Positions 1 through 64,000 are shown, counted from the first letter of the stretch. The stretch is DNA of 64,000 nucleotides from Catajapyx aquilonaris (GCA_000934665.2 JYFJ02000948.1:1-64000), one strand, 5' to 3'. The notes: generated from the letters alone by a model not told the origin. Program-made: numbers and translations.

Positions 1-361
1 CAAAGGGAGTGGTCTGCGACGTCTGTAGCTCAATTGGTTCACGAGATATGACCGATTTCTGAAACCCTACCTTCCGAAAATGACGTTTTTTTCGGTGGGC
101 CTATCTCCGGGGAGGAGGGGTAAATCTCAAAACCGCGCAAATGGTATTTTTGAAAGACGTAATTAAAGCGATTCGCCGATTTTCGTCAAAATCTGACAAC
201 CCAAGGGTCAATTTTTCTTAAAAGCTCGGTGAATTGACATGGAATGACCCAATTATAAAATCGTATTCTTGCTTCAGTTCAATACCTTTTCAAGTCTTGT
301 CTGTTTGTGCCTGTTGAAGTAATTGGTGACATGGTTGTGACATAAGCAACTTTGTTTTCAG

Positions 362-3360
362 ACCCATTCACCGCAGCCACCAATGCATATAGTCTACCCA
401 TCAACACACATGGAACCGTCATACCCAACTGGCACAGTCACATCCAAAGCGTCTCCCGCACCTCTTCCGACAACCAACCACACTGGTCACAACCACCAAG
501 GCGTCATATCAACACAGCCTCTGCCAGCACATCAAGCGTCTAGTGTTGTGGTGCGTCCTCCATCGCTTCCTTCAACATCAACCCCGTCAACCAGACCGAC
601 GAAGCTGCCAGATCGTGATGCGTCATACCATGATTCGTTTGAACCAGTCGGGAAAGAGAAGGAGGAACCTCATGCGCACATCCACCGGAGCGAAGATGCC
701 TTGTCACATCCAGCTCACCCAGTCCCGCCAAAGGTTGATGTGTCTGCCATCGGTCGAGGCATGTTGATTCCTGCGGCAAGTCCAGGAGGCCCTGGAAGAC
801 CAGCAGCATCACCACACGCGCCATATGATGCTTCATTGGTGAGTATTAATTGCTTTAGGACAGTTGTTTCACGTAAATTCTTACTCACCCGAAAAAAATT
901 GCGCATGGGTTGTAGTATTTTTAACAAGCTTAGGAAATGTAGATTTGCACTGCCACATTCATTCTCATTTCTTTTTTTTCTTTTTTTGGTGAGGTCATGA
1001 CATCAAAAGCTGCTGCTTATTGCACTTTTAGTCTTTTACTGATATTTTCATTATCACCAAGGTTGTTTGAGTAAAGTAACAGATGCGTCTGCAGCTGTTA
1101 TGAATTATAATATTAATGCAACAGTACTGTTGCAAGCAGCAGCTTTCTAGTCATCCCCAGTTTAATTTTTGGAGAGTACTGTAGTTGATTGGTTGGTTGG
1201 TTGGTTTCCCCCCCTTGCCCAACACCCCCCTCAAAAAAAATGTACTTCCAGCATGTGAGCCATAACCGATCAGGTGGAGTAATAGCCGAGCTGCTTCAAA
1301 CCCCCCAGTACTTACTTGCACCACACAACAAAGAGTACCTGCAAACGGGTCCTCCGCATCCTCCACCACCACCTGTGGAAAGGGTTTCTAACCGAACGCA
1401 ATCTTCCCCACCACCACCCCACCACCCTTCTTCTTCTGTCTATCAGCATGTTAGCCAGGTAAGCACAGTTATCTGCATGATTACGCCACTCATGTGTGTG
1501 AGTATGGAAGTCAAACATGCTCCGTTAACCAAGGAAGACTTTTGGTAACTCTGTTTTGTGTGTGCCAGGGTCAGCATTTGGGGATTCCGCCACATGTGCT
1601 GCATCCTACTGGTCCACCTCCGGAGTTGTCGCCGCATTACGTGCACCAGCAGATCCTCTACCAGCAGTACCTGAGGGCGCACCAGGAAGCCTTGGTGCAG
1701 CATGCCCACATGCCATACCACATTCCACAGAGTGAGTACATTTTGGTGATCTATTTTCTAAGTTAACACTGCCAGTTTTTCAGAATAATGGTGCACACTC
1801 CATAAGTTTTCGTAGACACATTGGTAATTTTGACCATTTTTTGCAGACCTTCGCCAGTCGGTGGACATGAAGGACCAAGACAAGGCTGAGGAGGGCCGTC
1901 CTGGGAGCACCCCCTTAGAGTTACACAGGCCCACGAACCGTCCCACTCCACCTCAGAATCAGCCGACTCAGGCCAGAGTGCCGATACCCTCCCACCTCCA
2001 CTCCCCTCACGCTCCCTCGCCCCACGCTCCATCGCCTCACGCGCCATCACCTCATGCACCTTCCCCACACGCCCCCTCACCACATGCCCACTCCCACGAC
2101 CGCAGCACTGACTCCCCTATGGTGGCCAATGTGTATGCGCATCACGGAGTTCCCCCTCCCCATCCCATCCCATCTCACAGGCAACAGGCAGGGGGTGGCC
2201 CAGAAGAGAAGCACCACTTGCCTCCTCCACACATGGCACCTCCTCATCAACCGCGGCAAACCTTCTCCCATCCGTACGCAGAGTTGACTGGTGAGGAGCC
2301 GGTAGACACCTACAGGCGGTCTCCTCTTCAGCCACCACCTCCGTCGCATTCCCTGCACCAGCAGCATCCGCATCTAGCACCCGGAGTACGGGTTCATCCC
2401 ACCCCAGGATCCGAGGCTCCCCCACACCTCCCGCCTCACCCGCACTCTCGGGTGCAAGTGAGAACACCACCTCATGCCAGTCAGGTGCCACCTCAGGCAG
2501 ACTCCTTGCTCATGCTACTGCAGGTGGGTCTCTAGTGGATTGGGAACTGTGACTACACCATGGGTTCTCCCGAACCATCCAACCAACTATCCAACTATCC
2601 AACCATCCATGAACTGACTTTCCAAAACCCTGGTATATTTTTAGTATTAGTTTAAGGTCCATACAGGAGCAGTGATTTGTTGTCATCCTTAATAGTTGCG
2701 TTTCAAATCAGTCACATTGATTACTTCCATTTAACCAATTCTCCTTCATTTGCAGCGCTATCCTGTGATGTGGCAAGGATTGCTGGCATTGAAGAACGAC
2801 CAGGCAGCAGTGCAGATGCATTTCGTGATGGGCAACCCGGACGTGGCCCGTGACTCCCTTCGCTGCCATTCAGATGGGAGCACCCCGCTCAGGATAGCCC
2901 AGAGGATGCGACTGGAGCAGACACAGATCGAGGGCGTAGCTAGGAAGATGCAGATGGATAACGAGCACTGCATGCTTCTGGCCTTGCCCTGCGGACGTGA
3001 CCACATGGATGTACTGCAACAGAGTAACAACCTCAGGAACGGATTCATCACCTACCTGCAGCTCAAACAAGCTGCCGGAATAGTCAATATTGCACCACCT
3101 GGGTCACAACAGGTGCGATACCCTCTTCAAAATGTTTAATGTCATGTTGGAAATAATGATGCATGTTTTCCCTTTTCTTTTTGAACTTCTGGTCTGGTGA
3201 CAAATGTTCATCCTGTCTTATTCTTTGGCAGGCGGCGTATGTTGTGCACATCTTCCCGTCGTGCGACTTTGCCAACGAGAACCTTGCAAGGATAGCACCA
3301 GACCTACTTCACGGAGTGGCAGATATAACTTACTTACTGGTTATCATTGCCACTGTTTGA
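362..3360 (+). CDS. spen: split ends / SHARP (Msx2-interacting protein) homolog, 3' exons including the C-terminal SPOC domain; 5' part lies upstream of the window
   Basis: Frame-consistent GT-AG exons 362-838, 1252-1458, 1569-1731, 1847-2523, 2756-3112, 3232-3360. The P/H-rich region is followed by SPOC sequence 'LLQRYPVMWQGLLALKNDQAAVQMHFV...PLRIAQRMRLE...FITYLQLKQAAGIVN...AYVVHIFPSCDF...LLVIIATV*', recognisable as the Spen C-terminus. Confidence 0.95.
2002..2091 (+). repeat. 15-bp coding minisatellite encoding about five (SPHAP) units in spen
   Basis: Translation HSPHAPSPHAPSPHAPSPHAPSPHAPSPHAH; third codon positions vary between units. Confidence 0.9.
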
Positions 3361-5806
3361 GATGACCGTACACTGCAAGTACCAACGATACTCTCCTCCC
3401 CCCCACGCGATTCACCCAAAGAAGAAAGACAACAATGAGTGATTGAACATTTTGATGGGAATAGGCACAAAAGGGTAAGAAGAAAGGCCATCACCATGCA
3501 AGAGAACAAAAAAACAAAAATCCAAAAAACAGCTAGTTACATTAGATGGATTCTTTTTTTTTTTTCCATGTCGACTGTTTTCCACTGCGGAGATACGTAC
3601 TATGTGTTTAAATATGGACACTTACCCTCTCCCTCCTGTTCCCCCCACGCCCACCTCCCATGAATTTAGGCTTAGCTACAACAAAGGCCTAAGTGATAAG
3701 TGTCATCCACTTGTTAGCATTGTCAAGAGTCACAACTTTTTTCATGTGTTTTTTTTTTCAATGTTTTTTTGTTCGTCTTGTTTCCCTACCCATCTTGTAA
3801 AACAGTGCAACTCAATAGTGGCAAAACGATGGATGCAACAAACCAACAAAAGTACACTGAACCACTTTTATCTCGTTCCCACTTCTTCCCCCCCATCAAT
3901 GTGTGACAATGGGGGCGAGTTAAAATGGTTGTCTTTTTTTAATTATTTTTTAGACTGGCAATTTTTTTTCCCCCCTTGGGACTGGCAATGGTGCTCATGT
4001 TAAAATGCTCATGCTCAGGAAGCATTGAGTTTACCCTTTGAAAAACCTCATACCCTTCCTCATGCAGAATGAAAAAATTTAAAAAAACAACCCCCCAATC
4101 CCCAAAAAAACAACCTTTTTTTCTAACTCCTTCCCCCAAGTGAAAGTTTTTTTTCCCCCTTTCCTATTTCCCCTACCCTGATGTCCCTTACAAAGTCCTT
4201 TGTCCTGGAACGAAACTTGGGGATCACTATTTACATTCTAAAAACTTAGCATAAAAAACCCATCTCATCAAACTCATGTATCGTAAACTTCATCACTTTA
4301 CAAACAACCATGTAAATACTTTGTATATAAATGAGAGAGATTACATAGTCGCTGTACATTTTCTTGGCTTCTGGATAAATAATAATAATGATGATAATAA
4401 TGTTGTATGTAGTATGAATGACTGTTCTTTGATAATCAGTTCAGACATTAATGAGGCGGATCTTTTTTTTTTCCTTTTTGATATATAAAGAAAAACCATT
4501 TCTGCTGGTTGACAAAAAAATGGCATCGCTGTATGTAGGCTTGTAGAGCTGTTAGGAAAAGAGAGATCGAGAGCAAAGCGAGGAAAATCCGAGTGGAAAA
4601 TTGGGATTCCGCTCAGATTTTTTTGTTTTTTTTTTTTTAAATCAAGGGTTCCTGCCATGTACTTTACCTCAGTTTTACTTAACTGGGGAAGGGGCAGTAT
4701 ACACACACACATACACCTATACAGAACACACACATGTGCACATGTGTAATTTCCTACTATTCCCCCTGCCCCCCCACCGAACTTGCATCCTACACTTGCC
4801 CCTACAGAAAAGTGTGTAGTCGGAAGAAGAAAATTATGTGGAGAGAAAAAAAAAAACTGTGCCCCCCTCCCCCCCACTCAAACCCAAAACTTTTTCTTCA
4901 AATGTTAAAGAAGCATTCTCACAACTAGAGGATACAACAAAAAAAGAAGCCAGAAAAAGTTAACAAAAAAGTCTATTGTGTACGTAAAGAAAAAGCATAA
5001 GTGTTTCGTCGAAGTGAACTTTTTTTAGGAAGATAAAAAAAAATGTAGGGAGGTCGCCGCTGCTTTGTGTGATTTTCCTCCCCCATTTTCTGCCCCCTCC
5101 CTCCTCCACTTCTGCCCTCATACAATCTGTAGACCGATACTCCCCCGTTTTTACGTGTGTGTTGAACATTATGGCCAGCCTTTCCCCCGCCCCCCGACAA
5201 TGTTCCCTCCATAAAAAAAAGTACTTCTCCCAATTTTACCCCCCAACCAATTGTGTAGTGGTATTAATTATGGTACTGTCCTTTCCCTCACCTACCTCGC
5301 CCCCCTCCACCCCCCACCTCCTGAGAATGTTTCTTTAAGAAGAGAAAAAGAGAAAAAAAAAAACCCACAAAAAGAAAGGACGCTGTTAAAAAGTGGTTTG
5401 ATGTGAGTTTTGCTCAAGTCATCACCAGATTCTATTTTCACTTCTTTTATGTACAGTGAGTGAACATTGCCATCTATTTTTTGATGTGTACAGAAGCGAC
5501 TGTAACACTACTTTTGAGTGTTGTATTTGCAGCCGACTTGGTTCGAAAAAGCAGAAAAGATATGTAAATATTTGGAGACTATTCTAGGGCTGTGATCTGT
5601 CTACATTCAGTTGTCAATGTTTCTTTTTTGGTCAGGAAATCATAAAGAGTCCAGTGATTTAAGTTATTGATTGGAAAAAAAAATAAAACAGTAAATAAAA
5701 ATAATAATAATAAAGCCTATGGATTTGATTTTGGGAAGATTACGAACACCAACAGCGAGTGATTTTGCGAGGACCCTCAAGGTGTGTATATTTTAATTAT
5801 CACGGC

Positions 5807-6188
5807 TACACTGGAAACTGCTAAGCGCCGCAAATCATTAAAAGAGCATCACCCATGTAGAAACCATTTTGAAATGATCTTGTAATTTTCTCGTAATGTT
5901 TTTGTTGATTTTTAGCAACAAAAATCATTACAATGTCACCATCAAAGCATTACAAGAGCATTAAAGAGCATTAAAAATTGATGCTTCATGAGAGACTCCG
6001 TACACCGTAAACTGTAAAACATCAAAAGAGCACCACTGGTGAGTCTCTCATGGAACATCAATTTCTAATGCTATTGTGATGCTTTTTAGCAACAAAAAAA
6101 GCATCGCAGGAGCATTAGCAGAGCATTGAAAATTGATGTTCCATGAGACACTCACCAATGATGCTCTTTTAATGTTTTGCGGTTTACA
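5807..6188. mobile_element. Non-autonomous foldback/MITE-like DNA element; a related copy lies at about 52330-52658
   Basis: About 66-bp imperfect inverted repeats: 6007 gtaaactgtaaaacatcaaaagagcaccactggtgagtctctcatggaacatcaattt versus the reverse complement of ~6122-6187. A further partial arm starts near 5807. The same modules (ggtgagtc..catggaacatcaat, ttttagcaacaaaaaa, gcggtttaca) recur near 52.3-52.7 kb. Confidence 0.75.
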
Positions 6189-6509
6189 TGCTCGTGATGG
6201 TTCACAAATTCTGTGCATATCTTCTGAGTTTATGCACTGGCCTGAGAAAAACTAGTGTGCACTAATCTACATCGTGTGTTTGTTCTTGAGATTACAATTA
6301 TAATATTGCTCATGACCGCTCATGATATCATGTAGCATGGTACAGAGCGGTACAGAGTATTTCATGATGCCCGACGAGTGAGACATTTCCAAGTATCTAG
6401 TAATATTACTAAAGTACAAACTGTGAGTAATGCTCAAGTGTTTGACAATTTGGATTTACCGCCTTAATATTTGAAGTTCAGCCGGCTTCCGCCAGATGGC
6501 TTCAGATCG

Positions 6510-6747
6510 GCCGCCATCTTGGGTCACTCCTCCCTGGGCGCCGCCATCTTGTCACCATCACTTCGCCAACTTCAGTTCGAAAAAATTTAAAAACACTTAA
6601 AACCAATCTGCCCTTATTTAGTTATAAAATCGCGCACAGTCATCCAACGGTACATTTCCTCTCGCTTATCTTTCGGCCGGCCCTGTTGACGGATGACACA
6701 TCGCTGATCGAGTTGGCAACCCTGATTTCCTTCCATCCGCCATGTTG
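6510..6747 (+). promoter_or_regulatory. ARPC2 promoter region with three YY1/Pho-type CCGCCATNTT motifs
   Basis: ccgccatctt at 6511 and 6541 and ccgccatgtt at 6737, in a CpG-rich island upstream of the ARPC2 ATG. Function is inferred from the motif only. Confidence 0.5.
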
Positions 6748-7001
6748 CGGTGAGAACCCCTCCTCCTCCTCCTCTCCTCTCTCTCGTTCCCTTCAGAAGA
6801 AGCCGACGGAAACTGTCCCCTCCCCGAAAAAAAAACCAGACAGACGTTTCGATTGCTGCTCCGACACCTTCCCTGCTTTGGATTGGGGCTGGACCCCCCA
6901 ACTTGGATTTGTGGTGACGGAGGAAGAAGAAGGAGGCAAAGGGGGCCTAGATGCAGCAGTTGGGCTGACCACACCAGAGAAGAAGAAGAAGTCTGGTCAG
7001 A

Positions 7002-9419
7002 ATGATCCTTCTGGAGATCAACAACCGAATCATCGAAGAGACGCTTACTGTCAAGTATAAGAACGCTCTGGCAGGGTCAGTCTCACTTGACACGCTCAGG
7101 CTGTCATTCAAATGGTTGCCCGTTAGTGTGCTAATTAGAACGATACGAATAATAATTAAGGCTGTGGGCACTGTCACGTCTAATCTGTACAGAAAAATGC
7201 CTCAGTTAGACACATGCGCAAATAATTGCTTCGGCTTGGATATCTGTTGCGGAAAGGGGTTGGCAGTAACTACAGGCTTGGGGAGGTCCGAAGCTGATGG
7301 TAATACGCTGAAGCTAGCAGTAGGCTACCTACAGGCTCCCCATGTGAAGCACAGCACTATTCAAATGAAGGGATTGACGGCACATGACAGGATGCGGCTG
7401 TCATTAAATGGTTACGATTAGTGAAAATTAACATGTAACGATATGTGTTCGAATAATAAGGAAGACTAGGCACTGCCCTGTTCTTGATAAGTAACATCAA
7501 CTGTACTGTACAGAAAAAGCCAAATGCCCCCCCAACCATAATTAAACATAATCATGAATGACTTGGAAATCGGTTACGGAAAAGACATTACGATTAAAAC
7601 TAAAAGGCTGCCCTTTTATGACCTTGTATGGCCATGTATGACCTTTATTACAAGTTGAAGTACAGGCATGCTTTTTGATGCAGGTGTGGATGACTCATGG
7701 GGTGTGGAGGACATGCTTTAGTCATGGAGTCACCAAAATGTGTCATTGGATGAAGTGTACTGACATTTCGTAACTTTCCTTTGCAGTCAAAAACCTGAGT
7801 CGATAGATGTCGTTATTGCGGACTTCGATGGCGTGCTTTTTCACCTGTCCAACCTGAATGGGGACAAGACGAAAGTCAGAGTGAGTATATGTGTTTTTTT
7901 CAGTAGGTGAGAAGAAAGGCTTTAAAAATGAGATTTTATCTAGTGTAAGTCCGTTGAGGGAAGTGGCTTTTGGAGAGTGATAATGGTTTCCTTGGGTAAC
8001 CCTTATCTTAGAAGCGATAGTAAGATTAAGGCCAGTTATTTTCATGGTGTCATTGGAAAAAGGAAAAAAAAATCAAACATTACCAGGGGCCAGTGTGTTG
8101 GTTGATTGATGACCAATTGTATTCTTGTTAGGTGTTGTTGTCAACAATAAACTTCAATATTGCCAGCAAGTAATGTGACAAATTGACACCCATGCATACA
8201 TGCAAGATAAAAATGGCAAATAACAGTAAATAATATGTTATGAGGAAGGATACGACCAAATGATTTTGTGTAAATTGTTCTATACCATGTTGTCCCTTAC
8301 AGGTTAGCATCTCTCTAAAATTTTACCTTGAACTTCTTGAACATGGTGCTGATACGTTGTTGAAGCGAGAATATGGCTCAATGCTCATACCTGCTGAAGA
8401 TGGTAATGTACTTGCTCATTGCTGGTGGGATTTGCGGCAATGCTTTATTCTTCCTTCTTTTCTTGCTGCAGGATACAGCGTGTCAATTTTGGTGGACTTG
8501 GACACCATCCCGGAAGACTGGCCAGAGTGGGTGAAGAAAATTGGATTGCTGAAGAGGAATTGCTTCGCCTCAGTGTTTGAGAAGTACTTTGAGTTCCAGG
8601 AGCAAGGGATCGAAGGGCAGAAGAGAGCAGTAATTCATTATCGGGATGATGAAACCATGTAAGTTTTAATTTCCTGTTCGTTAAAATATTTTTGATGCAT
8701 TTGGCATGGAGTGGAGCTTCATCGGTGGTGTTTTTTGACAGGTATGTGGAGGCCAAGTCTGATAGAGTGACGGTGGTGTTCAGCACAATCTTCAAGGATG
8801 AGGATGATGTGGTAATAGGAAAGGTGTTCATGCAGGAGCTAAAGGAAGGCAGGCGTGCAAGTCACACTGCACCTCAAGTGCTGTTCAGCCACAGGGAGCC
8901 ACCCATGGAGTTGCAGAACACGGATGCCAGGATTGGGGAAAACATAGGTTACATTACCTTTGGTAAGTCGCTCGTGATGAAATCTCAGTTAATATTATTT
9001 GTCACGCTGCTGTAATTGATAAGAGTTTGTATGAAAGTAAGTCTCATGTTAATGTATATTTTCTTCCTCTGCAGTGTTGTTTCCAAGGCACACAAACCGG
9101 AACACGCGTGACAACACCATCAACCTAATCCACATCTTCAGGGACTACCTCCACTACCACATCAAGTGCTCTAAAGCGTACATTCACTCCAGGATGCGTG
9201 CCAAGACTTCAGACTTCCTCAAAGTGCTCAATCGAGCCAGGCCAGAGCCAAAGAATGTAGAGAAGAAGACGATAAGGTTTGTTACGTTCTCTCCTTGTCC
9301 TCCAAGACAAGATTTTAATGCCACTTAAAAAAGTCAGTAGATCATAGTCAACAATGCAACTTACGTGGTTCCTTCTTTTTGTGTATTAAAGTGGAAGAAC
9401 ATTTGTGAGGAAAGAATGA
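7002..9419 (+). CDS. ARPC2: Arp2/3 complex subunit 2 (p34-Arc), 301 aa
   Basis: Exons 7002-7075, 7787-7880, 8303-8402, 8472-8658, 8742-8962, 9075-9276, 9392-9419 (906 nt). [15 protein letters not shown]...[12 protein letters not shown]...[15 protein letters not shown]...[14 protein letters not shown]...[30 protein letters not shown]...SGRTFVRKE*. Confidence 0.97.
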
Positions 9420-11342
9420 CCCCTCCTGGAGAGGAAGCAGAGCCACATGGAGGCGGATGTAAAATGTCGAGTCCTGGGAAGAATCAGCCATCGAGGATCA
9501 TGCAGACAGATACGGACTTTTATACAAACGGGGTCTGGCTGTCCGGGAGGAATGTTGGTGGCAAAGTACCCGGAAGTTATGCAGAGTGCAATCTGTTTGT
9601 GATTTATAATTTTTTGTTTATAATTCCCCCTTTCCCATCCTCCCTGCCCCATCTTTTTGAAGACATCCTAACCTGATCACAATCTTAATTTACTATTGTT
9701 TGCAAACTGCTTTTCTCTCCCGATTCATCCTGTACGGTAACTTCTCTCCTTCCAGAGCACTTATTCACTTCTTTTATCTATAATGTTCATTTTTTTTTAT
9801 TTTTTTTTAATCAACAGGTATGATGGTCGGCCCATCCCAACAATAACCGATACATGCAATAATTTGTTGTATTTTTGCCACTGTGTGGGAACTAGTGCAA
9901 ATCCTTTTTATTTTGCGTAGAGCATTTTTTTTTTTGCAATCAGTTTACCAAATGCACCATGTGCTTTTTTTTTTGTTGAAAAAAAACAAACATTTTTGTT
10001 TGAACTGGTGCGGAGTGTTCCTGGAACTATGGACTTGGGGAAGTGACGTTTAAAAAAAAAAAGGTTATCAATATGGATCTATCAATTGGACACTGGTTGT
10101 TCAAGCACATGAGGAATACTTGTGAGTTTTAGGCTCCCTTTCCCTCGACCCTCGACCCCTTGACCCATTGCACCCAGACCTAGACACTTTAAAACTGAAT
10201 TGATATGATTCTGGGACTATGTTTACATTCCTAATGAATTATTGCATTTTATATTTTGTCACTCGCATGGCAATCTCGTAATTCAAATTAATTTTCGCAA
10301 TGGTCACACGCAGTATTTTCCTTGCCGTTTATTAATGATTGGAAACTTATACTCCATAGATATGGTGCCTATTTTTATATTAATTTTTTCAATCCTCCCA
10401 TTGTAATTAAGTTCCTCCCAATACCATGTTATCATTGGAAGCAATTTTTTCCCCCCCTTCCTTTCCTTCCGATCCTGCCCCACATGTACCTTGCCCTGTG
10501 ATTATAAAATGCGATAGGTTTAATTAATGAGAAGGTGTCTGCATCCGATTTGGGAGGAAGCTGCTCAGACTGATTTACCCGAAAAATTTAAAACAAAGGA
10601 CACACTTTTTTTTTGTGTGCGAATTGAATTGCCAATATAGTGTGTTTATAGTCATAAGTTTAACTTCCTCCCGATCGTGTTTTCCCAACTTATTAAAAGA
10701 GAGAAAAGAAAATGGGGAAAGTTTGTGCGATGCCTGGGTATGTAAATTTATCCAGTGTTTCACTTTTTACTTTTGAAATGCCCATTTTTTTTGTTTGTTT
10801 TGACTTGTTATTGTGGCGACAATTGCTACCCATGTGAAAAGAAAAACAAAGAGTTAACCGCCTGTAACCCTCGAATTTGGTAAAAAGGAATGTCTTCCCA
10901 CTAAGTGTTGCGTACATTTTTTTTTTTTTTTGCACTAGAGTGTAAGGCAAACAGGTGGACTTTGGAATTGCATGAAGCGAGAGGTTGCATGCTGAATAGT
11001 AATGGCAACCTTGGTTAAGGTGAGTAGGCCAACAAACAATCAGAGGAAAGCAACATGGCAGGCAAGTCGGCTCGGTTGCCGTTGAAATGAGAACGAGAGC
11101 GATTAGTACCAGTGTAATGATAAAGCACAATGAGTGATTAGTCGTAATAATTGTCGTAGTGAATGCATCTGGCAGAAAATGTTACATGTGTAACGTACTG
11201 TGCAAATGGCCACAAAATCTTGATCAGCTAACATTGTGTGTTAAAGCAAATATTGATAACCGCTGAACAACATGTCGTAAAAATGAGACTGTGCAGTACT
11301 TGCTGATTGGAAATGAGGTATGAGCTGCATTTTTATTTCTAG

Positions 11343-13130
11343 GATGGCTGGAATGGGTTCGGAGCCCCTATTTCAAGCTGTATTGCGGACATACCTTGTC
11401 GTCATGGGGAGATCGCATGTGGGGATTTGCAGTCGGACTGTTCATGATCCAACTGGTCCCGGAATCGCTTGTGCTGACTGCGCTCTATGGATTCGTGAGG
11501 TCTGGGTCCGTGATATTGTTTGGCGCCTTGATCGGAAAGTGGATTGATGGGAGTTCACGCCTCAGAGGTAACCGAGCTTGTGTCATGATTCAACAAGAAT
11601 GTTAAAACTGAAATTAATAGCAAGGTTTTTATGTTTACATAGACAACTATTGTATCAGTACTTTTATCTTTCAAATTTGCAGCGGCTCGAATATCGATTG
11701 GGATACAGAATGTTGCTGTTGGTGTATCTGCCACTATCCTCTGCATATTCTTGTACTCTGAAGATCACCTGAAGTCAGGGACGCAAGAATGGCTGCCTAT
11801 AGTGATCTACCTGAGCGTAATATTCATGGCCTGCTTGGGCGAACTGGCAAGTGTGGCTACAAAGATAATAATAGAGAAGGACTGGATCGTGGTCATTACC
11901 AGTGGGGACAACGAGATGCTCGCAAGTACGCATTGTTGAGTAATAATTGCAGAGGTGTTAATAACTGACAACTTCTATTTTGCAAGAGATGAACTCAACC
12001 TTGCGCAGTATTGACCTGACGACATACATTGTGGCGCCAATTCTGGTCGGTCAGGTGATGACCTACATATCTCCCTCGGCTGCAGCTGTGTTTATGGCAG
12101 GATGGAATCTAGTCTCAATGGTTGTGGAGCTGTGGGTCATGCAGCTGATCTACAAGCAATTCCCAGACCTCTCACGGAGAAAAGGAATCGACAACGAAGT
12201 GCCAGCAGACTCCCCCGTCACGTGTTGGAGTGCATGGGCCATGTACTTCCAGCATCCAATATGCTTTGCAGGACTTGGTCTGGCAGCATTGTACATGACG
12301 GTGCTTGGATTTGACAGCGTGACAGTGGGTTATGCCTACGCCCAAGGGATATCGGAATCCATTTCTGGGATACTAACTGCTGTAGGAGCCTTGTTTGGAA
12401 TCCTCGGTAGCTTGGCTTTCCCGCGAATACGCCGCAGGATCGGGGTTGAACGGACTGGACTCCTTGGCTTTGGAATGGAGGTGGCCTGCTTATTGCTGTG
12501 CGTTGCATCCGTGTGGGCACCTGGCTCCCCATTTGACCCAACTGGTATCGTTGCCAACGAGACCATACCATACAATGCTACAGACAATGTCACTGTCAGC
12601 ACTACGAGCGCGTCTGAACAGCAATACACCTCCGTTGGTCTGTTGATGGCAGGAATTGTTCTTGCAAGATTTGGTCTGTGGACTGCCGATTTAAGTGTAA
12701 ATCAAGTCATTCAGGAGCAAGTCGAAGAGACAAAGAGGGGAGCTATTAGTGGTGTTCAGAACTCCATAAACATGGTGATGGAACTCATGAAGTTTGTGCT
12801 AGTCATTGCCCTGCCTAACTGGAATACCTTCGGCATACTTGTGCTCTTATCTTTCTCATGCGTATGTCTGGGGTAAGTCCTTCATGTCACTCTAACATAA
12901 GCGCTGCTCAGTGGTAGTTACTAAGCGGAATTCCTTTCCATTCCAGGTGGTTCCTGTTTGCATTGTATTCCAGACAGCGTCGAGGGCATCTGTTCCACTT
13001 TGCGAAGTTATTTGAATACTTTCAACCAGACGATGTGTACACTATGCAGCAAAATAACTTGCTGTCCATACGAGACGTGTCCTGGGAATCGTGCGCTTTT
13101 GACATGCTCCAGCACTACTCATTTGATTAA
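11343..13130 (+). CDS. SLC40A1: Ferroportin (SLC40A1) homolog, copy 1, canonical-like; first coding exon uncertain (candidate ATGGCAG at 11055-11061 via a GC donor)
   Basis: Exons 11343-11567, 11683-11925, 11987-12872, 12947-13130. Family motifs: GHTLSSWGDRMW, EKDWIVVI, MNSTLRSIDL, ALYMTVLGFD, WAPGSPFD, ARFGLWTADL, RGAISGVQNS, RGHLFHF. Confidence 0.92.
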
Positions 13131-13325
13131 CGCACCCTGCAATAATGAACCCCCTAGTCATAACCAAAGGTACTTTTATTTTTAAACTACATTTTGATGC
13201 CACAGATACAGTATATGCTATCATAGGAAATTCAGTATGAAATTATATCTGAACATTTTATCGTCAGTAAGTCCTTTCCACAAATTCATCTGATTTTTTG
13301 AAGTAGTATGGCGCTTGGGCCAATC

Positions 13326-15616
13326 TCAGGAGACCACCACTTCTGCATCCATGACCTCGACAATCTCTCCTTCAAGTGTGACCTCCTGACCTGACCAGGC
13401 ATCGCCTGACATGACCACCAAGGGTGCTGGCCATGATGAATTCTGATTGGAAGCATGGTGCTCCTTCAGGTACTCCCCGCCCTTCTCGTCATACTCAGCT
13501 CGGGTCACAAACGACTTCATATTGTCCTCCAAAGCAGCCCACTCCTTGGCTCCGTTCCAAGCATCCAACGCAGGGTTATTTGCTCTAGTGACCATGAATT
13601 TTGACTGGAAGGGTCGCATCTCCAGCAGTTCCTTGGTCACACGCTCTTGTAGGCCTGGATATGAAGCAGATCCGCCAGTGAGAAATATATTGCCAACCAG
13701 CTCCATCTGGACATCAGGAGGGTACTGGCGCAACACGTAGTCGACTGTTTCTGCGATCCCTGCCTGGTCCAGTCCGAGCATGGATGGCTGGAATAATAGT
13801 TCGGGGACACGCACACGCTCCACCCCGACGTGCAGCTGGTAGCTCTCGGCTGTGGTTGCAGCTGTGTTTCCAAGGTTTTGGAACTGGGGGTCGTGGCACC
13901 GCAAGGCAGCTTCCAGTTCGTTCAACTCCTCCTGCTCAGCCTCACTGTCCGTGTCCCCACCTTCCTGCAATGTTCAATACATAAGTACTCATCAGGGAAT
14001 GACAGCGATAGTGCAGTACCTTGCTGATGGCCTTGTAGACATCCCAGTCCTCGTCCTTCATCCCAAAGGTGTCGTCCTTCTTTTCCTTCCTGGCTAGTTG
14101 GCTGATGATTCTCATCCTCTCCTGTGCAGCCACGGTCCTTCTCTTGGCCATGTCTGTCCTCCGTTGTCTCCTGGCTGCCTTCTTCTTCAGGATGCCCTCC
14201 CTTTTTTGCCTGATCCCTTCCAGCCAACTCTCCAGGTTCTCCTTCTCTTTCGGCCCAATCCTTCCTTTCACCTCCTTCACCCCCTCATCTTGGGATGCTG
14301 GAGCAGCCATCTTCAGTTTGATTCGCTCCACCTTTGACTGCAGCTGCGAAATATGTCGCTGCAGGTCCCCAACCGACTCCACCTCCAGCTCACGTAAAGC
14401 GGCCTCCATTTCCTCCTCCTCTCCTTCATCCCATGTTTCCTTGAGGTTGATTAGACATTGGAGCCGCTCTTCATCTTCAGCCAGCCGCTCTTCACGTCGA
14501 CGCGCATTCATTTCAACAAGCCGTTTCGCAAGCTCTTTGCGACGTTCCTTTTGCTGTTCAGGTGTCAGCGCAACGACTGGTGCTGGTGTGTATGGAAGCT
14601 GCACACGGCGAACATGGGCATCGTAATAGTCGAAATCTGCCCAGCGTCGAAGATCTGCTTGGTAGTCCTCTGCCACATACGTGTGTCCTCGAGCCAGTTC
14701 CTCAGCTCTGCTTAGAGTAACGGCTGGTGCGTGTACTGGGTACTTGAGCTGCAGTAGACGGTGCATGAACGATGTAATGTGGAATCCTCCGATGCTAATG
14801 CGCCTTGCACGTGATGAGTCAACACGACCCTCCAGTACTGGCAGGATGTGCGTGGTATGGTGTCCACAATTCACCAACAAGGCTGAGCTGCCTGCGGGAC
14901 AGTTGTGACCAAGACTGAACAGACCATCGACTCCCAATGCCATACTCGGGACATGGTAGCATTCGAAGAGGAGCTCTGACACCACTGCAGGAGTAAGGCG
15001 TAATGAGTGTACATGCGATTTGGCAAGATGAGCTGTACTTACAATGTCGTGAGTAGTTTGGATTAAGAAAAGCTTCAGTCAGGACAACAGGGTGGTTGAC
15101 AGACCCTTCCGTGTCTATACCCATGTGCGTGAATATGTAATCAAACACATGCTCCTGTGCCTCGAAATGCGTGATGACATTCTTCTCAAACTGTGTCTTC
15201 AGTTGGAAACGGACCGCCTCGATATTGGCTATGTCGTTCCCAACCAGAATCTCCACATCCTGCCGAGAAGCCAATAATTCCCAATTAAAAAAAAAACTGC
15301 TTCGTAAAGCGGCATGATACACGTACCTTCTTCCCTTTCTCACGTCTAAGGCGGGCCATCAAGTTCTTAAAGACCATCTTCGGCTTCTCATCAGTCGCCC
15401 ATCCAACTCTGCACTGGTACGAACCTTGCAACAAGCACAGATAATTACAAAACATTAAAAAAAAATCATTATGCCAAGAGCTAATGATTATGCTCTTTGG
15501 GCGTTCATACCATTATCGATGACAATGGGCGTCCCTGCCCTCCTGATGCTATCCGTACAAGGGTAAATCGGATCCGCAACCACCCGCAGATCCTTCAGCT
15601 GAATAGTCTCCGCCAT
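13326..15616 (-). CDS. ACTR5: Actin-related protein 5 (INO80 complex subunit), about 674 aa
   Basis: Minus-strand exons 15616-15511, 15424-15327, 15259-15043, 14984-14020, 13964-13326 (2025 nt). [100 protein letters not shown]. Confidence 0.95.
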
Positions 15617-15828
15617 ATTCGTCCAACCGATCCCGAAACGGATCAAAAACTCATGCGCCCTTTTCTTCTCACAAAAAAGTGAGTGTGCGCCGCCATCTTG
15701 TCCGGTTGCGCCACGTGATGCTCAGTTGTTTTTCAGTTGATGGCGAGCGGGAAATTTTGGAATTGGTCAGTTGTGTTTGACCTTCTGCAGATGGAGCCTT
15801 ATTGACTGGTGGACAAGGAAAGGGTGTC
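15617..15828. promoter_or_regulatory. Compact bidirectional promoter between Arp5 and ferroportin copy 2
   Basis: The start codons face away from each other 212 bp apart. GCCGCCATCTTG (YY1-type) lies at about 15689-15700. Confidence 0.6.
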
Positions 15829-16766
15829 ATGGAGGAGGAAGAGGAAGAGGAGGACGCTGAAGGTTAGTGTGCACAGCAATGCAAATGTATACATGTACAT
15901 GTTCTTTTACGACAGTAGGTAATAAGAAGTGGACGACGACGACGACGAGGCGGTTCAGTTCTGTTTCCAAGCTGTACATGGGAGAGAGCTTCTCAGCATG
16001 GGGAGACCGCATGTGGCAGTACGCACTGGGACGCTACCTGGTCATCTTGTGTCCAAGCTCACTCAGGCTCACGGCCACTTACGGGTTCATTCGTTCCTTG
16101 TCCGTCATCTCCTTCGGTGCGTTGGTTGGAAAGTGGATTGATGGCAGCCCCAGGTTGAGAGGTAAAGTCCTACATGGCCGGACCGTTCCTTTTTTTTACA
16201 TTGTAAAGTGTGTCATTTATAATATAATAACTAGCAGCTATAGCAAGAGCCCGTTCTTCGCACGGCCTGTTGCCATATGGTTTGATGCTATATGGAGACC
16301 TGCTGGTTGCCATTTGAACCCGTAGAGTTGCTATGTACGAACAAACTAACGAACTTCGCCTTTTATACGTATAGACTAGTAGCAGAGCCTGTTCTTATAC
16401 GCTCGGCTTGTTTCCATGGTTAATTGATGCCATGGTAAACCATTGCAATAGGGTAATGGACAAACAAACTTTGCTTTTTATATGTGAAGATTATTATTAT
16501 GAATTTTTTTTTGTATGTTTATATGTGTACATTGCGCGAGTGTCTGTATGTATTCATGTCATCCTTTTCATTATCATCCTATCCATATTATACCCTCTGC
16601 TTGGCCTGACCGCAGTCATCAGAGGATATATACTCTTGATTATACTAGTGCGTTGTACTGTACGAGATCGCCAGGTGGATTGTACCTGGTCATCGCTGGT
16701 AACCCCATCTTGATGGGAATATGCCGTGAGTGAAATGAATTAATAAATTTATGAATAGAATCAATA

Positions 16767-16802
<36 letters not shown>

Positions 16803-18736
16803 AATGTGGGTAGTACCGTCGTCTTCTTAATTAAGCATTGCCTTGGCTGTAAATGTGCATATGCTCAGTACATGTACTACAGTATATCGCTCAAAAAGAT
16901 GGAGACTATTTTTTATTGGCACAATCGGCTCCATTTTTTTGAGTGATATAGTACATATTGGTTGCATTAATAACACCCTTAGGCAGAGTGTCATTTATTT
17001 ACAGCGATCCGAGTTTCCATTGGGGTTCAAAATTTGTGCGTGACCATCGCTGGTGTGCTGTTGTGCGTGTTTATGGAGAGTCAATATGCGGTGTGGATGG
17101 AGTATGTTTTCTACGCACTTATTATAATTGTGACCTGCCTTGCTGACTTGGCTAGTGTTGCTTCCAAGATCAACATTGAGAAGGATTGGACGGTCGTGAT
17201 TTCTGGAGGTGATAATGAAGTTCTTGCAGGTACAGAAGGATTGTCCAATTTGGAGCAAATTACTCTTTATTATACTTGAGCTAGTTGCATTAATTATTTT
17301 CCAGAGATGAACTCAAAGCTTCGCAGCATTGACCTCGTGACTTTCACCCTTGCACCCGGGTTGGTTGGCGTGCTGTTTACCTACATGTCTCCAACTTGGG
17401 CAGCAGTGACCATGATCTTGTGGAACCTGGTGTCCATGTCCTTGGAATACCACTTGCTCCATCTCATTTACAAAGAATGTCCTCGTTTGGCAGAGAAGAA
17501 GGCATCGGGCTGTACTGAGAAGCATGTGTGCACCTCCCGCTGTGAGATGGCAGACGTGACCTACCTGGCAGCATGGAAGTCTTACTTCAGCCACCCTGTG
17601 AGATGTGCAGGGCTAGGGTTGGCTTCTCTCTACATGACTGTGCTTGGGTTTGACAGTGACACCGTAGGATATGCCATAAATCAGGCAAGGACAGACATGT
17701 GGATGTTTAAAAAAAATTTGCTCTCATGTAAATCAATTGATGTCATTTGCAGCTTGCCTGTACATGGACAAACAGTAGGACTTGTAACAACATGGAAGGA
17801 AATGGCTGAATTACAATAATTTCTCAATTATTTCTTCAGGGTCTTCCTGATATCGTGGTTGGAATCCTGACAGGTGTTGGTGCCCTGTTTGGAATTGGTG
17901 GAAGCCTGGTGTATCCAGCAATGCGACGGAAGATGGGGATTGAGAAGACTACCATGTTGGGCTTTGTGATGGAAATTTCCTGCCTGCTGATTTGTGTGGC
18001 ATCCCTCTGGTGCCCAGGATCACCGTTTGACCCGTCACATGTCCAGTTCACTGCCTTTTACAACAGTTGTCAGGATGACAAGGAAGCCAATGGGATTCAC
18101 ACATTGCCTCTGAATTCAGAGAATCAGAGTTTCTGGGACAAATACACGTCAATCAGCGTGCTCATGACGGGCATCATCCTGTCTAGGTTTGGCTTATGGA
18201 TCATAGACATCTGCATCACGCAGATCATGCAGGAGAAGGTTGGTCCACTTTTCTTGCCAAAATATTTTGAAATCGTGCGTTCTTAATTTTTGTGTTGTTT
18301 CTTACTCTGCCCAGGTAGAAGAGATGAGACGTGGAAGCATCGGTGGGGTGCAGAACTCCTTGAACATGACTTTGGACTTAGTAAAGTTCCTGCTTTTACT
18401 GGTGTTTTCCGATACGGAGAACTTTGGCATCATGATTCTGCTGTCGGGAACATTTGTCAGTTTTGGGTCAGTGAAGCAGGATTTAATGTTACCCATCAAC
18501 TGTGGTCTTTTTCAAGATTGGACTGCTTTATCAGGATTACATATTTATTTATCTGCATCTCTTTTTTTTAAATTGCTGATTTTAAAAACATATACCAGTA
18601 TGAGAGCAAATGACTCCAGCCTCATGCACTGGAAGTCAAATTATATCTTTATTTATTTTTTTCCAGGTGGTTCCTATTCACTTTGTACTATTCTGGAGCA
18701 TGCATACCATCAGCCACCGCACCCGAATTTGAATAG
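15829..18736 (+). CDS. SLC40A1: Ferroportin homolog, copy 2, about 500 aa
   Basis: Exons 15829-15862, 15919 (or 15916)-16161, 17005-17229, 17305-17684, 17840-18238, 18315-18466, 18667-18736, frame-consistent. Motifs: SAWGDRMWQ, EKDWTVVI, MNSKLRSIDL, LYMTVLGFD, WCPGSPFD, SRFGLWIIDI, RGSIGGVQNS. Confidence 0.9.
16231..16490 (-). mobile_element. Two head-to-tail non-autonomous Helitron-like elements (16231-16375 and 16376-16490)
   Basis: On the minus strand each unit begins 5'-TC with an AT-rich ...ATAAAA(A)G and ends CTAG-3'. The first unit has a GC-rich subterminal hairpin (gcccgttcttcgcacggc), degenerate in the second. The array sits between an A and a T. Confidence 0.65.
16767..16803 (+). 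repeat. (GAT)n microsatellite, about 12 units
   Basis: Direct sequence inspection. Confidence 0.95.
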
Positions 18737-19163
18737 ATTTACAAAGGGAGAGTCAAAGTTTGAGAAGTGTTTACATCATTCACAACTAGAGTCGTCAACC
18801 CAATGCAGGTATTGAAGCATATATTGTAATATCAGCAATTTGTAATATTATATCTGGAATATCAGTACATTGCAGCAGGCAAGACTGTAACAAAGAGCAT
18901 AATAACTATATTCTTAAGCTCTTTGGCCTATAATGAGTTTTACATTGTTTACAGTGACATCGTCCTGATAAAATAGAAAGAGATTGCTTAGATACGATCT
19001 CATTTTCAGCATATTGTTGAAGCCAAATTGCAGCATTTCTTTTTACACCATGAGGCTGGTAGAGTTGTCTAAATTTTAAAGTTCAAGAAATACTGATTTT
19101 TACATTTTCCCAGTCCAAATTCTTCGTCAACCTGTGAGTACAATTGAGCCCTAGATTGCACCA

Positions 19164-22100
19164 ATGATGGAAGTGTTGCAGCCAAGCCGTGATGAACGCG
19201 AAGGTAGTGGTTCATATTATCAGAAAATGTACCATGACCATGATAAAACTTCATTTAGGACCAGTTTGTACTGTACAAACATGAGTTAAGATTGACTATG
19301 GACCAAGCTATGGACTTAGTTTGCATGTAAACTTGAGCTAATTATAGTTAACTAATGCTCACATAACTGGCCCCTAGTGGCATTATATCAGGGAATCAAG
19401 TCCAAGTTGTGTGCAGTCCAAGCCATTACATTCTGTGGCCAGCGACTGTGGAATTTTTCACTTGCATTCTACCTGATTCGTCTGATGCCTGATACTTTGC
19501 TGCTGCCTGCCCTCTATGGATTCCTCTACACAGGATCAGTTATTGCTCTTGGGACCAAGATTAACAAGTGGATTTTCGCCATGAACCGACTGGAAGGTAC
19601 TGTCTCTTGGAATGATATTGACTTTTGTACATCTTTGCATCATTTTGCAGCTCTCCACTGGTCAAATTATACGCACTATACAGCCATGCTTAGCTGTACA
19701 GTAGTTATCTACTTGGTCATGTACTTTGAGGAATGGTTAGAAGGGCAACAGACAAAGACTCTGACCTACTGTGGTTATGCAGTCATCATGATTCTCTCTT
19801 GCATTGGGGATCTGGCAGGTGTGGCCAACGATGTGACCATTGAGAATTGGGTGGAGGCCATATTTATGGAACACGCAGATGAGATATCAAGTGTGTAGTG
19901 AAATGCCTAATTTTGCATTTTATGATGTCTGAAGAAGAGACCCTTTAGTATTATTACTGACTATCTAAAAGATCTCACTGCAAAATCATATTTCTCTCTC
20001 TCGTCTCCATTATGTAGGTGTGAACGCCATGCTGAGCAGCGCTTCTCGTGCTACAAACGTCCTGGCCCCTGTTGTTGGTGGCCTGGTATTTCAGTACCTT
20101 CCTGTGATCTACATTACTATATTCATGGCCTCTTGGATTCTGATAGCCATGTTCCTGGAGCATTACTTCATGACCAAAATATATCACTGTGTTCCTGACC
20201 TTGCTGAAACCCAGTGCATGCTAACTTCTGGTGTCAACATGTGTAATGTCATGAAGAATGTAAGCTGTCAGAAAGCATGGTCGACATACTTCAGGCAAAG
20301 AGTTTGCATTGTTTGTGTAGGCTTTGCCCTTACTTATGCATCAGTGCTGGAGTTTGCTGGTGTCACCTACACATATGCAGTAAACCGTGGCCTGAACAAG
20401 TTTGTTGTTGGAATATTTGCCGGAGTGGCTGCCTTTTTCGAAGTAGTTGGAGGATTAGCATCTGTCGCTATTGAGAGAAAGTTGCACCCACTTACTACAG
20501 GCAATCTGAGTTACTTTCTGGGCTGCCTGTTTCTCTGGCCATGCGTTGCTTCTCTGTGGGTGAAAGGATCTCCATATGAAGAATATTTCCAAGAAGTTCG
20601 CCTGGAAAGGATTAAGGACGTAACCAAATTGCGTAACCTGTCATTCAACACTTTATCCCAGTATGAATCCATCACCATGCTGATGGGTGGGATCGCATTC
20701 TCTGCATTTGGAATGAGGATGGTGGGCCAGGTGGTTGCGAGGATGTGCAGAGTCAATGTTTTGCAACACGAGAGGCCCATGGTGGGAGGTGTGCAAACAT
20801 CTATCGAAGCAGTGATGACGTTGATGAAGTTCGTCATAGCCATTGCTATTCCTGGACTGAAGACATACTACATCCTTGTTTTAATCTCCATCTTGATGGT
20901 GCATTTGGGGTAAGGAATCAAATGGTATGCTATTTGTAATCAAGCTTTAGTCTAATATTTGACTTACCATTTAAAATCGTGGTGGTAATACAACTATATT
21001 GCTTGAGGAACCATATAAATTTGTGAATAGCAATAAATTATACGGTATACTCTCTAAGTTCAAATGAAGCTCTTGAATCAGGAAACAGTACATGTTACAT
21101 TGAAATTCTTTAAATAATAATCATTGTGGGTAGTGCTTTTGACCCCTTGGGTACAAGCACGGACCTCTTGATTTTATCTATTGGTGCATTTGTACATCGC
21201 GGGACCTTTCCTGAAATGGCCGGGCCCAATGGGCAAGGTGACAGGAGGGGATATGCAATGTGCAGTGCAAAGTTGCTAATATGGTACATAGTTTGTGAAC
21301 TCCCCCGGGTGGATATGTATAGAGGAAATTCCACCCAAGATGAAGCCAGAGACGACCCAACTCTGCATGAGATGAAGGGGGTGTCTCCGGGCTGGGATCG
21401 AACCCGGGACCTTAACATCTGTGGGCGCATACGTTACCGCAGCGCCACTCCGCCTCCCTATGTTACATTGAAATTGAGTTTGCACTTCTGAAATTGTTTC
21501 TCTGAGTTCCTCTGCAAGCCACATGAGCTTTGCACATGCACCAAACTTGCCATATACTGGTATTCCAGTTTTTAAAGTGTACAATACAAAATGAAACATA
21601 AAATGTAAGCAGCACCAAGAAGAATACTGATAGCACCCGTTTTACTCCGGTAATTGGTTCCAGCAAAATGCGGCGTAAAGTCAAAAGGCATAAAAACGAG
21701 ACAAAATTATAATGGGAGTAAATGAGATAGGTTCCAAGATTTCCTAAATTTTCCCTCAGACAGGACTTGTATGACTCTTTTTAATGCTGACTATTTTAAA
21801 CATTTATTATGCACATTTAATGGGAGGTGGGAGGTTGTGGGTGATCTGGTTCTGAGACCTCTTTTCCCTTCTTTTGGCAAGAACTGCAGTAGACATAGGG
21901 TATTTAACAGACGTCGGAGAGTGCTGAGACCAACAATGCAGTACTGTATTTATCGATAGACCCCCGCAACAAGGCACCACGAAAAACAAAAAAGAGCATT
22001 TATGGCAATGATTTTGAACTCAGAAGTGTTGCAGTGATGTGTTTATGTTCAGATTGTGTAGGTGTCGTCAAATATTTGTAACAATTTGTCAATTGAAATT

Positions 22101-22662
22101 TTTAAACATGTAATTTTCAAACTGGCACGGCATTAATGTGAAACAGCGTAAAATGGAGCAGTGTAAAACGAGTACCTTCTGTGACCAGATGCCTTACCTA
22201 ACAGTGTTATGAGTGTACATTAACAGAGTAAAAATGCATACAAAGTGAAATATAACATAGGCATGGTCTACTCTTCTTTGAATGTGCATTTCAATGTATA
22301 CATCAGCATAAAATAATAACAACAGAACATAAGAATAAAAATAAAAAACAAAGTGCAGGCCTGCCACCTACAACTGAGGTTTGGCGCACCTGCATTACTT
22401 TATATAGCTTACATAGCTATGTAGCTTATATAGCTTACAGTGGGTCTGAGAGCAACATGTGCACAATTGCAATTAGTTTTTTATGTAGCAGTTTTCCAAT
22501 TCCATGGTTCAATTGCTTTTTTTTTCTAGGTGGATATTTTTTGCAATCTACACCTGCAAGAATGCTTCCTGTTGTGCAGAATATGAAGAAAGCCCACAAG
22601 AAGAAGAGGAACATGTCACATGGACAAGTACACTTTCATATGCCTTCAACAAGTGGATATAA
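19164..22662 (+). CDS. Divergent ferroportin-like MFS transporter, copy 3, about 507 aa
   Basis: Exons 19164-19203, 19378-19596, 19651-19890, 20018-20909, 22530-22662 (1524 nt, open). Same intron positions and phases as copy 1. Residual motifs: GQRLWNF, ALYG, TNVLAP, AWSTYF, SLWVKGSPY, GGVQTS. Confidence 0.85.
21108..21459 (-). mobile_element. tRNA-derived SINE with a 16-bp target-site duplication
   Basis: The minus strand begins GGGAGGCGGAGTGGCGCTGCGG (A box) ... GGTTCGATCCC (B box) and ends in an AT-rich (ATT) tail. It is flanked by atgttacattgaaatt at 21092-21107 and 21460-21475. Confidence 0.85.
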
Positions 22663-24239
22663 TTTTAACTGGTATGTCATGCTTGACATTTTCAATGCAT
22701 TTCCCATGGTACATTTAATCTGTATATTATTGCAAGTGTCACCTTCAGGGGTATTGAGCATGTGAAAGGATCTCATCTACGATTGTCATTGGCTCTAGTT
22801 GTGGTAATTCTTAGGAAGTGGGTTGCTAATAATATTATGTGAAAGAAGTGAAAGTCCAATTTTGCCAGACTAGATCCCCAACTGAGACTCTGGAGTTGAA
22901 GACATTTGTTTTGAAATTTCCAGCATAATGTTGAGACGGAAAGGGTTAGTAGCATTGGGTAATTTTTGTATAAGACTATCTGGCACTGTTAGACAATTGT
23001 AAATTTTTTGAACATGTTATTGGCCAAGAAAAGTAATATTTCGTAAACAAAACCATTGTGCAACCCTGTTTGCACCGTGTGGCAAGCCTTAAAATGGGGG
23101 CAATACACGTATCTTATTGGACAATTTGCATACGGTACCTAAAAATTAATAATGTGCTGTCATTTACATAAAAATTAATGGTTTTTAAATTTCTCCAATG
23201 CTTTTGTGTCCATTTTGCATTTGAAAAAGATAATTTTCAATTCCAGATTTCTTAGTTGGGGATCTACATAGGGCAAAATGGACATTTTGTTCTAATATCA
23301 TTGGTAACAAACTCACTGAAAGTTATCATGAATTAAGTCTACAGTCATGCAGGAAGGGATCCTTTGATGCAGCCAAGTTACTACATTGCTAAAGAAATTC
23401 ATGAATGAGTGCATTGTGGAAATATGAAAATGGCCTCAGGAAAAATGCAACAAATTATTACAGTGCTTAGAATTTATCTTAATAATGATGGTTGATATGA
23501 ATGATATCTTCCAGTGAAAAATTTCCTCCTCTACATGTGATTGGAATAAATCATGTATACACATTCCAGTATTGTTTGGACCGGTTTGGACTGACGGGGA
23601 CAAACCTGAGTGGTGATTGTGGCTGAAGATCTGTGCTTTCTCTCGCACATTTTCAGGCTAGTCTTATCCATTGCAGTATGTTCTACATGGGAATAATATT
23701 GTACCATAATTATGCCCTTGGCCTTTCAGTAACAAGCTTCCACTGGGCTTGCATCTAGATGTGGTAGGATGTGCATAGAAGGGACAGAGCAGTTATTAGT
23801 GCTAACAGGCAACATATGGGTGGTCCTGCAAGGAGGTGGTGATTGTTATTGAACTAGTTGGGTTATGCAGCTGACTACCTGTGTAATGCATGAGATTCAC
23901 AAGGGAAACGGGATATGAGATTAGATAATGAGCTATAAGAACTATAACGTATGAGACTCCTTAGAGAGTAAAAGTGTTAGAGCATTCTCTCAGAGATGTT
24001 TAAAGCATAGACAAGTTTGTACGATACCCTATGTGACACGTCTAACTTGTAAGTTTTCTGGAGACTCTGGACGTAGTCACTGACTGGAAAATGTGGATTC
24101 TGGACCTGGTCACCAATTAATTCAGTATTACCCTTGTTTAGGGCAACATAATTATATTAGGCTTTCTACAATGTGGAGTATGATAATATTCCACAGGTAC
24201 AGTACATACCTTGTATACATTGTAGCTGGTAATAATTCA

Positions 24240-24403
24240 ACAACAACAACAACACCATCACGACATTTCCCTAGAAGGGGTAGTCAGCGACGACGGGAGC
24301 CACAAGCTAACCCAAAATATGAACTAAATTAAAACTGGTAAAAATCAGCCTATATAAACACCCTGATCCGCCCCACACCCCTGCCCATCTCAGTGTTTGT
24401 CGT
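24240..24403 (-). mobile_element. 5'-truncated non-LTR retroelement or SINE 3' end with a (GTT)n tail
   Basis: A (CAA)n run on + at about 24238-24254; a 14-bp direct repeat ctggtaataattca at 24226-24239 and 24404-24417. Confidence 0.75.
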
Positions 24404-24671
24404 CTGGTAATAATTCAGTAGTAATTAATGGATTTTACATTGTTTCCAATAGCATCCTGGCAAATAGACTGAGATTGCCTAGATACGATGTGCCTCATTT
24501 TCAATATTTTGTTTACCATTGTTGAAGCCTAATTTCAACTTTTAAAAATACCATGAGGCTGGTAGAGTTGTCTGTTAAATTTAAAAGTTTAAGAAATACT
24601 GATTTTTACATTTGCCAGCTACAAAATTTTCATCACCTGTGGGGACAATTGAGCTCTAGATTGTATCAATA

Positions 24672-27237
24672 ATGACAGAAGTGTTGCAGCCAAACTATGA
24701 TGAACATGAAGGTAATGGTTCATATTGTCACAAAATACCTTAATAGGCTCAGTTTGAATATTATGTTATTTAGTGGCATTATATCGAAGAATCAAGTACA
24801 AGTTGTGTGCAGTCCGAGCCTTTACATTCTTTGGACAACAACTTTGGAGTTTTTCATTTGGATTATCCCTCGTTTTTCTGATGCCGGATTCTCTGCTGCT
24901 ACCTGCCTTGTACGGATTCCTTCACACTGTATCCATTATTCTTCTTTACCACAGGATTAGCAAGTGGGTCTTCTGCAGGAACCGATTGAAAGGTAATATC
25001 TTGGGAATTATTGAAAATTTATTGCTGCTTGTGACATACATCTTGCATCATCTTGCAGCTCTTTACTGGTCCAGTGGCACCCACTATGCAGGCATGCTTA
25101 CCTGTGCACCAGTCATCTTCTTGGTAGTGTATTTTGAAGAATGGTTTGAGGGGCATGAGAAAAAACTGATGACCTACTGTGCTTATGCAGTTATCATGAT
25201 TCTCTCTTGCGTTGCAATGCTGGCAGGTGTGGCCAATGACACAACCATTGGGAGTTGGGTGGAGTTCATATTCCAGGACCACACAGACGAGATAGCAAGT
25301 GTGTAGTGCAGTGTATTGTGCATTTCATGTCTAAACTCTAAAGGATGTACTCTCTCTGTTATACAGTCTATTATGGAGTATGCGAAAGCACTAATATTTC
25401 TTTTTTTTTTCTCTCTCTCTCTCTCTCTCTTCATTATGTAGGTGTGAACACCATGCTGAGCAGTGCTTCTCGTGCTGCAAATATCCTGGCCCCCATTATT
25501 GGTGGCCTGGTATTTCAGTATCTTTCTGTGATTTACATTTATATGTTCACCATCTCTTGGATTCTGCTAGCCATATGCTTGGAGTTTTACTTCATGATCA
25601 AAATACATAACAGCATTCCTGCCCTCTCTGAAACCACATGCATGATAACTCATGGTGTCAACCTGTGCACTGTCATGCAGAATGTGAGCTGTCGGAAAGC
25701 ATGGTCTACATACTTCAGGCGAAGTCTTTGCATTTTTGGTGTAGGCCTTGCGCTTACCTATGCGTCAGTGCTGGAGTTTGATGATATCACCTACTTATAT
25801 GCAGTAAACCGGGGCCTGAATAAGTCTGTGGTTGGAATATTTGCTGCAGTGGCTGCCTTTTTCGAAGTAGTTGGAGGATGGGCATCTCTGGCCATTGAGA
25901 GGAAGTTGGGACCACTTACTACAGGCAATCTGAGTTACTTTCTGGGCTGCCTGTTTCTCACTCCATGCATTGCTTCTCTGTGGATGAGGGGATCTCCATA
26001 TGAAGCATTTTTCCAAGAAGTTCGCCTGGAAAGGATTAAAGACATAACCAAATTGCGTAATCTGTCATTCAACACTTTTGCCCAGTATGAATCCATCACC
26101 ATGCTGATGGGTGGGATCACATTCTCCACATTTGGAATGAGGATGGTGGGCCAGGTGGTTGCGAGGATGTTCCGACGCAGTCTTTTGCCAGCGCAGAGGC
26201 CTGTGGTCGGAGGGGTACAAACATCCCTGGAATCAATCATGATGTTGATTAAGTTCGTCGTAGTCATTGCTATTCCTCGACTGGAGACATACTACATCCT
26301 TGTTTTACTCTCCTTTTTAATGGTGAATTTCGGGTAAGGAATCAACCAGTATGCTTTCCTTAATAATTAAGCTTTGATGAAATATTAAACTTTCTATTTT
26401 AATACAAGGAGCGTTCAAATATGAACATCAATTTGCTAATTACAGAAGCAAAAAGATAAACTTACCTAAGTTGGTCACATCATTCAACCCAGTCCCTCTG
26501 CTTTGCAATGCACTAGTGCCATAGTTCAGTGTAGCTTCTGTGTTCTGCTTTTTAAAGATGTCTTTAGCCTCTGGAACAATATCGCTTACCTCCTCATTAC
26601 TAGAGAACTTTCTTGCTTCCAAAAATATGTTCAGAGGTCTGAAGTCCGGAATGCAAGTCCGACGGGTTGAGATCAGGACTGTACGGGGGATGGGGGAGAA
26701 CAGCCACTTAAAATTTTGCATCATCACCATCGTATGGGCAGTGACATGTGGACATGCATTGTCTTGCAGGAAGAGCATGGGACTCTGGCTTTTCCCTCTG
26801 ATATTTCAGTTGGTTTCTGATAATGGTGTCCACACTACCAACACAGATATTCAAAGTGGAAGCAATATCACTCACAGAAATCCGTCTATCATCACAAAAT
26901 GAGCTCCTCAACTAGGGAAGCATTCTCTTCCTTTAATTAAATAAAAGGTTGGACGCATTACGCAGCATCACCTGCTGGGTACAGCTTCCGCATATGCATT
27001 GTTGTTTTGTGAGAGAAATTTAAATTGCTGTTCATATTTGAAGGCTCCTTGTACAATTTTACAATACCACAGTGAACAACATGCATGATGTTAACAGCTG
27101 CCATAAATGTTTTTTTTAGGTGGATTTTATTTGCAATCTACAGCTGCGGTCGTAAAGAAATGCCAGAGGAAGAGCCCATATCAATATTCGTCGCATGGCC
27201 AACTGTACTTTCTGATCTCTTCAACCAGTGGACATAA
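24672..27237 (+). CDS. Divergent ferroportin-like MFS transporter, copy 4, about 502 aa
   Basis: Exons 24672-24711, 24774-24992, 25059-25298, 25442-26333, 27120-27237 (1509 nt, open). Close paralog of copy 3. Confidence 0.85.
26405..27051 (-). mobile_element. Internally deleted mariner element in the last coding intron of copy 4
   Basis: 30-bp TIRs caaggagcgttcaaatatgaacatcaattt and aaattgctgttcatatttgaaggctccttg with TA flanks (26403-04, 27052-53). Minus-strand transposase remnants: DRRISVSDIA..L.I..GSV, LQDNACPH, frameshifted HPPYSPDL. Confidence 0.9.
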
Positions 27238-27849
27238 TTTAAATTGGTATACTATGCAAGGCATTTTCAATGCAATTGTCTAAATACATGCAATTTGCAC
27301 ATTTTTTTTATTTTTACAGGTGTCACCTTTAGCACTTCTGAACATATATATGTCAGCTCCTAACTGAAAATGCGAAAGGTTCCCATCCAGGATTGTTACC
27401 CCATTGGCTCCAATAGCAATGAAATTTTAGTGAGAGTCTTCTCCAAATTATTAGAAGAAAGATTGAAACAAGAGAAGGGAAAAATGCAGCTTACACGAAG
27501 TCATCTCAATGATGCGGTTTGATATCCTACAGTGAAAAATTGCCAGCTCTAGAATAAAATATCATGTACGTATATACATAATGCTATAATTATAGTGTTA
27601 TTGTTTGGACTGACTGATCGGGAGTGGTGAGTTGTGGCCAAAGGTCTGTGCTTTATTCTTTCGTTCATATTCAGGTTATAGTCTTTTCCAATTCAATGAC
27701 AGTGGAAGATGATGTTTTGGTGAGCAGTTTGAAATCTTGTAAATTGCTGGAAAAGCCTCCAGGTGGCAGCACTGGGCAGATGGGCTGGAATTCCTGGAAT
27801 GTCAGAACGTCTTTGGACTGTCTGAATCAGCTGTCTGAAGAGTACGTCT

Positions 27850-28400
27850 GAAGGATGCAGGACGACCAGAATGGACAGCGCTGGACGACCTGGTTTCCTC
27901 TGGAAGGAGGGTGCCACCACTGTGGACATCCACAGGCGCCTGGTGTCTGTGTGTGGGGTGTATGCACCGGCGAAGAAGACTGTAGCCTACAACTGGGTGG
28001 AGGGCTGGAAGAACGGCCGCACCTCAGCTGAGAAGGGGACCAGCCCTGGAAGGAGGGTGAGCGTGGCCACACCAACCACAGTCGCTCGGGTGGAGAGGGT
28101 CATCCTGGAGAACCCCAGCATCACCTTCTCGGAGCTGGAGGGGGCCACGGGACTAGCCAGAGTCACCTTGCAGCGCATTGTGCATAAGCACCTGCAGATG
28201 ACAAAGGTCTCTGACAGGTGGGTTTCCAAGTCCAAGACTGCAGCCGAAGACAGTCAGCACATGTGGACGAATTTGCAGCAATCTCCTACAACGATATGAC
28301 CAAGGATAACTGGAAACCAAGGCACATTCCATGTCCATGCAGTGGAAACGTAACAAAGAATTTCCGGATGGCAATTGGCGTGTGCAGGGTCATGGCATTT
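27850..28400 (+). mobile_element. Degenerate mariner transposase N-terminal (HTH) fragment
   Basis: IHRRLVSVCG..WVEGWKNGRTS..PGRRVSVAT..VERVILENPSIT..EL..TLQRIVHKHLQMTKVSDRWV matches the mariner HTH/WVP-motif pattern. No catalytic domain and no TIRs recognised. Confidence 0.8.
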
Positions 28401-28584
28401 TGAGACACACAGGACATCATGTTGTTAACCCTCCTTGTGCTGTGGGTGTCAGCTTGGAGCCTATTTGATTTATTAGCGTTTACTCTCTAAAATTGTGTGG
28501 GTGTAGTGAATCAAACATTGCATGCAGCCTCATTTCACAACCATGAACTCCTGTAACATTGATAGTTACTACCCAAGAATGATG

Positions 28585-29080
28585 TAGTAAAACTTCTATA
28601 AGTCGAATCTCCATGGGACCGGGAAAAAACTTCGAGTTATAGAAGATGCGAGTAGAGAAGTTTGGATTTTTTAAAGCACAGAACTCTATGAGGAAGCCTA
28701 CCTTTATATCCAGCGACGAAAGGTGTTCAAAGCTTAAAAATAACTGCCACTATCACACTTACAATATTCCTCATTGTTTTGTCTTAAAAAAACAACTCCG
28801 TTATGGACATTTGCCTACTCTTTGATTCAAGGATTCAATTGTCACAATCGAGTCAAGCACTTCTTTCGGTATGTCTGGTATGTAGACAGAGATCAGGAAA
28901 TTGAGCCTTTCTCACTTTCTGTACATGTGGCCTACTCTCGACCCTTCCGCTGGGAAATGAAAAAATCTTCTGTACTCGCCAACGTAAACTTCGACTTAGA
29001 GATACTGAAAATGCATTGATATCCCATCGTAATAAGGCCCTGCCAGCACTTCGAGTGATATAAATTCGAGTTAGGGGAGT
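28585..29080. mobile_element. pogo/Tigger-like MITE remnant
   Basis: Left end tagtaaaacttctataagtcgaa...aacttcgagttataga; right end acttcgacttagag...ttcgagttaggggagtttt. Degenerate inverted ends with repeated TTCGA modules. Confidence 0.5.
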
Positions 29081-29612
29081 TTTTTATTTATTTTTATTTT
29101 TTATTAAAAAAAAAAAAACATTTTACTCTGTGATAGGCCGGAGCCCTCTTAGGGGGGAAGGGGAGGTTCTCGAGGGAGGGCGCTGTAATTATAGTCATTT
29201 CTGACTTTCTGAAATACACCAGACCTGTGGGAATGAGTTAGGGTTAGGGAAAATGTCAGCAATTTGTAATATTATTTCTCGAACATCAGTACATTGCAGC
29301 AGGCAGGCCTGTAATTGATGAGTTTTACCAGGGAGCATATACTACATGTAGTATATGCTATATGTAGTATATGCTCCCTGGTTTTACATTGTTTGCAATG
29401 ACATTCTTTTCAAATGGAATGAGATTGCTTAGATATGTCTTATTTTCAGCACATTGTTTACCATTGTTGAAGCCAAATTGCAGCATTTTTCTTACTCAAA
29501 GAGGCTGGTAGAGTTGTCTAAATTTACAAGTTCAAGAAATACTAATTTTTCCATTTTCCTGCTACAAATTCTTTGTCAATCTGTGGGTACACTTGAGCCC
29601 TAGACTGCACCA

Positions 29613-31528
29613 ATGACAGAAGTATTGCAGCCAATCCATGATGAACATGAAGGTAATGCTTCATATCATCACAAAATACCGTAACAGTTGAGTTTGAATT
29701 ATCTGATTTAGTGGCATTATATCGGAGAATCAAGTACAAGTTGTGTGCAGTCCAAGCCTGTACATTTTTTGGCGAGCGACTGTGGCATTTTTCATTTCAA
29801 TTGTCCCTTATTAATTTGATGCCGCAATCTTTGATGCTCCCTGCCGTGTATGGATTCCTCTACACTATGTCCATTAATGCACTTTACACCAAGATTTGCA
29901 AGTGGGTCTTCTGCAAGAACCAACGGACAGGTAATATCTTCGGGATTTATTGAAAATGACATGCATCATTGCATCATTTTGCAGTTCTTGACTGGGCCAA
30001 TGCAATCCACTATTCATCCATGCTTACCTGTGCATTAGTCATGTACTTGGTCGTACACTTTGAAGAATGGTTAGGAGAGCAAGACGAGACGAAGCTGCTG
30101 ACCTACTGTGGTTATGCAGTCATCATGGTTCTCTCTTGCATTGCGGAGCTGGCAGGTGTGGCCAACGACACAACCATTAAGAATTGGGTGGATGTCATAT
30201 TCATGTACCACAAGGATGAGATTGACAGTATGTAGTGATATGAGTTATTCTGCATTGTATGAGGTCTTGTGTATGGAACCTTGATTTTTGTTGAGAATTT
30301 GGAAGAACTAAAATTTAATGTGTTCTCTCTCCCTCTCCATTATGTAGATGTGAACACCATGCTCATCAGTGCTTCTCGTGCTACTAATGTACTGGCCCCA
30401 ATTATTGGTGGAGTAGTTTTTCATTACCTTCCTGCTATCTACATTACTGTTCTTGCCATCTGTTGGATTCTGCTGTCAATGTTATTGGAGCATTATCTAA
30501 TGAGGAAAATATATGCTTGTGTTCCTGCTCTTAATGATACCACATGCTTGATAACTTCTGGTATCAACATGTGCACTGTCATGAAGAATGTGAGTTGTTG
30601 GAAAGCATGGCGGACATACTTTAGTCAAAATCTTTGCATTGTTGGTGTAGGCTTCGCCCTTACTTATGCATCAGTGCTGGAGTTTGATGGTGTCACCTAC
30701 TCATATGCAGTTAACCGGGGCCTGAATAAGTTTGTTGTTGGCATGTTTGCTGGAGTGGCTGCCTTTTTCGAAGTAGTTGGAGGATTAGCCTCACTGGCCA
30801 TTGCGAGAAAGTGGGGCCCATTTGCTACAGGCAACCTGGGTTATGGACTGGGCTGCCTGCTTCTCTGGCTGTGCATTGCTTCTCTGTGGGTGAAGGGATC
30901 TCCATATGACAATCATTTCCAAGAAGTTCGCCTGCAAAGGGTGGCAGACATAACGCAAGTGGATCTGTCATTGGACACTATCTCTGAATATAAATCCATC
31001 ACCATGCTCATGAGTGGGATCATGTTCTCCACATTTGGAATGAGGATGGTGGGCCAGGTGATTTCAAGGAAGTTCAGAGTTAATGTTTCGGAACGGGAGA
31101 AGCCTGTGGTAGAAGGGGTACAAATATCTCTGGAAGCAATCATGATGATGGTGAAGTTCATCATAGTCATTGTCATTCCTGGACTGGAGACATACTACAT
31201 CCTTGTTTTAATCTCCTTCATGATGGTGCATTTTGGGTAAGGAATAATGAAGAACTCGCATGGTACCTTTCAACATCCCAGTGTGTAATGTTTAACTTTA
31301 CATTGGTTTAGCTTAGCTGATGATGTCATACAAAAACTCATGATTTGTGAACAGCATAAATAATATGTTTTGAGCAGTCATCAATGTGCAGAATTTTTTT
31401 CTAGGTGGATTTTATTTGCAATCTATAGCTGCAGGAGGCATTGCATTAGTGAAGAAATACTAGAGGAAGATGAGCCTTCCGTCACATGGTCAAATATACT
31501 TTCTTTCATCTTCAACCAGTGGATGTAA
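29613..31528 (+). CDS. Divergent ferroportin-like MFS transporter, copy 5, about 504 aa
   Basis: Exons 29613-29652, 29712-29930, 29985-30227, 30348-31236, 31405-31528 (1515 nt, open). Paralog of copies 3 and 4. Confidence 0.85.
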
Positions 31529-32740
31529 TATTTTATTGGTAAGTCATGTAGGCCTATTCAAGAAAATTGTCAAAATACATGTATTTGTTACATTTTTTTT
31601 TGTTTCACAGAGGTGGGCTGCTGCTACTGAGGATACAAAAGGTTCCCATCCAGGATTGTTGTTGGCTCCAATAGTGATAGTTTTTAGTGAGTGTACCTAA
31701 TATTATTAGCTGAATAGCTATGCAAGTGAAACTTGGTTTTTCATAATTTGATTCCCTGCCTGGATTTGAAAATGCTCACCTGGAAATTTTTCCAAGTTCA
31801 TCTGGCCACAGACAGGATTCACATCATGAGAGAATTTATCAGGAGTGTCTATTACAGTGTTACAAAATGCTAAATATTTTGAAAATCACATTGTTTACCA
31901 ACAGGAATGAAAGATTCTTAGAAACGACGAGTGTGCATTGTGCAACCATGTTTACACAATGTTGCAACCCTGAAAATATGGGTCAATGCAATTGGAAACC
32001 AATAATTCAGACACACTGACTCCATTGATGAAAATTTTTGTGGACAACTTAAAACTGTAAAATATTTGTCATATTTTATCAACGGTAAAAACGTGAAGTA
32101 TTACCGTGTTTTAAAATGTTACAATACCCACAGTGACCACTTGACGTTGGAAAAATTAATTTTTCACTCCAGATTTCTCAGTTGGGTATCTAAATATGCA
32201 AACACTGACTTTTTCATCTTATATTACTGGGAACAACTTATTATTACGTACCATTATTATTATATCCAAATTATAGCCAACCACTATTGAAGACTACAAG
32301 GCTCCTAGAAGGGAAAAGGAAATGCATAAAAATGTGAGTTAGTAGATATGTTGTAATGGCCTCAGGACAAAATTGCAACAAATTTTTCAAGTGCTTAGAA
32401 ATCACCTCCGTGACTGTTGATAGCCTCCAGGGAAAAATTCCCAGCTCTAAATGCAATAGGAATAAGTGACGTTTCCACTTGCCAGTGTTATTTGATCTGA
32501 CAGTAATGGACCTGAGGACTCATTGTGGCCGAAGATCTGTGTTTTCCTTCACACAATAATCATATTCAGGTTACACTTTTCCAATGCAGTTCTACCTGCA
32601 AATTGTAGCTCATGCCCTTGGACTACTTTCAGTAACAAGCTTCCACTGAGCTTGCATATAGCTGTGGTAGTTTGTGCGCAGAATGGGGCACAGGCAATAT
32701 TGTGATAGAAAAACTCCTTGTGCTGAGACATGCCCATAAT

Positions 32741-33932
32741 TTATTGCTCAGAGTCAGCACACTGTTTGGCACATCGTTTGAATAAGACCTGAGTTTCACT
32801 GCATTCTTTCTCTTGAGCAGCATCCTCAGACATTTGCTCGTACAGTGGTATGTTTGTCCTAACCACTGGTGGGATCTGTTGCAGTTCTTGTTTAATTTGG
32901 TATTGCTGCGATTTTTGTGCTTCAGTGACTGCTGCTTCCTGTCTGAGCGGTGTGGTAATCTGGGGCGTCACTGGTAAATGCAATGATTGACTGTTGATTG
33001 ATGCTTGTGGAAGCTGAACTGTGGGGCACTTTCTAATCGCTGTTGACCTAACAGTTGTTTTCTGCGAATTTAATAACAAGGGTGGTTAATTACAACTGGT
33101 ATCTTTCACACTTAAGGGTCTTTTGTGCATTTAAAAAAAACTTAGTTAGGTTTCTTGGGATTACTCATTATAACTTTAGATGTAGCCACTAGCCAGGGAA
33201 TATATATTACCTCAGGTAGGACTGACTGACTTATTGGAAGGGATGCAGCCTCTTTTGGTTTTACGGTTTCAGACCTCAGTTGTTGTTGATCAGTGGATCC
33301 TGAATTTGGGCACTCCTGCAGTATAGAAGTGCTCCTATACAGAACTGCAAAGGAAAGTCTTCGACCTTATCTTACCTGAGTATTCAAGGAGATATTGGCT
33401 GACTTGGATATACTGGTCTTTACAGCCTGGAACAACTCAGAGAATGGGTGTTCCGCACCTGAGTGACAAACATAATTCACCAGCTGAAATTGAGGAGTGA
33501 GGCATGTCGTGTGTTGTGGAAAACCCTGATAACAGAATATACCAACCTTCTCAAAACTTATCTGGGAAACGGGTCCTGATTCTCCATTGGCAGTGGAAAT
33601 GACTTTCACAGCATCGAGTGGATGCAAGTCGACTCCCACCATGGAGGCAAATTTTTGCAGTTCAGAAATTTTGAGGTGATCATTGCAATCCTTGTCTGCC
33701 CTGCACGACATTACATGTTACAAATGCGTTGAATAATGTTACGCCACGTTTCCAACAATTCTTACCGCAAGAAAAGTTCCTGTAGATTTTTATGCTGCTG
33801 TTGACTCAAGCACAATTTTTGCTTCTGAAGTGGGTACTCTGAGGATGCATGCCTGTATGACAAGTGGCAAGTGCACTGAGCTTTGGGATTTGTACTTTTG
33901 ATTTTAGAGGACATGTCAACACGCAGATTTTC
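32741..33932 (-). CDS. Uncharacterised protein with one EF-hand-like loop and a Q/P/S/T-rich tail; start uncertain (ATG at 33914 or further upstream exons)
   Basis: Frame-consistent GT-AG exons 33932-33766, 33700-33547, 33483-33376, 33315-33211, 33061-32741. The segment LQELFLRADKDCNDHLKISELQKF resembles helix-loop-helix DxDxNxxLxxxE. Confidence 0.6.
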
Positions 33933-34642
33933 CTGAAAACACCACAACATGGTTAACGCCGTCTGAAGTTAAGTCCACAAGACGTATGTGGGACAGATCA
34001 TATTGAGACATATTAATAGGTCCTTAAATCTATGGATTGAAGCCGTACCTTAGTGCCTTGTAGTTCTACTTCTAATATTATGGATGGGGTACATTTCAGT
34101 TGCCAAGTGATAATGCAAAGACAATACCACTACATACATATGTTTGCTGCTGCATATGGTACATACATTGCATTACTTTTTAATATTTAATTATTTATCA
34201 TGATAATTCCACACATACTTGCTCTCCACCAGCTCTCCACCAGCTCTTGGACCTACCCACCTCCAGCCACCAACTCCATAGAACCGCCGTTGCTACAAAA
34301 CCAACAAAAGCCACAGCAACAATTGAATTTAAAAAGGCGCGGATTCCGCCGGCATGGCAGAGGTGTGGACTCCCCTCCGCCAGAGGCCTCCACCGTCCCT
34401 CGCCCTTCACCTTTAGTCGTCTAGTGTACCCTGTACCTTCAGCCGACCAAGGAAACTTCGTGGTTGATGCGTACTTGAGGATTTCCAACACCCAACAAGG
34501 ACCGGTAACATCATCAGCTAAATCATTTGCATGCTTAGTACGTACACTTGCGGATTCACTGCTGGTTATACCGTGGTACCTGTACCATGTGGATGTAGGC
34601 CCCAGGTTGAACGGTGCAGTTGGCCTTATTGCAGGTTGAAGG

Positions 34643-36414
34643 ATGAGCGGAGACGGACAGGAGGAGGTGCTGGTGGAGGAGCCCATAAGCGACAGGCCAC
34701 AGGAGCCGCCAAGTGGAGACGGACCGCAGGTGCCTTCAAGCGAAGACGGACAGGCAACTCCTAACGGTGCGCTACACAGCCGTTTAACACTCTACTTTAT
34801 GACTCAACATCAATTTTAGTTCCAGGCGGTGACACCGAATCCAACGAAGTCATCATACCGGATACGGATGCGGAGGTGCGCCGTTATTCCATCATCGCAG
34901 TTGACATGTAGTATATATTGGTGCTTTGTTTTTTCCTGGCAGGAGGTTGATTTGAACCATAGTAGGATAGCCAAATTGGAGAACCTGGAAATGCTTCGGA
35001 AAGTGGAGGTACTTTGTCTGAGATGGAACCTCATATCAAAGATTGAGAACTTGTCATGCCTGAAGACGACACTCAGGGAACTCGAGCTGTATGACAACCA
35101 GATTAAGAAGATCGAGAATCTGGAGGAACTGGAGAACCTTGAGTATGGAGCCTTCTTTTATTGAGAAAAAGTCGGATTATGTACCTGGCATGTATACCTG
35201 AACATAGTATCATAGGTTTAGTCTTAGAACAAGTGACAACTTTGCACTACTTTTGCTTGATTGATTGTCTGGAAGTTATTACTGTACAGCTTATTACGTT
35301 CGTGCCAATTGAGGAATTGTAAAATCTGCACTGTGTTATTAAATATCTATCTTTCCCCATTAGGATCCTTGACATCTCCTTTAACAGGCTGAGAGTGATT
35401 GAAAATTTAGAGAAGCTGACCAAACTGAAGAAACTCTTTTTGTGTTCCAACAAACTGTCGAAAATTGAGAACATCAGCCATCTCACAAACTTGGAGGTGC
35501 TGGAGCTTGGAGACAATAGAATCAGGGTAAGGCGCAAACCGTTTTGCATTTAATTTCACACAGTGTCTGGTGAATGCAGTATTGCTAACACGAGGTTTTT
35601 GAATGCTAACATTCAGGAAATAGAAAACTTGGACGGCTTGGTGAACCTGAAAAACCTCTTCCTAGGAAAGAACAAGATAACAAAAGTGCAAAACTTGGAC
35701 AAGCTGGTGGATCTGGAGCTTTTAAGCATACAGGTAAACGCAGCTCTTATAGTTGACATTTTAAAAAAACCACCTAACCTCTCTTAACTGATAAGAGGAT
35801 ACTAATCGCGATGTTAATAGAGCAATCGAATAACTAAACTGGAAGGACTGTCGTGCCTGGGAAAGCTGGATCAGCTGTACTCATCGCACAATGCAATTGA
35901 GAAGATTGAAGGCTTGGAGAACAACCTCAAGATTCAGACTCTTGATCTGGCACACAATCGCATCAAGAGGATTGAAAATGTAGAGCACCTGAAGGAATTG
36001 GAGGAGTTCTGGGTTAGTTGCACGGAAGAAAAAATGAATTTTACTAGTTAACTAGCGCCTTAAAAATGCAACATGCTGCAGATCACCTACACTCTGATTC
36101 TCGTAAGGTTTGACTGATGTCACTTTGTTGTCATTGTCGTAAATTGCTCTTAAATGGCAACACTCGTGCCTGCAGTCCAACTTAAGAGAATTGCAGCATG
36201 GAACTGGTAGCCCTACTGAACATCCTGTTTATGCTTTCAGTTCAATGACAACCAGTTGGCAACCTGGGAGGATCTGGAGAAGCTGAAAAGTGCGACGGAG
36301 CTTAAAACAGTGTACTTGGAAAGGAACCCAATCGAGGCAGAAGCCAGTTACAGGCTCAAAATCAAACTTGCACTTCCGACAGTTACCCAGATCGATGCTA
36401 CCCTGTGCAGGTAA
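34643..36414 (+). CDS. sds22: Protein phosphatase 1 regulatory subunit 7 (Sds22), LRR protein, about 341 aa
   Basis: Exons 34643-34766, 34820-34875, 34943-35142, 35364-35526, 35617-35733, 35821-36012, 36241-36414 (1026 nt). EVDLNHSRIAKLENLE, LCLRWNLISKIENL, LELYDNQIKKIENL, LELGDNRIREIENL, LFLGKNKI, LEEFWFNDN, TVYLERNP...LPTVTQIDATLCR*. Confidence 0.95.
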
Positions 36415-48600: not shown

Positions 48601-51600
48601 AACCCATAAGTAATAAGAGGAAAAGCAAAACTTCGGGATACCCCCAGCAAGCTCCTTGTAACGTGTATCTATAGGAAGTTGCTTCGAAGCATAAATGCGA
48701 TTTCTAATTTAGCGAGCGTTCGGAAGTTTTGGGAAACAATAGGGTGGATGCGACGAGGCTGAAAGCTATTGAGGAAGATCTAATTTGCCTAAAATAAATT
48801 CGCACATTGCGATACGAGAATTTCCCGCGATCCCACGCATATGCTAATCTCAAATTTTTCTGTGGTTAGTATGACCACGTGGAGCTAGGCCTAGCTAGGC
48901 CTGTAGCCTCTGCTCTTCTAACATTCCTGCATAACGAGCCAATGATGTCGTCTACGTGCACCCTTTTTGCTTCAAACGCGCTTCAAACTCTACAAAGAAC
49001 CTACAAAGTTTTACCTATTTCTTAGAGCGGTCACGTATTTGCCAACTTCAAGTTCCTGACAAGAATTGTTTTTTTGAAGCATGAAGCGGGCCCGGATAAA
49101 TACATTCTCATGCCACGTGCGGATATATAGGTGCGTAAGAGAGTTTTAGCACCCGCTTCTCCCCCCAGAATCCCAATGTTTGCAAACAGAAGCATCAGGG
49201 CTAGAGGGTGAAGATTAAGATTTCCTTCTCGGACAGCACGTCTCAAGCCCGTCAGGAGAGTCTTCCTTATTGAACGCTGACTCTGAAGAAAAAGAAACGG
49301 GTCTGGATCCACAGCATTCACAGGAATGGGGGGGGGGAGACACGTCCTATACTGTGTCTTTTTCTTTCCGTCCCTTGTTCCTCTGGGAATTTAAGGAGGG
49401 GGAGAGGTTATTAGTGGGTCTCTCGCCGGCAGAGAAAGAGAGAGAAGGAGGCTCGAGATGGCCCCCTAATGAATCCTGTCCGGGGGATGCTGCTCCACAG
49501 TGTCTGGGTCTTCTCGGTTAATGTCGCGGCCACGATATTGTCTCGGGGTGGATTGGGCGTGAAAATGGCACCAGGGAATAATGGGGATTTAAAACTGGAG
49601 GAATTCGCTTCTTGAAGGTTGAACACATTTCTCGTGTTGGAAGTGGGCTTTCACTCTCCATCTGCCCAATTGAAATAATGCACAATGTTTTTTGAGCGGA
49701 ATTATATGGTTCAATTCATTTGAGTCATTCCACTGTAATGGACGGGACAAAATTAATGGATTTTGCCTTTTCAAATATTAATTATGTAGGTGTCAAAGTG
49801 TTTTCGAATGTTATGTAACATTGCAACAGCAACATAGTAACGATGTTAAGATTTATAAAACATCAGATGTTGATAATTTATGTTTTAACATGGTGATTTA
49901 ATTACATTTAATCGTGTAACGGACGGAACAGGAAATGGACATGCATACGAATTGTAGCACACATAAAGCAAAACTATGTCATCTTGAACATTTCAGAAAT
50001 AAATTTTTCTGTATGTTGTAGAAGACTTATCACATCAACAAAAGAGGTTTATTCCATATTAAGTTGTTGCATATAATTGGTGGAGTGATAATTAATCTGC
50101 ATAACGGATGGAACAAAGCATATTTAACTGACCCGACATTTTTGTCCTTGGATTAAAATGTGTTAAGAGAATGGGTCTGAAGTAAGCATTTATATATTCT
50201 TCATGAAGGTCATTCCGCAGAAACACCGACATTTTGGTTGACACGAGAGTTTGAAAAGAAAAGAAAAATGCTTTTAAAACTTCACCTTTCACCAAAATGT
50301 CCCTTTTCGCGTGGAATGACCTATTTGACATATTTTTCGTGCTGAGGTGATTAAATGAGTTGCTCAAATTGACCAAAAATACTTAAAAAATTGACTTCTC
50401 TAATTTAATCGATTACATCAGTTTGGAGAATGTAGAACAAGGTGCTAATGCAAGTGTACCACGAGTTAAAATTACTGCTATTGAGATGAAAATTGCAGAA
50501 TATAAATTAAAACTGTTGTCACTGAAACATTAATGTACAATTCGTGGCTTCAATGAATGGATACCACAAATTATCTTGCACTGATTGTCTACACCTGAAA
50601 TAGTTATTTCCCCCCTTAGAACTGGCTCAATCAATAAATCGTTTCTTCCATTTACTTGGTACAAAGCTAGAAAATTGCTCAAAGACCTGCCTAATTGATA
50701 CAGTCGAGGGGGAAACCACACAAAAGCACTGGTCACTATTTTAAGTGAATAAAGAGTGAAATTGAAAACGTATATGATGCTATGGCGCCATACGATTTGA
50801 AGCTAAGGTGTTAAGCAACTTCCCTTAATCGCAGTGTGGAGAGATGTATGGCTCGTGACAATCGGGCACAGATGACCTATTTCCAGTCATGCCGAAATTG
50901 CCTTCCTTCAATTCATTTCCTGCACAACCTGATACCGTTCGCATTGCTTTTCCGCCAATTTTCCTCCAGGTAATTTTACTCCCCAATCTACCTGGGCCCA
51001 GGAAAGCGAATACAGAATTAGGCGCTAATTTGCGAAACTTGTAACCCAAGAAAGTGGGATAATCCACAGCCCTTCAAGGACCGCACGATGAAGGATTTCG
51101 TTTCATGCTAATTTTCTCCTAGCTTCCCCGGAACATTCCCGGAAAACCCTGCAGCAAAAGGGATAGAGAGAGAAAGACGTCACTTCTCCGCCGGAATGTG
51201 TGCCCGGAATTCTTTGCCCTACAGTGTAATGCAGCTACTCGAAAATCTTCAGGGTAAAAGGGACCTCCTCGGGAGCTAGAAATGCAGCATCTGTGCAGAA
51301 CCTGGCCTGAAGCGATAGTCTCCAAAAAATCTTTGTCATTATGCTGGTGACAGAGCCATTAGTCTCCTGTCACATTTTCCCTTCCACAGACTGTTTTCTT
51401 CAGTTTCATTTCGCAAAAAGGAGTCAGAGGTTACTAAATCTGCTATAAAGCGCTATTAAGCTGCTTACATTTACTGAAAGTCTGAAATAATTAAGCCGTC
51501 AGATTCCATCTTGCTGGGGACCATCTTTTTTTTTTTTTTGGAAGGAAAAAGGCTGAGGCCAAATAAGTTAGGAGTGGCTTAGTAGCAGACCCCTCCTGGC

Positions 51601-52329
51601 CTTCCATCGTTTGGAAGTAAATTGGTTCTTTCCGGAGGCATTTTCCGTAAAAGAGGTTTTTCCATATTCCGCCACGTGTGAAGTGAGAGTGGAATTTAAG
51701 GCGCGCAGACGAAAAATGTGGAAGATCCCCTCTCGCTCATCTTTTTACCAGATGTGTCTTTGACCTCGGCGTATTGATTCATGGTCGAAGAAGAGAGTGG
51801 TCCTAGATCCTATTGGAAATATTGCCCATCTTCCCCCCCCCCCCCNCCTTTCGATTCTAGCCAAGTTGCCTCCTGACACCTGGAATCCCATTGTTGACTT
51901 GTATATGCGCGGGTGAAAAATTTGCCAATCGCCCCTCGACCCCACCTCCTTCTCCTTCGCTAGCTATCAATTCTATCGGAGGGCATGTATTTTTTTTTGT
52001 GTGGATAGGTCCAAATCGAAATCCGTCCCCAAGACGGAGGGTAACATTTATATTTATGAGCTTTGCCGCTCCTCGTTTTTCTGCAGTCATTTCTGGAAAT
52101 ATGTTCTAGGTATCTGCAATAACTGCGGCGTATAAAAATGGTGTCATCCCCCAAGGCTTAAGTGGTTCTCACTTGTCACAATTTGTCCAGGAATTAGTTG
52201 TGCCAGGCCTGTACTTACTTGGACCTAGTTTTGTACACACTCATATATTTGGAGTAAAAAAAATCAAATCAAAAACAACGCTACCATCTCGACAAATTTT
52301 TGGAAAAAAAATTGCGTTTGTGCAATAAT

Positions 52330-52658
52330 TACATTGTAAACCGCATCACTGGTGAGTCCCCCATGGAGCATCAATTTTTAATGCTCTCTTAATACTCTTT
52401 TAATGTTTTAGTTGCTTTTTAGCAACAGAAAGTATTACAAGAGCATTACATCATCAAAGCATTAAAAGATTATCACTATTGACTCATGGAACATCAATAA
52501 TTGTTCATGCTTTTTAATGCTCTTGTGGTGCTCCTGTAATGTTTTTGATGCTTTTTAGCAACAAAAAAACATTAAAAGAGCATCACTGGCGAATCTCACA
52601 TTTTAATGCTCTTTTGATCATCTTTTAATGCTTTTTGGCGCTTTGCGGTTTACACTGT
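52330..52658. mobile_element. Second copy of the MITE family seen at 5807-6188
   Basis: Ends tacattgtaaaccgc ... gcggtttacactgta. Shared internal modules catcactggtgagtc, catggaacatcaat, ttttagcaacaaaaaa and attaaaagagcatcac. Confidence 0.75.
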
Positions 52659-53640
52659 AGGTCATTTATTTTAAATTTATTGCACCTCTAATAAGAGTCC
52701 CCAAATAAGGCCACATGGCAACCTGATCTGAAAAAAGTGGCAAATGCCAAATTGGAAGTGGAATGAGAGCCGGTGGTGTATCCTTAGGGAGCAAGCATGG
52801 AGGCGGGTATAGTGGCGATAGTCGTAGACATCAGGAGCGTGGCGCCACTCAGACGCCTATCTCTCTAGTCGCCCGGTAATTGGGGGGTGGGAATAGGGGG
52901 AAAGATGTCCCCCCCTCCTGCCCTCACAATGGAGGCCTTGATTGCTCCCACGGGACACGCCCCACCTCAATCGTCACCAACACTTCTTTTTTTTACCTAT
53001 GACGTCACTTCCTTAGGTCGCAGCCGGGGGGGTCACCTGCGTGACCTACGAGCCTCCTTTGTGCAAAGTAATCATGATGGACCGGAAGCGGTGGGAGGAG
53101 TCCCTCGACATTGTTGATGGGCGGAGGAGAAAAGGGTCATCCGCATCTAATAAACATCCTTCGTTCGTTGGAGGGGGGGAAAAAGTCTAGATCCAACCCG
53201 GACGGTCTTTCTCTTTATTTCCCTTGGCGGTGTGTGCAGTAGTCCTCGTATTTTCTCCAGCTTTGCAACGGGGTCAGGTCTAGTTGGACACAGTTTGACG
53301 ATACCAGTGTCTCCCAAGGGCATGCCTGGGGTTTACCAGACGTCATCTTGTGAACTCTATTAAAGTCTGCAGTATACAGCGCAGGTGAGACCTGGCTGTA
53401 CTACATAAGGAGATAAGCATTGAACTTTACATATTTAGTGACAATACAAAAATATATAACAGTGTCAAAAATTGCAGAAAATAATTGTAATTTTTGTTCC
53501 TAATAATTATTTCCAAGCGAAAAGGCACGACAAACGTCATAACTTCTGAGCTGCTGCATATCTGATCATATAAATCAAGTTGATTAATATTTCGTTCATG
53601 CGAGATTACATTTTAGGGTTGGGCAAATCGCAGCCTTGTA

Positions 53641-53717
53641 CAGGGTGTTCAAATTAGCTTCTAATATTAAGTCGAATAAAAAATAAGCAGCATAGTGGCC
53701 AAAATAGGAACACCCTG
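53641..53717. mobile_element. Very small Tc1/mariner-type MITE remnant
   Basis: TA-cagggtgttc ... gaacaccctg-TA, 77 bp between the TA flanks. Confidence 0.55.
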
Positions 53718-56700
53718 TATTTTTGTGCTGGACTGTGCTCGAGCTCTTTCGACAGTGACATTGTGCAAGAGGTGTGAGAGCAGTGGGAATTAACCCCCAT
53801 TCTGTACCGAGAGAATACACAACAGGGCTCTGACACTGTTTGCACACGTAAGAGGAGGAGGAGAGTGGGGACTGGTGGGGGGGTGCTTATGGCCTGTGGA
53901 GAGTTTCGCTTGTGGGCCTCTCTCTTCTATATCCCCCCCTGTTAGTTAGGATACTAGCATAAATTGAAGATGACATTGTGTGGAAATAGGTGATGCTCGT
54001 GTAACCCTCCCGCTAAACGGCGCTTTACATGCTAATCCATACCGTGGAAGTCAACAAAGCTGGAGACAAACGACAGGCTCTTCAACAATAATGCGAGGGC
54101 TTTTGAAGATGCTTTTGGGCCAGGGGTGGCTGACATTTTTGTATATGAAAAAAATATTATGTGTGCACCTTGAGGGCTGATGCAGCAGTTCCTCTCGAGT
54201 GCATTCATGTCCACTGTTGGAGATGAGAGCATTAGGGCGTAGACCTTAAGGGAGGATTGGCCTCCAGAATTTTTGGTGGAAGCACCCACTTCTGGCTTTT
54301 GGTGCGTGTGAGACGAATATAGCAGGTAGCACGGGGTCAGTCCAGCTGGACGGTGCACTAATTACCTCTGGTGCTGGGTTGGAGCAACACACACAAAAAA
54401 AGGTTGGAGGAATGATTAGTGGGAACCAGAGGTGTGGAAGTTTGCGTTCTCAGGGATGCTCACTCTTGCAAGGCTGACTCGACTGGGTGGTGGTGCTGGA
54501 TGGGCTCAGTGTAGTAGTTTTTTTTGCGTGTGCTGTGCGTTGTGTGATGTGCGGTGATTAGTGGTGGGAGTTTGTGCCCGGTTGTACGAGTTGCTGTTGG
54601 GAAAATACTGTGGTGAGATACTCAGTTTGTTGTGTCTGTGTTTTTTTTTAGGTTATTCAGTTGCACGTTTTTGAATAATAGGTCTGCACGTGTTAGTACA
54701 CACGATTAAGGAAGGGTAGGTCACGTCCGAATTTTAGTGACTTATATTACCGATTCCAACTAGCCTGTAAATCAGCTCGCATCTGACAATATTTCAAAGG
54801 TTCTGGCCGAAAATGGATAATTTGTGTAACCAAGTTGCCTGCTTCTCAACTTTTAGTAAAACCCTTTATTAGTAGTAATTCACACGTAACGTAATATAGA
54901 TACAGTAGGGTATTATCTTCAAGAATTTACTGCTCTGGCACACAAAAAAGTGCGTCATGGTAGACAACATTTCGCTGGATCTTCAGTAGTTTTTTTCCCC
55001 TCCATTCCACGAAATTGCTGGCACATGAGGGGGGCGTACTAGGAAAAGCAGTCGAAATTTTTGTGACATCATAATTAAGATAATTATTTTAGTGTCTCAC
55101 ACAGCCATATAGCCTACAGCCATGTGCCATTCCCAGCTATAAGAGAGGAGGGCCAAGCTGTCAGGCAAAGCTGTGTGTCTGAAACATGTTCAGACAGCTG
55201 GACAGGTTGTGATAAATTATTGGTGTCTTTAATAAAATGACGCTGAAAAACAAGCCTATGTTTTGATAAAATCTGGACCGCCCAGACACGCTAACGTAAT
55301 AGTCAGGCTCGGTATGATATTATCAAAAAATCAGAGAAAATTATTATTAAATTTGGTAGGTGTTTGCAATGCATACGAGTATTTTGGATTATCTTTTAAT
55401 TTATGTTGATGCAACAGGCTTAACCTTAACATACCAAAAATATGGAACACAAAGGAATAAATAAACAGTTATTTATAGAGACAGTGGAAATTGCAATTTA
55501 TTAAAAGTAGCGCAATTGATCTGAAATTAATGTAAAATAGTTAATGACCTCATTTTAACAATTACTTTGTTCATTCTAACATTTTCCACTGTTTGTAGTT
55601 ATTTATATATTTGCACTTTGAACCTTAAAGCAGCCTTAGGTGTTAGGTGTAAAGTTGAGTGACTTGAATTTAATAAACAATTTATCCCTAAGCCTGTAAT
55701 CATACCTGGTTTAGTCCATTTCACGTCAGGTCTGTATATTTTGTATGAGACTTTGAAATATTTTAGTACCGGGGAGGTCATGTGCCACGAGAAATTTTTA
55801 TGAGCTCGGTTTTTTTCCCGCACTAGGGATAGAGAAGGAGGGGGGGGGGGACGAGCATTGATTATGTTCTAAGGCATTCAACTTTTAATTACTAGCGACA
55901 AGTTGGGAGCTCGGTGCGGTGATGTCAAATTAGCTAATGCGTTACGGACTGTTTCAGTAGCTGTGAATGCGTAAAATGCTTGAAATGCTTTTCGAAGCAT
56001 TCAGATAACGGTTAGTTAGCTTCTGGAGCAAAATGCGGCTCTGGCAGCAATTCCACCAACCATGATTAAAATTTTGCGCCTGGTATTATCTCCGCTGCCA
56101 CGATTTTGGATAAAACAAAAAAAAAACGGGTCGTGTGAACGAAAAAGAGCGCATCTGGCATATGAAAAATTTCCACTTGCATCGTACTCTACCCCTAAAA
56201 AAAAGTGTAACGACGGTGCATATCAGCGGTTCGTAGTTATAAACTGAGGAGCAGTGACCCTTTTCTTCACCGGCTACCATGTGTGACCATGTTTCCTGGT
56301 AGTACACAAGATCTGATGGAGTCGCTTCGACTGCAGCATATCCGAAACCGGTACTGATGCCACATTTTATTTTAGAGGGGAAAAAAAAGTTTTTGCTATT
56401 TATTGCATTTTTGGTTGTGGAACCTGAAATGTCTCTCGGGGGGGTCCAAAAGTCAATATTGCAGCTTTTTGGGGTATCTACTTCATACACACGGTGCATC
56501 TTCGGCTTTGGCGGATTTCACTCTGGAAGAAGCGCTTCCTAATGACATGGCGCGGTTGGCGAATGTTAAGCAGACAACATTTTTTCTCTCTCTCTTCGTC
56601 TCCACGTCTTTTCCTCCTGAAGGAATAGAAAAAGAGGCCTGATGCTATAGGTCGAGGTGGAAATCGAGTGTTTCGCGATGGGGGAAGGAGAATCCGCAGA

Positions 56701-59700
56701 ACGTGGCACAAAGTCGGGTGCGATCAAAAGTTTTTTTTTCTTTCTCTGAGATATCGGTATTTTGGTATGCTGGTCTGCTTTTCCTTCTGCTACTGCTTGG
56801 GGGAAGACTTAGAGCCGAGGGAGGGCGTCGATTGGCTGAGTGTGCATTTGGATAGAAATCAGGCGACTTTTGGCCTATTTTCTGAGCTGTCCAGATCGTG
56901 TGTGCAATTTTTTTGAACGCAGCAAATTGTACGCCTGGTGAAGAAATGTTGCGTCGTACACGTGTTTCCGCAGCCGTTGGCGGTACGAAACGACACGTTT
57001 TTTTGTAGGGCATGTCCGCACCCGGAGAGCAAGGAAAGGCCATTTCGGAAGAATATTGGTCGTAACAGGCTGTTGGGGGCTGCACAAGAGGGGGGTCTAA
57101 CCAACCACGTAATACAAGAGGCTATATGCTGACAAAAGATGAAAAAAAAAGCTGGCAAAAAGACGTCGAAATATTCGATTCAAGTCCTCCACTTTTGGGC
57201 CTGTCCTTTTATGCAAACGTTATTCTCAAAAGCATCAGGCCATGAAATTTGAGAATTTGGCCCACCTTTTTTGACTCACCAATTTTTTTTTACGGTGCCG
57301 GTAGCCTACTTTTATCCGCCCTCTTGCTGTCTTCTCAAATCCGCGTGACCTTTTTCTTTTTCTTATTTTTCTGGTTTGGGATGAATTTGCAAACGGGTCA
57401 TGTAACGCCAGTGCTTCGAAGCGAGGAGACGTCGACTTTGGGCCCGCTCGACTCCACGTTCTTAACGTTGGATGCGCCAGAGCGTACCGTTTTCTTGTTG
57501 TTCTTCAAGTCGCGGTGATCGATTTGTATCTGTCAAGTCGCGGGGACTCCCCGGTTGACAAATCGTGGGATTCGCCCGCGGAAGAGGAGGAAATCATGGC
57601 AATTTCTCGGAGACGTAATGGTTTGCCTCGTGATGTCCCCGCATGATCAATTACAGACGCCAAACCGAGTCACAAATGATGGATTATTTTCTGCTGCGCA
57701 TGCGCACAGCACATCTACCGGTTGGAAATAACATTTAATTTAATTTTTAAAAACAATTTAATATTTGTGTTAAAATGTGCTGTTCTTCCCACATTTTGTT
57801 TGCTCCTCCCTATGTAAGCACCTACGGTTAACCCAGCTCGTCAACATCACCGCCGTACATGATAATAACGGCACATTTTGGCGGCCAACCCCCTGGTTCC
57901 GCATGGAGCACGTAAAAGGGTTTTACAGCCTGATCATGTTTGTGCTCCAAAATCGATGGGGCTCTATTCAGGAATTGGAAGCGATCTAGTGGGAAGCAAA
58001 CCATTATGGGCCCACCAGTTCCTACCAAACTTACCACCTAAAGCTTGTAATACCTGAACTCTTTTTTCTTTTTTTCAAGAAAAAAAAGGGGGTAGGTTTT
58101 TTTCTCAGAAAACAAATTGCAAGCCCCCTTTTATTCGCCATCAAATAGCCGTCGACGCGCCTTCGACCCCATACCCCAGCCCCGCCTGCGGACTTTTACG
58201 ACTTTGACCTATTGATCTGCTTCATTCCAATGTACGAGAAAACTCAGGGAAGAGGAAAATTTCATAACTCTCATCCGGTGTCTGACAGACAGCCCGGCTG
58301 AGAAAGTGCATAAGATGTCATTCACTCTCCGTTGGAACGGAGGAAAGCCCTCCAGCTCCTTTATTGTGGTAGGTCCGGATCAGAGATAAGAAACATTTCT
58401 GTACACTGCTGTTGACTCACCCTGTAGGCATATACATGAACTTATATGTAGGGAAATTCAGCAGTATGTTTTGGTTTACGGAAAAGTCAGTGCGACATGT
58501 CTCTTCCTCCTTGGTTCCGACTTTTAAACACCGGAAAATGGTGAAATCTGTCCAACCCAAGTGCGATTTATAGCCTATAAAAAGAGAGGTAATGTACCGC
58601 GCAACACGAAACAGCGCTATCGGAAGAGCACTAAAATAAATTCCCTATATAGTTTCAAATGGGAGTTTCTTACGATCCACCGTGTGCCTTGAGAGGAGGA
58701 AGCATCAAGATTCGCACACATTAATTATTGGGAAATTGCGTCCTGGATTAAAGCACACCGAGTTAAAGGAATGAACCAATTTGTATGCGGAACTCGAGCA
58801 GTTCCTTTTTTTTCTCCAACGATTCTGCAGGAAACGGACCGCAGATTTTGGTCGTAGTTCGATCCTATTGAATATCCTTCTGCTGACACAGGTCGGAAAC
58901 TGAGGGAAAATTCTAGCCTCGACTATTAATTTGTCGTCCATGGTTTCCTCCGTCTGTGGTGCAATATGCGACCTGCGACAGAATTGTTCGTGTGCAGGAT
59001 TCGTAGAACCTGTTTCTTTACCATGCAGAACCGGATTCCGACCTGAATGCTACACGTTGCTTCATCCATTAGGGTCATGACATTCTTGATATCTTGTCAC
59101 CTCATTCCATCCACAGCTAATAAACTCCTAATGGAGATTTAGCAGATCCTTAATGTTCTCCTGGGTATTAAATCGGTTTCAGATGTTTCTAACCCCCCCT
59201 GCTCTTTCCTCAACTACAGTCAAGCGGTTACCACCCCATTAATACTGGCACACCGGATTACCCTAGTAACCATATCTATAAAGGTCCTTCAGGACACATT
59301 TCAACGTATAAAAGCGCTCTTTGGTGCTCGGAGCATCGCCTAGACACATGAACTGTACTCCACTGTCGACGAGCATTGTTTCGCACTTTGAGATAGATAT
59401 GGATGTGATGCGGGGGATGCTCCCTAAAGCTAGAAGTTTCAAGACTTTGAGGTTATAGTGTGTTCAACTGCTACTGCACACAAGGGATACTTGCGATTCG
59501 CCCTATCTCTTTGAAGAAGTTGGTGACCATGGGTGAAAGTTATCTTCAGGTTATTGTAGCCATTTGTAGCATAGAAGTAGCTTAAATTTAAAATATACGT
59601 AATTATTGCATTAACAATATTGTCTCGAACTCCATAAATTCGGCCTTAATTCGTCTGACTGCTGCAAAAAAAATTAATATCATTAACTTCTGGCGTTGAG

Positions 59701-61352
59701 TGTAAATCCAGCTAATCGTAACTTTGAGCCTCGATTTAGCAAAGAGCTTGGAAGACGAGTCGTATATAGAGAGAGCATTTTAGGTGCAGCTAGGAAAGGA
59801 GATGAGGAGAGCTCGGCCTAATTTTCATCCATTTGCGCTTTTAGTGCTGCAGCTGCTATATCTTACCCATGGTTTTTGGGGATATTCGAGGGAATGGAGG
59901 GGAATGGGGGGATATACTTTCGCACGAGGCTGCCTCTGGGCCGGGGGACTTAATCTTGTTTCAGAGAGTTAAAACGCGCTGCGCAAGTGATTATAGCTTC
60001 GAACTTGGTGCGTGTATGGCGGATGGTGAACTGTAAAAAAAAGGTGTGCTTCTCGAGGGAATTTGGTAGGAAACGCAGCTCTAATGGAATTCAAAATCAT
60101 CGCTCCCAATCTGAGGTCTACACCCTGTAATCACTTTAAAGAAAATTTATGTAAAGGTATTACAACCACCGAAAAAAATGGGCGCAAATGGACAAGTTGG
60201 TTTGAAAGTAGCTCCTTTGTCTCCTGGAAAATTTTCCACGTTTGGACGCCAGTAGACGTAATTGTAGGTCCGCTTCAACCTCCCGGCAACAGCAGACAGT
60301 TTACGCTCCGAACCACACCGCAACGACCTTCATTACACGTCCATCCACTTACCTGCTTCTAGTCTCATCTCCACCCCTTCTGGCGCTATTGTCAACCCCA
60401 ATTTCACACGATGCACTGATAGCAACTCGGAGGAATAAGGGAGTGTGAAAAACTACAACGGGATCCGAGGCATCAGGACGTGTACTTGTGCCCTAGCTCT
60501 CTCTCTATAAAGGTGATTTACACCTACGATGCCGCGGTTCGGTGTAATCCTGCGATAATTTGACTCATTACGTGCTTTATGGTAATGCCCTCGCTTCTGG
60601 ACTTGTAAAGGGGCAGGCCTTATTCCCAATTCACTTGGTTGGCACGCGATGAATGCAAATTTTCAAGGGTTGGAGAAGAAGGGGGGCGTAGCTATGCTTC
60701 TGGTACAAATAATGAAGTAGTGCAGAAAACAATGCTCATTGTCAACTTTTACTTTCATTGCACGCTCCCACATTCTGTATGACGCCCTCCCAAAAAATTC
60801 GGACAATAAGAAAATGTACGGTTCACACACAACTCGAACTTCCACACCTTGACAATCCAGTGGATATATCCAGGGCCATATATCCTGCCCAAAAAATCCG
60901 ACAGGCAGAGAAATAAAGCTTCCGGGTGTCGACCGACAGCATTTGGTGGAGAAGGAAGGAGGGGTATATGGCGGCCTCTGGATAAAAAGAGAAAGAGAGA
61001 TAAAAATGAGCAGGCGAGCGGCCTCTTTGTGATGCAGTCGTCATCCTGTCTGAGATTAATCGGCTGGAGGGAAGCTGCAACATTGACGTCTCCGCAGATT
61101 CCGGGGACGAAAAAAAAACCGGAGGAAAAGGGGGGAGAACGAATACGTGAACTGTCAACTGGCCACCGTAAATGAAATTATTCCACCTGACCAACTCGCA
61201 ATTAAATCTCAGCCCGTGTCGATCCTCTTAGCCAGACACTGATTGGATTGCTCTGTTCACAATGGAATGTTTCATTATCAGCTCTTGTATAAGGGGGGAA
61301 AAATTGGTTATTCAGAATTTGGGGGTTTAACCTGTAATATTAGCAAGTGTAG

Positions 61353-61620
61353 ATGATTTTTTTACGAGCGCAACCACAAGTGCGCAACACAGTTCGAGCA
61401 GCTTACACTGTTGGCATTATTAATGATACCTTGTAAGCTCTCTAGTAAATAATTGTTGCACTTATTTCCAACGCTACGCTTGCAGGGAAACAAAATGGTC
61501 GACGTTTGCGACGTTGCCAAGGCTGCTTGTGTGAATTATGGCCCCTGAGGAGTAACTCTGTCAACGTTGTAGTCAGAACATTGCAGCTGCGCATGTGGCT
61601 GAGCACTCGTAAAAAATCAT
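61353..61620. mobile_element. Degenerate MITE-like element with inverted ends
   Basis: atgatttttttacgagcgcaaccaca..tgcgca versus tgcgcatgtggctgagcactcgtaaaaaatcat. Confidence 0.5.
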
Positions 61621-61859
61621 ATTTTTTTTTGAAACGTTACAATACCTAACTGAAATGGTCTCCCGGAACTGCCGGTTTTTGGAGCAAATAGTGTAAATTA
61701 TAGCGGATACTGCTCGTGTGTAGTGGCCCGATTAGCAAATATTCCACGGTTTGGGTAATTTACCTAGTTCTGTTTGAATTGTTAAACTAATGTTTGTTTT
61801 GCAATTTTCAGGTGTTGCAGTGCAGCTGAGCCCCCCCCTTTTTTTTTGAAAACTGAAGG

Positions 61860-63877
61860 ATGGAGTCGGCTGGAAAAGACATATCAGTTCTGGGGAGCCC
61901 CATGTCTTCTCGCATTCCTCGTCCGGGGCCAATCAGAAGCAGGAAGAAAGGCAGGGCTCCTCTTCCTCCGGTCAACTCATCCATCTCCTCTCAGATTTCA
62001 TCAAATGCGCTAGAAGGACGTCATTTTGGTGCGGAATTCCCTTTTATTTCTCTCCCACCCTATATTTTTATCCGGTTAACACACCTAAAAAAAATGGTAT
62101 TCCCATTATGAGAAATTTCTATTTTCAGACAGTGCATCGATCTTTAAAACCTGAAAGGAACCAAGTTTTCAATAATATTCGCCCGCTTTTCCTTCCCCCC
62201 AAAAAATGGTTGAAATAGCCCCAACTTCAGCACGGATTGGCGATAAAACCGGAGGGAGCATTAACATTCATGAATTTTGACAGTTACCGCCTGTTGTTAT
62301 TCTACTTGAAAAGCGCCGAAACTGAAAAGTTCCAAGCCCTCCCAGCACCTAATTCGGCTAGATTAAGAAAAGAGAATGATTTGTCAGAAGAAAATTCACT
62401 TTTCCTAGCTGCCTCGCCAGATTACCCGAGTTCACTGCTCCCAGCTTCCCAGTATTGGACCGAATAAAAATTGAGTACTTTATAAGTGTATGAATATTTC
62501 CAGTTTTATGAGTGAACAATTTTTTTTTTCAGATTCCCGTCAGTGCGATTTGATCAGATCTCATTTGGCTGAGAGTGAGCTTCTTCGCAGCGCTGAGTCT
62601 CTCCAGCAGATGAGAGGATGCGGAGCTCAGCATCAGCAGCAGGAGCTGTCCTTGTCTTGTCACTCGTCTCCTTGTCGATCAACACTGCCTTCCAGTCCCG
62701 CCCGGGGAGCGGTTGCCTTCCAGAACGCCATGTCAGCGTCGCAGGGCACCCTCTGGGAAGTTATAGCACATCAGTCAGTGTCGCAGTCTCAGGTATACAC
62801 AAATGGCCAGGTTGAAGTTCATGCATTACTTAAAGACTTGTATTACTGACAGATCATTTCCATTTGACCTATTACACAGCAGGTGAGCTATTATCGTAAC
62901 TCAGTATTAGCTCTGATCAACCTGCAACTTAGATCGATGCAAAGTTTATCGGAAAACCCTCCCAAGTAGGTCAGGTTACGTTGATTGCTGCGAAATTCTG
63001 CACCAGTCTCCCCCCGAGTTTTTGCCTGTCTTCAGTGGTAATCTTGGCAATTAACGAAAAGGTGAAGGAACCGATAATGCCGCCTGGAGGCAGATAAAAC
63101 CACATTTTGAGCGCATAATCTGAAGCCACCTTTTCAGCAAGATAACAAGACAGCAGAGTGGTTAAAATGAGGCAAATAAAATGCAATTTTTTCTTCACTT
63201 GCAGGTAGACCTAGCTGCAGATGGATCACCTCGCAGCCTTCAGCCTGAAGTGAAACCCAGGCCTAAATTCCCCAGCGTGCGTTCATTGGGTCAGGCCAGT
63301 TCAGGGCTAGCGGCTCGCCTTCAGAAAGCCTTCAGCCATTCAAGCCTGTCATTTGGAGGAAGGTACAGGAAGAGCATCCTGCCTCCTGCTGGGAGTCTGG
63401 ACAGACTGGGAGTAGAGACCATTCGGAGAGGGACCAACAATGCCAACAATCCTAGCACTGCCACACTATTGGGCAATAGGCCAGGAACACTGCCATCTTC
63501 TCCGGTCACCTGGAGGAGAGAAGGGCTCAGGTGTGTTGCTGGACACACACAGGTGTCCTTTAGTTAAATATTGTAGCAAACATTTATGTGTTTAAATATT
63601 ACAGGGATAATGCTCTGCTGGACCTGTACATGAGCCTGGGTCCGAATCAGGGCCTGGAAAGGTTGAAGATGAAGAAAGAAGGGAGGCTGCGAGGGTTGAT
63701 GTCTGGAGTGACCGGGTCACTGCGAAACCTGACCGGATCAGCTCCTTCTGTGGCTACTTACACCCCTCGACGGCCTTTGTTGCTGGAGAGATGCAGTCTA
63801 TGCGGATTTCTGGCCGCTCATGACAGGAGGATCTTCGGAGGACAGATCTTCCATCCTGACTGCTTAGAAAGTGCAAG
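61860..63877 (+). CDS. 5' part of an uncharacterised gene with a KRAP-like motif and a LIM-type first zinc finger (possibly MICAL-like family); continues beyond the window
   Basis: Frame-consistent exons 61860-62028, 62533-62792, 63205-63530, 63605-63877. Contains RKKGRAPLPP and CSLC-x16-HPDC. A 5' UTR acceptor lies at about 61811. Confidence 0.55.
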
Positions 63878-64000
63878 GTAGGTGAAGGTTGCTTATCCCA
63901 GAGTTTATTTACATCCGCATCGTACAGCGAATGAAAATCATTTGCAAGAAATCAAAGTTCATGGTCTAAAATACACACACAAGGTGACGAGATGTGATAT

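Follow-up and report, generated by a model that had tools for sequence, protein, structure and literature searches.

Ferroportin (SLC40A1) is usually regarded as belonging to a family of metal-cation exporters. The structural literature describes two metal sites, S1 and S2, and a strongly negative cavity (PMC7655804), a Ca2+ site (PMC9883014), and ligand contacts of positions 466, 469, 470 and 504 in the central cavity (PMC10030120). It also describes inner-gate networks made by Arg88-Asp157-Arg489 with Asp84, by Arg178-Asp473 and by Asn174-Gln478 (PMC12246770), and the residue pairs Arg40-Asp181 and Arg466-Asp325 (PMC13702422). Two human ferroportin disease alleles, Asp157Asn and Gln478Arg, are named in PMC12246770. 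In the Bdellovibrio homologue BbFpn the Ca2+ site is intact, as are the aspartate of TM1 and the Arg-Asp-Arg trio of the gate (PMC12246770 and PMC7655804). Aspergillus fumigatus FpnA is described as handling Ni, Co and Ga, and plant IREG/ferroportins as taking part in nickel handling.

We compared these systems with five ferroportin-family copies in a window of 64,000 nucleotides from Catajapyx aquilonaris (GCA_000934665.2 JYFJ02000948.1:1-64000), all on the + strand. Copies 3-5 are predicted from the genomic sequence to be three adjacent, complete five-exon genes encoding 507, 502 and 504 amino acids, respectively, and the region 19164-31528 runs exactly from the ATG of copy 3 to the stop codon of copy 5. 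As originally predicted, they are intact: each has a start codon and a complete frame with a terminal stop only, and all 24 splice sites are GT-AG (12/12 donors and 12/12 acceptors).

The first exon of copy 3 (19164..19203) comprises the ATG and 13 codons and ends in phase 1; its open reading frame and GT donor are conserved across copies 3-5. Exon 2 (19378..19596), bounded by AG/GT and aligned with human ferroportin residues 32-90, encodes TM1-TM2, and exon 3 (19651..19890), placed by AG/GT borders and HMMER alignment, encodes TM3-TM4. The intron 5' of exon 3 is 54 nt long, in frame and without a stop. Exon 4 (20018..20909) encodes TM5-TM12, and exon 5 (22530..22662), with an AG acceptor and the frame carried on from exon 4, encodes the C-terminal tail and stop; this last exon has homologous counterparts in copies 1, 2, 4 and 5. 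The exons of copy 4, placed by the conserved first frame and donor and then by splice borders, lie at 24672..24711, 24774..24992, 25059..25298, 25442..26333 and 27120..27237. Those of copy 5, placed in the same way and for exon 2 also by alignment, lie at 29613..29652, 29712..29930, 29985..30227, 30348..31236 and 31405..31528.

Copies 1 and 2 are canonical ferroportins, and copy 1 served as an in-genome reference. Copy 1 (11343..13130) was modelled with exons at 11343-11567, 11683-11925, 11987-12872 and 12947-13130; a by-eye search upstream of 11343 did not find its first coding exon. Copy 2 (15829..18736) was modelled with seven exons (15829-15862, 15916-16161, 17005-17229, 17305-17684, 17840-18238, 18315-18466 and 18667-18736). 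An Rfam scan of 9000-33000 gave no iron-responsive element, only three weak sub-threshold matches. Mariner-like remnants between the copies were unsupported, as Pfam assigned none of 12 other window ORFs to a family.

The five copies form one clade (SH-aLRT 98), and the same four intron positions occur in copy 1 and in copies 3-5. The stem branch of copies 3-5 is 1.86 changes per site, compared to 0.40 and 0.72 for the tips of copies 1 and 2. Copies 3-5 are 67-69% identical to one another but only 30-31% identical to copies 1 and 2 and to other non-insect arthropod ferroportins, and they keep 21 of 41 family-invariant columns (copy 1, 41/41; copy 2, 38/41). No ortholog of the clade was found among 1.84 billion representative proteins, and when copy 3 exon 4 was used to query a word-indexed protein collection, 0 of 1536 candidates in the 162-518 amino acid range had E<=1e-5. 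Literature searches for divergent or expanded invertebrate or arthropod ferroportin paralogs, and for Arg178/Asp473 in one-letter notation, found nothing relevant, which does not imply absence from print.

Pfam FPN1 (PF06963) matched exon 4 of copies 3, 4 and 5 at 149.8, 142.5 and 134.6 bits, respectively (cut-off 24.6 bits; copy 1, 276 bits). The AF2 model of TM5-12 (exon 4) of copy 3 had a pLDDT of 86.8 and a pTM of 0.80, and its TM7 was interrupted by non-helical residues that separate TM7a from TM7b, the discontinuous TM7 that ferroportin has within its MFS fold. Foldseek ranked structures of human or tarsier ferroportin in the first eight places for this model (TMq 0.67-0.73) and the bacterial homologue after them. 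An ESM Atlas search gave generic SLC40 and MFS clusters only. On the model for TM5-12, and on alignment alone for TM1-4, copies 3-5 are members of the ferroportin/SLC40 family that have kept its fold.

Residue states were read from HMMER alignments to human ferroportin chains and checked on a 106-sequence MAFFT alignment; numbers are those of human ferroportin, and states are given in the order copies 3/4/5. The N-lobe metal site, an acid at TM1 position 39 joined in vertebrates by His43, is not found across copies 3-5: Asp39 is replaced by Gln/Gln/Glu and position 43 is Asn/Ser/His, so that an acid at 39 and His43 occur together only in copy 5. The C-lobe site (Asp325, Arg466 and Asp504, with Cys326 and His507 in vertebrates) is likewise lacking, with Asp325 kept only in copies 4 and 5, Arg466 replaced by Ala/Thr/Thr and Asp504 by Thr/Met/Met. 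The Ca2+ site (Asp39, Gln99, Asn100, Asn212 and Glu219) retains only Glu219, as all three copies have His99, Tyr100 and Ile212. None of the three inner-gate networks is present: Asp84 is Phe in all copies, Asp157 is Asn/Ser/Asn and Arg156 just before it is deleted, Arg178 is Ser/Ser/Ile, and Asp473 and Gln478 are Gly and Arg throughout. Asp181 is also replaced, by Ser in each copy. The disease-allele states Asp157Asn (copies 3 and 5) and Gln478Arg (copies 3-5) are thus the resident states here.

Charges have also been gained, in all three copies, at Arg182, Glu323, Glu353, Arg470 (for Trp), Arg478, Arg481 and Glu500 (for Asn). Those fixed in all three sit on TM5, 7, 8, 10 and 11. On the cavity-lining helices that lost charges, others of the same sign return at a distance of roughly one helical turn (Glu/Asp160, Arg182, Arg470 and Glu500), and Glu323, which replaces Gly, lies two residues from Asp325. 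Formal alignment thus bore out every substitution listed in the original prediction (positions 39, 157, 178, 181, 182, 323, 466, 470, 473, 500 and 504), including the joint loss of both partners of the Arg178-Asp473 gate, the new Arg four positions beyond Arg178 and Arg466, and the new Glu in TM7 and TM11. Its wider claim of a rewired metal site stands for the replaced metal and gate residues but not for His43, Cys326 and His507. Copies 1 and 2 have Gly/Gln at 43, Ser at 326 and Lys at 507. Across the family, Lys is the most frequent residue at 507 (64%), and conservation is low at 43 and 326, where Ser leads with 29% and 33%, respectively. Because these three residues are also absent from copies 1 and 2 and from most invertebrate relatives, they are, on this alignment, vertebrate features, and their absence is ordinary invertebrate variation and not a change of copies 3-5.

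The losses are concentrated in polar and charged positions. Among polar or charged columns conserved in at least 70% of the family, only 3/24 are kept by all of copies 3-5 (copy 1, 22/24; copy 2, 24/24), compared with 47/86 of the other conserved columns (Fisher p=1.9e-4). Copies 1 and 2 keep all 15 inner-gate and nearby positions at which human loss-of-function changes are listed in the available part of PMC12246770; of these, copies 3-5 keep four in all three copies, two in part and nine in none. Constraint chiefly on the scaffold, together with fast sequence evolution and the breakage of all four canonical salt-bridge pairs for alternating access (as named in excerpts of PMC12246770 and PMC13702422), would fit copies 3-5 having become folded receptors, scaffolds or regulators that no longer transport, possibly acting on copies 1 and 2. 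We consider this doubtful, as buried charge is costly unless used and the new charges are fixed on cavity-lining helices, the TM7 break is still present in the AF2 model, and copies 3-5 have no partner or signalling domain.

That the new charges are shared by all three copies carries little evidential weight, since about 57% of all columns do not vary among three sequences this similar (67-69% identity). States at positions 39, 157, 325, 326, 466 and 504 vary among copies 3-5, a pattern that looks more like released constraint than a new conserved site.

The selection analysis gave a mixed picture. The joint omega (dN/dS) among copies 3-5 was 0.81, not significantly below 1 (p=0.066), and five of six regions tested one by one were also not significantly below 1. 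At the 110 family-conserved columns, however, omega was 0.48 (p=3e-7; heterogeneity p=1.5e-4), compared to 0.97 over 251 of 501 codons and 0.87-0.97 over 391 of 501. Saturation of dS between copies 1 and 2 left no baseline dN/dS estimate from that pair. The proposal of purifying selection on a new function is therefore supported only in part: the data speak for maintenance and for constraint at the conserved sites, and not for strong purifying selection over the genes as a whole.

If copies 3-5 were duplicates released from constraint and turning into pseudogenes, drifting nearly neutrally after loss of the canonical sites and merely undisabled so far, the overall omega, its value over the 391 codons and the variable states at former functional positions would be expected. 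Their GC3 (0.50), between that of copies 1 and 2 (0.56-0.61) and of introns (0.33-0.38), also fits, and with no ortholog found in protein searches, conservation across species is unproven. Against this, the probability of three stop-free frames under neutrality at the observed divergence is about 1e-9 (5.6e-9 by simulation, 1.2e-9 analytically). Coding sequence has 2-4 gap events per ~1500 nt, all in frame, and the flanks 7-8 per 300 nt, a roughly tenfold depletion that agrees with the intact frames and indel-rich flanks first noticed by eye. The 24 splice sites are retained, and the 202 single-step replacements had a mean BLOSUM62 score of +0.42, a value reached in 0/5000 simulations, versus an expected -0.38. 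Columns invariant among copies 3-5 are also more conserved across the family (Mann-Whitney p=1.1e-4). Together with the omega of 0.48 at conserved columns, this leaves room only for a very recent loss of function, and we regard drift towards pseudogenes as improbable. By these measures, copies 3-5 are maintained as coding genes, under constraint that is weak but real.

Fast evolution could also reflect diversifying selection that adapts the copies to a range of ligands, as happens in other tandem families that evolve quickly. All three tandem copies have been retained, and a class of sites with omega > 1 improved the fit (2ΔlnL=37.0 for all sites, 18.4 without the gapped tail). The signal was not robust, as 2ΔlnL fell to 4.18 once site-to-site rate variation was allowed; moreover, many of the top sites are in the poorly aligned C-terminal tail, and three sequences give little power. 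We therefore think positive selection an unlikely account of these genes.

We favour, at roughly even odds (about 0.5), the reading that copies 3-5 are maintained, fast-evolving ferroportin derivatives that are not canonical Fe2+ exporters and are likely MFS transporters with altered substrate or coupling. They would derive from a duplication of an SLC40 gene in this lineage, after which the scaffold, including the broken TM7, was kept as the polar and charged chemistry was selectively stripped. The stripping has taken the TM1 metal and Ca2+ aspartate, four of five Ca2+-site residues, Asp504 and both inner-gate networks (Arg88-Asp157-Arg489 with Asp84; Arg178-Asp473 with Gln478), and the Arg40-Asp181 and Arg466-Asp325 pairs as well. 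The canonical H+/Fe2+ mechanism would be lost with these residues, so that Fe2+ export is probably gone and another role possible. We infer a new substrate or coupling ion, most likely with MFS transport through a less anionic cavity. A recent triplication may then have been followed by relaxed constraint, possibly owing to redundancy among the copies. A bolder version, in which a relocated Arg-rich network (182, 470, 478 and 481) and three new Glu residues replace the acidic cavity and gate salt bridges, and the solute carried is neutral, zwitterionic or anionic, or else is a soft metal moving via His99/Glu, is speculative and in our view rather unlikely.

Copies 3-5 are a natural experiment, an SLC40 fold without nearly all of the metal-binding and gating residues known from structure and disease genetics. 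If active, they would show that buried charge pairs in the MFS can shift by one helical turn, and possibly provide a new substrate for the family; a switch of substrate class, if true, would make them the first SLC40 members that are not hard divalent-cation exporters. If inactive, they would indicate for how long very weak constraint is enough to keep the frame of a multi-pass membrane gene open. In either case, homology-based annotation of such genes as iron exporters calls for caution.

By published description, FpnA and the plant IREG/ferroportins show that SLC40 proteins can serve non-iron substrates, yet they are still divalent-metal transporters. BbFpn (PDB 5aym, 5ayn, 5ayo and 6btx) matches the fold of copies 3-5 (TMq 0.55-0.66), but its TM1 aspartate, Ca2+ site and Arg-Asp-Arg trio are not retained in them. 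Positions 43, 326 and 507 have the invertebrate states in copies 3-5, as they do in copies 1 and 2 and in the ferroportins of centipede, horseshoe crab and Daphnia. Unlike human ferroportin, copies 3-5 lack Asp84, Asp157, Arg178, Asp181, Arg466, Asp473 and Asp504, copies 3 and 4 lack an acid at 39, Arg156 is missing and a 5' iron-responsive element was not detected. For TM5-12, the structures that match best are nevertheless those of human and tarsier ferroportin (PDB 6w4s, 6wbv, 8dl6-8, 8bzy and 6vyh), with 24-26% identity, and copies 3-5 have in common with the human protein the discontinuous TM7, Tyr318, Asn174, Glu219, Trp42, Trp158, Pro189 and several helix glycines.

The window carries five ferroportin (SLC40)-family genes as a tandem array on its + strand (tblastn; Pfam FPN1), numbered here from left to right. 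Copies 1 and 2 are canonical ferroportins, and copies 3-5 form a divergent trio running from the ATG of copy 3 through the stop of copy 5 (19164..31528). Splice models were predicted for all five from the genomic sequence. Copies 3, 4 and 5 have five exons each, with GT at 12/12 donors and AG at 12/12 acceptors, and encode predicted proteins of 507, 502 and 504 aa in which the sole stop is terminal. The four intron positions of copy 1 are those of copies 3-5, while copy 2 has two extra introns, one with a GC donor. This GC-AG intron starts at 17685, after exon 17305-17684, and copy 2 has three exons (17305-18466) where the other copies have one large exon. For copy 1, no initial coding exon was found in 11100-11343; the exon from 11343 is in phase 1 and lacks an in-frame ATG. 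Intron 2 of copy 3 (19597-19650, 54 nt) and of copy 4 (24993-25058, 66 nt) is a multiple of three and free of stops, so that its retention would add 18 or 22 residues, respectively, with the frame unbroken; intron 2 of copy 5 (54 nt) contains a stop. Copies 1 and 2 are separated by an actin-family gene on the minus strand (13326-15500; Pfam Actin in two ORFs, E 1.2e-24 and 1.2e-9) with a long charged insert, which we take to be typical of actin-related protein 5. Single N bases occur at 44521 and 51846.

The repeated unit of copies 3-5 takes in about 230 nt 5′ of the start codon and about 200 nt beyond the stop. The upstream stretches (18931-19163, 24426-24671 and 29381-29612) are 77-82% identical between units, which matches the coding level and exceeds that of the downstream flanks (62-64%); they may represent a shared promoter or 5′ UTR. 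Further 5′, a 63-nt stretch is 90% identical between copies 3 (18828-18890) and 5 (29252-29314), and none was reported 5′ of copy 4.

The original prediction held that purifying selection has kept these frames intact while the flanking DNA accumulated indels. The contrast between intact frames and indel-rich flanks was borne out: over about 1500 nt of coding sequence, copies 3-5 show 2-4 gap events, every one a multiple of three, against 7-8 per 300 nt in the flanks, and coding sequences have a nucleotide identity of 0.80-0.82, compared to 0.62-0.79 for the flanks. Given branches of 0.107-0.125 changes per site, and stops arising from 4.0% of mutations, the neutral chance of three open frames is 5.6e-9 (simulated) or 1.2e-9 (analytical). 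Replacements are also conservative (mean BLOSUM62 +0.42 observed, −0.38 expected; reached in 0/5000 simulations). Overall, the signal falls short of strong purifying selection. Pairwise dN/dS was 0.60-0.90, depending on the method, and a joint three-taxon codon model gave an omega of 0.81 (likelihood-ratio test against 1, p=0.066), which, considered by itself, is near the value of 1 expected of relaxed genes. Constraint depended on the site: omega was 0.48 at 110 columns conserved across the family (p=3e-7), 0.87 at 140 intermediate columns and 0.97 at the remaining 251 (heterogeneity among the three classes, p=1.5e-4). By region, omega inside the core was 0.59-0.93, with TM5-6 alone nominally below 1. 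Open frames, indel depletion, conservative replacements and site-specific constraint show that copies 3-5 are maintained as proteins. A class of sites with omega>1 was not robust, as 2ΔlnL was 37.0 over all sites, dropped to 18.4 when the tail was excluded and reached 4.18 with site-rate classes. The former key positions 39, 157, 325, 326, 466 and 504 (human numbering throughout) vary between the three copies, which looks like released constraint.

What has been kept is predominantly the scaffold. We defined family-conserved columns as those at least 70% conserved. Copies 3-5 all keep 3 of the 24 that are polar or charged (copy 1, 22; copy 2, 24) and 47 of the 86 others (copy 1, 80; copy 2, 77), a difference in retention with a Fisher p of 1.9e-4. 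The scaffold is retained and the chemistry stripped. An AlphaFold model of copy 3 exon 4 only, the large exon encoding TM5-TM12, was made from a 49-row alignment and had a pLDDT of 86.8 and a pTM of 0.80, with TM7 broken; the best 8 Foldseek matches to this model were human and tarsier ferroportin, then the bacterial homologue.

In a tree of 50 rows (the five copies and the first 45 matches of 450-700 aa), the five copies formed a single clade (SH-aLRT 98). The stem leading to copies 3-5 measured 1.86 changes per site and their tips 0.16-0.26, compared to tips of 0.40 for copy 1 and 0.72 for copy 2, and the trio was placed weakly beside copy 2 (SH-aLRT 74). The common four-intron structure points instead to a tie with copy 1. 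Because synonymous sites are saturated between the trio and copies 1 and 2, omega on the stem is inestimable; we roughly infer that it averaged below the present 0.8 and that constraint was relaxed once the gene had been triplicated. When a profile built from exon 4 of copies 3-5 was searched against 1.84 billion representative proteins, it gave 664 matches at E<=1e-3 with a top score of only 152.7 bits, and no ortholog of copies 3-5 was found among them. Canonical residues were present in 8/8 proteins inspected from the best 12 matches, and the closest of 101 aligned relatives were 28-32% identical to copies 3-5. Since arthropod proteomes are represented (centipede, horseshoe-crab and Daphnia ferroportins are the named relatives of copy 1), this absence has some weight, short of proof.

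How far has the transport machinery changed? A HMMER alignment of copy 3 with human ferroportin chains, and inspection of the corresponding columns after MAFFT alignment of all five copies with those 101 relatives (430-720 aa, from the 150 best database relatives), upheld every residue change predicted for copies 3-5, around Asp39, Asp157, Arg178, Asp181, Arg466, Asp473 and Asp504 among others. The formal alignment added Asp84→Phe, Gln99→His, Asn100→Tyr, Asn212→Ile, Gly353→Glu, Gln478→Arg, Gln481→Arg, Gly490→Pro and a one-residue deletion of Arg156. PMC7655804 describes a strongly negative cavity with metal sites S1 (Asp39/His43) and S2 (Cys326/His508, with Asp325 and Asp505 close by), and PMC9883014 a Ca2+ site of Asp39, Gln99, Asn100, Asn212 and Glu219. 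His43, Cys326 and His507 are not conserved across the wider family and are not changes of the trio, because copies 1 and 2 differ there too (Gly/Gln, Ser and Lys). Copy 5 alone combines Glu39 with His43 (TM1, 29712-29930), which resembles the S1 pair of vertebrates; neither copy 1 nor copy 2 has the His43 of that pair.

Membrane-helix charges lost from copies 3-5 are Asp84, Asp157, Arg178, Asp181, Arg466, Asp473 and Asp504; gains common to all three include Lys/Arg78, Glu/Asp160, Arg182, Glu323, Glu353, Arg470, Arg478, Arg481 and Glu500. Four gains are each 3-4 residues away, within one helix, from a like charge that was lost (157→160, 178→182, 466→470 and 504→500), a spacing that fits a relocated charge network. 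Arg466, Leu469, Trp470 and Asp504 contact central-cavity ligands according to PMC10030120, and by homology the new Arg470 would occupy a cavity-lining position.

The observations of the original prediction, intact divergent copies with these substitutions, are confirmed, and its interpretation of purifying selection on a new function stands only in part. Copies 3-5 derive from ferroportin, are specific to this lineage and are maintained under weak constraint; they may be new-substrate transporters, non-transporting membrane proteins or genes only recently decaying. They are almost certainly not working as canonical Fe2+ exporters. The inner gate, according to PMC12246770, comprises two networks, Arg88-Asp157-Arg489 with Asp84 and Arg178-Asp473 with Asn174-Gln478, and Asp157Asn and Gln478Arg are listed there as disease alleles; simulations in PMC13702422 show the contacts Arg40-Asp181 and Arg466-Asp325. 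All four of the salt-bridge pairs considered lack at least one partner in copies 3-5. Of the gate and near-gate positions, 15 are sites of human loss-of-function alleles: copies 1 and 2 retain 15/15, and in copies 3-5 four are kept by all three, two in part and nine by none.
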